Below are positions 1 through 64,000 of a DNA stretch of 64,000 bases, in pieces. The stretch covers positions 6,138,001 through 6,202,000 of the forward strand of contig OU015569.1 in assembly GCA_907165135.1 (NCBI GenBank). The letters run 5' to 3'. Position 1 is the first letter of the stretch. Each line of letters opens with the position of its first letter. Under the pieces are notes generated by a model that worked only from the letters and a program-made list of their open reading frames with translations, made no database searches and was not told where the DNA came from. The stretch is from Oikopleura dioica (lineage: Eukaryota; Animalia; Chordata). The translations under genes were made by a program, and so were the position numbers.

Positions 1-1
1 A

Positions 2-3000
2 AACCAGCAGTGTCCGAGTGTTCCTCAGTGGACTGAATGGACTGAAGTTGGTTGCACAGGAAATTGTGCCGCTGAAGGACGCAAGAGATTTACGCGGCAA
101 TGCAAGGACGCGAATGGAATTGTTGTCGATGCTGCGCTTTATAAAGCCGAAGACTGTGGCTGCAAGCCGGAGACAAACTTCGTCATCCCTGCCGATGCGA
201 CTGCATATCCTGATGGATATTACGAAGAGAAGTGCGCAGAATGCTGTCCAAGATGGCACAGTTGCACTCCAACTCCACAACAAGGCACTTTAGGGCAACC
301 GGATTTTGTTGCTGCAGTAACATGCCAGTTTGACAATGACTTCGTCCAAGGGGCTAATTTTTATTTACCCGCAACTATTGCTAGAGTTTGCAGAGAGACC
401 AATCCAGATCAATGTGGTAATACTATCATCAGTGAAGATCTACGTTGTATGTGCAAACCACCAGAGAGCAATAACTGGTTAACAGCAGTCTGGAATGATG
501 GGAATACATACGACCTTTGCCCCGTTAATCTTGGAGCTGAAAGACTTCAGGCACTAGTTTAACATATTTAAGCCGTTTCCTTACTATAACCTTTTTACAC
601 GCATGAAAGTTAAAACTCAACATAAGCTAACATCTCGATATTTTGGCGTGGTAAACAGAGATTGCGGGTTCGAGTGCTGTGCGGAATGGTCTCAGTGGAC
701 AGAGTGGTCTGTCTGCGCTCAGAACGATGCTTGTCATGATTGCAACACGGCCTTTGTCTCTACGAATACTCGCACGCGTGAGAGCTCGTGTGGATGCGCT
801 GCTGATAATATGGATGAACGACTACGACGTTGCAATGTGAATACCGAAGATGAGCTAAGAAAAGTTCAAACCCTTCCATGTACCGACTACACTTGTTGCC
901 CGGAATACTGTCTTGGAACATTTTCCGTCTGCTCCGAGGATTGTAGAAATGCTACGGTTGATGCAGCTGGAATTTGTTCGGCCGATCCCGTCGAAAAAGA
1001 AGCAAAATTCGACCAGTGTTGTCGAAAACAGTTCGTCGGTGGTAACCCTTCCTCGATAAGTCAAGAAATTTGTGACAACGCAGGTCTGGTGGTTGACGAA
1101 ACAAGAACTCAGACTGCGACCTGTGACGATTTCGAATTCTGTTGTAAATTTGATGACTGGTCCGAATGGTCAGAATGTGCACTTGATAATGGTCTTAGCT
1201 GCCCGAGATTCAAAGAAAAGGGGAGAAAACATCGAACAAGAAACCCAATTTGTGGTGACAAAGATGTATGTGGGACAGATGAACATTGCCTCGAAGAAGA
1301 ATCATGCGATATAGATTGCAGTATGTCAATACAAACAATATAAATACATTATTATTTTCAAGATTATCATTCTTGACCAATGGTTAGACAATCATTCCAC
1401 AAAAATTCAGATCCGTGGAGCGGATGGTCATGTTGGTCAGAATGCTCAAAAAGTTGTGGCGGAGAAGGCCTTAGAAGTCGCGTCCGCAAGTGCACTGATG
1501 ATATGATTGGCTCAAAAAGCTGTCCATGTAACTTGGGCAACGTTGGTCATGACACTGTTTGTGCTGCTAATCAAGGTATCTGCGAGATACTATCTACTAA
1601 CTTAGTAGTACTAAGAAAATTACCAAAATGAGTTATTCTTTATTGATCTTAGGAGTTTGCGATGTTTCTGGAAGTGCCACATGGCTTCAAGCTGTCGGCC
1701 GTAACGAGCACCAAATCGATGATGGAGGCTTTATCGAAGTCGAGAGCTGTGGGTCCGAAAGCACTTGTCCATACTGGCGCACAAAGGATCTTCTAGACAG
1801 AGGAAGCGGCCACGACTGGAGTGAGTGGGGATCTATTGGAAGACTCGGAGTTTGGGTGAATGGACGATGTAGTTCGACATGTGGCGAAGGAGTCCAAACA
1901 AGACAAAGAGAGTGTGTTAGCGTGTCAGCTGATGGATCAGTGATCAATCATCCTCACGAAATGTGCGCAGGGGAACCACCAATGGCGTCTGCAGAAGACG
2001 AAATCGAGAGACCATGTAACTTGGGCCCGTGCGAAGGCTGCGAACCGTGGACACAGTGGACATGTCCGTCTTGTTTTAACATCGGCGTCAAGGCTAAAGA
2101 CATATTTGCAACACGGAAACGAACGTGCGAGGACCAAATCGAAGTAGAAGAAGGCCCAAGTTGTTTAGACCTAGGACTCGAGCTTCCAGAGCTGATGTGT
2201 CCCGAATGGCAAGATTGGAAACCCGCACGAGGTCTAAGAGGCGAGTGCAGCTGCCTTACGAATACATTTATTGAAGAGCGACTTTGCACTGCGTACGATA
2301 TAAAAACCGGAAAGCCAATGTGTCCGGGTGAAATGGAAAGAAGAAGTCCATGCGTGCCGACAAATTGCCGTAAGCTCTTGCATATAGTTTCATTATTTTT
2401 TTTTTAAATATATCACCTAAAATTACCTTTTAGCTCGTCTTGGTGACTGGACTGCATGGGAAAAATGCTCCGGCGGCACTAAAAGTCGAGTTAGAGCATG
2501 CAAGGATCCTAGTGATAACGAGGTAAGAACAGTTTTTATCGAAAAAAGAGTTGATTAAAAATAATATACTTTCAGAACATAAATTCATTCTTGTGCCCGG
2601 AAGATAGATTAACCCAAGTTGTCGCGTGCTCTTCATCAAGAAGTGAACAATTCACTGTGAGTCCCGATAAAAAATAAGTGTATTAAATTCATATTAAGAT
2701 TGCGATGAACGTAGATGAAAGACCTTCGGACGAAGGCATAATACAAAGGGTAAAAGATGCTCTCATGAAAGAGTTTATCAAAGAAGACTTTTCGCTTGAG
2801 TCATTTATTGATGAAGTAGATGTAGAAATTTCTAGGTAACAACTAAAAATTTATTCAAAAATTAACCTGTCTCAGAAACGATGATGGCGAGTACATAGCA
2901 AAAGTCAATTACGAATACTACAAGCCAGAAGACGATGACATGGAAAAGTCCCTGATGTTTGCACTTGAAAATGTAGCAAGAAACACTCTCGAAGAGTACA

Positions 3001-3095
3001 AAGAACCTGTCGGTGTTAATCCTTCTGATGGTGCGAGTTTCTCATATCTTTGTTCTACTGTTTTCGCTACTGTTATGATACTTACTTTATTTTAA
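2..3095 (+). CDS. Large cysteine-rich thrombospondin type-1 repeat surface protein, 5'-truncated by the window; probable SEA-like module and GPI-type hydrophobic C-terminus
   Basis: Repeated WSxWSxC / WTxWT ... RxRxC motifs. An open frame 2-550 (no start codon, absent from the ORF track) joins ORF 603-1343 via a GC-AG intron 551-658. Further exons lie at about 1411-1577, 1653-2369, 2433-2523, 2577-2657, 2699-2836 and 2876-3095. The protein ends ...NPSDGASFSYLCSTVFATVMILTLF* and AATAAA follows the stop. Confidence 0.8.
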
Positions 3096-3283
3096 TTCGA
3101 ATAAAAAAATTTCACTTCGCATGTTTTATGGCGGTGTTTTGACCGTTCAAAATAGACGTTTTTGATGAACTTTCACAGGTTATCTCAAAGTGCAGAGCAT
3201 GAGAACAAGCGCAGATGAGAATCGGTACAGATGTCTCTTTTCAAATCCAAAAGGGTCTTGTTCATAGAGCATTTAGTTGAAAA

Positions 3284-3905
3284 ATGAAGTTGTCAGCTTT
3301 TGTTTTTGGATGTGCCTCTGCTAAGGACCGGACTATTGCTTATTTGTTTTACTTTTTCAGTTAGAAACACTGCAAAAATATCCAATCTAAAGGTTATGTT
3401 CCACACGAGGAATCCTGGAGATTGCCATGATACCTGTGTTCTCAACCGAGTCTGTCAATTCTGGACTTTTGACAACCGCATGGACCCAGAGACTGAGCAA
3501 AGACGGCACGAGTGCCACCACCAAAACCACAATTCATACGAGAGTATCCACGATGCTGAGTATATGCAGTGTGGCTCTTTCTCCGAGCCACAGGGAGCCG
3601 TTCACAGGACTTGGCTCCAAAGATTTCTTCTTAGTTTAAAAAATTAGCTGAATCTAACGAAATCAGAACATGATTAGAAAAAATATGGAATAGCCAAAGA
3701 AAGCAATTGCCGGTTTGAATTCGGGGCGAACGACTTTGGTCGCAAGTTCATCCAGACTCACACTCCAAAACAGTGCATGCAGATCTATGAGCTTTGCCGT
3801 GAGTGCTCTGCTTATGAATGGCGTGAGTACGATACCGTCACCGGAGAAATCGATGGACACTCGGTCACTGAACACGTTCCTGGACACTGTGTACTCCGAA
3901 TCTAA
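3284..3905 (+). CDS. Small secreted protein with two PAN/apple-like domains
   Basis: ATG 3284 starts MKLSAFVFGCASA (signal-like). Domain 1 reads CHDTCVLNRVCQFWTFD...C. Domain 2 lies in an unlisted frame, GIAKESNCRFEFG...QCMQIYELCRECSAYEW...GHCVLRI* (TAA 3903-3905). Joining requires short introns with GC or GA donors. Confidence 0.65.
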
Positions 3906-4172
3906 TTTGTCCGACTGTATACAAATACAGCTCGTAAACGATCTTCTATCGCGAAAATCATGCATAGATTTTATTGACTTGAATAACAGAATTGCATAAT
4001 GAAAATATGCGTCAAAGTACTTTTGTTACAGAATTAAGGGATTGAACCTTTTTTTTATAAATTATTGCGCTCAAGTGCACGCATTTGATAAGGTGCTTGC
4101 AAATTGGAAAATATTAGAATAAGAATTTATAAAGCAGGAACTTCTAGGGCCGTGAGGAGGTTATGATTGGTG

Positions 4173-4721
4173 TTAACTTTGCGAAACTGTGGCAGCAAGT
4201 TTGTTGTGATTCGCGATAGACTGATAAACGCGCCCCAGGGCGCCCTTGACCCCGCTGGCGGGCGTCGACCTCGAGTGTCCTTCGAGATCGCTTCCCGAGT
4301 CTGGCGAAGACGTTGTGGCGCCGGCAAGTTTCCCAGTGGAACCCGCCAACGAAGCCGCTGGAGTAGGCCGTTTTTTCTTATCACTAAAAGGGCGTGTTTA
4401 CTTCTCAGGAGCTCACTGTAAAGGTCAAACCTATTGAGGTATTCAGCGATTTTTTCTGCTCGCTCGAGGTATTGTTTACATTTTGCCAGAATTTTCTCCT
4501 TTACTTTGTCACTCTCAGTTTCATCTGAACTCATTTAGACAGCGAAATTGAAAATCTCTCTTACAATTTATAGATTCGAGAAAATAGACGAGAGCGTGTT
4601 GATAAAGTGTAAGTGCTTCGTTATAATTACGTTGTTTGTCTTCAGTGACAGCTCGCTGGACCAGTTGCAACGCGGTTTCCAAGCTTGACGCTCTTTTAGA
4701 TATGTTCGACTGAATAAACAT
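4173..4721 (-). CDS. VPS4-like MIT domain plus linker, with no AAA ATPase domain
   Basis: Spliced product [70 protein letters not shown] closely follows the VPS4 MIT domain. The last exon is DKKKRPT...SPDSGSDLEG...VSQS* (stop 4173-4175). Both introns are GT-AG. Confidence 0.8.
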
Positions 4722-5321
4722 TTTTAATAGAAGCCTAGATTAACTCGGCTGCAATTAATGAAAAAGAAGAGCTCGAACATTACAAATAAATATCAATTTT
4801 AAACAAGAACATCATCGAGAGCAACTTATAAACGCATGTAGTGAATAATTAAAGAAGAGTTTTGCCGAGGAATTCAATGATCTTTAGGATCTGGGACATC
4901 GCCAAATCGGAATGAAAATAAGAGCAAGTACTGTACCCGTGAACGAAGCTCATTTCGGGAGGCTCTTTCTTCTAGGCTGAGCAAAGGCACTCCTTCGGTC
5001 ATCGTCGATGCATCTTTAACTGTAATTCGCGTGATGCATCGTAAGCAGTAATTACCCATGCGTACGCCAAACGAGATGAGAGCTTGTTTATGGTTCGCTA
5101 TATACCATACCATTATGTGTTTCTAATTAGTACGTCTAATTTCTAGACTCGAATTTCTCTGAACCTTGCCTAGAATGCGACCATGCACTATTCTGTTTCC
5201 TGGTTGAGATGAAAGGGAACGTCTTCAGCTGCGAAATCTTCGAACTCGCTGATCTCTCCTCCTCATAAGGAGTTTTAATGGCACGCTCACTGCTGAGTTT
5301 GCTTCCCGTAGACCGTTAACA

Positions 5322-8238
5322 TCAATTATCTTCCTCGCTTTTCAATAGTCGTTTCTCCTCGCCTTTGCGTCTGAAAAATACGTAATAAAATAGCATTAGA
5401 TGATTATTCTATTAGGCCGATAGCGCTTCGCTGATTTAGAAGAGGATACTTCATCTCTGTGACACTACTTTTCTGAATTAACAAAGTTAAGCCGATAAAA
5501 ATATTCTTTTAACGATTAATTTTAACTTGACAATAAAAGTTAGAAGATATATAAATTATATAATATAATTAATGGTCATAAATTAATTATTGTAATAAAG
5601 AGTCAATGTTATACTTATCGATAAGATTATGCCGTCGTTGATTAATTCCGTATAATGAAAATAATAAAAAGGATTGGTATGCAAATGAAAAAAAGAATAG
5701 CTCGAGGGCACAAAATAATTCACATAGGTTTCTAGCGAACGAATACACTTCCGGTAAAGGATACGCTAGTGTCTTACATTAAATGCGAATCGCCACGTTC
5801 GAAGGAGTTTTCTAGGCGTTCTTCTGATTCTGCTTGCACTCTTGTTGTAAGAATTTCAAAATTCAAAGGTGAATTATTTTGAAGCGCGAACTTGGCGACG
5901 GGTCTCTGGTGGGTGGAGGAGCTGGCCCCGGGTCGCAAAATGGGACCAATAGAAGGTGGCGACGCTCCTCCACCACCGAATTCTCGCAAAACCGATAGAA
6001 ACCGTCGTTTAAATCAGGATACGGCATAAATGTCAATACTGCAATGCTTTCAAGCGTGTCAATAAACGATTTCAATTGATTGGTTATGTTAATATAGGTT
6101 TTTTATTAAAAAGAGTGTTCTGATGATACCACAGTCAAATAATAACTTGCTAATACAGTTACTAGCACAGTCAAAATCAAATTCAAACAGTCATTAAGAA
6201 AAACAGACACTTTTAAGAGTTCCTTTGGTGAGCGTCAACTCCAATTTTCGCATTCAATAATTTCAGTTCGCAGTCAGTACAGTTGTTTTCCTTCATTTCA
6301 AGCTCTACACGTAAAAGCTCCCCTTGGTACTTTTGGGGAATTTCGACGCTACTAGAGCGATAATTCGACAGTTTATATTTTGGGAAGTTTTCATGATTCT
6401 CCTCTTTGATTTTTTCAGTAGAGAATACCGCATGTGCCGTGCAGAGTTTTCTTCCAGTGCACCATACAAATTTAAAGAGCAGCTCCATTTCATTGAGAGA
6501 CCATGTGACTTGAGCATCTGATGGTAGCTCTTAATTCAGATTTAAGAATAAACATCACTTGCAGATGCACCAGATCTCGTGATCGGTTTATCATAAACAT
6601 AGATGCACATTTTCTTTTGTTTTTGCTTACCAAGGCGCTCAATCGCTTCCAAATTAAACTCTCCTGATAATAAAACATCATCACCACTAGTACTCAGTAC
6701 GGTTATAAATTTGTGCATCTCGCCGCTTTTTCTGTGAGAAATGGCTATGTTAGCACCGTCAATTCGGATTTCGTCTTTTATGGGCATCGAACTTGTGCGA
6801 CTCCTGACAATTTCCCCAGACAGATTCTTTACAAGAGTAAGTACTTAACTGCAAGGTTATAGACTAAAGTGCAGCACTGTGTCAAAATAAAATGCCTTTC
6901 CTAGGTTGATCGCGTTTCCGCTAAAGGGCAATGTCTTCGAATTACAAAGAATATCAACAGAGTCGTAAAGATGATCGGAGGAGTCTTCATGGAAATCGTA
7001 ACGCGTGCGCAATTTGATCTTTTCTGATTCTTTAGATTGGTCAGAAGTCTTAGTTTCGAACTAGGTCTAGTTCAAGGTGATGCAAATCTGACCTGACCTT
7101 TCAGAACCCATGATAGTGTTGAGCTGCTCATGGGACTGTGTTTGTCTAGTCTTATTTCGCTCGCGAGGTCAAAGGTCATTGTTCTCCTGACCCCATCTCT
7201 AAGTATCAAAACGTAAACAACATCAGTAGCTGCTGTTTTAACAACTCGGTGTATCAGCCAGCCAAGGGGCACTTCCCAAACTGACGCTATCTGTTCATCG
7301 CGGCGAAAGAAAACGTGAATCTTCTCTTTGAACACATCAAGAATGTATCCCTCAGTTGCAAATATTGATGAGCTCCGTAAGCAAGGACAGGGTCCAAACG
7401 GCCGGGATTCTATGCTTGAGCTTTTAACTAAGTTACCGGAGGAGTCATCCAGCGGAGGACTACTGTCATACACATAAAGTATGTATAAATTGCCAGCTTT
7501 TCCTGAATAAAGAAAGCGCTTCTTTCCTATTTTGAGCAAAAATAACCCTGCGCCAACGTCACAAAGGCCAAACAAAGACCCGTTAGGCTTGATTGGTGGT
7601 TGTTTTATGAGTGAAGCTGCTCTCCTGAGTCTTATATTCTTAAATTTTTCTAAACATCCGATAAGTGTCGTTATATTGATCGTCGGAAACAATTGGAAAC
7701 GATCCAGATCATCGCCTCTCTCTTTACCGGCGCGCTTGACTTTCTTCTGTATCAATTTCTTTTGAAATGATTAGCAATCTTGGGACGATGTTAAAATAAC
7801 CTTTGTCAAGCTACGAATCACTGGATAGGGGAGAAAGGAAAATGTAACCTCAAGATGTCTTTGGAGCGAGCGTTCTGAGTCTTTTTCAAATTGATTCTAA
7901 TCTGTGGGTTTCCAGAATTTGCCCATCAATTTAAGAATTGATTCATCTAGCAAACCCTTCCCAGAAGAGTTTTCAGTGTTTGCAGATAATCACTGTGAAG
8001 AAGGTTTTCTGGTTGGAGAAGTCCTCTTAACCAGAGAGAGTTGACTTCCTGCGCCCATTCTAACCGAGCTAGTGCTCCTTCATAACTGAACATCACGGGT
8101 TCTTGTATTTCTCTGAGAAACGGATCGTGCTATCTTCTTCCTTTTAAGATTTGTACAAAAACAGACTAGGCTGCTTTTATTTGAAATAAGTTGGAAGAGC
8201 GGACCCTCTCTTTGTTCATTGAGATCGTTCGGGGTCAT
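5322..8238 (-). CDS. Uncharacterised multi-exon protein, possibly with a divergent FERM-like (ubiquitin-like / helical / PH-like) module
   Basis: A chain of open exons flanked by splice signals, including KIHVFFRRDEQIASVWEVP..., HLYDSVDILCNSKTLPFS and LFKFVWCTGRKLCTAHAVF. The last exon ends RKGEEKRLLKSEEDN*. The domain call rests only on weak motif resemblance. Confidence 0.4.
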
Positions 8239-8852
8239 TGTCGTTTCTTTATTTTCTCAGGAAAGTAGGCGTGGACCTTCGTGCGCAGACCAATTTTTCA
8301 AGACCTCCTACTGTCTGTTTCTTTAATAAATGTTTTCCTATCTCTATCTCATCCCTTTAGAGATTAAACTAGCGGAATGCTCGGTTCTTAGAAAATTCCC
8401 CTCCGGCGGTGACAGAAAACTTTCAATATGTAGAAGTGGCATATAAATTAAATTTATATAATATGGTACATATTAGTCACAGAAGACTAACAATTACTTT
8501 AAGTATATTTCATTATATTTGCAGTAAGTTACTCGCTAAAATACAATATGTTTCAATAATTCCTAAGGATAACTGGATAAGTAAAGCCATATGGCAAAGA
8601 CTATTTCGAAATGCCGTATTTCGAAGAAGAGCTTTATCTAATGCAAAAGTCGTGTTTCTTAATTATAGCTAATTCAGGCACAAGAGAATTTCGAGGCGAG
8701 GCGCATCTGTCTTGTTTAGTTTCAACAGAGAAAAATATTTAATTGGCGTACTAACTTCATCAATTTTAATTAAACAGAATATAAAGAGAAGCATCGGAGA
8801 TGCATGTGCACAATACACCAGGCCGTGGGACATCGCTTCTGCTCCCATCAAA

Positions 8853-9342
8853 ATGCTTAAAAAACTTTTTGTTTCAGTGATGGCGGCTCTTTTAGGAAAC
8901 GTTTGTGAGAGATTTATACACGCAGAAGAGGACTGAATTTCTTTAAAAAAACGAATTTAAGTCGTCGGGCATGGCTCACCGATAAACTGGAACAAGAGAC
9001 AAACAGGATGGACCCTTAACTCGATCGGGTACAATGCGGGCTTGAGTAAGTGACCCTAGGAAAGCAGCTTTTTGTGCAAACATGAGTTTCGAAAGCGAGG
9101 GCATTCCTAGGCAAGCAAACTGTATTTTTCAGATGCCCTGCAAAAGCTCTTTGGTAAACGCATGGTCAAACGAGGAACGTCCCACGAGGAAATGCTTCAG
9201 GAAATTGTTCAATTTTTCCCAGTAAAATTCTGCTATCAATGATCGGTGATGAACAGGAATCAAGGATGACTCGGCCGAGCTTTTAGAGCTGGAACGAATT
9301 CTATCCGACTACTTGAACTCACCAGCATTCAATTATAAATAG
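8853..9342 (+). CDS. GALP-like: Galanin-family (tunicate galanin-like peptide) prepropeptide, 4 exons
   Basis: Exons 8853-8904, 8962-9045, 9133-9221 and 9265-9342 (GT-AG introns) give MLKKLFVSVMAALLGNVFVGHGSPINWN-KR-QTGWTLNSIGYNAGLNALQKLF-GKR-MVKRGTSHEEMLQEIVQFFPDDSAELLELERILSDYLNSPAFNYK*. GWTLNSxGY is the galanin signature. The last intron boundary is less certain. Confidence 0.9.
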
Positions 9343-9587
9343 ACCTCGAAGACGAAAAGTTGCGCTGGAATTTTTATACTACGTGGATGTATCTGATTTT
9401 GTGTTTTTTTATTTACGCTCTCAATACTATACCGTGATTTATATAAATAAAGTTCAACAAAAACGTATTTTTGGCAGAATTTATTTAACAGCAATTTCTT
9501 GAAGTGAAGATGAATTATTTCTAATGAGAGGGGCATAAAGATTGAACTCGAACTGAGAGGAAATTTGATAGTATGAACTGTGGACTA

Positions 9588-11310
9588 TTATTCATCGATA
9601 AAGTTGGTGCAGATTTGAGCGAAGTCGGATGCATACTTCATGTGCAGATTGTGTTTTCCTCCTGGAAAAGCTTTGTACTGCACTGGGACATTATTAGATT
9701 TCAAGCCATTTACTATTTCATCGGCCATCTCTTGCGTAATCCAGAAGTCTTTCTCGCCATGAATAACGAGAGAAGGAGAGTCCACGTTTTGGAGCTCCGT
9801 TCGACAAACATCTCCGTTTCGCTCGTCTTCATTCAAATTATGAAAAAACATGTTTTTATTCATACCAATATAAGTGAGAAAACAATCAATCCAGTTTGCC
9901 CACATATCCTTGAATTCAGCAGCTCCGTAAACGGTTTCGTATGGCTCCCTTGCTCGTGCCCCCCAGTTGTCAGTATTACGCATTTTTAAATAAGTTTCTC
10001 GGTCTTTAGGTTTGATGAAAAGGTGCAAAAGAAAGTTTAATTATTTCGGTACAAGAATACTTATCTTTTGAAGTCTATTTCATCAGTTTCCTGACTCTGG
10101 AAGTGTTGCATTACTTCCGAAAACTATCATTTTCTCAACCACCGATGACAGGCTTTTATTCCCTGCAACGCAGATTGCCGTTATGCCTCCGTCAGACCAA
10201 CCGATGAGATTCGCCCGGTCAATTCCAAGCTCTTTCAAACAAAAAGCGAAGTCTTCCGCGTCTCGCTGAAGAAGATTTGCGGCTGGCCATGTTCGCAATG
10301 GCGGTCGCGCACGGCCATGACCAGCTGGCTCGAAGGGATGGTTGGACATTTCCCTTGCACAAGCTTTGAGCCAGGATACCACACCGCGCTACTAGCCTAG
10401 ATATGGGGGCGCAACGGCGCCCGCGCGCTTATATGAAAAGCATCAGCGAGGAGATGGGAAAGGAAAGCTTATCCCTTTTAGATTCAGAACCAGAAGAATT
10501 TACAATTGTTTTTATAGATAAAAAGACTTAATGATATTGATTTTATTTTTAAATCATTAAATAACTAAGAACATGTATTCAGCTGCCTGCTCCGGGGGTT
10601 TAGTGGGAAGGAAACTCACTAATTGACCAGTTCATACTTCTATTTACGCGCCTTCTTTTACTCTGACTGGTTTGGTCAGAAATTTATCAAATTCTAGTAC
10701 TCCTTACCTCGGGGCTCCGCCCCTTCGGGCCTAAGATGCCGGGGTCTAGTCTAGGGTTACTTAGGGTTACCTTCGGTAACCCTAACTAACCCTAGCCTAT
10801 CCCCCTCGGGTAAGTTTGTTCTGTCATTTTGCCCAGTGCCCCCTAACCCTAACCTTTATTTTAGCAAATACTAGAATTTTATAATTTTTATCAAGAAAAT
10901 GATATTTCATCGTGGATAAGCTTTCTCTTCCATCTCCTTGCTGACGCTTTTCATATCAGCGCGCGGGCTCCGTTGCGCCCCCATATCTAGGCTAGTAGCG
11001 CGGTGTGGTATCCTGGCTCAAAGCTTGTGCAAGGGAAATGTCCAATCTCCCGCTCGAAGCACAGTAACCTGTATTTATGAAATGGCGACTCTTTCTCCCA
11101 CTGGATCTTTAATTTTCGTTGTAAGAATAGACGGCTAAATGTGAAAACCTTGAAATCAGTATCAAGACAACCGCATGCACCGGGCATGAAAACCACTGCT
11201 TTGTCCGCAGCAATGTTCTCGTTGTCTTCAAGAACACAGACTCGGCCATCTGTAAGAGTGATCCGCCTTGTCAATCCGCGAAAGCCTATTGTGCTAACTC
11301 GCTTTAGCAT
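9588..11310 (-). CDS. BPHL: Valacyclovir hydrolase / biphenyl hydrolase-like alpha-beta serine hydrolase, interrupted by a TIR element
   Basis: Contains VFMPGACGCLDTDF, (FE)PAGHGRARPP, GWSDGGITA (nucleophile elbow), LVIHGEKD and PGGKHNLHMKYA, all collinear with BPHL. One intron is GA-AG (10004-10090). Confidence 0.9.
10336..11051. mobile_element. Non-autonomous DNA transposon (MITE-like), about 138-bp TIRs, 8-bp TSD
   Basis: 10336-10474 is the near-perfect reverse complement of 10914-11051. GCTCGAAG is duplicated at 10328-10335 and 11052-11059. No transposase ORF is present inside. Confidence 0.92.
10751..10795. repeat. Hairpin built from telomere-like TAGGGTTA units
   Basis: CTAGGGTTACTTAGGGTTACC-TTC-GGTAACCCTAACTAACCCTAG forms a 21-bp stem with one mismatch and a 3-nt loop. 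Confidence 0.85.
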
Positions 11311-11552
11311 GACGGAATTTTCTCCTTAAAATGCAACTGAAGGCGAACGGTGAATTTCATGGAATCAATATATTATACAGCATTTTTAATTTTGCAAGTG
11401 GAACAATAATTTGAAGTCACATGTATTTTGGCTCACACGTAGACGTTTTCTTGTGGCGGGTTTCTGCGAAGGCTTGTTTGCGCATTGCAAATGATCGGGA
11501 CGGAAATGTTCAAGTGGCCACCTAAAGAAAATATTAGGGATAGACCACTAAG

Positions 11553-13076
11553 TTAAAAATCACTTTGGGAAGGCAAGTGGAGGACTCTGTCAGCTGGGAG
11601 GTAGTGATCTATTAGCTCTTCGATAGATTGGAATTCTCGCTCTTGCGTCCTCACCAGTCCGCGTCCAGATCCGTTATCGAGCTGCTGACAACTGTCGAGC
11701 ATGAGCACATGCTGGAAAATTGGCAGGCCATTGGCATTGTAATTCAGAACGGACAAGGTGATGTTCCTAACTCGATTGACCTCTTGGGAGAATTTTCAGG
11801 AAAGAGAAAACTCGACTGCTTACCGTCGATGAGTTCTGTACTAGCTTCCCGCAAAAGAAATGCGCCATCGTCGCCGTTGATTCTCAGCTCGCGTTCTGCT
11901 TGTTCTCGTGCACTTAATCCCGGCTGGAATTTGAAGAAATAGGGAAGACATCGGGCAGCATTCACGACCTCGAGGATATGACTTGATCTCTGTAATAAAA
12001 TTACATTAAGAAAGGGACAAAACTCGCTGTATAACTACCGAAGAAGGATTCGCTAAATTAGCACTGGGTGTGCATCTTTGAGGGAACTTCCCTTGCTGAG
12101 CTTGAAGAATCGCGTCCGAGTTCACGTAGTTTTGCACGGGTTCTATCGCCGGTATGTTCTTCGTCCTCAATGACTTTCTGTCTGGAGGCTTCGGAGGTTC
12201 CTCGGTGGCATTGCGGTAGGCGCTACCTCTCGAGGGACTTCCGTTTTCACTTTCTAAGGAGCGTCTTGGAATGTGCATCTGGGCAGTTGAGCCAGATGGA
12301 ATAGTGTCATCCCATTTTCTGCCACTCAGAGTCATTGACTGAACAATGAACGGGGCTGGCGGTGGACTTGGTTCGACGAAGAACTGTTCCATCACATGAT
12401 ACATCTGGTTTGCGACGTAGTGATCGCAGCATTCAAGAACGTAACACGCCCGATGAGTACCGTCCTCTTTCTTTGCTACGAATGAGACGAATATGTCCTG
12501 ATCTACAAAAAAATACTTTCAAAAAGCAATTCCATTAAAATCAAACCTAGAGAGGCGAAACTGATTAAGCTCATGTTAAATATGGCCATTTCCGTTGTCA
12601 CCGTCTGCAAGTTACCGCCATTGACCGACTGCCTCTCCTTTTTGGAAAGTTTGATGAAGTTAGGATCGACAGTGACTTCATAGAGCTGCTGACTTCTCTC
12701 TGGCACACTCTTCTTGCCGACGATTCTTTGTATTTCCTCCTCTCTGAGATTACCCCCGGAAGGGGAAAAGTCTCGATTTGAAGCAAGCGCGAGTGTGTAG
12801 ACTGCAAAAGCAACGATTTCTTCTCTCGTTGAGTTGTCAAAGTTGGTGAGGCTTCAAGCTTGACATTATTTCTCATGCCGCTTTTGAAGGAAAAATCTTT
12901 ACCTCTCAAGAATACCGACTGAGCCACAGTATCTCACCCGTTGGAATACTTTCGGATCCATCTTCTCTTCTAATTTTTTCCCGCGCTTCAGCTCGTGTAA
13001 CTTGTCTGTGAGCTCGACTCGAAAAATCCCATCTGAATTTAATAACTCGATAAAGCTCGCTTGAGGACCCGTCCAT
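11553..13076 (-). CDS. SHC: SHC-family adaptor (PTB - CH1 - SH2)
   Basis: PTB segments: VRYCGSVGILESLTNFDNSTREEIV, NMSLISFAS and FVSFVAKKEDGTHRACYVLEC. The CH1 region carries a YVN (Grb2-type) motif. The C-terminal SH2 reads GDDGAFLLREAS...ITLSV...EFQSIEELIDHY. The 5' start is uncertain. Confidence 0.85.
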
Positions 13077-13450
13077 TATTCGGGGGGCCAAATAACCGAA
13101 CGCTCGTAAAAGTGACTTACACAATGAAACACGTCACAAAGTTTAGAAACATTTGCGATAAAAAAGTTGAGTTCTAAGGCACTAGGGAAGTTAACGTCAT
13201 TTAGGGAAGCTGTTATATATTCACTGCTAGTCTAGTCATGCAGCTAACTGTGACGTCCTCATCGTTAACAAGCTAATCGGTAATTAACTTGACTGAAGTT
13301 TTTTACGGTTCTTTTTAAGTTTATCAGTTTTTTATAAAAAGGAGTATACATTTGTAAATGGCAGTATAAATTGAATATGTGAAGCTTGCGAATATGTTGG
13401 ACTTGAATATTTTAAATTGTCGCTGACTCAGTGACACTGAGCTTTGAATA

Positions 13451-14193
13451 CTAGCTCGTGGCTTTCTCCAAATGTTCTTGTAGTTTTCTCTTTCTCTTCA
13501 ATTTCTTTTTTGAGCGTCTCTTTTGAACTTTGCCCTCTTTTTTGGTATTTTCTCGATTGTGAGTTTGATTCTTGTTGCTCTTTATTTTCTTGTCTATCTG
13601 CATTTCTGCGCTGCGAGCTGTCCCGGGATTAAACTCGGAAACAAATAAAAACAAGACCCTTCCGGGCTAATCCTCTCCTTTGGTTTGACTTTGGCCGTCT
13701 TCACTATCCAAAGTCTTCATTTCCTCTTTTACATCTTCAAGCGAGATTGGCTCCCAGCAATCATGCGCAGTGCTTGTTCGAGGTTCTACGGGTTCCCAAG
13801 CTCCGTAAATGGCATCATGATTTGGAAGTTTTCGTTCTCTTCCAAATGTGAAATAGGGATTATTTTCTTCTTGAAACTCCTCTTCGGAATACGCAGATTC
13901 GAGATTAGCTCTCAAGTGGATAGCCTTACTCCTAAATTTACAAATTGTGATAAAAATGAAATTTGTTCAAGAAGCAGCAAAAAGGTCTTTCCCTTTCCTA
14001 TTGCGGCGGCAGTATTGTCAAGCTCGGAAACGGCCAAATTGAACATTTCAGAAATCAAGTGGTCTTGCCATCCCTCCGGCGTTCGCAAATTGTCATAATT
14101 CCTGCTTCCCATATCGGCATCTTTGGCGATCCGAAAACTCTTTTTTTCTTGAGAGGCTGAGTCGTTCGATTCCGAATCCCCTGATGAGTCCAT
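13451..14193 (-). CDS. Uncharacterised acidic/basic low-complexity protein with Lys-rich C-terminus
   Basis: ORFs 13912-14193, 13667-13915 and 13451-13654 can be joined by short introns. A TTCAG acceptor lies about 10 nt upstream of the ATG. Confidence 0.55.
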
Positions 14194-14759
14194 TTCGACT
14201 ATTCTGAATAATGCACCAAATCAGTTTCTATTTTTTGTAGCTTTTCGATGAGATATTCTTTTTTGTAACAAAGGTATGTTCTCTCGAAGCTCGAGGAGAT
14301 CCGGGTTCTCAAGATTCTTCTCTCGTTGTGCGATTGGACGCGAGTCTGTGGATTTCCGCGTTTTCCTCTTTTCGTAGCCGCGGGCTACAACCTCGCCCAA
14401 TCAAATAGTGCCAATCGTCCTTGCTACTTCAGCTCGACTTTCTCGCCATCGCCGAGGATCATCCCTTCGTCAACCGAGAGAAATGAATTCATCAAAAGAA
14501 ACATTATAGCAAAACGTATCGTAATATGGACAGAGGCATTGGTGCCTTCCTCAAGAAAAAGTTCTTTCTCGATTCAACTCTTTTAATCGTTTGAACAATT
14601 TTTATCTGAATAAATTCTTACAGACATATTTACTGCATGGAGTTTTAATTTTATCATTTTTTATTTTTAATAAAATTAACTAAACTAATAGCTTAATGTT
14701 TACAAAAAATAGATTCTACATCTACGTATTAATAAAAAATAATTAAATTAATTATATCG

Positions 14760-17700
14760 ATCGCTAAAGAACTCGAAAAGGGACTAAAAGGAGAAACACC
14801 CCCTGCCGAAGTTGAAGTGCCTAGAAATGCCCCAGCAAAGGTAAGAAACCAACAGAGTTAAATCATTGTTGAATAAAATAAAAAAAGATTGTTGTATTGC
14901 GACACTGGCGGCATTCTTCAAATCGTTTCAAAAACTTCGAACCTCTGACAACATTTGACGGAATAGAGCCAGTGCAGTCCTTCGGGCAGTACGGGGGAAG
15001 ATCTCAATAATTAAAAATAGAAATAAATTGACATAGCAGTGACTGGTCGTTGAAAAAGTTTTTTAGTCTTCCCGGGACAGGAACCTATTTCACTGCGAAG
15101 TATGTGGAATCCACATGGATGAGAATAACCGCCTCTCACATCTGAAAGGGAAGAAACACAATCTGCGAAAAGTATTCACGAGCTTCGACTTCAAAACTCT
15201 TGTCAAACGCGATGACGGCAGTCCTACTGTTGCTCTTCTTCTCGAACACGTCTTCAACGCTGGAGTTCAGGAAAGTTGTCAAATTTGAATTTTTAACTTT
15301 CCGAAGCCGAAGAAAAAAAACGTATTTGACCCTCTGCATTAGAGTGAATTGCCTCTTTACGGGGTGGAGTTTTTCGTCGAGTGCCACGACCCAGAAGTTC
15401 CAAACAAAATGGTGATTTTCCACAAGGCGAGCGGCTCCCAGTTCAGGTATGAGAGAGAGAGAAAGAGATTTATTCTCACAAGCTAACTTAATTCCTCAGC
15501 CTCCCTTTGTTTGAACAGTCAGAAGAGGGAGAGGTTTCCTCAAAGGCAGAACACGCGCTTTCGAAAAAGTACGAAAAATTTCTTGAAGATCTTTGGGCGT
15601 CTCCTCTAATTTCCAACAGCTTGAGGTAAGTTTATTCATCGATCATTTTTTTCACAATCAAAGACTTTTCATGTTTTCTCCAGATATTTTTTGTGGCGTG
15701 ATCTCTAATCAGGTTTGAATGTAAAACCCCTTCAGCTTTTCGAGCAATTAAGATAGAACTTCGCAGATCGTAAACGAGTTTCGATATGTTTTCCGAATGT
15801 CGAAACTTTCGAAAGCCGGCTAGACCCACTCGCCCTAGATTCGCTCACCCTCGTCTCTCTCGCCACAATCAGTTACGTACCATTCCTCGAATTTCGAACG
15901 GTCTAGGCGGAGATGCAAATTTTCCCAGCTAAAACTTTCAGAAATAAATAATACTTACATTTTCATGCCTTATGTTGCAACCCATTCAGAAGGCATAGCC
16001 CCATATTCTCCGCTTGTATTGCCATTCAACGCTGAATTCAGGCAGAAAGACTTCCAAACCTTTAAAAATGCCTCTGGATGGCCATGGATCGAGACCGCTG
16101 AAGATGGCCCTCATGATACGTGGCCTGCGTGGCGTCGACTGCAGATTCAAGATGGAAACAAAAAAGTCAAAGAAGCAGCCTTTAAAATTGCCAAGAAAAC
16201 GGACCTGGCGGAGTTTCGCGGTGCCCTCAATGGCATCCAAATTGTTGGAGCCGAAGAGTTAGAAATTCTAAAACTGGAGACCGAAAAGAAACTTGCCGAC
16301 TTCATGCAAGAAACTATTGACGAACAGAAAAAGCCAGAAGTAGCGAAGCTTTGCCGCACGATACAGGCAAAGTACAGAGAAGAAGCTGACGCACTGGCAA
16401 CGAAGGTTAAACTTAAAGCAATGAAGGGTATTGAACAGATTCCAGGCGTGTCAGCCCAAATTCTCCAGAAACAGAGAGAACGAGAAAAGCGAGAGGCAGA
16501 GATGAGGAGAAAAAATGGAGGCCACAATAATCAGATGGCGAAGAATATAAGGACTCTCGCTCCCGGAATGTCTGGTGCGATAAGACCTCCAGCTCCTCTA
16601 AGCAGATGGCCTACTCAGCCCAACAACTTCGGAAATAACAACTTCCAGCAGCAGCAAAACAACGCTGGCAATTTCAACAATAATGCTGGCAATAATTTTC
16701 AGATGCGCAACGGTCAACAAAATGCTCGTTTCGCGGGACCAAGTAGTCAGATGCAATCGGCGGAACCGATGGCAGAGCTTCCTCCTCCACCAGGACTAAA
16801 TATTGATTTGGAAGAAGCAGCAAAGAATTTGACGAAAATGGGGGAGAAGCTTTCTGGGGGACAAGAAAAGACAGAGAGCAAGGCATTAGAAACGAAAGAA
16901 ATGAAGTTACTTCGTGGCCTTCTGGATGTCGAGAGAGAACTAGAAGAGAAAATCAAAGAACTGAAAGAATTGGCTGACAGAGAAAAAACTTTGAAAGAGA
17001 AAGATCACAAACCGATAGGCACGCGGTCAACAATATTTCAATTTAACTAAGTTATGTACGTTAATTGAATGAAAAATTGTTAATCCGAGAAAAAGGAAAA
17101 CTTTTGACAGTATTAGAATCAGCAAAAACTGCCATTGCCTCTGATTATTACCTCCTTTTCACGAAAGCGCACTTGAAGTATCGACCGAGAACAATAAAAA
17201 TTGAAGCCAACGCGTCCGAGTCATTCGGTTTTCGAGTACAGCAAACACGGGTCGGCGGAAAGCGAATCTTTTACTTCTCTAGTGTGACAGATAGATCCCC
17301 CTCAGCGAAAGCGGGCCTCTGTCAAGGTAGAGAAGCATTTCATTGTTTTAGTTTTCAAATTGACTATTAGGTGACAGACTCGTCGAGTTGAACGACAAAG
17401 TAATTGACGAATACGACTATGACGAACTTATTGAGAAAATTCAAACTGCCAGTAAGCCAAATAAAGAAGGAAAGAAATCTTTGGTGTTTTTATTATCCGA
17501 TCCAGAGACAGACGAATATATCCAGACTGTAAGTAGTATCAAATCAACATCAATGCAGTTGGCTTTTAGGAGCTCGCGCTACCTGTCATACGCTTTCAAG
17601 TCAAACCTCATGTGAACCCGGAGTCTATAGCAAACGAGTGGCTGAAATTCAGAAAGAAACAAAAAGCAGCGAAGAAGGGATTTTTCACAGACAGCAGTTG

Positions 17701-18373
17701 CTTCGAAACAAAGCTAGAAGAGATCAAGCCTCCTGTGTCGGAATCGCCTGCTCTTCCTCTTCAAAACCCGGCACAGGAAATTTCCGACAAAATCTCCCCA
17801 ACACCGACCAGAGATAATGAAGTTGACGACCTATCTGCTTTGAATTACGATAGAGGAGGCGAAAGAAGACCCCTTTCTAGGCTTATTACCGATGGAAGAA
17901 GTGGGGTTCCTCCTCGGCGTGAAGGGTGGCTGGACGAATCGCCCGTTCATGGCCCGTCGCCAGCGCATAGATGGAACGATCCGAGCTATCGCCCTAACAG
18001 TTTTCCAAGCAGTGACCAAAACGCATTTAATAATGGATCTCGACATAATTATGAGCCTGGATGGCATGACCCACAGCGGCATCGGCATAGAAGCTCAGAA
18101 TGGAATCAAGTGGATAACCAAAGTCGTTTTCCCGCCAATGACGGGAGATGGAACGGACCGCCTCATTCAGCAAGACCTCCCCCGTATCAAGTACCTAGCG
18201 GGCGCGATTCTCGTGATTTTGACAGCAGACAATCTCACAATCCAGACTACGACAGACGAAATCACGAATACGATCAAGCTCATCATTCAGAATCGAGACC
18301 GGAAAGTTGGTATCAGAATGATGAAGATCGACGAAGACCGCCAAATTCAAACTCGAGATTCCGACCTTACTAA
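14760..18373 (+). CDS. Multi-exon protein: U1/matrin-type zinc finger, coiled coil, Q/N-rich tract, PDZ domain and R/D/S-rich disordered tail
   Basis: Contains HCEVCGIHMDENNRLSHLKGKKH (about 15088-15165), LPLYGVEFFVECHD, the long exon 15965-17020, a PDZ (ESFGFRVQQ...VTDRSPSAKAGLCQGDRLVELNDKV) and the terminal exon 17570-18373. The 5' end is not resolved. Confidence 0.7.
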
Positions 18374-18484
18374 GACATTGCCTTTATCATCACATGATGT
18401 CTCTTCTTTTTCATTTATTTATAAAATTCGAATTAAAAAGAAAAAATTCAGAATTTTTTTCAACTGAGTATTTTTAGATTCGAA

Positions 18485-19278
18485 ATGATTGAGAGTACTA
18501 GCACGGTCAAACAAAGAAAAGTTGACCTTCCAGCAGAAGCACCGAAAAAAGATGTCGACGAAGAGTCAACAGAGAAAACGAGTCCACCAGGAACCCCCGA
18601 AGAACAACAAGGCCTAGTTTCACGGTTTGGCTCAGGTCTTTGGAACTACTCTTCGGTAAGATACGTTCGAAATTATTTAGTCAAGAAAATACCTCTAGAG
18701 CATCGTTCATGGAGGAGCACATCTTGGGTATTCAGCTATCTCGGGCACGGCAAATATTGCTTATTCGGGAACAGCTGCTGTTGCCGGCGCTGGGTGGAGC
18801 GCCACGAAATGGACTGGCGGTCTCGTCGGAGGTGCTGTTGGAAGCGCTACTGGTGCAGTTGTTGGTGCAGCCACCAAAATCCCAGGAGTAAAGACAGTTG
18901 GTATGCTACATTTAGCTTTATTAGTTCTCACTTACAAATTTCATTCAAGGTGGTGCTGTTGGTGGTGTTGTTGGGACTGTTGGTGGTGCCGCTGTCGGTG
19001 CTGTCGGTACTGTGGCAACAACTATCGGAGGTGCCGCCGTGTCTGCTGGGGGAAAAGTTGTATCCACCGTCAGTGCTCCAGTAGTGTCAGGAATGGTTAC
19101 CTATATTATGTCGGCTATATTATGCGCGAGAAATTATGATTAAGAATTTAATATTATTTAAATCTAATACGGTATTAGTAATACCTTAAAATTTATAAGT
19201 TATAAAGGTAACCGAAAATTAGTGGCAAAGTCAGCTATCGAGTCTGTTGGCCCCACCAAAAAAGCAAAAGACGAATGA
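18485..19278 (+). CDS. TMEM263: TMEM263-like glycine/alanine/valine-rich membrane-associated protein
   Basis: PEEQQGLVSRFGSGLW resembles the TMEM263 PQQQPGMLSRVTGGIF segment. GGAVG-type repeats follow and the protein ends PTKKAKDE*. There are four exons, and the last junction needs a GA donor. Confidence 0.7.
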
Positions 19279-20345
19279 ATTTCAACGAACTAACTTGTCA
19301 ATGAAAAAAAAACTCGCTTCATCATTTTCTTACCTTATTTTTGGTGCTAGAGAAACAAAGGATGAATTACTATCGGAATTTTTTGACTGAAAAAAAATTT
19401 TGAAATAATGATGTGTTCTGAAAGCCCATGTCAAAATAAGTCGATCCCTAAATTCCAGGGATTCAATGACTCAAAAAAAAAATCTTCAGCCAAAAAATTC
19501 TTATCGTTATTCATCAAACTTAAACTCCTTATACTTAAATCCAAAGCTCCTCTGAATCAATTCTTCTCCCTCCGCTGCTTCAACTTTTGTTTTCTTCTTG
19601 CTCATTGTGACCTTTTCTATGGAACTTACACAATTCAACCTTTTTCCGCCAAAAAATCCTATCAAGCTGTAGTACGAAAAATGAACTAATTCCGTAACTC
19701 TTGCCAAACCTTAATTTGGTGCTTTTCAAATCGTTAAAACAAAAACTAAAGAGCGCAGATATCTTAATTATCGTTTATCTTTTCGCAAGACATGAATCAT
19801 GTAACTGATAAATGATCTGTTTCCAGTCGCAAAAGAAGTGATCCCGAACCAGGACTTAATCATTTATTTCCTGTAGTTTATCTAACCTTTGTCTTCAAAA
19901 CTCGCTTTATTGTGTTACTGTATTTTATTTAGTGGGAAAACATATCCTGTGTTTTCATAAACTCTTCAGAACAAAAAAATTCATAGAACATTGTGATGAT
20001 ATTGGCTTTTTTCAGATTGAAATATAAAACGACCAACGAAGTATGCTACATATTTCTTTATCCACTCGTAAATTTCCTTCAAGAAACTTGGAATTCTGTG
20101 AATCGGAGTCTTTGACGGATATTTTGAGAATCTGGTCGAGAACTATCTTGAGGCATGTGATACAGGAAAACAAGTTTATTTACTTTTTGTGGCTATCGTT
20201 TCTAAATAGCAAACAGCTCTAGTACTTTGCAAATAACATGCACCGTGCCGCATGTGTAGTTTTAGCGAATCTTTAACCAGAGACAAATAAATAACAGTTC
20301 TATTTCTGTGCCGGCAACTCCACATAGAGATCAGTTTTAATAAAA

Positions 20346-22169
20346 ATGAAGATTGCAACGGCGGTTTTTGCTGTTGGCGTCTTCGCCGATAGAGAGCGAA
20401 GAGGAGCAGGCTCCCTCGAGGAGTGCAAAAGCTACTGCGATGACGACTATGACTACGGAATCCTCACGGCTGAACAGCAGTCTAGTTGCCTGAGCGAATG
20501 TGACGCCATCCACGGTGTCTCAATTACCAGCGGCGGGGACGCCGATTTCTTGCAGTGCGAAGTCTACGAGATCGATCCCTTCAACTTCTGTTGCCCAGCT
20601 GGCATCGATGTCAACAACTACTGGCCAGTTGAAAAGCCGACTCAGCGAGGTCATCGACCCGTCGAACCTGACCAGCAATGTCCTACCGGATGTAAAATTG
20701 CTAGAGAGATCGATCAGTTCGTTTGCGCTTTTTACCAGCGAGTTAGCGAACTTGAGACTATCCTCGTCGACCTGGCCAATGCGCTCAGCTCCGATCTCGA
20801 TGGAATCATGGAACTGCGACAGCAATTTGTTCGTCGTTACCGCGAAGTCAGCAGTAAAAGCCAGCGTTCCATCGAGAAGATCACTGAAATCGGCGAGACC
20901 TTTATCGATATCGTCAAGCTAGGTCTCGAGAATGAAGATCTTATCGATGAAGTCACCAAGGAGATTTCTGACGGAGAGAAAGAGGCCGCGATCGCCAAAG
21001 CCGCCATGGCCAAGCTCAAGGACTTCTGCAAAATCGGTAAGCAGTGTGTGAAGCAGAGCTACTTCCCTCCAGAACTCTTTGGGGGCATTAAAAAGGACTG
21101 CGCCGACTACTACAAGCAGCCATTCTGGACCTCAGCGAATGCCGATGAAGTGTGGAACAACCTTCCTCAGTCCGGTGTGTACCAAATTCAGCCCAACGAC
21201 AACATTGATCCGTTCTTCGTCTATTGCGATCAGAAAACTGCTGGAGGTGGATGGACTCTCATTCAGCACAATGGTATTTCTCGAAAGGAACTTTGGGAAG
21301 AATACAGTACTGGCCAGAAGCAACTCAAGACAGATTGGAATAGAAACTGGGCAAACTACAAGGCTGGGTTCGGTCACATCGCATCAAATGGCGAAGCTGA
21401 TTTCTGGCTTGGTTTGGAGCGAATGCATGTTCTCACAAATCCTAAGAAAAATGGCGGTCAACAGACGTCCCTTCGAATTGATATTGTCGACTGGGAAGGT
21501 GAAGAGTACTTTGGCGAGTATAGCAAGGCTATTATCCAGGGCGAGAGTAGAGACTACCGACTCATCGTCGATAATTTCAGCGGTGTTGGCTCTTACTCTA
21601 TTGGCGATGCGCTCGAAGGTGTTGCTTTCGGAGGTGACCCAAGGCAAAAGGCACACACTCGACAGAAATTCATGAAGTTCTCCACCCACGACAGAGACAA
21701 CGACAAGCTCTGTGCCTGGTCGAAAAACAATATGAGAACTGTTTTCGGACAACGAATTCCCATTTTCAGCGCAGACGATGAAGCCGCCCAATGTTTGGAA
21801 GTTGCTGAGAAGTTCAGCGATTGGGAAGAAAAACTCACCAAGTGGGGCTCGTGCTCTCAACAAGATGGTGCTGGCTTCTGGTACAATCGATGCTCGGCTG
21901 GTAATCTTAACGGACGAGTTTACGGCGAGTCTGGAACTGGCTTCTACGAGCTTAAGACAATCGAGTTGCAGGATGGCATCAGCATGATGGAAAAAGACCA
22001 CGACGATGGTCTGATCTGGGCTTCGCTTGGACGAGGACGAGACTACTCATTCATGATGGCTGAGATGCGAGTCCGACCCAAGGACTTCGTGGGCTACTCA
22101 GCAACTGCGGGTCTTGATATGCTTCGAAACGGCCGATTGATGGACGAAAACAAGGCCAAAAACCATTAG
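20346..22169 (+). CDS. Secreted fibrinogen-chain-like protein (signal peptide, Cys-rich N-terminus, CPTGC ring, coiled coil, C-terminal FReD), single exon
   Basis: 607-aa ORF with FReD motifs KDCADYY, SGVYQIQP, VYCDQKTAGGGWTLIQ, FWLGLERMH, MKFSTHDRDND and GFWYNRCSAGNLNG. Confidence 0.93.
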   Translation: MKIATAVFAVGVFADRERRGAGSLEECKSYCDDDYDYGILTAEQQSSCLSECDAIHGVSITSGGDADFLQCEVYEIDPFNFCCPAGIDVNNYWPVEKPTQRGHRPVEPDQQCPTGCKIAREIDQFVCAFYQRVSELETILVDLANALSSDLDGIMELRQQFVRRYREVSSKSQRSIEKITEIGETFIDIVKLGLENEDLIDEVTKEISDGEKEAAIAKAAMAKLKDFCKIGKQCVKQSYFPPELFGGIKKDCADYYKQPFWTSANADEVWNNLPQSGVYQIQPNDNIDPFFVYCDQKTAGGGWTLIQHNGISRKELWEEYSTGQKQLKTDWNRNWANYKAGFGHIASNGEADFWLGLERMHVLTNPKKNGGQQTSLRIDIVDWEGEEYFGEYSKAIIQGESRDYRLIVDNFSGVGSYSIGDALEGVAFGGDPRQKAHTRQKFMKFSTHDRDNDKLCAWSKNNMRTVFGQRIPIFSADDEAAQCLEVAEKFSDWEEKLTKWGSCSQQDGAGFWYNRCSAGNLNGRVYGESGTGFYELKTIELQDGISMMEKDHDDGLIWASLGRGRDYSFMMAEMRVRPKDFVGYSATAGLDMLRNGRLMDENKAKNH

Positions 22170-23952
22170 ACCGTTCTTACTGTGGGACAACATAATTCTT
22201 TTCTCGAATAAAAAAACTATCAAAAATACTGTTTATCTCCGTGGAGCAAAAAAATCTCTAAAAGGTGTTTAATAACATCTTAACAATAATATGCCCTCGT
22301 CCACAATAAGCAGAGTTCTTGGCCGTATTTTTTTCTATACACTTGTTCCTCATATTATGGGGATTGCTGTAAATTGGCGAGTCGCCACTCACCCGGTCAG
22401 TCAATACTTTTAATGTATAAGCGAAAAATTCACTCGGAAGAATAGCTTGGCCTTTTTAAAGAGCGCCTTACCGCCTTTTTAGGGGTCTTTTTTAACACTT
22501 GTTAACTGACCTTGATCAAGAAATTTCCAATTAAAGAGCGTTTTGAGCTAAATTTTTCATCCGAAAAACGATCTTAAAATGTAACAAATGTACTGAAAGA
22601 AAGGTATTTGTACAGACTGTACTGTCCTACCTTAGACATGGAGCTTTGTTGAGAAAAGGAGAAAAGCGTGATATTGTAAATCAGTGTCGACGCATCAATG
22701 TTACCGCTAATCGTCAAAAACCGGCCTTTAGGGGGAATGCATCGAGCTGTCGGTCTAGTCGACCGTGTGTGGTGGTGGCGCGAAGAGTTTGGTGCGCTGC
22801 CTTGTCACCGCCAAGTGTAGTTCTCGCATGCGTGTCGACGAGATCTATCTCATTTTTCCGCTGCTCGATTGATTTTTCTTTTCGCGTCTTAATTCGCATA
22901 TTTTTGACATTGGGATATGCAATAGTTTGTAAATCTCGAGAGAAATCTGTCAATACGGAAGATTGTGAAATCGAGTAAATTTGAAGACATGTGTCAAGAT
23001 TGAAGAAGTTTAAGTTTTGATGGGAAAAGGTGTGATATCATACCTTATGACTTTCATTCTTTGGTTGTCGAAACTAATTATTTTTTGATAACGATGCAAT
23101 AATAATTTAGAAAAGTATCGAGATAGAATTTTAATGGCTATGAATATTTTTGCAAAAAACGCAATCTTCATTTTTTTAATTTTCAAAAGTAGTGGTTTGG
23201 TTATCACGGAAAGATTTTTATGATAAATCTTTGGATAATAATAATAATCGACTTAAGAACACTCGTGCTTCCATGAGGAACTCAAACAAGAATAAAAATA
23301 TTGTTGTTACTCCTTAAATTCAGCTGAATTTTGCTCGTCACTAAAGCGAGATGCAAACACCAGCGCTTCACCACCGCCACCGTCCGTTGGCAAGCGGCGA
23401 ATGACCTACTTGACTCACATTTTGCTTTTGTCCTTTTCACCGTTGATGCCGCCTCGGGCGTCCCTAAGCCCGACGAATGCGTCGTTGCGAGCAAGCTAAA
23501 GTCGACGCAAAGAAAATTGAGAAATTGAAAATCAGCTCCGATAAGTTAGGCTTGCATGCGACGGCTTTTCCCAATCACTAATTATGCCACCCTAGCTAGA
23601 CATGATCATAAACATTCTTCGGAGAGACAGTGTTGTCGACGACATCGTCTATTGAGATTAGTATCACTGCACCCAAAGACAATAAATTGAGACTGAGGCG
23701 ATCTCGAGTATTTTTCGAGCGAAAGGAACTCCTACTGACACTTTCTTGAAATCGAGTCGTACTTGGAGACAACAACGATTTTTTTGATAAAGAGAGAAAC
23801 TTATATCAAAAGTTTAATAATCCAGGTACAGAAGCACTTTTAAAAGAAGCTTTTATCATTGTTTTTTATTGTGTTTTTTCCGAATTTGTTATTCCTGTCT
23901 GAAATATTTATTTTTATAAAACAAGCCAAATGCCAAATATATTTAATTTAGA

Positions 23953-26900
23953 TTTCGTATGACGGTACTTAGCAATGGTGAGATCGAAAAGAGCAAAGAT
24001 CTTATCCGATACTTCCTTGAAAAGCTTCTCAACAGTGAAGTAGAAGCGTTATGCGTCGTTGAAAGCGGTAACTCAAAGTGAGTAAATCATTTTTCAAAAA
24101 TGCTAGACTCTAATCTGCGATAAGATGGGCCTGTGGATCCAAAAAACTGTTGAATAAATTAACATCTGGAAGCTTACGAACCCAGCCTGACGACAGGCTT
24201 GAAGAGATCTACGTGGCCGACAACAACGAAGAGCTGCAACAAGACGAGGAAGTCTTTACCGCAGATCATCTTTTCGATTCGGAATGGAAATTTAGCGGTG
24301 GTGGTGCTTTTCTGATATCGACAGATGAAATTCGCAAGCGCAAGTCAATCGACAGTAGCTCGAGCTCACGTGACTCAAAGTCGAAGGCGGCGAAAATCGC
24401 AAAATCAGTGTCCAGCAATAACGACGAATCAGAGGAAGACATCTCTATTAAGCCATTTGTTTGCAATCGATGCACCTGCGGCTTTTCAAGTGAGTAAACT
24501 GATTTGTAATTATCTATTAATTTATTAAATTCGGTGGGTCACTCGCTAAATTGTACTCATGCTTTCAAAATAAACCTTTATTTACTCTCTCGTAGCTAAA
24601 GACGAATTGAAAAACCATTGTTGCAATTACGCCGACCCAAAGCCTTTCCATTGCGACATTTGTATGAAGGGCTTCTCGACCAAGTCAAACATGCAGCGCC
24701 ATAGAAATATTCACACGAAGGAAAAGGTCTTCCAATGCACCCAGTGCAGCAAAGTAAGATAGACGAAAGCTCCACATTTTGACTTAAAATGCATTTAGAA
24801 ATTCTACGACTCTGGAAACTTAAAAGGCACATTGAAGGAGTTCACTCTACAAAGGACGTAACTCGCGAAGGGGACGACATTGACGTGACATTGGAGTCAA
24901 TATCGGAGAGCAGATTCTCGCACCACAACGAAATCCTCCCATCGGAAAACGAAAGCAGTCGCTCTCCAAGCTCTATCCTCAAGCTTGACGATATGAGCAT
25001 GGATGACAGCGAGCAGCAGGAAGAAATCGATACTAAGCCCGTTGAAGGAGAGACATTCAACTGCGACAAGTGCTTACTGAGGTATTTATTACTCTTAGGA
25101 CCCTTATTAAGGACCACCGTCGAGATTTCGAAATTTTGACCTCGGATTCGTGTTCATCGTCCCAAAAAAAATTTTTTCGCTGCATTTTTTAACGTCCTAT
25201 CTACACACTAACATCCTTAAAAATTGAGTTTGAGTTTTGAAATTTGTAAAGGTAGAGCGCTTAGTGCAACGGTCTGAGTACTGGGCGCGAGCAACTCTTT
25301 CACGGTAAATGTGAAAATCACCCATTTTTGTAAGTTTGATAATAGGAAATCATGCTTTGATTAATGAATTTACTTGAATCTATATTTTTGTGCGACGTTT
25401 TTAGATAATTTTTCCGTTTAATCAATTTTACCTTAAAATCAAAAATCAATTTTCGGGTGAACCTATTTATAAATTTCAAAAATTTCTTTGCGTTGCCCTC
25501 AAGTAAGGTCCTAGCTTTATTTTTATTTTCAAAAAATTTTGTTACTCAAAGTTATGCCAGAAATATCAGTGTTTGAAACTTTAATCTATCGAAGCGATAC
25601 CCTTAAGAATTGGACGATCGTGCTTGTAATTCTGTTCCCCTCAACCAACTATCGGATTACACTATGACCAAAAATCTTTCGGAAATCTTAAGGAAATCAC
25701 TTCGAAATCAGTGTTTGAAAAAGTCATTCCCACTTGACATAGGGGCTCTTAAGTTAATAACTCTTAGGACGAACAAAAAGAGTGAGATGCTGGAACATCT
25801 CAAAAGCGCCCACAGCGGTGATGGCAACCAACATTGCGTGCGTGTTGAGCAGCCAATGCCAGAAACCTCAAATGCAGAAGGCACATCTGACGCCCAAAAG
25901 AGCTTCAATTATAAGCTATTCTTTTGTGACTTTTGCTGGAAAGAATTCACATGGAGGGCGAACCTTGTCAGGCATATAAATATCCACACACACGCAAAGA
26001 GCTTTTTCTGTAGCTTCTCACTTTGCAAAAAGTCCTTTAGGTAATTTCTAGATAAGCAGAAGTTTTCTACTCACGTTTTCTCCAAGCTCGCATACATCAT
26101 TACGAAGACATGAACAAAAACATCAAGGCGTACACTATAGCTGTTCGAAATGTGTACGACTATTCAACGATCCATCAAACTTACGGAGACACGAGGCCTC
26201 ATGTACAGGCAGTGGCGATCCAGCTGACGATATCAGCGAAGAGAAACCCTCTACAAGTGTGAAGACTGCGATTAAAATGAAGCAGGAGAAAAAAAGTGAT
26301 GTGAAAGAGGAAGTCGATCAGATGAAGCCCCATCGCTGCGGTTACTGTAAAAAGGTGAAGAAATGTGGATTACAAAATTTTAATCTATGACTCAGAGAAT
26401 ACGGCGCTATCGCGGCTAGCAAATAAAAATAAACTACCGTTTGTGCGCCCCCTAAAACTTATTTTTGAAATTGTCCTTCCACTTTCAACAAGGCGAGCTT
26501 CGCAACGGTATTCCTGAAAGCAAGTCTTTCTGTGAGCGGAATGCGTGTTAGTTCTAGTTTTTTACGCTCAAAAAGCCGAAACAATGTGGCGAGCGTGGTG
26601 ATTCTCTGCGGCTCTCGAATTATCGTTATGGCCTGTGAAAAAACGAGCACCTGAGAATTCGCGTTTATCCACGTAACGGGCATCTAAGAAAGCGACCATT
26701 ATTTCTCCATTGTGAAATAAGCTTTAATTTAGTCGTTTGGACGAGCGGAAAGACTTGAAGAGCATCTACGTACTCACACGGGTGAAACTCCCTTTACATG
26801 CGATATTTGCGGCAAGGGCTTTACGACGAAACACAACCTCATCCGTCATCGGAATATCCACACTTTGGAGAAGAAATACACTTGCGAGTATTGCAACAAA

Positions 26901-27008
26901 TTCTTCGCCGACCCTACCCAACACAAAAGACATCAAGCTACTCACTTATCGAGAGGAGCTCAAGTCAAGCGAAATGTTAAAGGTGGGTCGAGACTCAAAG
27001 CAATGTAA
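23953..27008 (+). CDS. C2H2 zinc-finger protein (about 10 fingers), with an apparent 1-nt frameshift near 24822
   Basis: Fingers include CDICMKGFSTKSNMQRHRNIH, CDFCWKEFTWRANLVRHINIH and CDICGKGFTTKHNLIRHRNIH, with a HTGETPF linker. Introns are GT-AG and the stop is TAA 27006-27008. The gene may extend upstream to about 23300. Confidence 0.85.
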
Positions 27009-29425
27009 GACTGTTTATTCTCAGGTTCCAAAAAGAGCGACATGGATGTTCCTTTATCGTTGGTGATCCCCAATTTCTCGTGACTTTAATCATGATCAAG
27101 GTATACCTTTCTTTTTCAATTGTGCCTCAACCTTAAAATCACTTCTACTTCCCCTTACGCTCCTTGAATCCCTCATGACAGAGAAATCTGTCAAATTCGA
27201 ACCTCAATTACTCTTTTCTAAAAATATTTTTAAAAGGGTCTGGTATTTCTGTATCTACATCGCACTGCTCTGATTTAATTAATCTCAACAACGCAGTACC
27301 CTTCTTGCTTAAGCTTCTTTTATATATCAGTATAGAATCATTTTAAATTATCCTCCTTTGTCGAACCTAGGTTAGAGGTAGTTTTTAAGAACATACAAAT
27401 TTGTGCAATTTTTACTTTATACTGCTAAGCTGTAAGCGTCGCGTTCAGAGTCTCAACTCTTAAATCTCAATCCTTTTCAATTGCTAAAAGCGCGTCTCTA
27501 TACTCCCACTCCCATTCCGGAGCCGATTCTTTTTAACAACGCCACTTCCTATTGCGTTTCGGTTTTTTTAGAAACGGATCGTCCATACATATCATGCTTC
27601 TAATTCGTTCTTTCTTTCTTCTGTTAATATTTTCGAAGTGAGTCTGTATGATTAATTCAGCGTATTTATATATTTATTTATATTTACTTCTAACATAATG
27701 ACCCAACTGGTGATATCGAAGACAATCTGGTGATTGGGTGCAACTCGTTTAAGACAAAATTTAATCGCTTTTCTCCTTTTTTAAAAATGTTCTGGTGCTA
27801 TACTTCTTCTTTGTTTGGGTTCCAATGTTTGTTTATTCCCACTTCTTATTTTATTTAATAATGTATATTTGGCTCGGAAAAAGCTCAAGTGTGAGTTCGA
27901 TTTAAAAAAGACAAAAAATATTAAGTTGTCAACTATAATACGCGTGACGCATGAAGACAAAGGCGCTCGGTATTATCGGACGTTTTATTTTTGCTTTTCC
28001 AATTTCGGGCAGCTTCACACAATATCTCAGGGCACGTCGTGGAAGGGCGCAAAAATGCAGAAAAAACTCTGGATCAGCAATTTGATTTATGAAACGCATA
28101 CTGGGGACTAAAAGATGCCGCTAGTTGAGAATTCCCGCATCGCACAGCGCTGGAATGCGCCATTTGTAATTCCGATAGCAGCTGCATAAGTTCTTCGGAC
28201 TTGATAGATTTCCGTTGATGTTGCATCTCAGTTTGAGACTCCCACTTGCACTAGCCTGTATCCTCTAGAAAAAAATCCTTCTATTTGATCTCGAGAGTCT
28301 TTTCTAAAATCATAGTTTTGTTCTAAAGAGCCCACTGTATTTATTGAACTGGCAATAATACTGATTATGATAATGATAATTGCTCTTGCAGTCAATTTCT
28401 TCTAAGGTTACGTGAGTAAAAAGCACGTTACCAGAAACATTAATAAAAACAAAGTTGTACTTGAGTGTTTGTCCTTATCCACTATTCAAATGAATAACGA
28501 CGTTAATCCTAAAAAGCAGGCTTTACAGAGCACTGTTGACGAAAACGAAGCTTTGGTTACGATTAAATTAATTGATTTTATAATTAGAAACTGCAATCAA
28601 GCGACTAAGAACCACGAAAATTTTGGAAAGCGTTTTTCCGCTGCCTGGAAAGTGTTCTTAGCATGTTGACTCTATCTTGAGCATTGAAAGAAGTCTTGTG
28701 AACAAACTTGAATTGGATGCGACGTGGGGACATGAAAAGATTGGCTCTTGCCCCCAAACGACGCTATCAGAACATTGTCGACAACTGCCACTATCGCTAG
28801 AACAATACGCGATCATTTTAGAAAAGACTCGCGAGTCGCGATCAAACACTTTTTCTTGTGGATAAAGTTGCTCGAATCGATCTGTCAGCAGTATCTTTTT
28901 CGGCACTTTCCGTTGAATATTTCGAATTTTCGTGAAAGATTTTATGATTTTACTTAAAGTTAATACGACCCTATTGCCACTATCAGTGGCAAGAAAACAG
29001 TGTTGCCACGTAATCTGGATCAGCCGCCAATGCTTTCATTCTCTGCTCGGTGGATAAGTCGACTTTGGTTAGATCAGCCGCCTTAGACGGAGGCCTTCAC
29101 AGAATTGGAAACCATCGAATGCTGAACGTGTAAGAATCGTTGCCGATCTGGGTAAGCAGGACACATGAATGCTACTATGAAAACCAAGTGTCAGGTCATC
29201 TGAGCAAGACAAACAAATCATTGCTACATTGGGCCACCAGGCGGCTGTTTTTAATTTCCGCTCATCTTAACGAGAAGTACAAGCGATACACGAAACGGTG
29301 AGAGGGTTTCAACCGCTGGCCGTTTGCATAAAGAGTGATGCGGGAAAAAGCCCATTTCCCGATTTTTGATTCGCGAAATGAGAAACAGGACGTTTCATTA
29401 GTAAGAATACTGTTCATCGAATTAA

Positions 29426-30082
29426 GGACCCCCCCATCAATATGAAAAAAGTCAAAATTTTCAAAATTTTTTTGCTTTTTTGGGTAGTTTAGACCACGAG
29501 GAACAATTTTTATTCGGAAAATTTTTTTGATCTTATGGAAAATTTTGGCAGAAATTGACTTCAAAAATTGAAAATTAACATTTTACATCTCATAAAAATC
29601 TTTAATTCGCTATTTTTTAATGGTTATTAAGGGTATACCAACCATAAAAACTATTTCTATCATAAACACGAGTATAAAAACGTAATTCAGAGCAATTAAG
29701 GCAATGATTACTGAGAATTTAAATCTGGAAATTCGACTAAGATTCGACTTATAAAATTTTAAAGGGGCTGTCCTCCTTAAGTTCGTGGACAAAAAACTCT
29801 CAAAAAGCAAACGGTCGTAGCTTAGGGCCTTAACTTTACCATGAAAAAAAATTAAGGGTATACCCCAACGAAAACCCCAAAAAAAACGTTCACTAAGCAA
29901 CTTTACCTTTAACGGCCTGTATAACCTTAAATTTGGCATCGAGAGATCATCTTAAGAGAAACTGTTGCAGTAGAGGGTTCGATCTAAAGGATGCAATTAA
30001 AATTAAGGGTCTAGCTAAGATAGTTTTGGAGAAAAACTTTCACTTAGATGCCCTATTTTCGCGATTCTTGATGGGGGGGTCC
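29426..30082. mobile_element. TTAA-flanked MITE (GG...CC termini, Kolobok-like)
   Basis: TTAA|GGACCCCCCCATCAA ... TTGATGGGGGGGTCC|TTAA: a perfect 15-bp TIR, an AT-rich interior and no credible ORF. Confidence 0.88.
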
Positions 30083-30571
30083 TTAAGTAGAATAAAAAAA
30101 AATGTGATTTTCTGAAAATTGAATGCTGCATCACTACTAGATTATTTAAATTTTGCGTTATACGTCTTCGCACCTAGATGATTATCGTGGCGGATTTCGA
30201 TTACGGATTTGTGGCACAATGTGATCTACGCAAAAAGCTCGTCCTAGAATCAACAACCGCATCACGGATGGGCACGCGTCCAGTTGCCGTTTAGGCAAAA
30301 TTGACCATGTGACAGCTATCTGACTCTTTTCTAAATCAGCCAACTTCCTCTTCGTTCATTTCGATCTCTAATTATGAAAAGGTGATAAGATGTAACTGGC
30401 AGCGGGACTTTCTGGATATCGTTAGAAACAGCTCCGCGCAACGTTACAATCCGGCATAATCAGATATCGCAAGACATTTACAACATGATCAAAATGCGCT
30501 ACATTCATGTTTTTAAGGAGCAGATGCATCTTTTCCTTATAAAAATAAAAGTTGATCTTTGACATCCTTAA

Positions 30572-31200
30572 GGGATCCCCCATTTCCCGAACTTTGGCCC
30601 GTATCTACTTTTTCTGGTCTTACGTGTGAGGCTGGTTAGGAGCTTATTCAAAAGCTCGTCTTTAAATGAGCATATTTTGGTAGAATCAGCTTCCTATCTC
30701 ATTATTTGCTTATGCATTAGAGGCCGTCAAAGTGATTAAGATTCGCGAAAATGGCCATTTTAGACCATTTTTAAATTGTATCTTCTTTTTGTGGCCTTCT
30801 TAAATACAAATCTTTTTATTTTAATAGAAAGTTCAGACCCTAAACTTAATATTCTGGTAGAATCAGCATGATCGGATAAGTTAATAAAAAAATGCCAAAA
30901 ATTGGCCGAAAATTCTAGTGCGGTTATTGTATTCGTAATCTACACATTCTAAGCTTTCGAAAGACCCCTTGTTTGTCTTTTTTCGATGACAATGAAAAAT
31001 CGAAAAATATTTCGATTTTCACGCTAAGTGCATTTTATATGCATTTTCCCAAACTTTGGGGGCCGAAATTTTGGGGATGCATTTATGTAAAGGGGTACTA
31101 TCATATATCAAAATGATCCTCAGAACACGGGGAATCTAATATAATAATATCTGGCGATAATGACCGGTGCCAAAGTTTTGAAAAATCGGGGGGTGATCCC
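30572..31200. mobile_element. TTAA-flanked MITE (GG...CC termini)
   Basis: TTAA|GGGATCCCCCATTTCCCGAACTTTGG ... CCAAAGTTTTGAAAAATCGGGGGGTGATCCC|TTAA: an imperfect TIR of about 28 bp. Confidence 0.75.
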
Positions 31201-31607
31201 TTAATTATCTTTCGTTATTATGAAGTAAAAATTATCATATAAAATCCAAGGATAAATCCATCAATGTTGCATGTGAATTTCAACAGTAAACTCGATAGCC
31301 GAAATTATCGAGAAAAAAAGGCATCAGTTTAGAAGCTTAGCTCATTTTTGCAGTTCTAAAGGACACTTGTTTCGCCTGATTTGGAATATTTCAAGAGCAC
31401 CTGTCAAAGGCGACCTCGAACTAGCGGTATCAGCGACTATGACAATTGTTAAACGTTACTGCGCATTTGATAAAAACGGCTGTCACCGTGGCAATCATTC
31501 CTCAAATCCTTATTTCAAACACTCAAGGGAAGTTTCTAAAAGCTGTTTTGAGGCCTTTCATCGTCGACAAAAAACAGCAATAGTAAATTATTTTAATGAA
31601 TGTCGCT

Positions 31608-33480
31608 TCATATTCGAGTCTTTTTTTTCTTGGAAAATATGCGGGAAGAGATAAAGTAGATTAATATCCTTGGGCTTTCCTCTTGAGAAACATGAAAACG
31701 CGATTTAAAATTGGTTAACAAGGGTCTTTCTTTCGCCATATCGTGTCCCGATGAAATTCTTGACTCTACTCGAGAATGGATTATCGAAACGCACACGTGG
31801 CAAGTGGTCTCAGGATTGCATATATTACAGAATGTCATTGTCTCTTTATTTTCATTCAAAGGAAGACGGAAGGCTTTCACAAGTCTATAGAAAGCAAGTC
31901 ATTTGATGAAATAATGTTCCGATAATCCGCAAAGCGAATTTCGCAGAGCACGTTCCCTCTCGTCATGGCTTTGATAAGACAAACCTTTATTTGAGTTTAT
32001 TTTGAATCTTGAAGAGAATTATTTCTTAAAACGAAAAAGGGTTTCTTGATAAGCGGCTTAGAAGGTTTCGTCAAGTGTTGAGTTTAGCAACGTGGCTTCA
32101 CGCACTTTTATCAACCTCGATAAAAGTCCTTCAGTGTGACCTTTGCTCTAAAACAACTGTTCAATCGTGAAGCTACGACTGGAACCGATTTTTCATAAAT
32201 TTATTTTGAGAAAATCTTATCGCTCAAGAAGCTTGTTTCCTCTGCAAAAATAAATTCTTCTAATTAGCTCCGATTTTTTCACAAAAGTAACTGCTTACTT
32301 AACCCTTTTTAGAGGAAAATGAAGAAGTTTTCACCACGTTTGAATATCATATGGAAATGACTATGTTCGTCTTAGCTTGTCCAGTATGTTAACCTTTGCT
32401 ACACGTGTAAAGACGTGCTTTAGCTTGTTCGCAAACTTTGCAAGTGTGAAATTCTGCGTTTATCCTCCATCTGAATGTCTAAAGCAATTCGCACCGATTT
32501 CGAAAGAGCCTCGAAATCAATCTCCTTAATTAAATGAAAAATATCAACGCAGCCCTAAAAGGCTTTTCTTTTAATTGCCAAAATAACAAGTTTGTCATTT
32601 CCGGAAGCGGGCCTCTTTAGAAATCCCAGCCTGCCAAAGATACTCTCACCTGGAATGAGAACAGGCTGGGGAAAATAACAGTGAGTTCGCCGAAAACTTG
32701 TTCCCAACTCTAAAAGCTTTGTTTGTCTATAAATGCATAAGGTGACGCAATCCATAGTGTTCGTTCACTTAGGTCAAGCGACACGAGTGCTGGAGTCACC
32801 CTCACTAATTCTACTTCGGGCCACGTTTGTATTGTCAGTACGAATTCACGGAATGCCTTAGAATCGCTTTCGAAATCCGCAATACTTGATCCCTTCTTCA
32901 ACTTCAATTTGTAGAAGCAAATTCAAACGTTGTGTCAAAGTACAGCTAGATATATAAATGAAGTTCTGATTGATTCGTTCTTAATTGCCTCCGCCCGCAA
33001 CCGAGAAATGTTTTGACAATTCGCTAGTTGACCGAAACTATTCCTCAAACAACAAAACTCAGACAATTCCAGCTCCGGGATTCCAAGAACACATTCTTCA
33101 TTTTCTTCGTTGTCGCCAATTTCAAGCAGGAAAAGTCTCACTTTGCTATTTCGTTCTTCGAAGATGGCGACTAAGTCGGATTAATCCGCACGTTCCATCC
33201 TACAGCGTACATCGAAATGCCACTCGGTATACGACATTTTGGGCTATTCTGCGTTTGAGAGAAACTATTATGCTTCGGGCTTGATTCAGAGTTTCTAACT
33301 TTCATCAAGTTATTGTTCTTTTTCTAAGTATGTCATTTTCTGATTGAGAGACAATTATTTTGACATATTACTCGGTATTTGACAGCGAAGGAATTGATCG
33401 CTTGCTTCTAAAAGCTCTAGACTAACACAAGATCATATCTCTCGTCATATTTTTCCTCCGAAACCGAATTCTTGATTTTT
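31608..33480 (-). CDS. Putative divergent multi-exon gene or decaying gene (LRR-like and Cys-containing segments)
   Basis: Open segments with splice-like ends (32935-33141, 32710-32907, SWEQVFGELTVIFPSLFSFQ, CKVCEQAK, CNICNPETTCHVC) could not be joined into one clean frame. Confidence 0.3.
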
Positions 33481-35828
33481 AGTCACTAAGATTCAATTAT
33501 CCGAATTTCGAATATGATTTTCAGTGTATAATAATTAGTATACCAGAATTTCAAATTTTAATGCCAACTCCATTTGCAAGTTCGTCAACAAAAAAAAACT
33601 TGCTTGAAGACTATAATGGAAATAGAAACACATACTTGCATCGTCGATGTTAATTTATTTCTTCTTAAAAATGGTATTTTCTAAAGGTACTATCCTGAAA
33701 TATTCCCATTAGATAAATTGAACTATAAGGTCGGGTGCGAAAGGTGCTGCGGTCAGGGGTGATGGGTCTCGATTACCCTCTAGCGCCGCGCGGGTCGCCA
33801 AGTCGGCGGAGGAGCAAGCGAGTCCGGCGATAAAAGAGAAAGCTAATGCATTATTCTGCTATTGGATCATGTTCCTGTAATTTTTGCGCGTGTTGGGCCT
33901 GGCCGTTCGGTGCCCGTTAACTTTACGTGGGATGACCAATCCAAAAAATAAACTCAGAGATTTCGAATTTTACGAAGAAAACTTAGTGAGAAAAGAAACA
34001 TATTTGACGCCGCTTTGCCCTCCGTCAATTTGAGCGTTTATCGCTTATAAGAGAGTCTTATCCACATCTTCATGTCGTCGATAATTCAACCTAAAACAGA
34101 TGAATTACCTCAAGAAAACCAATAGAAACTGGAGAAAAATGACCAAGAAACTAATAATCAGCAATAGGTAAGCTTCTGAATAAAAACGTTACGCGTAGAA
34201 GCCTGAAATCGCCGATAGATCATCGAGAAGTTTACTGGCTAAATAATAAAGTATTTGTTAAATGCTTTGACATTTTATCGCCATCCGCCAACAGAATTTT
34301 TCTAAAAGCGATCCGGGGATTCAGCTTTATACGCCACGCATGATTCGTATATATAGCATCATTTAAGAACTTGAATATGGAATGTGACACGAATTCAAAA
34401 GTGCACTACCAAACAATCAACGTCCAACAGGTAGATTATTACTTCCATCAAAAAAATTTAGCAACGCTCATTTTCAAAATATTGCCACAATAAAGAAAAA
34501 AAACACTGTAAATAAAACAAAAACGCAAAAAAGCATTTTCCATTTTAAATGGGAAACCAGCACAAGCGAGCCAGAAGTAATGATGGCAAGAAGAAGATCC
34601 CGCTGTGCCAGACGAGTGCATAATCAAAACTTGAGAAGGCTGCTAGAAGACTTTGTAGCTCATCAACTGCTTGATACATAACGATAAGCTTTGTCTCTGT
34701 GTTACAGTTTGGCGATAGGAGAGCTCGAACTGCCGTACACTCTCGTACCGTACCTTTACTGTAACCCCTGATGCAGGCCCCGGCCGCTACCCCACTAAAT
34801 GATCTACCGATTTGGGTATGACTTTTCGGGTCATTCCCCGGAGCGCATTTCGAGTTTGTTAGCTATTGCGCCGGATAAGCGTTATTTCCAAAGTGTTCCA
34901 CCCTTCTCATAGATCGATGTAACATATTGTAGTTAAACGCTGTAAAAATATTTTTAACAATTAATATTCAATTATTACATTGTAAAATTTCCAATGATAA
35001 AAAGATTAAATGACCCCGAATCAATCATTTTTAAACCACTTCTCAGAAAAACCCAGAATTCCACCAAGAGTGCGGCCATGAGAGCCTGTTCTAGTGACTT
35101 AATAAAAATCACAAAATCAGAAATAAACAATCTTGTTCTTGTATTTCGTTTGTCTTAGCACTTAGTAAAAGCAGGAAGGAGAAGGCATTTACATCAGCAA
35201 AAAGTTATATTTGAATTTTCATTTTCACGCAGTCCGTAATCCGTGCTGTGGAATATAATCCGCTTCTTCGGTGTCATAATCACTAAAAATTCCGTTATGT
35301 TTGTATTTACATTTTTGCTTAGACATAACTTGGAACCGAAAAAGACATTCGAGACATGTTTTCAAAGGTATTGACTAACATTAAAAGAGTGTTTCATATA
35401 AACAGTACGGATAATAAAGAAGCTTTAGTCCCTAAACGAAGATTATAAAGGCAAGATAATAATTTTTTATCAGGAAAATGTTTTTCATCTTAATACAATG
35501 TCAGTGAGAAGCGTTGATATTCGTTAAGAATAATTAATTGCCAAAACAATTCGCATCAATTATTGATTTCATAGGAATGGAACTTCTTCAACGGTCGAAC
35601 TAGCGCAAACTGTACGGGGGCAAAGTTAATTATTTTTAATAATCATAAACGCGTTTTTTTATTCTTCCTCGAGATTTTTTATAAATTTTACTTCGGTTAG
35701 CTAAGTTTTGACCAAACTTCAGAATTAAAAATTCAGAAGAATTAAGATTTAAGGTGTATAATTTGCTCAATGATCAAGAATGCATCGACAATCCCGAATC
35801 GTTAAATTTTAAAATTGATCTTGTCACG

Positions 35829-37545
35829 TTACAGCAATTCCCAAAAATTAGAGTGGCTGAGGTCTTGCCCGACTTTTGCGGTCTTGGATGAGATCAAAGC
35901 GAAAATCAGAGACGCGAAACAACGTGAATTCGGATTGAGGTGGTTTTTAGAAGGCTTCCTTGACTTGAGCTGACTACTGTTAATGCTGGCGAGTAGCTAC
36001 CTGAAAGTTCTTTTGCGCTTTCGCCGTTTCTCAATTTGAAATTGGCGCAGTTTGAAAGACGCTGCCGATGAAATCGCAAAGCTCGAAGCTAGCGCAAAGT
36101 TCATAATGATGCCGACCGAGTTTGCAGCGATTATACACACTATAGCTTCGACTAAGTTGATTCCCGAGGTCACGTGATGCTGCGAGATCGGCTGAAAGGC
36201 AAAGTTCGAGCTAAAACTGCTCATCACTAGAAGATATTATAGGAAAGAGCGAAATGGATTTTCGAACCTTTCCCGAAGATGGTGTTTGGCAAGCCAATGA
36301 GGATAGTGACCATTGTGGCGAAAACGGAACAGCAAGCAGCGAAAAGCGCGGCCGCGGCGCCCAGGCCAGAGAGAATGAAGTAGACGGTGTTGAAGTGATA
36401 CGAAATTGAACCAGCAAAGCCAATGAATGCTCAATTTTAGAGCTCAAAAAAGTAGCTGATTGAACATTTTTACCGACTAGAACAGCACAAACTGCGATGA
36501 GAAGATTGAGTGTTTCGTCGGAATTAGAAAAAGCTGAGAAACTTGAGAAATTTGTGATATCGGATTCACTCCTGAAAAGTGTAACATAAATACAGTACTT
36601 CGTAAAAAGAATTTGACGAATTTTCGATGATTACCTTATTGCTTGTTCGCCGATGTTCGTATGTCTCAGTTCATTGTCGACTTCGATGAGAAGCTTGTAC
36701 CTAAATTAAAAGGTTGCGTGATAACTGTATCTTTGCTGGCATTTACGTATGTAGAAAGAGTTTTCACGCAGACTTGGTACGTTAGAAATGTACCGTTAGA
36801 TAAGCTCACGTGACTTGTTAGAATGTTTTTGAATTATGGTTTACACACAGGTTTTTCTGAGTTGGGTAAATAGCACCGAGCGAGCACAAGCTTTTTCATT
36901 TTGGATCGAATACACTAGAGCTTTAGAAAGCTCATCAGATAGTGTGTGAGACGTTACTAAAACTGGCAGAAATGACGCGCTCAGAACTTTCGATTTCTTT
37001 CTCTTCCATTTCAACTCTTTCTTGGACTCAATATAATGCTGCATCATTTACCCATAGAATGTGAAGAGAAAGTGCACAGCGCCCGCGAAAATCTGAAAAA
37101 GACAGGTTCCAATAACGATTTGTCGGAAAGTGAAGCAGCTGGCCAAACAAGCGGACGGTGTGGGAGTTATCCGTGACTGATTATGTTCTTCCACGAATAA
37201 TATAGCGTATGATTAAAAAGAGTGCTCCCTCTTTTACTGTAAGCGATGCAAATTTGTGAATTATTATTTCGAGAGAGTTCAAGGGCGTGCTCGGCATAAC
37301 GAGAAATCTCTAAGAAAGGCTCACGTGTGACTCCCTCTATCTGAGAATTACTACTTCTTGTCGGGTATGGGTGCGCTCCTTACAAGCGTAATTTTGGAAT
37401 TGTGGTCAAAATAGCGTGTTTGTTTAGAACTAGTGCACGAGTCAATACAGCTCTTCGACAGCGAAAAAGAGCCTCTCAAGCGAGCGATTTTGGATGTCGC
37501 CGATGTTGACATGCTAGATAGTGTCCGTTGAGCATTATCGCCCAT
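35829..37545 (-). CDS. Uncharacterised multi-pass membrane protein
   Basis: Spliceable exons encode hydrophobic helices (IVIGTCLFQIFAGAVHF; LLIAVCAVLV-AFIGFAG; FILSGLGAAAALFAACCSVFATMVTILIG; IVCIIAANSVGIIMNFALASSFAI), followed by a basic KRRKRKR segment. Confidence 0.55.
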
Positions 37546-39861
37546 GTTCAGCTCTATCTTTACTTTTCATATTTTTGGTGAGAGCTACCTATCCCCACCT
37601 TCACCCGCAATATTCAAAAGTCAAAATTGATAATTTCGCTATAATACAAAAATTCAGTGCTCAAAAAATCAAGAATGTGAAATCAATGGTCCGCGATATC
37701 TGTGAGTGATTGGAAAAAAAGCTTAAGAAACCGCAAAAAGTGTGCTCCTAATCTTATTGGATTCCACACTTTCTATTGAATATTTTTGCGGTCTCGTTGA
37801 AGGTGTGAATTAGAATTGATTGGCACAGGCGGTGATATTTCGCTAGGCCAAACGCTCGAGTCAAATCGAATAGATTAGCGCCGCTGGAAGAGTAAGTCGG
37901 TCAAGTGTCCTTTATCAATCCTGCAACAACACGGAGCCGCGCGAATTTCCTAGAGCAGTGGAAGGCTTTCTCGCGTTGCCATATAAATACTATGATATAA
38001 ATTATATCATATAATTATCAAAACCAATCAAAACTCTTAAAGGTCGTCAAAACATCGAAAAATATAAGCTAAAAAAGTGTTTTGCGCCTAGGAAAAAGAG
38101 ATTCGATTATCATATTTTAGTAAGTACCAAAACGCTATTGTTTTAGGGGATGATAAGCTTCTGCTTTAGTAATCACGTGCTTTATCTTGATATTCTCAAG
38201 TGAACCCTGATTAAAAGCTCTCTAACAACATTTTAAAAACAATATTCTAAATTATCTCCAATACGCGTTGAAATTTCAGAACATGTTTAACCTAGTTTAT
38301 CAATTTTCAAATTTCAAATGTGCACTCAAAAAGGGTTGAACATTCCTTGGCATCTTGATCGGCGAATCGTTGAGTGGCAAATCTTAAATGAGTTGGTGTT
38401 AAAAAAGCCGTTTATTTTAATTTCTATTTTCTGGAATTTTCGAGCAAATTTTGGGAAAAAGGCTGAGCGCGTGGTGGTATTTTTGCGTGAACACTTACTG
38501 AATAATCTCGTTTTCATACTTCATACTATCTCTTGGCATGCGTGGCGGGGGTCCTTATTACTACAAAATCTTGGGCTTATAGCACGGATCAGCGAAAGGT
38601 CGCCTCTTCAGAGAAATGAAGAACTCTTCACTCCCCGAACAAAAAGCTCTCTGATCGGGCGCTTAAAAAAATTATATGAAGTTAATCCATTTCGCAGTAT
38701 TTTTGTTTGCCACAGAGATGATTCTTTGAAAGTCAAAGCATTTTAGGGACAATGCGCTATCAAGGAAACAAAAAAGCAGAATACAAGCCGAGTAAAATAG
38801 CTCAGCTCGTCGAGAATGCCACTCACTCTCCTCAAGTGTAACTTGGATTAATCCCCGTGCCTTTCTCTACTTTCGAGCTCTAGAATGCCGTTCTCAATCT
38901 TTCCATTGTTCTGCTACTAAAGATGTTGCTGACGCACTTACCGTACTGATTGACGATTGTCTGAATTAACATAATTGCCATTTTCTGAAGTGGCGCGTCT
39001 CCAGTTAAACTATTCATAGTCACAAATTATTCTATTTTGGAGTTTTTCTTTGGTTGCTTTTGATCTCGTAAGTTTCCTGACTATCTCTACTAAACAATGA
39101 GTTTGACTGAACGCTCACTTTATTCTGAATATTTATCATTGACAATTAAGAATTAATGCTTTCTAAATTTAATCCATTTCGTAAATAAACAAGTGATTAC
39201 TTTATATTTCTAGCTAACGGCTGCGCTTCACTTGGAGCCATCTCTCAAGACGTAGGAAATACACCAGCTGGTTCTCAAGACAAAGTTGCTAGGTTAATAT
39301 TCAGGACTCTATTCCGACAAAGTGACGAGATTATTTTTTAATGCGGGACATTTCTCTAGCCTTTTGAACAATATTCTATCTTTTTGGACATTCCTTATGA
39401 TCCGCCATTATTCGAAAAGCTTTTTTCTTTTATTTTAATCAGTTGAGAATGATAAAGGCGAGGCGCGAAAATTGTAGTCACTTTGTTTAACAGCTGCTTG
39501 AACCCCGCTGCGGTCAAATTTAAGGGTTTCCTAATTTAAGCCTTATCTAGCGTTGCCGCAATTAAGGGTTTAATTATAGCTAGATTAACTTCTGCAGTGA
39601 TTTTTGGGATAAAAGATCACGTAATCAAATAAAGTATCAAAACCGTTATTTTTTTCTTGTTACAGGCTTACTATCCGTGTACTGAAGTTTTTTTCTATCC
39701 CAAAAACAATTGAAACGATAATTTTTCAATAAACTTTGCAAAGAAACTTTTATTATTATCAGCCATTGGATACGACATAAAAGATAAGGAAAAAATCAGC
39801 AGTGAAAAGCAGGTAAACACCAGAATAGCACATGACAACATCTTAAATATAGAATCTACCT

Positions 39862-41813
39862 TCAATTGTGGGAGCCAAGAATCAGATCATTGGTTCTGTT
39901 GTGCATAATATTATGCTCATCGCTTTGCAGATTTCTATCTTCACGGATAGAGTCCTTGTACTGACGATAAGCCATCAATCCACCGAGAATTATTATCCCA
40001 CCAAAAATAAGCCAACAGACTCCAATTGCTTAAAAATGCTTTTGAAACAGAAGAAAGCAAAAATGAGTTACTTGTTCGGTCGATTTTGCCTCGTTTAGGT
40101 TGTTTAGAATTAGCAGTAATGACGGGCGATCTCAAAAAAAGAAGATCTGACTTTTTCTCCTGTTTGAATTTGTCCTCCGGCCAGAGATAGGCCTTGCAGG
40201 ATACTGACATATTCCCGTTTTTTACTTTTTTCAATTGAAACGAGGAAGTGTCCTTTGCCAGCCCTACCAGGAACGTGTCTCTTCCTAAATCATCATTTTA
40301 CTTAGAAAATCAAATTTTAGTACCTTCATAATATTTATATCTTGCGAGGGGATTGGAAGTAACATCACATTTCACCGTCACTTCTACCACAGTATCATTT
40401 TCTTTCATTGCCGTTGTGGAGATGTTGGGTTTTGAAAGGAAATAAACGTCGACAGTTGTACTGTTGTGTAATTCTCCTGCCTTGCAGCGAAAATACTTCC
40501 TCGATTTTATCGTCCTAAAATCAGAGTGTTTCGATGTCAAAAAGATAAACCTACGTTTCATATGACAAGGAAATGTCTCCAGAACCATTTGCAACCACTG
40601 ACCAATTTCCAGCGACTCTCTTCGATGATCAGTGGGGGCGCAGGATTGCCATCAGCTTCACATTTAATTTTTGTTTTTTCACCAATCTTGAAATAACTAG
40701 AGGAATAAACAAGTGTGTTTATTTGAAATAACATACTTAGTGCCATTATAATCAATTGAATTCACTGTAAAAAGATTGACATAAGTCGTTAAGTATTTGA
40801 AATCCACTTTTGATTTACTCGTCACATCGTACGTTTTCACTACATCGCCACTTTCCTAAGTTAAATTAAAATCAGTAAGGGTTGCTAACTGAACCAGTTT
40901 GTGATGCATTTCGCAGGCGATTTGTCTGCCATTTATATCCTTCCCATGTGAAGAAAAGAATCCTCCGAGCTCATTTTTGTTTACTTTGAGAATTGCAGTT
41001 CCATTTTCCAAATCGACAGTCTTTGAGAACGATCCAACGGCGAAATTGGCTTTTTTTACCTTCGGAAATTCATTTTTTATCGAACACTCGGCTATTGTAG
41101 CATTCGAATCCTCTGCAGAAAAACTCATCGTTGTTTTCTTGCAAATGGTGAATATATTGCAAATATGTGAATTGAAAGAAAGAATCAGAGACTTTTTGAA
41201 ATAAATGCTATCATAAAATCACCATTTTCTTAATGCTTATGACTCCCTCTTTCCAAACTTGTAGTATGGACTGCTTGAGGATGTAGTCGTTGCCACAGGA
41301 GACATTGATTAAAACAATCTTTCCTGACATATCAACGGTCAAATCGTCAATTTCAAGCGCTCCTTCAATTCTTCGAGGCGTATTACTGAGCCGACAGGCC
41401 GAATTGTTTTTCTTATTTCCAAGGCAGTGTTGAAACTTCAACGCAATCTCCTTCGGGAGAATCTCTCCGTCGTATCTCATTTTCTTCCAAAGCGGCTCGC
41501 CATTCACTTCAACTTTACCTTGTAGAACCTTGATTCTTGAACCATTGATTCGACCAAATTCAGCGTCAATTCTTAAGAAACTCTATTTTAAGTTAAAAGA
41601 TAAAGCAAACCCTAATGGAAAGTCTCCGCAATCGACGAGCCCATTTGACAAGTCAACGGAGAACGGAATAGACAATTGTGATCCTTCTTTGACATTTAGA
41701 TATTTCGGAATCTCGCCAACATTAAATGCGTGTATTTGTGCCAGTAATAAAAACGCTGCTTTCACCTTCGACGGGCTCAAAATTTAGTGCAAGGCAATAA
41801 ACTTATCAGTCAT
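39862..41813 (-). CDS. Type I membrane immunoglobulin-superfamily protein (about 4-5 Ig domains)
   Basis: Signal-like VKAAFLLLAQIHA; Ig motifs KIKCEADGNPAP, VKCDVTSNPLA, AECSIKNEFP and VSCKA; TM segment AIGVCWLIFGGIIILGGLMAY; short cytoplasmic tail ending GSHN*. Confidence 0.8.
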
Positions 41814-42217
41814 CTGAGCTCCTAACTGAGAGATCATCATTGTATACTATTATAAATAATAACTTATTACGACATATTTCGTCCCACAGTCGAGGTTCCT
41901 TGAAACTTCAGAAACTGGGCTTTTGTTCGATTGTCTGGTGTCTCTTTTGAAAAGATCTACTATTTATGTCCAAGGTTTGAATGTATTCACTTCACCATAC
42001 TTGGCGATATTCTTTTGTTCAGGCGCTATTTGTGATTGTGTGAGTCGCTAGAGCATAAAATTCTCGTCGTTTTTAACAATGGCAAATAACAGTTACTAAA
42101 TCGACTGTTCAAAGCGTGCCACTCAATCTAAATTTTGATACTTTCATTAATCGACTCACTCATAATTCTGAGAGAGGGAAGACTAAGATTTTTAAATATA
42201 AAGCGAGCTTACTTTAA

Positions 42218-43127
42218 CCCTTACCGGTCAAATGGCAAATGACGACTAAGTTCGTGAGGCCTAGGTTCGTGTGACTAGGTTCGTGGTGGGTTCTGCCAGA
42301 GTATTGAAATCGGCCTATATTTTGGGGCAGTAAGGGAAATGGGTTGATGACTAGGTTCGTGTGACTAGGTTCGTCAAATTTTGGTTGCTAAATATGAAAC
42401 AATCTTCATTCAATAAATTTGAATCCAGTAAGAATCATTCGTCTCTCTCGTTGTTCCTTAAACAAATGAGTTCCTGTAATAATTTAAATTTGTACTCTTT
42501 TATAATCCAAATTCCACGAACCTAGTCACACGAACCTAGTCGTCACGAACCTAGTCTTCACGAACCTAGTCACACGAACCTAGTCATCACGAACCTAGTC
42601 TTCACGAACCTAGTCCCACGAACCTAGTCTTCACGAACCTAGTCTTCACGAACCTAGTCATCACGAACCTAGTCATCAACCCTTTTCCCTTACTGCCCAA
42701 AAATTTTTTCTATTTAAAATTTCACGAACCTAGTCACACAAACCTAGTCATCAACCCGTTTCCTTTACTGCCCCAAAATGGTGAAGATACAAAAAAATAC
42801 ATATAAAAATCCAAATTTCACGAACCTAGTCACACGAACCATTGTTGCCGACATGGCACCCACGAACCTAGTCACACGAACCTAGTCCTCACGAACTTAA
42901 TCATCGGTCTCGGTCAAATGCGCCATGTTACATGGCCCATGTACGGTGTATATTTTGATTTTTCAAAATTTCAATCATATCATTTTTTACAGAGTCACTA
43001 CTATTTTAAATCACCTCTTTTTTAAAAGGACTCTTCAGTGCTAACAGCATACTCTGAAAGATAGGGTTACACTTAACAACAAAACCTCAAAAAAACGTGA
43101 TTGAAAATTGGCTTTGGCCGGTAAGGG
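42218..43127. mobile_element. piggyBac-like non-autonomous element with internal foldback arms and tandem arrays
   Basis: TTAA|CCCTTACCGGTCAAA ... TTTGGCCGGTAAGGG|TGAA gives a 14/15 TIR with the right TSD mutated. Internal inverted arms 42240-42380 pair with 42720-42905. Confidence 0.8.
42515..42676 (+). repeat. Tandem array of 11 units of CACGAACCTAGTC(A/C/GT/TT/AT)
   Basis: Eleven units of 14-15 bp read directly; further copies lie at 42720-42900 and in reverse orientation at 42250-42375. Confidence 0.95.
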
Positions 43128-43399
43128 TGAAAGATCTTCTTGTCTGAATATATTACGGGTCCACATTGTTTTACTACCAAGTGCAGTGATTCAAGAACAT
43201 CAGTGATATAAATTCATGCAGAAAAGTTTAAAAGCGTCTCGCATTAAAATAAATGATATAATTTATATTTATCGCATCAAAATCTATAAAAATTTTTCTC
43301 TCGTAGTCTAAAATTATGATATTGAGTATACCAATGATAAATCTTATCAATGCCTAATCATTTAAATAAGATAATATGCGATATATATAAGCTTATTTT

Positions 43400-44328
43400 C
43401 TTTAATGAAATTATCGTAGGAATTTATATGTTTGTACAAGCTAGAGCTTCGTGTTCCTATCCTAACGACCAATGTATGCATAAGAATGCATCACTCTTCA
43501 ATTGCAAACACAGAAATTCAAGAAGCAGTTTCATTTCCATAAAGAAAATTAAACAGTTTTTATTTATGGCAGAAGAAAACTGTTTTTACACGAGAGAAAA
43601 TCCACATTGTAAAGATAGAATTTGTAACATCTGGTAGACTCACTAGAAAGATAACATTTATAATTTATTAAGGGTGACATGCAAGGAAACCGGAAACTTT
43701 TCAACTGAAACAAAAACATACTATACAATTGAGAGAAAGCTTGGAGATGTTGTTCCTCTGGAATTATGGGCATCAGCTCTTTGTATAATTAATATATCGG
43801 CAATCTTGCTCTTTGGTCTGCTCATTAAGTTCGAGGTAGGTGTCATATTCGAATGATAAGCTCATTTAATTCAAAAATTTATAACGCAACTCAATATCAT
43901 TTTATTCGTAAATTCGTTTGATTATCATAACCATAAATACTGAGTTTTAGGTATTTATTCATTTATTTGAAGGTGATGAAAAAAAGCTTTGAGCCGCTTT
44001 TATCGACATTAGTTGGCAACTTCGTGCTCATAATATTAATGACGATTTCTGGAATGACTTCATTGACTCTTGAAGCTCAGCGGCCAGCTGCTGGGTTCAC
44101 AGTAAGTAAGACAATTCTTCTATATGATAATTCTGTTAAAAGCTGCTATTTACACTCCTGGCTGTCAGCATCGTCCTGCTTATACTCTACAAAGTCTTGG
44201 TTCCTGAACCTCAGCCTGGAGACCTGTCACCTTACCAAGACACTACTGAGCCGAGAAATACTGTAATTGCGACTCCAATTACCCTGCCGAACTCACCAAG
44301 ACAAAGCTCGATAACGACTGTTGCTTAG
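43400..44328 (+). CDS. Small membrane protein with a Cys-containing luminal segment and about 3 TM helices
   Basis: Exons read CFYTRENPHCKDRICNIW, VTCKETG...LWASALCIINISAILLFGLLIKFE, VMKK...VGNFVLIILMTISG and LLFTLLAVSIVLLILYKV...TTVA*. The 5' end is unresolved. Confidence 0.55.
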
Positions 44329-44400
44329 TTATTCTCTTTATATTTATTAATTGTTTATAGTGTCCACAATAAAATATAAGCTTGGAATGAAAACATATTT

Positions 44401-45760
44401 TTACACTTCAGTATTGTATCCAAATAAGCGAAAGTCCCAGTAGTACAACTGGTGAAGTTTTTGCGAAGCCTGTTTCTTGTTAGAGACCACTTTCTGCCAA
44501 GCAGATCTCCATTGTTCTATAACTTTTTTACATTCGTGCTTTCTTTGTAAGCTATTTACCCGTGTCTTCTTGGTGGTGTGGGAAAGTCAAATTTGAACCA
44601 GCTCTTTCCAATAACCAGTTGGCATCATCCGTAAGAGTCTCAAATTTTGCAACAAAATCGAATGGATTCGAGCATGGGTCGCACACGCCTGTCTAAGCAA
44701 GATTCGGAAAATATCTATCGTCACAATTTTATTGAATCTCAACCCTTTCAATGGCCTAAGAAGAGGCTCACTTCTCGCTTGACTATCGTCTGCGACGAAT
44801 TCACAGAAGTCGGGAAAAGTGATAAGCTCGTCATCTTCTTGCGAGTGAACATAACGCCCTATGCTGTACTTGTGAAACATTTTCTCTCCGTCGTCAGTTA
44901 CTGTCGAAAATAATGCTTTCCAAACAGCATGAAGGCGGGCAAATGGATGTCGCACAACAAGAAATCGGGTGGCAGCAGTAGATACGAGAAGCCCATCGCC
45001 TCGGCGAACTGGTAGCTTCTCTGCAAAATCAATCACTTCTTGTTCTTCCTTGATTGGATTTGAATACATTATACTTTTACAGGTTACTAGCAGATGTAAA
45101 ATCCTTTCTGAGTTGAGTTATTAACATCAGGTAAGTGATCGAGCTGCCGGAACATATGAATCCATTCATGAGAGCCCGTCCGAGGAGGAGCGCATCCGAT
45201 CATTGGTGGGGATTCCGACACCAAATACCATCGCTTTGGGTGCCAGTTTAGGACGAGATCCAGAGGAGTCATAGATGAGCAACCTGTTTCAAGTAAGTGG
45301 CGTCGATCACGAAAGCGAACTGCTGTCGGAGAAGACGATGTGTCTAAAAGCGCACGGCGCTCTCCTTGGAGATGCTTTAAATGGATTTTCAAAAGCAAGC
45401 AATATTCGTTCTAGCTAGTTGAATATTATCCGTGCCTCAGTCTCTTCATCAACAAGTTGATCATCCTTTTCAAAACTAAGGGCATCATCAACAGTTGTTT
45501 CTTTTGTTGTAGTCGTAATCACAGTTGTTTTTGGAGATGTAATGAGGCCCTTCTTTATATTCTCTTTTCTTGTTGTCTCTATTTTCGTGGACTCTTTGCT
45601 CATCTTCTCGGTCGACAATGAATAATTTTCACTGACTGCATTCTTCAGCTAAAGTGCTATAAGAACATAAACACATTTTTCTAACAAACCCTGTTATAAA
45701 GGGCAAAGCATACTGCCATAAAAAGCAGCTGGAGTATTCTCTGTCTGTAAAACATAATTC
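44401..45760 (-). CDS. Golgi carbohydrate sulfotransferase (CHST8-14 / HNK-1ST, Sulfotransfer_2 family)
   Basis: Type II TM RILQLLFMAVCFALY, then a Thr-rich stem, a 5'-PSB-like CAPPRTGSHEW, a 3'-PB FLVVRHPFARL and the C-terminus LYYWDFRLFGY. Confidence 0.8.
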
Positions 45761-46176
45761 ATCTCTCGCTTCTTACTTTTGAGGACTTATTTTTACGCTA
45801 TTTTGGTTATTTGGTTGGGAACATTCTGCGAACCGTTCACCGTTTTGATGCTTAGGCGAGGTCAAACATTTTTGATATTTTGAGCGTGACAGAGAGTGGA
45901 GGAAAGCTGCACCGGTATTGGCGACTTGGAAACCGCAGAATCCGTCACAGCCGACAATCGGACATTACCGGACCACAGGCAATATCAGCCGATGATAAAA
46001 ACACTGATTCAGGAGTCAAAAGCATTGCTAAGGAAATTTATTAAACAAGTAAAATGTAGTATGCTGTCTGCAATGGTCAAGCGCATCTGGGCAGTATAAA
46101 TATACTATTTCAAAAAAAATATAAATTCATTCTAATCAGACGATAGAGGACGTAGATGATCCTTTTTAGACGCAGA

Positions 46177-47961
46177 TCAAAGCTCATCATGATCTTAAAG
46201 AAAGTAATTATTTTCGAAGCGATAAAAAGGAACCTTTGATAGTGAATTGGAACTCCTCCCTCGTCAAAGCACCAGATTCGTCACGATCTAATCTGTTGAA
46301 CTGATTATTGAGTGCCCATTCACGTGTTTTGATGGGCTGACCCTGAATTCTCGCGCATCTTTCAAGGCAGGTCTCGAACTCGTCTTGTGACATTGTACCT
46401 TCTTTAGAACAGTCTAGGCAAACCTTTTAAATTTGTTTTTCAATTGAATTACCTTCAAACTTTGGTTCTTCATCACAAAGCGCGATTTTAGCAGCGTCAA
46501 TTGGAGGCCAAGATTCGTGTATTGTAACGTCAGCGTGGAGGACGACGCTACCAGCAACGTAATCTTCGATGCCCCACTCGCCATATGCCATATGTGGCGG
46601 AATAATGAGCTTGTAGTCCACTCCTTCGCAAAGCTTTGGAACTGCCTCGAACAATCCGTTTATCAAAATTCCAGATCGAACAATAGTGTAGATTTCTATT
46701 ATGACAGATAAATAATAATACTTGATTGAAATAAGTACCTTGTGTTTCCGCAATAATCGCCCCATCGGCCTCCGTTGCACCATAACTGGCACGGATAAAA
46801 TCTTCAGCGGATACTTTAGTGCAATCTTTTGTTTCATCTTGTTGAGGAATTATTTGGACCTCGTCTTTTGGATTGTGAAAGTCGATCAATTTGACGCGGA
46901 AAATGATGGTTGCAGAAGGTGGAACTGCTCCAGAAGGCGAACCTTTTTCCCCATATGCCCAAGTCGGCGGAATAATTATTTCACGCTCTTCGCCTTCGCA
47001 CATATCAGCCAAGCCTATGTCCATACCAGGAATTACCTTTCCATAGCCTACATATGTGTTGTAAGTATCTGCTCCTTTGGTGGACCAAAAAATTTCCCCA
47101 TCCATCGTTTCGCCACGTCCGCGATACCTTTGAAAATAGTTCATTTTTGATTGCCCTGCTGTTTTACCTAAGAAAATCGCCGGTGATAGTTTTTCTTGTA
47201 CAGTTTTCAGGCATGAAGGTCGTGGTAACCAGTGGACGGTCGTCAGGTGTAAATCGATCCAACAGATGAACATCGAATTTGATTGTTGAGTGCCCAGGAA
47301 TGTTGTTGTTGTCGCCTTGTTCTCCGTAAGCCAGATGAGGTGGAATAGAAACCTTTCGTTTTCCATTGGGGCACATTCCCAGAAGTGCTTCGTCCATCCC
47401 CTTAATCAGCCATCCCTTTCCTACATACGTGTTGTAAGTCATCCCATCATCGTGACTGGAATGAAACTCTTTTCCGTTCGGAAGTATGCCCACATAATGA
47501 TATCTCACGAAGTCACCGTCTTTCACCGCGCCGTATTTGCAATCTTCGTCCTTCTCCACATCTTCGATTTCGACTTTATCATTTCGGTTGTTGATGTCCT
47601 GTAATTCGTAATAGAAGTTAATATAGCTTCCTCCAGGAATGCCGGAGACCCCCTCATCTCCATACGCTAAATGAGGAGGTATGCGAACAAGTCGCCTCTC
47701 CTTGATGCACATTCCGTAGAGGGCCATGTCCATTCCCGGAATTAGCCATCCAGAGCCGACATAAGTGTTGTAGGTGGTGCCACGAGAGAAAGAGTCGTCG
47801 AACCACGATCCGTCGTCAAAATAACCACTGTAATGGTAGCGAACAAAGTCTCCTTTTTCGACTTTTCTTGTGCACTCTGACGGAGTGAAAATGGTCTGAA
47901 CTTCAATACCATCATCGCTTGCTGACGCGAGATTTGCTAGTAAGACGGATGCAATCTTCAT
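46177..47961 (-). CDS. FKBP9/10: ER-luminal FKBP65-type peptidyl-prolyl isomerase (4 FKBP domains, EF-hands, HDEL)
   Basis: Signal MKIASVLLANLASA; repeated DFVRYHY...TYNTYVGxGxLIxGMD...IPPHLAYG; EF-hand DRDESGALTREEF; last exon encodes DHDEL*. Confidence 0.95.
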
Positions 47962-48151
47962 CTCTCTATCTCTTTTTTGAAGACTCAATCTGAGAAAGAA
48001 TCAGTCGGCTCCGTGGACTATTACAGCTGATTTTCGCACGTGGGTGTACCCAAATCGTGCCCCAAACAAACAAATTTTTAACGACCAAACAACTGGCCAA
48101 TGGAGTTATCACTTGATCTAAGATTAGTTGCTGTAAGGACATTATCGTTAA

Positions 48152-48837
48152 GGGTACCTAGGTCGAGTTTGGGTACCCACTAAAACCATTTTCTGACCCT
48201 AGAATCGGATTCTTCAGGTTCTGAGGAACAAAAAACTCTATAATAACCCTATAGCTTTCTCAATGTTTTCAACGTCAAAAACCACTTCAAACATTAAAAT
48301 CTATAGAAAATGATAGCGCCTCAAATTTGGCCGAGAATTTTTTTACCTCCGATTTTGCTGATTTACGGCTCGAATGAAAGCTTATGGCCTGGTTAACACA
48401 GTGATGAAGCTTAAAATTGCCCCACAAAATTAAAATCATTTCAAAATCTGGAATAAAGGAAGCTTATCAAGCAAAAAGGCGGAATTCGTGAAGGCGAGTC
48501 CTTACTTTTGAAAATTTTGTTAAAAAAATATTCAAAATCCAAAAATCTGCCCTGTCACGATTAAAGAGAAGGCTTTTATCTTTATAAATCCAAAACAAAA
48601 AAGACGGTTTTTATGAAAATTTTCGCCTGAATTTAGCGTTGAAGTCGGCCATTTTAGGCCGAGACGCCAACTTTGACTGCATTTTTTCAGAAATAAATCC
48701 TTGAATTCGAAAAAAGTGCTCTGTCACGATCCAAGATCTAGGATAGATCTATCGAATGAGCTATTAAAAAGCTTTTTTCGTTAAGAATAAAAGGTATTAA
48801 TTTACCCTCAAAGATAGCCAACTCGACCCAGGTACCC
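48152..48837. mobile_element. TTAA-flanked MITE (GG...CC termini)
   Basis: TTAA|GGGTACCTAGGTCGAGTT ... AACTCGACCCAGGTACCC|TTAA gives a 17/18 TIR. Confidence 0.88.
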
Positions 48838-49365
48838 TTAAGGGAGTTATCCGCACAATATCATATTGTCAATATGATAATGAGTTTGCTTTCATCTCGG
48901 AGCTTCAATTTATTATCTCGATGCTCAGACTGAGCAATCAAACACTGTGTTTGACCCTTCGTTTGGTTATTTAATATAATATTATTAGCGCTATTTCTTC
49001 AATATGCGATGAGTTGCAAGCTTCTTATATTGAAGTTACAAAGAAGTTTTGTCGATAATAAGATAGGGCAGGTCGTTTCTTCTTTCCCAGCGTTGGTTGT
49101 GTGCTACGTCGATCGAGAGGATCAGCGTGAGTCATTTGGCTTTTGTTTTTTGTGTCATTGGCTCCGCCGTCAGGGTGTCATTTTTTCCGAATTTCAAGTC
49201 CTTTAGTTTACTGCTCTTCACTTGCTCAGGCTTACTCCCTCCTGCGTGTGCCCGAAGAAGATTAATAATAAGAGAACACTTTTGATTGGCTGCTGATTTG
49301 GAAAGAGAAACGAAGTTCACAGAAATTAAAATCTTCAAAAAGAAAAGTGAAGACTGACAACTGCC

Positions 49366-50916
49366 ATGAGAAATAATCTTCACACATTCTGTTTAATATT
49401 TATATCGTCATTTTTAATTTCTAGTGCACAAGCGAACCCACTCAGGAGAGGATTCTGATTTCACTTTACCGATAATACGAGATTAAGTTTTGTGAATTCC
49501 TTCGTAGTGAAAAGAGGCCATTGCTTGGGGAAGATGAACACGGTTTACCTCCTAAAAACTTGCAAGATGAAAATGAAATATACGACCCTAACCTACTTCA
49601 TACCGAAAAATCTCCTGTAGATAGTCCAGAAACTAGCAATTCAGAAGTTCCGCCGGCTGAAAACCCTGAGCAATCTAAAGAATTAACAGGTACTGTCAAC
49701 TCGCACAATTCGGCCCTATTTTGTTTCTCCGATTTTTCAAAAAAGGACCAAATTGTGCGGGTCAGAATCGTTAGATGGTTTACGATTTTTTGTAAAATTC
49801 GTAAGAAGGGCCGAATTCTGCGAGTCGACTGTATATCAGACACTCTAGAATCTTTCTAATAAAAAATGACTCGCTTGGTCACTACTATCATTATAAAATT
49901 CAGATGAAGCTCATTCTCCTGACAACGATCTTTCCACTAATGGTCTTGTCCCTCAAGCTCCAGGCTCTGACAATGTCGATGATGATCATTCTAATCAGAA
50001 ATCTATCGATTATCCAGAATCCGAACCTCAAGGAAGTAATTTAGATCCTCAAGAGTCTAAGACGGATGAATCTGATGATAAACAAAATTCTCCTCCGAAC
50101 GAGGAGCCGACTAAAGTAGAAAAAACTGACGAGTCGGAAGAGGAAGATACATCTACTTTGCCGCCGAGCGAAATCAACGAGGAAGACATAAAAACAGAAG
50201 ACAGCGAACTCCTGGAGGACAATACTGAAACTACTACAGGCGGTGATGTGGAAGAATTCGAAGAGCATGAACCTTTACCAACAGAAGAATCTATGAACGG
50301 TGAAGATGATGACGAGGGCAAATTGGACGACGAAGAGAGCGATACCGAGGAGGAGGGAGACCCCCAAGAAGATCCAGTAGATGACGAGGAAGATATCCAA
50401 GATGATCCAGAAGATGATATCGACGAGGATGAGGAAGAGTCTGAATATACCGAGAACGAATATGAGGAAGACGAAGACGAAGAACAGACTTTTCTGGAAG
50501 ATGATGCTACTTCAGAAAGTGATCACTACGGAGAAGTAATCGGTAGTAATGAGGAAGTCAAAGAGGACTATGTGGGGCACGAGTTAAGAAACGAGATCAA
50601 TGATGATCGCTTTTCGCCACCTGCGCAAAAACTATTCGGAGTGAGTTTGAGTAATATCGTATGAAGTTACCTGTAGTCAATTTGAGCAGGGGATTGATTG
50701 TAAATTTAGCTTGTTGCCATCATTGTCATGGCATCGATGTTGGTATATTTCCTGAAATTCCAACGACCCAGTTTGGAGAAGAAAGGCGAGACGAGGTATC
50801 AACCGCTGAACAATGTTGACGACTCGCCTGAACACGTACGAATGAGTTTGCTCAACGGGGCCTCGGGTGACGCTGACGACTTCGACGACGAAGAAGAAGA
50901 CGAAGTTTGGAAGTAA
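49366..50916 (+). CDS. Type I membrane protein with a very acidic disordered ectodomain and a YQPL / acidic-cluster tail (FAM174/TGN38-like)
   Basis: Signal MRNNLHTFCLIFISSFLISSAQA; D/E-rich exons; TM LFGLVAIIVMASMLVYFL; tail RYQPLNN...VRMSLL...DDFDDEEEDEVWK*. Confidence 0.75.
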
Positions 50917-51690
50917 GTCTCCTATGCATCGATGGTATAGTAGATTAAATTAGAAATAGAAAGAACCCTCTTGTAACATTTTTTGAAGCTGGGATAGACA
51001 AGGCAGTCGGTGATAGAGAAAAACCTAGTTTCCAGCCCCGGTATGTTGCGAAAAACATGTTAACATTCGCCAATCGCTAACCGTTTAATGATTCATCTTG
51101 AAAATCATCTTATATTTCACCCTCGCTCATTCGTACTTCCATTAGAATCAGTTCCCATGCATATGAAAAGCGTTCATTATCTCCCTAAAGTCGCAAAATT
51201 TTCCCCATGATTGGCTTTATATTCATAATTTATTTTTAGGTGGAGTTAAAAGTGCCTTATCTAAGAATTCCGAGCTGCAAAGAATATTTTTTTTCTTCAA
51301 TTATCTTCCCTTACGAAGACTTCAAGAGTTATCTTCACCTGTTTTCCAAATGCTATTTTCTAAAAGTTTTCATGCAATACATTAGTGCAGTTTCAATCGA
51401 CTGGCCAAGACGCTTACAGAGTGCGTGCAAAACCTATTCCTGGGAACCTATTCCTGGGAATCCACGCACTCTGTAAGTTGATACTATATTTTGTTTTCGC
51501 GAGCTTGTTTCGTGTTGTTCGGTTGAAATTAATTCAATAAACGGTGGTAAGGAAGTTCGTCAGTAATATAGTATTGTATCATTAGAAAAAAGGCGAGAGC
51601 GTAGTACAGTAGCATAGTGAACTGTAATAACTGACAATAATGTTAATTGTATTAAAATATACTAGATTTAAAAGCGTCGATCGCCGGTAT

Positions 51691-52539
51691 TCATTCGACG
51701 GTGCCGAAAAACCGATCACCGTAGTCTCCAAGGCCGGGTACGATGAATCTGTCGGAGTTGAGCATCGGGTCCACCATTCCGGTGACAACTTTCACGTTCG
51801 GATATTCACGACCCAACCGGTTAAGTCCTTCAGGGCAGCTGATTACGTTTACGAAGATCATCTTCTCCTCAGGAATGCCGATTTCCAGCAGACTTTTGAT
51901 AGCTTAAAAAATAACTTTAATCTCCGAATGCAAAAGCATTGACTTACCCATAATAACTGAGCCGCCAGTAGCGAGCATTGGATCGCATATCAGAGCGGTC
52001 TTGTTAGCGACGTTTTTGGGCCACTTTTTGTAGTAGAGAATGGGTGTTTTCTCCTTCGTCGTTTCGTCGCGCTGGATGAGGATCTTCGCCACTGGAATTC
52101 CTGGAACGAGCTCTCGCACTGCCTAAACGACTTTTGAAGAACGCAAATGAAAGTCTATTTTACCTGAAGCATGGAGTCTCCTGCTCGGACGATGGAAACT
52201 GCGAACGCCTCGTTCTCGGGATCGGCAGCAACGCCTCGCCACGTACCGCATGGTGTGGGAATGTCGACTTCTGAAAACGACCATTACTAATCCGCGCAAA
52301 AATGCCGTTAATGAACCTTTATCGGCCATGAGAGCGAGTGCGTCTTCAGCGATCAGCTTCATGAGTCGGAGAGAATAGAATTCGAAGTCCTTGGGCACTG
52401 TTTCCACATGTCGGATTTTGGAGAAAAGATAAGGCAAGTTTTTCGAAGTGCAGAGCTGGCAGTTTGGATGCTCGAATTTCACTACCGGATTGCGAGAGTC
52501 TGATGGAGGACCGTTGCTTTCGGCTACGTTAGGAGACAT
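51691..52539 (-). CDS. UPRT: Uracil phosphoribosyltransferase, FUR1-type motifs
   Basis: Four exons with GT-AG introns; motifs VSIVRAGDSM, KILIQRDE, ICDPMLATGGS and FIVPGLGDYGDRFFGTVE* (stop 51691-51693). Confidence 0.93.
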
Positions 52540-53085
52540 TCTGAAAAGGATTCTCCAAATTTACAATCTCCCTGTCTTTTTTTAAAGAAGCATTAAGATT
52601 TGTATGAAAGAGATGAAAAGAAATAACCACAGGACAATAAATGGAAAAATGAATGATTTGAACTAAACTTTATATGAAATAGAAAGTTATCAACAAAAAT
52701 TCATGGCCTGTGATTATTTCTCTCCAATTCTTTCTCTATCCATTTTTCAGGTTGAAGGTATTAAGATTGAGGTATTGAGTTTCATAACTGTGATTTATTT
52801 CTACTGGGGTTAGTAAAGGCTAAATCGGTGGGACTCTCCGTTTATGAAGCAATGGCTCCACGTGGGGACGGCGTGGGCGTGAGGTGGAGCAGCACTCGCT
52901 CCATCCGTGTGTCTTTCGTAATCTCTAACCGGGGTCACCCTTAGACGCCGATTTCGAAGAGGGGAAATCCGATTTCCTCGTCACTAGAATATCGCTCTGA
53001 AAGTAACTGCTCAACACTCGAATTGACGCTCCCCTCCCCTAAGCCTCGGGCAAGAGCTGCAGATATTGCTAATGCAAAAGCAAGG

Positions 53086-53407
53086 CTAGAGTCGATCTCG
53101 ACCATTATTTCCCAAGTCTCTCAGACAGGCTAACCAACTTGAACCATTCGGTATATACCTTCTTATTCCAAAATATCGCTTTTTATAAATTATATCTCTT
53201 TGAAAGTCTGTCCTTTCCCGTGAAAAAAAAGTCCACAGGTAAAGTGAACCAGGTCTCTCCGAGTTGTTTGCCATAAGAAAAGGCCGTTTCCATGAGTTCG
53301 TATTTATCTGATGCTATAATAGCATCTTCGTTATGGTTTCGTGGTCTGTGACGTTCTACGCTATTTTCACAGCTTCGTCTGAAGGGGACGGCTTTTATCG
53401 CCGACAT
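53086..53407 (-). CDS. Small uncharacterised protein
   Basis: ORF 53183-53407 can be joined to 53086-53180 by a short GA-AG intron; no family was recognised. Confidence 0.35.
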
Positions 53408-53935
53408 TTAGACATCAATCACGGCCGATATTTGCGCAAAATTCTGCATGATATAGAACTAGCAGTAATCCAATCGTAAAGATATTTTTGCGGTGGTGGA
53501 CAGATTCTAAACTCGGACAGACAGATGAGCAGCATGAGACCTGAATTGATGAAAATGAATATCGATATCTGATTGATTTGCGTATCGATTAACGCAATTT
53601 ACGTAGATATAGTTTCGAAATTGAAAAATAATGCCGCCGAAGCATTTTACAAATATGCTCATGAAATCAAGGATGAAATTACTGTAGGAAATATTTCATG
53701 AGCTCTTGCACACTAATAACATAACTTTCTATCAAATATTCGAATTGTTTGTTCTACAGAAGGGAATTCCTTATAGGAAGTTCTTTCACTTTATCTGTGC
53801 TAGTCGTTAATAGATTAAGACTCTTAGTAAATAACACCATTTCGTACGGGACGTGATATATTTACATTAAATGAGAAACAGTTTGCAGCAGTATGAGTAG
53901 GCAAAGGGAAAAGTAAGAATAAGTTAAGACGGCTT

Positions 53936-54480
53936 TCATTCAAGCTGTTTCCTCAGCCGCTGGTTCTCGCTCTCAAGCGACCGCAGCTGTTCGTCCATCG
54001 ATTCGAATTTTTCATTAATGAAAAGTTGGATATCTTTCACTGCTTTCTTCTTCTCCTTTTTCTGCTGTTTCACTTGCGCCACAATCAGTTCCATCTGTTG
54101 GAGCATATCCATCTTCTCGGCCTCCTCGGCCGCAAGAGCTTCCTTTGCAGCCTTAGCCTCGGTTTTTGCCTTTTCTGTTTTTTCCTTTTGCTTTTCGAAT
54201 TTTGCGAGAAACTTTTCAATCGACGTGTTCATCTCGTTCATCGTATGCGCCGCCTTTTCTAGCTCCGTTTGTGCGAATCGTAGTTTTGTATTCATCGCTA
54301 CTTCGTTTCCTTCTGGAAAACCATTGAATCTCTTAAAGGGACTGTTACTTGAGTACTCTTGAAATTATATCATCGATTCTAAATGCGATAATGTTCTTAC
54401 TTAATTTACCTTTGAAAACAATCTACAAAGAATCTATTTACCTGCATGATTGTTTGCGGATCAAACTCTTCTTGCGCCAT
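53936..54480 (-). CDS. Uncharacterised coiled-coil protein
   Basis: Heptad-rich E/K/Q/A exon 53936-54360; likely start MAQEEFDPQTIMQ near 54478. Confidence 0.6.
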
Positions 54481-56325
54481 AATAAATTATTTTTATTTGA
54501 GTGGGTAACGGGGGTAAAATAGATTTTATACTATCGTTATGTGGGTTTTCTATCTCGTGAAGTGGTGAATGATGGATTTCGGGGAGGCCAACTCGAAAAG
54601 TAATTCGCCAAATGGCTTTGTAAATAGCAAAGAAATGCAGTTGAAAATTCCGTACCATGCAACAACCACAACACGTCACAAACCTGAGCAAACCAACCCA
54701 AACAGTAGTCACTCCAGTATTTTATTGCTCCTACTGATCAAGCTTTGCAAATTTTTAATCCCACATTCCTCAAACGATTTGTTTTCTTCCAAAATGATCT
54801 GATGCTACATCACTGAAGTAGCTTTCCGATCACCTCATGACCCGGATTAAAATTATAAATATTATGTTATTAAAAATACGATATTTAGAGGTCAAGCCTT
54901 ATGCGATCCTTGCGATGAAAATTCGAGACCAGTGTAAAACATAGTGAACTTTTGTAAAAGACATCAGCTTTTTTGCCATTTCTAAAGCAAATCTTCAACA
55001 TTGATATGAGAACTATAAAAACATAAAATGCGCTTTCCAACAATGACCTTGTGACAACTTGTGACTCCTTACTCGAGTACCACAAGGACAATCAAAACTC
55101 TATTCTTTAGGCAAGAATCAATTAGAACAAGATGTATCGAAAATCTGCGAATGTACCATTCTGACATTATCAAATAGCCCCGTCGCAGGGGCTTCCGTGG
55201 AGTCTCCAGCTGATTTACAGCCTCTAGTTTCTGATGTGGTCAAGTGTGATTTCGTCCATAATTGCCGTTTTAGTGACGCCACTCGGTCGATCCCACAATT
55301 CTGCCTCTGCCAGGGAAATTACTTCTTTCTCGACGCTCAAGATATTCATGGAGTGGAAATTGCATACTACGGCAAAAAAAGCGGTTTCCTAATTCAATAA
55401 AATCCAAGTTGCCTGCAATAAATATCTTACGAGTGCTTGTTTCAAGATGAAAAGATGTCGAGGAACTCGCCTGAGTAAATGTGCGCTGACGCAAATGTAG
55501 ATTTGACCCTAGAAAGATGCCAAATAGTCTTTTAAAGAGACAACAATAGACACCGCTAGCTGCGATCTCTTCTTGCATGACTGTTTTGAATGAAATATAA
55601 TATATATATTTAAGGATGCACAGGGTTTTTAAACTAGAATCGGAACACAAAAAGCCGTGATCCAGAACTCAACCAGATAAAGTCAGAAAGAAGAATTCCT
55701 TATTCCTTTTTCACGAAATAAAGTTTTCAATGCCTTCGAGGATAATGAGCTACAGAAAATAAAATAGTTAAATATTTACCAAATTACGCATAGATTTAAT
55801 GCGTAAATGCAGAGGAAAGAATAAGGTACAAGGAGCTAGAACTGATACTTTGATTTGAAATATAACAAAAATCATCGGTATGATCGGGACCGAATTCCAC
55901 TTACAGCAAAACAAAAAAATCACTGCAAACGAGGAAATGAGTCTCGATCTTTAACAGAAAAAGAAGATAAACTGGGATTTAATTTTTTTTTGTACTTGCA
56001 AAATTATGATTTCGGGGTATTCAGCTGAGCGGTAATTTGAGCATAGTTTTTTTTCGGTTCAGGAGAATGAATGTACAGTTTTTCAGAAGATGATATATAA
56101 AGTTTATATTATAAACTACTAGTTAGACAACTAGAGACTAGAATTGAAGACCTTTTGGTAAGGCGATGGTTGTTTCGGTTAATAAATTCTAAAGCGACCG
56201 TTTGCGTGTTTACTCAAGCGTCGATCCTCTCCCTCCCGGAGTAGTCTTGTCGGATTTAAACATTAACGTGTATTTAAATGATTTTCATTCATCGTACTAA
56301 GCGAAATATTATATTTCAAATATAG

Positions 56326-57962
56326 CTACGAAATGATGCTGGAATCCGTTCCTGGTATCACATTGAGACGTTTCAGCGCGTCGATAGAGCCAATGAGCGT
56401 GCCAATACAACCGAAAAGAAGTATAACATAGTCTTCTATTAACTGACGGCTTGTATGCCTTCCTTTGAATATCCTCATGTGTATCAACGCCGGGAGAATG
56501 AACGCTAGAGTAGGATTAAAAATCATCTTCTTTGGGCTACTTACCTAAAAGAGAACAGCACGTAGCGCCAATTAAGACCATGATCGTCGAGAAGTCGGGG
56601 ATAATCAACACGACAATGACCGATGAAACGACCACGGACGCACGGAGCAGATTTCCTTTCCAGAAATGGTTGACAGTTCCAAGGCGCCGTTCCAATATTT
56701 CGACTGGGAGTGAGTTATTTACTCTGTCTAAGACTTCAAAGGATTTTTGAGGCGGTACTTACTGACTGGGAAGAGCATGATCGGATATGTGAAAAAGAGC
56801 GAAAAGCATAGGCAGCCTTTGACCATTAACGGCATTGGTCCGACAGGAAGATTGAGCGTGATTATCGAGTGCGTTTCAGGGCCAAACGAGAGGTAGCCAC
56901 ACACGCCGAACAGAATGTAGAGGGATGACATGGCAGTAATCGAAAGTGCTAAAAATAAGAGCTCGAGAACGAGTTTTGCGAAGAGCAGCCTACCAAAAAT
57001 AGTAGAAAATCGACTACGGTAGTCTTTGGCCACAGAAGCTTCTAGTGACAAGATCATTCCCGCGCCCTCGTAGCAGTAAATTGAGACGCCGATGAAAAAT
57101 GGAAGCCCTTTTAGATCCATTTCCTTAGGATGAATACTGATTGTCGACACATGCTCAAAGTCAAACCAGAAAACGACCAAATAAGCAAAAACATTGGCGA
57201 AGTCGGCGAATAAGCTGAGTAAAGTTAGACAGCAGTTAGAAACATAAACTTACCTGAAAATTGAGAGCTTGTGAAGTTTGCGGACTAAACTAAGACCGAC
57301 TAGTCCAGGAATCATTAACAGAAGAAATGGAAGCTTGAGACTGTCGTCGACAACGTCTCCTTCATCAAGACCGTGGACGTAGTGAGCGAGGTTTTCGGAG
57401 ATGAAGATCAAATACGCACAACTTTATAACATGTTACTCGCGTCCTCTGAAGAACTAAGCTACTTACCAGAAGCCAGTTTGACTTATAATGATTGCCCAA
57501 TCGACGATGTTCTTGCCTCTATCGCCGAACGCTATTTGACAAAGGTCTCCGTAGTTAACTTCTTGGCCGGCTGAGTCTCGACTCTAAAACGTAGCATAAT
57601 GATGTGAGCATTATTGATCCACGTACTCTCTCCAGTAATTCAACTTGGTCTTCATCCCTCGTGCCAGGCGGTGTAAGTTCCATTCGCGAGACATTTGTTT
57701 TTGAGCAAAAGTGTTTCGACTTGATAAGGAGCATCATTCCGCTAAATATAAATCCCTAATCGGACGCGAATGGCTGTGCCTACCGGAACGACAGGAAACC
57801 AACAGCGATTAGAATGATAGTTCCCTCAAGTACTCCTGCTTCTTTGAAAGCGTACGGCAAACCGAGAACGCCAGCACCGATAAATGAGATAAAGATATTG
57901 CCGAAGATTTTCACGGGGCTTCGGGTGCCCTCTCCGCCATCGGAGACACTGGCGCCTCCCAT
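56326..57962 (-). CDS. Amino acid/auxin permease (Aa_trans; SLC36/AVT3-like) transporter
   Basis: Motifs NIFISFIGAGVLGLPYAFKEAG, VNYGDL, FFIGVSIYCYEGAGMIL, FGVCGYLSFG and FILPALIH across about 7 GT-AG introns. Confidence 0.9.
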
Positions 57963-59285
57963 CCCCTCTTCGCGATTTCGATTAGATTTTGCTCGAGAAT
58001 AGAGAACACTCTGAAGCCGAGGTTAAGAAGAGCTATCGATAGTAGTCTTTAAGTATTATAATGTAGGAAAGGTGTGTGTTAACTATTTACATGGAAGGAG
58101 TTGAGTATTTTTAAGCAGTCAGGCGACGTCATTGATAATACACATTTTTAAAGCTTTTATTTTCTAAATTAAGAGGTCTATACCACCGCCGACGTTTGTA
58201 ATAGAGCGAGAACTGACGTTCTCTTTCTCAAACAAGAGCCAAGACCGGTTATTTTTTTTATTATCAGGCATGAATGGTTAAATATAGCGCGATCTCTGAG
58301 AACAGCGGCTGGGAAAACGATGTTAAAATAATAATTTTATGATAATGACGTAACAAAGTGAAAGAGATCATCATAGCATATCTACACGCGGATGCATTTT
58401 CGCTCTCCGTCGATTTAAAGCTTGAACTTGAAATGTTTTCACTTTCATAAGGGGCCAAGAATAATCATTTTTAAGATTATGAATTAAACTAATAGATTAA
58501 AATGACGTCGGTTCCAGCTATTTTAAATAATTAGGCTTATTGAAACGTTAATATGGCTATTGAAAAATGAGACTATTGTTAAAATTTGATGCTGTTGCAG
58601 TTTAGATCAGGGTAATGGCAGTTTAAATCTGTCAACCATTTTTTAAAAATAAGTTGCCAGTAACAGTCACAGGGTGCAGGAAATATAACTGTATTACAGT
58701 ATAAGTTGCGAAAATACAAAAATAAGTTGATTACGATTTGACACGGATCGGTCGCAGATCCGAATGGATCTCTTGATCGCGTGTCAGTAACGGAAATAGA
58801 TCCCAGTGAAAGAAATTCAAAGGGATCAAAGAAGAGCATAGGAGAACAAAAGCATATGCCAGAATTGAAAGAAAAAACAACCCGATTTTCGGATTTGTGT
58901 CGCGACGCAAATCGATCATCGTTGAGGAAAATGAAAGAAAAACAATGGGAACAGGGTCGGAACGGATTAGAAACACAAGTATACGTTCGACAGTATTATT
59001 AATTTAATAGCTCTGGCGAAGGCATCCGCTTCAGAGCTTATCTGACTCCATAGACGTTGTGTTCGTTGACGTGTATGGTTCTTTATGAGATGGCTGCTCC
59101 TCTGAACTTTGCGCGCCGGGGGAGTTTTCGTTCGGTCCGTTCACTTGCTAAACGCAGATGTTATTTTCTGTTCGATTAATAAAAGAACCCGAAATTTGGG
59201 CGGTGTTACTCGGTTGGACTCGAAATAAGGATTTGTTTTGGGTATAACAAAGGCAGCCCTGCCAAGATGGAAGATCATCGGCCAG

Positions 59286-62200
59286 TTATCGTTGAATAAA
59301 TTTAACACTTACACTATGTTCCCTCCAGGAGTGAAGAAACTTTTTCTTGAACATGGGCCCCCTTGGTTTTTCTTCATTTTGATTCTGAGGGGTCGTCCTG
59401 CCGTTCGTGCTTCCGATAGTGCTCGGTTTGTCAGTTGACTCGTTTGGGGGAGAGTCTGGCTTCTCGTCCATGTAGAGGTCAGGCTGCACGCGAAGACGCG
59501 CACTTACCGGCCTGTTCGCTACTTTGATTGCGATTCCACGGGTCTCGCCTTCAGTCTTTTGCGATGGACTATCGCCACTACTGATTTTGACCTCAACGGA
59601 ACGTATCTCCCTGTTGTCGGACGGATTTCCAGGCACTTGAGAGCCACTGTCCGTCGGGACAAGCTCGAATTGTTCAACGTGTCCTTCAAGCTCAACTGTT
59701 TCGACCGGCGTGAGCTCGATAGTGTTAACAATTTGGACAGGGAGCACATCGCCATTTTTCACGTCCAAGAAGTTTTCGGTCCAGCTTTTCTTTGGCATCA
59801 TGTGTTGGGATTTCCTTCAAAAAAAGTTAATGGCTGATAAAACTGTAAAAAGAGTGCACAAAAATTAATTGAAACGTGGTTAAAGATGGTGAAAATTCTG
59901 GATCTGTTTCTCTAAAGAGTCGTTCATCAAGAACGAAGCGAATCACTCAAAAATAAATGTTCCACCGGTAGCCGCGCTTTTTATTGTTCCAAGCTGTCGA
60001 GGCGTAGTGATTTACAATAATAAACCATCGCCCGCTCCCAATTAGGATTCTAATAAGTAGCACTCATTTGTTATCGAAAGGTAATGGTAAAACCAACCAG
60101 TTTTTTCTAATATTACAAGTACCTGCTCTCCGCTCGTTCAGAGTTGGTGGCGATGGACTCGGGGGAGCTCCTCTCGTCTCGTTGCTGGCTGCCGTCGTCT
60201 TGGGCCTCTTCCTGGTCTTCGGAGTCTTGCGAAGCTGCCTCCTTTTTCTTTTGGAGGAGTTTTTTCTTGTAATCGCGTTGCTTCTTCAGAATCACATCTT
60301 TGTGAGTCTGATAATACTCCTTCTTGTTCGCGAGGATATGTGGCGGAGTCTTCTTTGTCTAAATCAAATACATAATAATTAAAACCCGTAAACTACCTGG
60401 ACAAGCGCATCGACATCGGCATGCTCGCTCGCAAAAGCCGTCTGCCGTGTGCTTGTATGGTTCTTTTGCTAGAGATTATTTTCATAATTGTCGTATTTTG
60501 ACTTCAAAATTCGGATTTTATTATAACTTACCCGTGGGGAGAGAATCAAGCTACCAGCGCTGATGTTTCCACCGCTAGAGCCAACATTAGTAGCAGCTTG
60601 AGGAAGTGGCAGGGTTTTGACGAGGTATTGTTCCTGCGCCGTGGTGATCGAAGATGAGCTCTGGGAGTATGAAGGCTTCGGGAAGATCTTGGAATTCTTT
60701 GAAGCGATTGCTTCTGCCTGTCTCTCGAGCTCCTCTTGCTGCTTCTGCTTCACTTCATTCTGTTTCGCCTCCCTTAATTTTTTGATATCATCAAGAGTCC
60801 AATGTTTCATTTGAAAATCACTAATTTCTGTGTAGACGTACTTGTGAGCTGAACCGTTCGCAAGAGCATTTTCTTTGGCCAACTTCTTCTTATGATACTC
60901 CTCCTTACGCCTCTCAAGAATATGAATTGGCGTTTTTCGTTCTGCTGTTCGGCTCCATGGCTTTCCCTTTTCAGTCTTTCGTTCTCCTTCTTCAGCGTCT
61001 TTGCTTCTTCCGCCTCTCTTTGCTTTATCATTCTTCGGAGTCTTCGATCCCTGACCTCTCTTGTTAGATTTGCTGCTGGTTTCATCCTTCGAGGTTTTGT
61101 CGTTTTTGGCTTTCTTTCTAGCCCCACCCTTGGCCTTCTTTGACGGCGTGTCCGTATCTTCAGCAATGTCGGCATCTGCGACTCTTTTCGCTTTAGGTGT
61201 CTTTCGCGCAGTCTTACGTTCCTCGACGTCTTCTTCGCCACTTGCGTCGTTATCATCATTAGAGGCCTTCTTGCTCAAACGAGCCTTCTTCGAGGAGTTA
61301 CTCTTTCGCGTCGTCCGTTTCTGATCATCGTTAGTCTTGGAGATTTCCAGCGCTCTACGGAGACTCTGACGGACAACTTTGACTCTAAAAAGAAGTTAAA
61401 TTCTTGTGAGCCACAAGCCTTCTTCGTAAAAAGGAACTTACTCTTTATTTTTCGTCGCGTGAACCTCGTCTAGGAGAGTAGAGAGTGGAACATTATCATC
61501 GTCGCTAAAAACAAGTTAGCTCCAAAATAGTCACAGTTTCCACTACGGAACGCACAAAATGGTGAGATTAGATTAACAAATTAAAATTTCCTTTGAACTT
61601 CGAGTTACCTCATGTTTTCTGTTTCATTCTGAGAAGATGACTTCTTGGATGAAGCCACTTTCTTCTTAGGCGGACTCTTGGAAGCTTTTCCTGCTGTTTT
61701 CTTGTTCTTGCTCTTTTTAGGTCTTGGTCTGGACGGTCCGGGCTCGTCGTCTTCTGACGTCGAAGTTTGATTGCCTGTGTATGGCTGATGGCTGTATTCG
61801 CTTTCCGGGGAAGGTCCTCTGTTTCCCGACGTCTTTTCTCCTTCAGATCGACCAACATGCTAGAACGATCCTCGTAGAGGTCGTTGATTGGGCGGTGATC
61901 TTCTTCATCGTCAGGTACAACGTAAGCCTCTGTGTCCTTGCTATTTAAAACACCCTCATATCCATCATCCTGATCCTCGATTTTTACGGACTCGATAAAA
62001 TCGTGCATTTCGTCCTGGAGATTCAGCTCGCCGGCCCTTCTTTTTGCCTCAAGGTCCAGACGCTTAGCGCGTTCTTCTAGAGTCTCTTCGCCTTCTTCTT
62101 CTTCCTTGATACCGCCAGACTCACGATTCATAATGGCCCTAAACGAAACAGTTTAAAATCGAAATTGAGGAGACAAAATAATCCATTGAACAGTCGACTT

Positions 62201-62750
62201 ACATTTCACTCAAACTATTCTGCTGCTCGAAGAGATCTTGCTCATTCGTGGGGACGAAGCGGTTCGGATTAACAGCTATTGCACGCCTTGATGCCAAATG
62301 ATCTGGGTCAATATTAGGAAGAGAAGCTATTTCCGGAATTCTTGGTTGTGGGAGTGGCTGGATACCACGTGGGAGAAGGTTTGATATGCCAAAACTCAAG
62401 CTCCCCCAAGTATTCTGTACTTCAGAGCAGAAAAAGGCGATACGTTGGAAGTCAGCCCTGTTCGGCTCGTTTCCTCTGGAAATACGGGCGGCAACATTGG
62501 CGCACTGAACCATCAGGCTGAAAATAATGAGAAATTTGAAAATCGACGAATTGCTTACTCGGCAATGCTGCAACCGTGTCTCTGCATGAGCTCGTTGATG
62601 GACCGACCAGCCCTTGAGGGGATCTGCTGGTCTCCCATTTTCCAATCTAAATAAAGTAAATTAAATGTGAAGTTTTGATAAAAAGTAAAACCCTCCACCT
62701 CACTAGAGAGCGAAGGATCGGTAAGGGAGACTTTTACGATCATTTTCAAG
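59286..62750 (-). CDS. Large uncharacterised K/E/D-rich, probably nuclear protein (may be one or two genes)
   Basis: Consecutive long hydrophilic exons 62199-62645, 61610-62131, 60469-61380, 60113-60360 and 59286-59820, with splice signals between them. Confidence 0.55.
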
Positions 62751-63813
62751 ACAATCTCGAATAAAAAATTTCTCTCGAGGAAAGAGTGGCTTGATGAAAT
62801 CTTTCTCAGAAGTTCTGATTTTTAGCTGAAACTTACCTATCCGCTGCGACAGAAGATGCGAGAGGCTTCTCTGGACTGCTGCAAGACAAAATTCTCTTCC
62901 TTTACCGACAGAATCAGATTACTAAGGTGACTAGAACTCCGTTCGCGAAAGCGAAGTAAAACGATTCTTACTGGCGCTTGATTGGACGAGCGCCGCAGCG
63001 AATAGAAATTCGAGGAGAAACGCGCAGCAGCACGCTGCTCGGCTTTCCTACGCGGAGATTCCTCCCAGCACGCCATCTCCCGAAATTCTCATAAAACTCA
63101 CTACTTCCCAAAACTCCATGCGGTCTCATTAGAATAGAATATTATTCATCCTCTGATCTAAACCTATCTGAAAGAATCGAGGACGAGATTCTTCTCACAA
63201 CGAATCCATGAATACGTACATTTCCTGCTGCTAACATTGTAGACTAAGAATCAGTTAATCTGACAATGGACAACTCAGCTTGTACTGCTTGTCGAAATTA
63301 GGCCCTGATTATAATGCTTTCTTTTCGAAATCGTCTTTTTGCTTTCTTTAGTAGTTCATCCTGCATAAATACAAATTTAAGACACCAGGAAAGTATATTT
63401 TAGGATTAATACTTTCCAAAAGACTTGACCTCAACAATAATCTTTATTTATTGGAAGATTTTGCTCAATAAGCTCATAAATATATAAAAAAGAACCCCGA
63501 TAAATTCACCAAAAGTTAAAGAATGAGAGGAGGTTCATTGACAGAAATAAGGTTGAACTATTACGAGCTTCAGGCAGCATTCTTTTTGCTCATTTAAATT
63601 AATCCCTAAACCAGAAGATAGTTAGGACTTTTGCTACGGTTTGTTTAAAAAATATATGTTATCGCGAAGTACAGTAAAAATGCTTCGTAGTCACCAAGTC
63701 GTCATTTTTTTTGAATTGCTGTTTTGTATGTTTCGTAACGATGTTTTACTTTTTCTCAGCTTTAGGTTTGGTTGTTTTTCGTTTGTTTCAAGAGTATTAT
63801 TTCTCTATCAAAA

Positions 63814-64000
63814 TCAACCAGTCCCTTCAGCCTCATTGGCAGCTGGCTTCTCCTTCTTTTCTCCCCTGAATTCGTGTTCGGCTTTGAGGGCTCGTTTTTT
63901 GTGTAGCCGGACGAGCTCTTCGACGACGAAGTCAACATCGAGGACGCCGTGTTGCTGCGCATCTCTAGTTCGCACGGCGCAAGTTCCGGCTTCAAGCTCT
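63814..64000 (-). CDS. TARS1: 3' end of cytosolic threonyl-tRNA synthetase (anticodon-binding domain)
   Basis: A frame not in the ORF track reads ELEAGTCAVRTRDAQQHGVLDVDFVVEELVRLHKKRALKAEHEF..., matching the ThrRS C-terminal GTVNIRTRDNKVHG...AEEEF pattern; stop TGA 63814-63816. Confidence 0.85.
   Translation of the reverse strand, partial: ELEAGTCAVRTRDAQQHGVLDVDFVVEELVRLHKKRALKAEHEFRGEKKEKPAANEAEGTG

Follow-up and report, generated by a model that had tools for sequence, protein, structure and literature searches.

An apparently young Mutator-like insertion in a coding exon of a BPHL-like hydrolase gene of Oikopleura dioica: a probable disruptive allele and a possible nascent intron

To our knowledge, discussion of transposon-driven intron gain and relaxed splice-site rules in animals centers on larvaceans, and Oikopleura dioica splices introns of the GA-AG, GC-AG, and GG-AG types. 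In maize, Wessler and colleagues reportedly demonstrated by cDNA that Ds, dSpm, and Mu elements inserted in exons are partly spliced via cryptic sites in the element ends; this splicing, in or near the terminal inverted repeats (TIRs), is said to be imprecise and to yield in-frame small changes and leaky alleles. Earlier work attributes intron gains in Oikopleura to transposon insertion (PMC3443670, Table 1). Another larvacean, Fritillaria borealis, carries MITE introns (Henriet et al. 2019, as summarized in PMC11282704) that are numerous and short, have AG-AC or AG-AT ends, and are spliced according to RNA evidence. Introner families of Micromonas, Aureococcus, dinoflagellates, and others number hundreds to thousands of copies, and almost every copy is a functioning intron that is excised precisely (PMC9860276).

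Here we describe a transposon insertion of 716 bp within a coding exon of O. dioica, located in a 64,000-nt stretch of DNA (hereafter the window) of the Okinawa assembly OKI2018_I69 (PMC8008620). We regard its anatomy, transposon family, derived state, and empty site as established, while for its functional outcome we favor disruption of the gene over the less probable removal of the element by splicing. The locus shares with the Fritillaria MITE introns, as summarized in PMC11282704, a larvacean host, a non-autonomous DNA transposon with TIRs and a target-site duplication (TSD) in coding sequence, and tolerance of non-GT donors; it differs in being a single insertion, and in a host spliceosome that is known only for G-N…AG introns. 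With the maize alleles it shares a transposon in an exon and differs in that these belong to a plant host and use canonical sites. In both comparison systems splicing is reported to have been demonstrated from transcripts, whereas splicing of the O. dioica insertion is putative.

The host gene is encoded on the minus strand, to which all exon, intron, and splice-site coordinates below refer, and consists of four exons encoding a BPHL/valacyclovir-hydrolase-like protein. Its exon-intron map was derived from the comparison of a cDNA-like record (L057) with genomic DNA (L056), and PDB queries were made with the exons submitted individually. Exon 1 (11149..11310; 54 codons, ATG at 11310) is collinear with residues 1-54 of a 276-aa O. 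dioica ortholog, and is followed by intron 1 (11107..11148; 42 nt, GT-AG, stop-free, and in frame), which has a homolog in L056 and is missing from L057. Exon 2, which spans 11106-10091 overall, is divided by the insertion into an upstream portion (11052..11106) encoding IQWEKESPFHKYRLLCFE plus 1 nt, and a downstream portion (10091..10327; …PAGHGRARPP…GWSDGG…NATLPES) that corresponds to ortholog residues 74-151. Intron 2 (10004..10090; 87 nt) is a non-canonical GA-AG intron (TCAG/GAAACT … CCTAAAG/AC, slashes marking the splice junctions). Exon 3 (9866..10003) is placed by alignment to human BPHL (PDB 2OCG) and by collinearity with the 276-aa ortholog, intron 3 (9827..9865; 39 nt, GT-AG, stop-free, and in frame) corresponds to a 13-residue gap in the PDB alignment, and exon 4 (9588..9826) contains the HGEKD and GKHNLH motifs and ends in a stop codon at 9588-9590.

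Intron 2 has the same type and position in the window and in L056 (AAAG/GAATTG), its junction is confirmed by the cDNA L057, and both donors match AG/GAA, which PMC7072748 reports as the conserved context for GA donors in O. dioica. The suggestion of the initial annotation that this genome tolerates GA donors is thereby borne out within the gene itself, in two lineages and with cDNA confirmation in one.

The open reading frame downstream of the insertion aligns to residues 57-132 of 2OCG (E = 1e-14), beginning exactly at FEPAGHG = WDPRGYG (chain residue 57) and leaving the 16 preceding, repeat-encoded residues unaligned; the last open reading frame of the gene aligns to residues 130-253 (E = 2e-14). 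Like BPHL/valacyclovir hydrolase (2OCG; CBY09766.1), the window gene is an alpha/beta hydrolase in which the catalytic Ser-Asp-His motifs (GWSDGG, HGEKD, and GKHNLH, the last shared as KHNLH) are kept, and PF12697 and PF00561 are found in orthologs annotated as valacyclovir hydrolase; the window allele differs in being broken by the transposon after its …LLCFE codons. It is single-copy in the Okinawa genome at both the DNA and protein levels. Comparison with the 276-aa ortholog (P0273) reveals collinearity over 272 whole codons with no gaps, stops, or frameshifts, in agreement with the initial observation that all other exons are intact; over these codons, amino acid identity to this Bergen-type sequence is 80%, with pN 0.11, pS 0.73 (saturated), and dN/dS ~0.05.

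These values also bear on the possibility that the insertion is incidental, the element having entered a gene that the Okinawa lineage could already do without or that was dead by then. Such decay might be read into the lack of a public gene model for the locus: a word search with a 257-aa ortholog returned no Okinawa model for exons 2-4 among proteins of ~141-450 aa (and is uninformative for shorter or fused models), and one with the 99-aa downstream open reading frame returned a single match, a Bergen-type fragment, and no Okinawa model. However, an unbroken run of 272 collinear codons, retained catalytic motifs, and an excess of pS over pN of this size are poorly compatible with a pseudogene, and we consider this explanation very improbable.

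The transposable element occupies 10336..11051. Its left TIR (10336..10465, plus strand) starts GGATGGTTGGACATTTCCC and is identical at 130 of 140 positions to the reverse complement of the right end, and the right TIR (10922..11051, minus strand) starts GGGAGATTGGACATTTCCC when reverse-complemented; the left end thus begins GGATGG… on the plus strand and not GGGATGG…, as had first been read. The inverted-repeat arms (10330-10465 and 10922-11057) measure 136 nt each and are 91% complementary, and a 38-nt piece of the TIR occurs exactly twice in the window, compared to 0 expected occurrences. Directly outside the element are the two copies of a perfect 8-bp TSD, GCTCGAAG (10328..10335 and 11052..11059), which reads CTTCGAGC on the sense strand and encodes part of C-F-E-P. 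An internal module (10678..10891), with short inverted ends of its own and a telomere-repeat-like hairpin, is common to many other repeats and to MULE paralogs, while Rfam and tRNA searches of the element returned nothing credible. In silico removal of the element together with one TSD copy yields a 172-codon open frame (…KYRLLCFEPAGHGRARPP…) across a region that related O. dioica records (DNA, cDNA, and protein) show without interruption, which upholds the original reading of an exonic insertion at 10336-11051 with an 8-bp TSD.

Searches for further copies covered the whole 64,281,565-bp Okinawa assembly (19 scaffolds), in which 19 terminus matches resolve into about 8 complete elements. Besides the window element there are seven further copies or subfamily members with TSDs of 8-9 bp: the nearest copy (G000:C3:1137469-1138086), which shares 96.9% identity over 618 aligned columns and has five deletions; four more distant copies (C4:13806325, C2:11987521, C1:773986, and C4:5920725); and two members of a subfamily (C4:12256630 and C4:5508906). 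An 8-bp TSD is found for the window copy, L037, and L058 (family loci: the window and C4:13806325), and a 9-bp TSD for L039, L043, L047, and L048 (loci C2:11987521 and C1:773986, and the subfamily). The two ends of the element are consistently unlike in their first six bases (GGAYGG vs GGGAGA). The search for other copies that had been proposed initially was therefore productive in that such copies are present; with respect to their lying in exons, none of the others among the ~8 complete copies examined could be shown to be in a recognizable coding exon. Long open frames adjoining L038, L039, and L047 were rejected as coding, neither Pfam nor Atlas supporting any of them.

A scan with 19-mer termini, which revealed no members of this subfamily other than those given above, identified a pair 2.55 kb apart on C1, which delimits a partner element of 2.56 kb (L058:1054-3616) that starts GGATGGTTGGACATTTCCC, ends GGGAAATGTCCAATCTCCC, is flanked by the 8-bp TSD GAAAAACA, and contains an intact 571-aa ORF (G000:C1:5820501-5822213). 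Since its overall identity to the window element is only 76-85%, the partner is a relative and not a direct parent. The 571-aa ORF matches the Pfam MULE domain (PF10551) with E = 1.8e-5 and 25.5 bits, just below the curated cut-off of 27.6 bits, and three of four paralogs match the same domain. In an Atlas protein search the first match scored 0.97, and the ten best named matches all share MULE; a word search for sequence relatives and a profile search for PDB relatives of the transposase each returned none. The protein is present once in the genome, with intact paralogs at 48-50% and about 30% identity.

Long TIRs, a TSD of 8-9 bp, and a partner with a probable MULE-type transposase together identify the 716-bp insertion, on sequence grounds, as a non-autonomous Mutator-like (MULE) element, and not as the Merlin, hAT, or P-type element initially suggested. 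The TSD length and GG termini alone would fit a Merlin/IS1016-like element, but PF12762, the IS1595-type domain, is matched nowhere in the genome, which also yielded no IS1595/Merlin-type transposase; a hAT element would be expected to have TIRs of ~10-25 bp, a strict 8-bp TSD, and a hAT transposase partner, in contrast to the 136-nt arms, the TSD of 8 or 9 bp, and the probable MULE-type partner observed. The element resembles MULEs and their non-autonomous derivatives in its TIRs of ~130 nt, its TSD, a partner with the same termini and a putative MULE domain, and the retention of the ends in short elements without a gene, and differs from them in the unlike first six bases (GGATGG vs GGGAGA) and the extra internal hairpin module. 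We propose that such an element would have entered exon 2 of the BPHL-like gene, a single-copy serine hydrolase gene, through cut-and-paste transposition, and that a MULE transposase, for example the one encoded by the intact 571-aa ORF, could have mobilized it in trans.

The initial annotation had called for comparison with other assemblies in search of an empty allele, and an empty site is indeed found in Bergen-type O. dioica records. A scan of metagenome contigs recovered two records of the related gene, both with the empty site. The genomic record, L056 (Ga0209092_10097193), contains introns and reads …TACAGACTTCTTTGCTTCGAGCCTGCAGGACAC… (LLCFEPAGH) with one CTTCGAGC copy; L057 (Ga0115102_10310830) has the same reading across the insertion site with one TSD copy and, because it is without every intron, is transcript-derived. 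The 276-aa product of L057 (P0273) falls in the same 90% cluster as CBY09766.1 ("unnamed protein product [Oikopleura dioica]"), the closest named protein and a gene model in which the exon is likewise uninterrupted. Other members of this cluster are 111-aa ORFs like P0274 that were predicted on Logan and ENA contigs, and P0274 itself, the one that was read, spans the uninterrupted exon. A more distant relative that is 60% identical (P0152) is uninterrupted as well (…LICFEPAGYG…), and the closest lineage seen is that of an ENA ORF (P0003), the exonic part of which shares ~96% identity with the window. An uninterrupted exon in relatives means that the empty state is ancestral, the insertion derived, and the 8-bp repeat a true TSD. 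Judging from their sequences, the Bergen-type relatives with the empty site are a cryptic lineage different from, and of another population than, Okinawa, and the best explanation would be that the insertion arose in the Okinawan lineage once this had diverged from the Bergen type.

Where the opposite TIR permits polarization, the window copy has about two or three private substitutions per 280 nt of TIR, or ~1%. The sequenced animal has a heterozygosity of 3.6%, and its assembly is Nanopore-based and haplotype-merged (PMC8008620). Given that the private change is smaller than the heterozygosity, we infer that the insertion is young, and it may be present on one haplotype only. A heterozygous, rare allele is plausible in view of this heterozygosity and of the merging of haplotypes; within the Okinawa assembly itself, no second copy, haplotig, or empty allele of the gene flank was found. 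The same properties of the assembly could in principle have caused a repeat to be misplaced by long-read assembly or haplotype merging, but true transposition is what leaves such a signature, namely complete TIRs at each junction and an exact 8-bp duplication where relatives have one copy of the sequence, and of all explanations weighed an artefact appears the least probable. It is important to note that an element age of ~1% also limits what can be read from the remainder of the gene: intact exons and catalytic motifs would seem to speak against a disruptive insertion, though a dead gene would be expected to have gathered no more than roughly one disabling change over this time. Intact exons are therefore no argument for function, and we dismissed the notion that they imply it.

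If the element remains unspliced, translation is predicted to read through as CFE-REIGHFPCTSFEPGYHTALLA-stop and to terminate at a TAG (10987..10989, minus strand) after 21 extra codons in the element, as the initial annotation had noted of a stop in the TIR; the resulting product would be 93 residues long and would lack the Ser-Asp-His triad. To describe the spliced alternatives, all introns that start with G, end with AG, keep the frame, and are stop-free were enumerated. There are 40 such pairings, which is about one-third of all pairings and roughly as many as would arise by chance. The original peptide is regained by 0 of the G-N…AG pairings, because exact excision requires CG…AG; the resulting peptides are changed by +1, -1, +3, or +12 residues and more. 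It had been claimed that several pairings restore the frame; such pairings do exist, and the three spliced products named at the time (FERPAGHG, FEPGHG, and YREMSNHPFEPAGHG) were all reproduced, but their number is at chance level and none returns the original peptide.

The sole canonical candidate, a GT-AG intron at 11068..10354 (CAG/GTTACT … TGCAAG/G), would change LLC to EMSNHP and would thus alter the core beta-strand LLC, equivalent to VVA of BPHL. Kindest to the protein would be a GA-AG intron at 11049..10329 (CGG/GAGATT … TTCGAG/C), which would add one Arg (FERPAGHG), and a GG-AG intron at 11051..10325 (GAGC/GGGAGA … GCCAG/CT), which would remove one Ala; a further GA-AG candidate at 11012..10325 (CAG/GATACC … GCCAG/C) would add 12 residues. 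The CGG/GAG donor is without the A at -2 and the A at +3 and is unlike the gene's own GA donor, and the best candidate splice sites overall appear weak. RNA folding predicts that the TIRs form a stem of ~140 bp (-421 kcal/mol, z = -23.7), which would bury all of these candidate sites with the exception of the upstream GT donor and the CCAG/CT acceptor at 10325. Such a stem might help splicing, by bringing the ends together, or hinder it, by making the sites inaccessible.

In our judgment, the locus is probably a young and likely polymorphic disruptive insertion allele, either null or strongly hypomorphic. The allele would be chiefly disruptive, with unspliced RNA stopping 21 codons into the element and any splicing proceeding through weak cryptic sites that would be unable to return the original peptide. 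We infer this from (i) the premature stop, (ii) the lack of exact restoration, (iii) the poor GA donor, (iv) the location of sites in the predicted stem, and (v) the Okinawa gene model searches, which found none for exons 2-4 in the length ranges covered, a result that could also be due to the contents of the protein collection. Pointing the other way are the non-canonical splicing of O. dioica, the gene's own GA-AG intron, the in-frame options with small changes (+Arg or -Ala), and, by analogy, the Fritillaria MITE insertions, which are spliced as non-canonical introns (reviewed in PMC11282704).

These latter points would be accommodated by a nascent intron, in which the permissive O. dioica spliceosome would remove the element from the pre-mRNA, through the GA-AG (11049..10329) or GG-AG (11051..10325) route with the TIR stem joining the ends, and the gene would stay functional. 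We regard this as possible, though clearly less probable than disruption. Introns of the GA-AG type are known to be spliced in O. dioica (PMC7072748, PMC8008620) and one is present in the BPHL-like gene itself, in-frame pairings are available, the remaining gene is intact with a low dN/dS relative to the Bergen type, and precedents can be cited from the Fritillaria MITE introns (PMC11282704), from Oikopleura intron gains (PMC3443670), and from introners (PMC9860276). However, the low dN/dS reflects a long time before the insertion, the in-frame pairings are expected by chance, the GA donor is without its conserved context, exact restoration would need a CG-AG intron, and the splice sites lie inside the predicted duplex. 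The locus resembles introners in that a DNA transposon lies in an exon of an otherwise intact gene, and splice sites could here, too, come from the TSD and the ends of the element, whereas the window family numbers about 8 complete copies, none of the others of which is shown in a coding exon, and permits no exact excision with G-N…AG sites. This is not the behavior of an introner family.

A disruptive allele thus remains the reading we prefer, and the significance of the locus depends on which outcome applies. Evidence on intron gain in larvaceans comes mostly from old, fixed introns. The insertion described here, by comparison, is dated and structurally unambiguous, with a TSD, TIRs, an autonomous-type relative, and an empty state in a sister lineage, and its setting is a single-copy, otherwise intact gene in a culturable species. 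It is a speculative and rather doubtful prospect that a Mutator-derived element has been caught in the act of becoming a GA-AG or GG-AG intron in a chordate, aided by its stem, with the hydrolase still working at the cost of a one-residue change, and with the empty allele still segregating. Were the nascent intron true, the locus would offer a tractable laboratory system for the birth of an intron from a DNA transposon in an animal; were it a plain null, it would be an ordinary deleterious polymorphism, and would still provide a marker and evidence of recent MULE activity in this genome.

In the BPHL-like gene, intron 2 is of the GA-AG type and occupies the same position in Okinawa-type (window 10004-10090) and Bergen-type O. 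dioica (742-808 of the genomic contig L056), both donors fitting an AG/GAA context, and its junction is confirmed by the Bergen-type transcript contig L057 (Ga0115102_10310830). Introns 1 (42 nt, window 11107-11148) and 3 (39 nt, window 9827-9865) are both in frame and stop-free, and a plain open reading frame (ORF) reading therefore lengthens exons by 14 and 13 residues, respectively. Outside the assembly, the nearest lineage found is represented by P0003, an ORF on a 946-bp ENA contig, the exonic part of which is ~96% identical to window exon 3. Upstream lies an SH2-domain gene (Pfam SH2, E = 7e-4; window 11747-11965). Given that the intron-less L057 runs continuously (positions 1-1400; counterpart window 9588-11965) from this gene into the BPHL-like gene, a polycistronic, operon-type transcript is suggested.

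The inserted element carries an internal module of ~165-210 nt (window 10678-10891), which is found at 87-99% identity at more than 40 loci with mutually unrelated flanks (including L060, L062, L005-L030, and positions 3270-3440 of L058, the locus of a 2.56-kb Mutator-like element (MULE) with the same termini). MULE paralogues with proteins only 48-50% identical share this module, positioned between the start of the transposase and the right terminal inverted repeat (TIR). It contains a central hairpin with TTAGGG/CCCTAA-like arms and a loop that reads TTCG in the majority of copies and, in L058, GAAG. Rfam and tRNA searches with the module returned no match; it may be a MITE nested within the element, a module that binds the transposase or acts as a promoter, or a structured RNA.

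In the closest sister copy of the window element, the TIR and its flank are tandemly duplicated (415 bp; L033:1528-2080, corresponding to G000:C3:1137949-1138501), and a transposase fragment located 6 kb away (G000:C3:1143960-1144166) is 97% identical to the first 71 transposase residues. The 2.56-kb MULE is itself flanked by 48-nt inverted arms of AATGGCACG repeats (L058:642-689 and 3689-3736), an arrangement resembling an insertion into a further palindromic repeat. The MULE-type transposases of the Okinawa-type genome fall into at least four diverged lineages (G000:C1:5820501-5822213, C5:10116282-10117985, C3:264387-266066, and C2:8822147-8823673). Since their ORFs are uninterrupted (541-572 aa), these lineages suggest that Mutator-like elements have been recently active in the compact O. 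dioica genome.

What the first reader, a model, noticed from the sequence alone, without database searches (positions are those of the whole stretch)
20346..22169. Full-length fibrinogen-chain architecture with an Arg-GHRP knob-like motif in an invertebrate chordate
Seen: R101-G-H-R-P105 (20646-20660), C112-P-T-G-C116 (20679-20693), exactly 111 residues of helical sequence to C228 (21027), C234, then the FReD. There is also a furin-like RERR after the signal peptide. Established: vertebrate fibrinogen chains have CPxxC disulfide rings (CPTGC in the beta chain) separated by 111-112 residues, and thrombin cleavage after Arg exposes the GHRP B-knob. Tunicates lack thrombin-based clotting, although fibrinogen-like chains have been reported in Ciona. 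Inference: a protease-activated, knob-hole polymerising fibrinogen homologue, perhaps for matrix, house or wound sealing. Caveats: the second ring is CX5C, and the knob is only 10 residues from the ring, versus about 60 in the vertebrate beta chain.
Basis: partly seen in the sequence, partly recalled or inferred. Interest (0 to 1): 0.85.

Follow-up and report, generated by a model that had tools for sequence, protein, structure and literature searches.

The report
Larvacean fibrinogen chain with conserved knob
An Oikopleura gene encodes a complete fibrinogen-type chain that keeps both the "knob" sequence and the matching "hole" residues that vertebrate fibrin uses to polymerise, so clot-style self-assembly may be older than vertebrate blood clotting, though cleavage and polymerisation are untested.

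Summary
An unspliced, expressed 607-codon gene (window 20346-22169, +) encodes these parts in order:
- a signal peptide and a conserved RxxR site;
- a Cys-rich N-domain of about 80 residues;
- R101-GHRP;
- a CPTGC ring, a coil of exactly 111 residues, and C228/C234;
- a fibrinogen-related domain (FReD).

The coil aligns ring to ring with vertebrate alpha/beta/gamma coils (hhalign 97.4%, E 1.5e-11). The FReD model (pLDDT 92) has only fibrinogen beta/gamma nodules among its 50 best PDB matches.

- [R/K]-G-x-R-P is kept in all 19 family sequences that cover the site. G, R and P are invariant; x is P, H, Q, E or T, and GPRP is commonest.
- The hole triad (gamma Q329, D330, D364) is invariant. Among 120 FReD domains it occurs only in FGB, FGG, FGL1-type and tunicate relatives.

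New points:
- Non-O. dioica members carry a Cys pair that matches the vertebrate beta201-beta286 disulfide.
- The distance from the knob to the first Cys (10 residues) equals that of alpha-chain A knobs (11-12).
- RGPRP recurs inside the FReD loops of a second larvacean family.

Weak points: no cleavage evidence, no activating protease, and no partner chain. The FReD tree alone does not resolve placement. The held library has no report of this family.

Verdict: a new variant of a known kind. The knob-hole mechanism is plausible (about 0.5) but unproven.

The parts
20333..22219 (+). Unspliced mRNA: 13-nt 5'UTR, CDS, about 50-nt 3'UTR
   Evidence: Metatranscriptome contigs X1 (20347-22146) and X2 (20333-22219) are colinear with no joints. 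The X2 5' end carries ACATGGGG, which I recognise from memory as the end of a template-switch oligo. AATAAA lies at 22207-22212.
20346..22169 (+). CDS, 607 aa plus stop
   Evidence: An allele in X2 differs at 12 sites, 11 at third codon positions, with 2 amino-acid changes, F8L and N272K.
20346..20387 (+). Signal peptide (about residues 1-14, MKIATAVFAVGVFA)
   Evidence: Read from the sequence. A hydrophobic N-terminus is kept in all full-length homologues. No signal-peptide predictor was available.
20391..20402 (+). R16-E-R-R19, a proprotein-convertase-type RxxR site just after the signal peptide
   Evidence: R16 is invariant and R19 is kept in at least 90% of 15 homologues (RERR, RKRR, RSKR, RSTR and others). 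Cleavage is inferred.
20403..20645 (+). Cys-rich N-terminal domain (residues 20-100; 7 Cys) of unknown fold
   Evidence: C31, C48, C71 and C83 are invariant. No Pfam hit. Atlas feature scores of about 0.53 are not meaningful. Found only in this family.
20646..20660 (+). Knob-like motif R101-G-H-R-P105; proposed cleavage between R101 and G102
   Evidence: G102, R104 and P105 are invariant. R101 is R or K. Position 103 is P, H, Q, E or T in 15 full-length sequences and 4 fragments. Compare Latimeria FGA RGPRPVEPG and FGB RGHRP[VLI].
20679..20693 (+). First disulfide-ring motif, C112-P-T-G-C116
   Evidence: C112, G115 and C116 are invariant. Aligns to the CPTGC/CPSGC/CPTTC rings of vertebrate beta/alpha/gamma chains.
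20724..20726 (+). C127, an invariant extra Cys 11 residues into the coil, with no vertebrate counterpart
   Evidence: Its partner is unknown. It makes the Cys count even if paired with the 7-Cys N-domain (inference).
20694..21026 (+). Coiled-coil segment of 111 residues between the rings
   Evidence: Spacing is 111 in 8 of 9 family members checked and 110 in one, against 111 in FGA and 110-112 in FGB. hhalign against the vertebrate coils gives 97.4%, E 1.5e-11, ring to ring.
21027..21047 (+). Second ring, C228-x5-C234. S238 replaces the third Cys found in other family members.
21084..22088 (+). Fibrinogen-related domain (residues 247-581)
   Evidence: Pfam E 2e-42. phmmer against PDB: gamma 1e-34, beta 2e-26, FGL1 1e-19, angiopoietin 2e-15. 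AF2 pLDDT 92.3. The 50 best Foldseek matches are all fibrinogen beta/gamma nodules.
21696..21704 (+). Calcium-site aspartates D451 and D453 (gamma D318 and D320)
   Evidence: Invariant in the family and D-D in all named FReDs compared.
21708..21845 (+). 46-residue family-specific insertion in the calcium loop, with the conserved C456/C483 pair
   Evidence: Absent from vertebrate chains and kept in all family members. Modelled at pLDDT above 90 as a hairpin plus three helices. It is coding, not an intron.
21861..21866 (+). Q506-D507, equivalents of hole residues gamma Q329-D330 and beta E397-D398
   Evidence: Invariant in the family.
21999..22007 (+). H552-D553-D554. D553 is the equivalent of hole residue gamma D364 / beta D432.
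   Evidence: Invariant in the family.

Best explanation
What it is (shown or near-certain). The gene encodes a secreted, full-length fibrinogen-type chain of a larvacean tunicate. The organism is Oikopleura, of the O. dioica species complex. The chain has a signal peptide, a CPTGC ring, a 111-residue coil homologous in register to the vertebrate fibrinogen coil, a second Cys ring, and a calcium-binding FReD of the fibrinogen beta/gamma type.

How it probably works (inferred).
1. After secretion and probable convertase trimming at RERR, three copies form a parallel coiled-coil rod. Two cyclic disulfide rings clamp the rod. No second chain type was found for O. dioica, so a homotrimer is assumed.
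2. A trypsin-like extracellular protease cuts between R101 and G102, in the flexible linker just before the first ring. This creates a new N-terminus, G-H-R-P; in most relatives it would be G-P-R-P.
3. This knob inserts into the acidic pocket (Q506, D507, D553) of FReDs on other molecules, as fibrin A:a and B:b bonds do, and links the rods into a polymer.
4. The Cys-rich N-domain plays the part of a large fibrinopeptide-like mask. It may stay tethered through C127.
For: Architecture and homology: (hhalign 97.4%, E 1.5e-11).

Beta-type extra disulfide. The third ring-region Cys (C238) and a FReD Cys (about position 354) are present together in all 12 non-O. dioica members and absent together in the 3 O. 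dioica-clade members. They align with beta201 and beta286.

Knob.
- G, R and P are invariant, the preceding residue is R or K, and only position 2 varies. Position 2 is also the one that separates vertebrate A (GPR) from B (GHR) knobs.
- Likeness runs past the tetrapeptide: RGHRPVEP here against RGPRPVEP in Latimeria FGA, and GHRPIAPG in a relative against GHRPLSPG in frog FGB.
- The knob-to-first-Cys distance is 10 residues, against 11-12 in FGA.
- The motif is essentially confined to fibrinogens and larvacean FReD proteins among 240 proteins.

Hole. The Q-D...D triad is invariant. Among 120 FReD domains it is found only in FGB, FGG, FGL1-type and tunicate relatives. It is absent from FGA alphaE, angiopoietin-like and FGL2-like domains, and from 79 of 80 unnamed FReDs.

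Expression and constraint.

The linker at residues 93-123 has pLDDT below 50 (weak evidence, because the whole model was poor).
Against: - There is no direct evidence of cleavage or polymerisation.
- No activating protease was identified, and tunicates are described as lacking a coagulation system (PMC5465252).
- The Ciona full-length fibrinogen is reported to lack thrombin sites (Doolittle 2012, as paraphrased in PMC8037105).
- The piece before the knob is an 80-residue Cys-rich domain, not a short acidic fibrinopeptide.
- Gamma H340 is Ser and gamma Y363 is His here.
- A 46-residue insertion sits in the calcium loop beside the pocket.
- FGL1 and other tunicate FReDs carry the triad without known polymerisation, so the triad alone is not sufficient.
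- Positions E, Q and T at knob residue 2 do not occur in the vertebrate FGA/FGB sequences fetched here, which have P, N or H.
- No partner chains or dimer-forming N-terminal disulfides could be established.
- The FReD tree does not reject alternative placements (AU p 0.13 with FGB, 0.18 with angiopoietin-like).
Confidence: 0.5

Rival explanations
1. A non-polymerising oligomeric FReD ligand or lectin, in the manner of FGL1, angiopoietins or ficolins. The coil only builds a trimer that presents three FReDs to a cell receptor or a microbial or matrix ligand. RGxRP is then a structural linker, or a docking site for something else, and is never an N-terminus.
For: - Most invertebrate FReD proteins are recognition molecules (established knowledge).
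- The nearest non-larvacean relative in the tree is a Styela protein annotated FGL1-like, which has a coil but no knob.
- FGL1 shares the acidic triad.
- Tunicates are said to lack coagulation (PMC5465252).
- The AU test does not reject a grouping with angiopoietin-like FReDs.
Against: - It does not explain why G, R and P are invariant after a basic residue, in exactly the pattern of fibrin knobs. It also does not explain why the likeness extends to RPVEP / RP[LI]xPG.
- The pocket keeps the peptide-binding acidic triad. Per established knowledge of ficolin and tachylectin-5A structures, acetyl-binding lectins use aromatic residues there. 79 of 80 unnamed FReDs lack the triad.
Confidence: 0.3
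2. The knob acts without cleavage, or the cleaved N-domain stays attached. RGxRP is an internal ligand for FReD pockets or for the Cys-rich N-domain. It would mediate constitutive head-to-tail or auto-inhibitory contacts rather than protease-triggered ones.
For: - RGPRP also lies inside the FReD loops of the larvacean two-FReD family, where it is not near an N-terminus.
- C127 plus the 7 N-domain Cys give an even count, which fits a tethered N-domain (inference).
Against: In solved fibrin complexes the free alpha-amino group of Gly1 is essential for binding (established knowledge; the peptide-complex structures are among the best matches). The conserved basic residue just before the Gly points to cleavage.
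Confidence: 0.1
3. R101-G-H-R104 is a second RxxR proprotein-convertase site, cut after R104. The motif would be a processing signal and not a knob.
For: R/K-x-x-R fits the minimal convertase motif, and a true RxxR site is conserved after the signal peptide.
Against: P105 is invariant at what would be P1'. Pro at P1' is strongly disfavoured by serine proteases, including furin (established knowledge). The same Arg-Pro bond is the uncleaved part of vertebrate knobs.
Confidence: 0.05
4. The knob likeness is convergent or a neutral relic with no present function. The protein is just a structural matrix trimer.
For: The motif is short. No protease or polymer is known.
Against: - The motif is conserved across sequences only 43-49% identical overall.
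- The segment at residues 93-116 has higher mean column identity (0.74) than the N-domain (0.51) or the coil (0.62).
- The motif recurs in a second larvacean FReD family.
Confidence: 0.05

Closest known systems
Vertebrate fibrinogen B-beta chain (FGB)
   Same: - R-GHRP motif.
- CPTGC ring (CPNGC in shark FGB, as in most family members).
- A coil of 110-112 residues, and a second ring followed after three residues by a Cys paired with a FReD Cys (beta201-beta286 type, in the non-O. dioica members).
- Calcium-site DxD, the E/Q-D...D hole, and extra residues in the calcium loop.

   Different: - The knob lies 10 residues before the ring, not 63-65.
- An 80-residue Cys-rich domain precedes it instead of a fibrinopeptide.
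- The second ring is C-x5-C, not C-x3-C.
- There is an extra C127 and a 46-residue disulfide-bearing insertion.
- The His after the hole Cys is Ser here.
- No alpha or gamma partner was found.
- FReD sequence scores are higher to gamma than to beta. A clade with FGB is neither recovered nor rejected.
Vertebrate fibrinogen A-alpha chain N-terminus (A knob, GPR)
   Same: Most family members read R-GPRP-L-A-P, and Latimeria FGA reads R-GPRP-V-E-P. The knob is 10-12 residues from the first downstream Cys in both. Ring spacing is 111.
   Different: In FGA the first Cys after the knob (human Cys28, from memory) is outside the ring, and the ring follows about 18 residues later. Here the first Cys is the ring itself. 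The FGA alphaE FReD lacks the hole triad.
Vertebrate fibrinogen gamma chain (FGG)
   Same: It gives the best sequence and fold matches for the FReD (1e-34; TM 0.87 normalised to the human gamma nodule 9khc). Chicken gamma aligns from the ring through the coil. The Q-D...D triad is identical to gamma Q329, D330 and D364.
   Different: Gamma has no knob and no beta201-286-type disulfide. It has H340 and Y363 where this protein has S517 and H552.
Ciona 'full-length fibrinogen-like' protein (Doolittle 2012, J Innate Immun 4:219)
   Same: A tunicate protein with a vertebrate-fibrinogen-like overall design. This is known to me only through PMC8037105 and memory; the paper itself is not in the held library.
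   Different: It is reported to lack thrombin cleavage sites (PMC8037105). The larvacean family keeps an R-G-x-R-P motif. I could not fetch the Ciona chains to compare them. The ascidian relatives found here (Styela P0031 and P0041) have no knob motif and incomplete rings.
FGL1 (hepassocin) and the Styela FGL1-like coil-FReD protein
   Same: They fall on the same side of the main FReD split. Styela P0031 is the nearest non-larvacean relative (support 97/89). It shares the acidic triad, and P0031 shares the beta201-286-type Cys pair and a coil of about 108 residues.
   Different: They have no CPxxC rings, no knob motif, no N-domain and no calcium-loop insertion.

Membership tests
Fibrinogen chain (vertebrate alpha/beta/gamma type) | N-terminal CPxxC disulfide-ring motif | tested here: met
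   C112-P-T-G-C116. The Cys residues and the Gly are invariant in 15 homologues, and the motif aligns to vertebrate rings.
Fibrinogen chain (vertebrate alpha/beta/gamma type) | Coiled coil of about 111 residues between two rings, homologous to Fib_alpha | tested here: met
   111 residues, against 111 in FGA and 110-112 in FGB. hhalign 97.4%, E 1.5e-11, ring to ring. The Pfam Fib_alpha match is in register but below the gathering score (26.2 against 29.9).
Fibrinogen chain (vertebrate alpha/beta/gamma type) | Second ring C-x3-C | tested here: not met
   The ring is C228-x5-C234. hhalign bridges it to C-x3-C with a 2-residue gap. The following x3-C of beta chains is present in 12 of 15 family members but is Ser in this protein.
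Fibrinogen chain (vertebrate alpha/beta/gamma type) | C-terminal FReD of beta/gamma type with the calcium-site DxD and two canonical disulfides | tested here: met
   The Cys pairs 252/294 and 503/516 are conserved.
Fibrinogen chain (vertebrate alpha/beta/gamma type) | Polymerisation hole residues (gamma Q329, D330, D364 / beta E397, D398, D432) | tested here: met
   Q506, D507 and D553 are invariant. Two neighbouring residues differ: H340 is Ser and Y363 is His.
Fibrinogen chain (vertebrate alpha/beta/gamma type) | Arg-Gly-(Pro/His)-Arg knob exposed by a serine protease | tested here: inconclusive
   The motif is present and conserved. Cleavage and exposure cannot be tested with these tools.
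Fibrinogen chain (vertebrate alpha/beta/gamma type) | Heterotrimer of three paralogous chains, dimerised by N-terminal disulfides | tested here: inconclusive
   - There is no paralogue in the 64-kb window.
- In the exhaustive profile search of 1.84 billion proteins, the family's coil-and-ring design appears only in this family and its fragments. A second coil-ring family turned up only in unnamed marine metatranscriptomes.
- For O. dioica only this chain and a coil-less two-FReD protein carry a name.
- The whole genome could not be searched.
Fibrinogen chain (vertebrate alpha/beta/gamma type) | FReD groups phylogenetically with FGA/FGB/FGG | tested here: inconclusive
   The best tree puts it on the fibrinogen/FGL1 side of a split with support 93/94. 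AU tests reject neither a clade with FGB (p 0.13) nor one with angiopoietin-like FReDs (p 0.18).
Fibrinogen chain (vertebrate alpha/beta/gamma type) | Thrombin as activator; factor XIII Gln/Lys cross-link sites | not testable with these tools
   No genome-wide search was possible. The C-terminal tail has no obvious Gln-Lys donor-acceptor pair like the gamma chain's (my reading). Earlier scan notes list trypsin-like proteases and a transglutaminase in this genome (unchecked).
Oikosins (Oikopleura house proteins) | Identified in the house proteome, or expressed in the oikoplastic epithelium | tested here: inconclusive
   The house-proteome paper (PMC3390340) has no mention of fibrinogen, coiled coil or FReD in its main text. 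Its supplements and gene ids were not checked. No expression-site data were obtained.

The most novel reading that the evidence does not exclude
Fibrin-type knob-hole polymerisation predates vertebrates, or was assembled in the tunicate-vertebrate ancestor. Larvaceans would keep a single-chain, probably homotrimeric, proto-fibrinogen. Its R|G-(P/H)-R-P knob would be unmasked by a non-thrombin trypsin-like protease and would dock into beta/gamma-type holes. The same RGPRP module, embedded in the loops of a second larvacean FReD family with intact holes, would make this a small knob-hole assembly system for extracellular material (plug, matrix or house).
Probability: 0.35. Interest if true: 0.9.

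Novelty: new variant of a known kind. Interest (0 to 1): 0.78.

Why it matters
The accepted picture is that thrombin-triggered fibrin polymerisation is a vertebrate invention. In that picture tunicates have no coagulation system (PMC5465252) and only a fibrinogen-like protein without cleavage sites (Doolittle 2012, via PMC8037105).

Here a tunicate family keeps the knob sequence, the tether length and the hole residues together, under purifying selection. The knob is GPRP in most members, the same sequence as the classic synthetic inhibitor of fibrin polymerisation.

That makes the origin of knob-hole assembly testable with simple experiments: peptide binding, limited proteolysis, and N-terminomics in a laboratory-cultured animal. 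If the experiments are positive, the protein offers a simpler, probably single-chain model of fibrin assembly and a hint at the ancestral chain. If they are negative, they would show that the motif and the pocket had another ancestral use.

Tried and rejected
- **Unspliced intron.** I asked whether the 46-residue FReD insertion is an unspliced intron. It is not: RNA contigs are colinear, and the insertion with its Cys pair is conserved in all homologues.
- **Tandem partner chains.** tblastn of the protein against the window found only the gene itself.
- **Full-length AF2 model.** With a 15-sequence alignment it gave pLDDT 42 and was used only for the remark on the disordered linker. The FReD-only model with 62 sequences worked.
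- **Identity of the N-domain.** There is no Pfam hit. Atlas scores of about 0.53 (PAN-like leads) are not meaningful. A region search found only the family itself.
- **Coil-bearing family 2 in O. dioica.** A profile search returned no named O. dioica member. tblastn of family-2 N-termini against the O. dioica two-FReD locus L001 found nothing upstream.
- **Reads from the species-labelled 2026 RNA runs.** None fell on the gene at 95% likeness or better. The labelled organism is probably another cryptic lineage, so this says nothing about expression.
- **Synteny with the Bergen O. dioica locus.** Only the gene itself matches.
- **Rfam around the gene.** Nothing was found. Neighbouring ORFs have no Pfam domains.
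- **FReD phylogeny as an arbiter.** AU tests could not reject competing placements. The test against an FGL2-like grouping did not finish.
- **The two key Doolittle papers** (PMC6741517, PMC3575912) are not held.
Full report
**1. The observation**

Window 20346-22169 (+) is one open frame of 607 codons. A script count gives these positions:
- RGHRP at residues 101-105 (nt 20646-20660);
- CPTGC at residues 112-116 (nt 20679-20693);
- further Cys at 127, 228 (nt 21027) and 234;
- exactly 111 residues (117-227) between C116 and C228;
- RERR at residues 16-19, after a hydrophobic N-terminus.

Pfam reports Fibrinogen_C (E 2e-42). It also reports an in-register but sub-threshold Fib_alpha match: residues 110-229 against profile positions 14-133, 26.2 bits against a cut-off of 29.9.

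**2. The gene is real, unspliced and constrained**

- Nineteen marine metatranscriptome runs hold the sequence.
- Two of their contigs lie colinearly on 20347-22146 and 20333-22219 without any joint.
- One contig starts with ACATGGGG, which I recognise from memory as the end of a template-switch oligo. That places the cap site near 20333, 13 nt before the ATG.
- AATAAA lies at 22207-22212.
- That contig differs from the window at 12 sites, 11 of them third codon positions, with two amino-acid changes, F8L and N272K.
- Species-labelled 2026 RNA runs gave no reads on the gene at 95% likeness or better. The O. dioica sequences in public databases are only 71-77% identical to this protein, so I read the blank as a different cryptic lineage, not as silence.

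**3. The family**

A word-indexed search found two O. dioica-type orthologues at 71-77% identity. One is an NCBI O. dioica 'unnamed protein product'. It also found about a dozen full-length proteins at 43-49% identity from marine metatranscriptomes. An exhaustive profile search of 1.84 billion representatives added only fragments of the same family. A search restricted to residues 20-250 found nothing outside the family.

So the N-domain, knob, ring and coil design is known only from O. dioica and from unnamed marine, presumably larvacean, transcripts.

The Bergen O. dioica genomic copy (L002 2656-4477) has a one-base frame shift relative to this window. The public 567-aa model skips 39 coil residues to get round it.

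**4. Coil and rings**

Ring spacing is 111 in eight of nine family members checked and 110 in one. It is 111 in three vertebrate FGA sequences and 110-112 in five FGB sequences fetched here.

A profile of the family's knob-to-ring-2 segment aligns to a profile of vertebrate alpha, beta and gamma coils with 97.4% probability and E 1.5e-11. The alignment puts CPTGC on CPTGC, C228 on the first ring-2 Cys, and C234 on the second ring-2 Cys across a 2-residue gap.

Twelve of the fifteen family members read C-x5-C-x3-C and carry one more Cys in the FReD loop between GFG and (D/E)(Y/F)W. The three O. dioica-clade proteins lack both. In an alignment with vertebrate chains these two Cys fall on the beta-chain Cys pair that I know as beta201-beta286. 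Gamma lacks this pair. Loss of both together argues that they pair with each other.

The ring variant CPNGC, used by most family members, is also the ring of shark FGB.

C127 is invariant and has no vertebrate counterpart. Together with the seven N-domain Cys it gives an even count, so an N-domain-to-coil tether is possible. That is inference only.

**5. The FReD**

- phmmer against PDB sequences ranks fibrinogen gamma (1e-34) ahead of beta (2e-26), FGL1 (1e-19), and angiopoietins and ficolins (1e-15 or weaker). The chicken gamma alignment runs from the ring through the coil.
- An AlphaFold model of residues 240-590, built with a 62-sequence alignment, has mean pLDDT 92.3 and pTM 0.91.
- Its 50 best Foldseek matches in the PDB are all fibrinogen gamma or beta nodules. 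The first is the human gamma nodule with GPRP bound (TM 0.87 normalised to the target).
- The calcium-site aspartates are kept.
- A 46-residue insertion with a conserved Cys pair sits in the calcium loop. It is confidently modelled as a hairpin plus three helices.
- I could not inspect coordinates, so I do not know whether the insertion lines or covers the pocket.

**6. Hole residues**

In a 120-domain alignment, all 14 full-length family members analysed read D-D-C-Q-D-R-C-S-H-D-D. This is at the columns of gamma D318, D320, C326, Q329, D330, K338, C339, H340, Y363, D364 and N365.

The triad [E/Q]-D...D occurs in:
- FGB (E-D...D) and FGG (Q-D...D);
- a fish FGL1 (E-D...D), and an unnamed protein (P0109) that groups with FGL1;
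- the larvacean families and one Styela protein.

A bat FGL1 and one family-2 protein read E-E...D.

The triad is absent from FGA alphaE, angiopoietin-like and FGL2-like domains, and from 79 of 80 unnamed FReDs. P0109 is the one exception.

So the pocket chemistry is of the fibrinogen type, although the triad alone does not prove polymerisation.

**7. The knob**

G102, R104 and P105 are invariant in 15 full-length proteins and in four more N-terminal fragments. Residue 101 is R or K. Residue 103 is P (most), H, Q, E or T. The variable position is the one that separates vertebrate A (GPR) from B (GHR) knobs.

Likeness extends further along the chain:
- the window has R-GHRPVEP and Latimeria FGA has R-GPRPVEP;
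- a close relative has GHRPIAPG and frog FGB has GHRPLSPG.

In vertebrate FGA the A knob is 11-12 residues from the first downstream Cys, so the tether length is ordinary.

Among 240 FReD-related proteins the pattern [RK]G.RP occurs only in this family, in vertebrate FGA and FGB, in a larvacean two-FReD family, and once elsewhere. The segment at residues 93-116 is more conserved (mean column identity 0.74) than the N-domain (0.51) or the coil (0.62).

An alternative reading is a convertase site, RxxR, cut after R104. The invariant Pro at P1' makes this unlikely (established protease specificity).

**8. Phylogeny**

A careful ML tree of 73 FReDs gives the following:
- The family is joined with a short coil-less larvacean paralogue (P0034), and next with a Styela 'FGL1-like' coil-FReD protein (support 97/89).
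- A split with support 93/94 puts these, the other tunicate chains, FGA, FGB, FGG and FGL1 on one side. Angiopoietin-like, FGL2-like, ficolin/FIBCD1-like and other invertebrate FReDs lie on the other.

AU tests reject neither family+FGB (p 0.13) nor family+angiopoietin-like (p 0.18). The FReD tree alone is therefore weak. The assignment rests on the coil homology, the rings, the disulfide pattern, the pocket, and the sequence and fold scores together.

**9. Partner chains**

The window holds no paralogue.

A second family, which I call family 2, has a CPN[IM]C ring, a coil of 112-116 residues, C-x5-C-x5-C, a FReD with the triad, and a Tyr/Asp-rich tail. It has no knob. It exists in marine metatranscriptomes (P0169, P0188, P0075, P0201), but no named O. 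dioica member was found.

Its FReD groups (100/96) with an O. dioica two-FReD secreted protein that has no coil.

I therefore take a homotrimer as the default for O. dioica, with low certainty. The whole genome could not be searched.

**10. Mechanism proposed**

Shown: the secreted-protein features, the fibrinogen-type rod and nodule, the conserved knob-like motif in a linker, the conserved pocket, and expression.

Inferred, in order:
1. convertase trimming at RERR;
2. trimer formation, clamped by two cyclic disulfide rings;
3. cleavage at R101|G102 by a trypsin-like protease;
4. docking of G-H-R-P into the pockets of other molecules, giving polymers;
5. the N-domain acting as a mask.

Earlier scan notes list several secreted trypsin-like proteases and a transglutaminase in this genome, and the house proteome contains trypsin-like domains (PMC3390340). 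These are leads only.

**11. Literature**

- The held library has no paper linking Oikopleura or larvaceans to a fibrinogen chain of this kind.
- Doolittle's 2012 Ciona paper is not held. A review paraphrases it as a full-length fibrinogen without thrombin cleavage sites (PMC8037105).
- Tunicates are described as lacking a coagulation system (PMC5465252).
- The main text of the Oikopleura house proteome paper does not mention fibrinogen domains.
- The scan noted one other FReD-containing protein elsewhere in this genome, but not this gene.

**12. Verdict**

The architecture claim is very probably right. The knob-hole mechanism has passed every sequence-level test available, but it lacks any direct evidence.

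This is a new variant of a known kind. It is of high interest to people who study the origin of clotting, because it is cheaply testable.

Noticed in passing
L001 6001-8297 (O. dioica FN655509.1); proteins P0195, P0197, P0203, P0037: A secreted larvacean protein with two tandem FReDs and a Tyr/Asp-rich tail carries R-G-P-R-P inside FReD loops. It occurs in both domains of P0195 and, in domain 1 only, in the 38%-identical relative P0203. Both FReDs keep the E/Q-D...D hole triad. The motif is not near an N-terminus here, so it would need an internal cut to act as a knob.
   Followed up: partly
Proteins P0169, P0188/P0138, P0075, P0201 (marine metatranscriptomes): A second fibrinogen-like chain family. 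It has an upstream Cys, a CPN[IM]C ring, a coil of 112-116 residues, C-x5-C-x5-C, a FReD with the beta286-like Cys and the hole triad, and a Tyr/Asp-rich acidic tail. It has no knob motif. Its source organisms are unknown and no named O. dioica member was found.
   Followed up: partly
window 22678-22775: Reads from two species-labelled RNA runs match only this 98-nt piece, at 95-99% likeness. On both sides they run on into sequence that is not in the window. It is probably a conserved exon of a neighbouring gene read from another lineage, or a repeat. Rfam found nothing and no long ORF covers it.
   Followed up: partly
L002 2656-4477 (O. dioica FN655605.1): The Bergen-assembly orthologue has a one-base frame shift near codon 240 relative to this window. 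The public 567-aa model removes 39 coil residues as a false intron. Flanking genes (a TSP1/Ig gene and a TTL gene) are not found next to the gene in this window, so local synteny is not kept.
   Followed up: yes
Protein P0043 (213 aa; family N-terminal fragment): A homologue's transcript or genomic fragment has about 80 unrelated residues inserted right after the RxxR site. This looks like a retained intron, so other species may have an intron where this gene has none.
   Followed up: no
window 20391-20402 and homologues: A convertase-type RxxR site lies only 2-15 residues after the predicted signal-peptide end and is conserved across the family. It implies a very short propeptide of unclear purpose.
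   Followed up: partly
Protein P0034 (338 aa, marine metatranscriptome): The closest paralogue-like relative of the family's FReD has no coil. It shares a long Cys-bearing insertion in the calcium loop but has lost the Q-D of the hole (it reads E-Q there).
   Followed up: no
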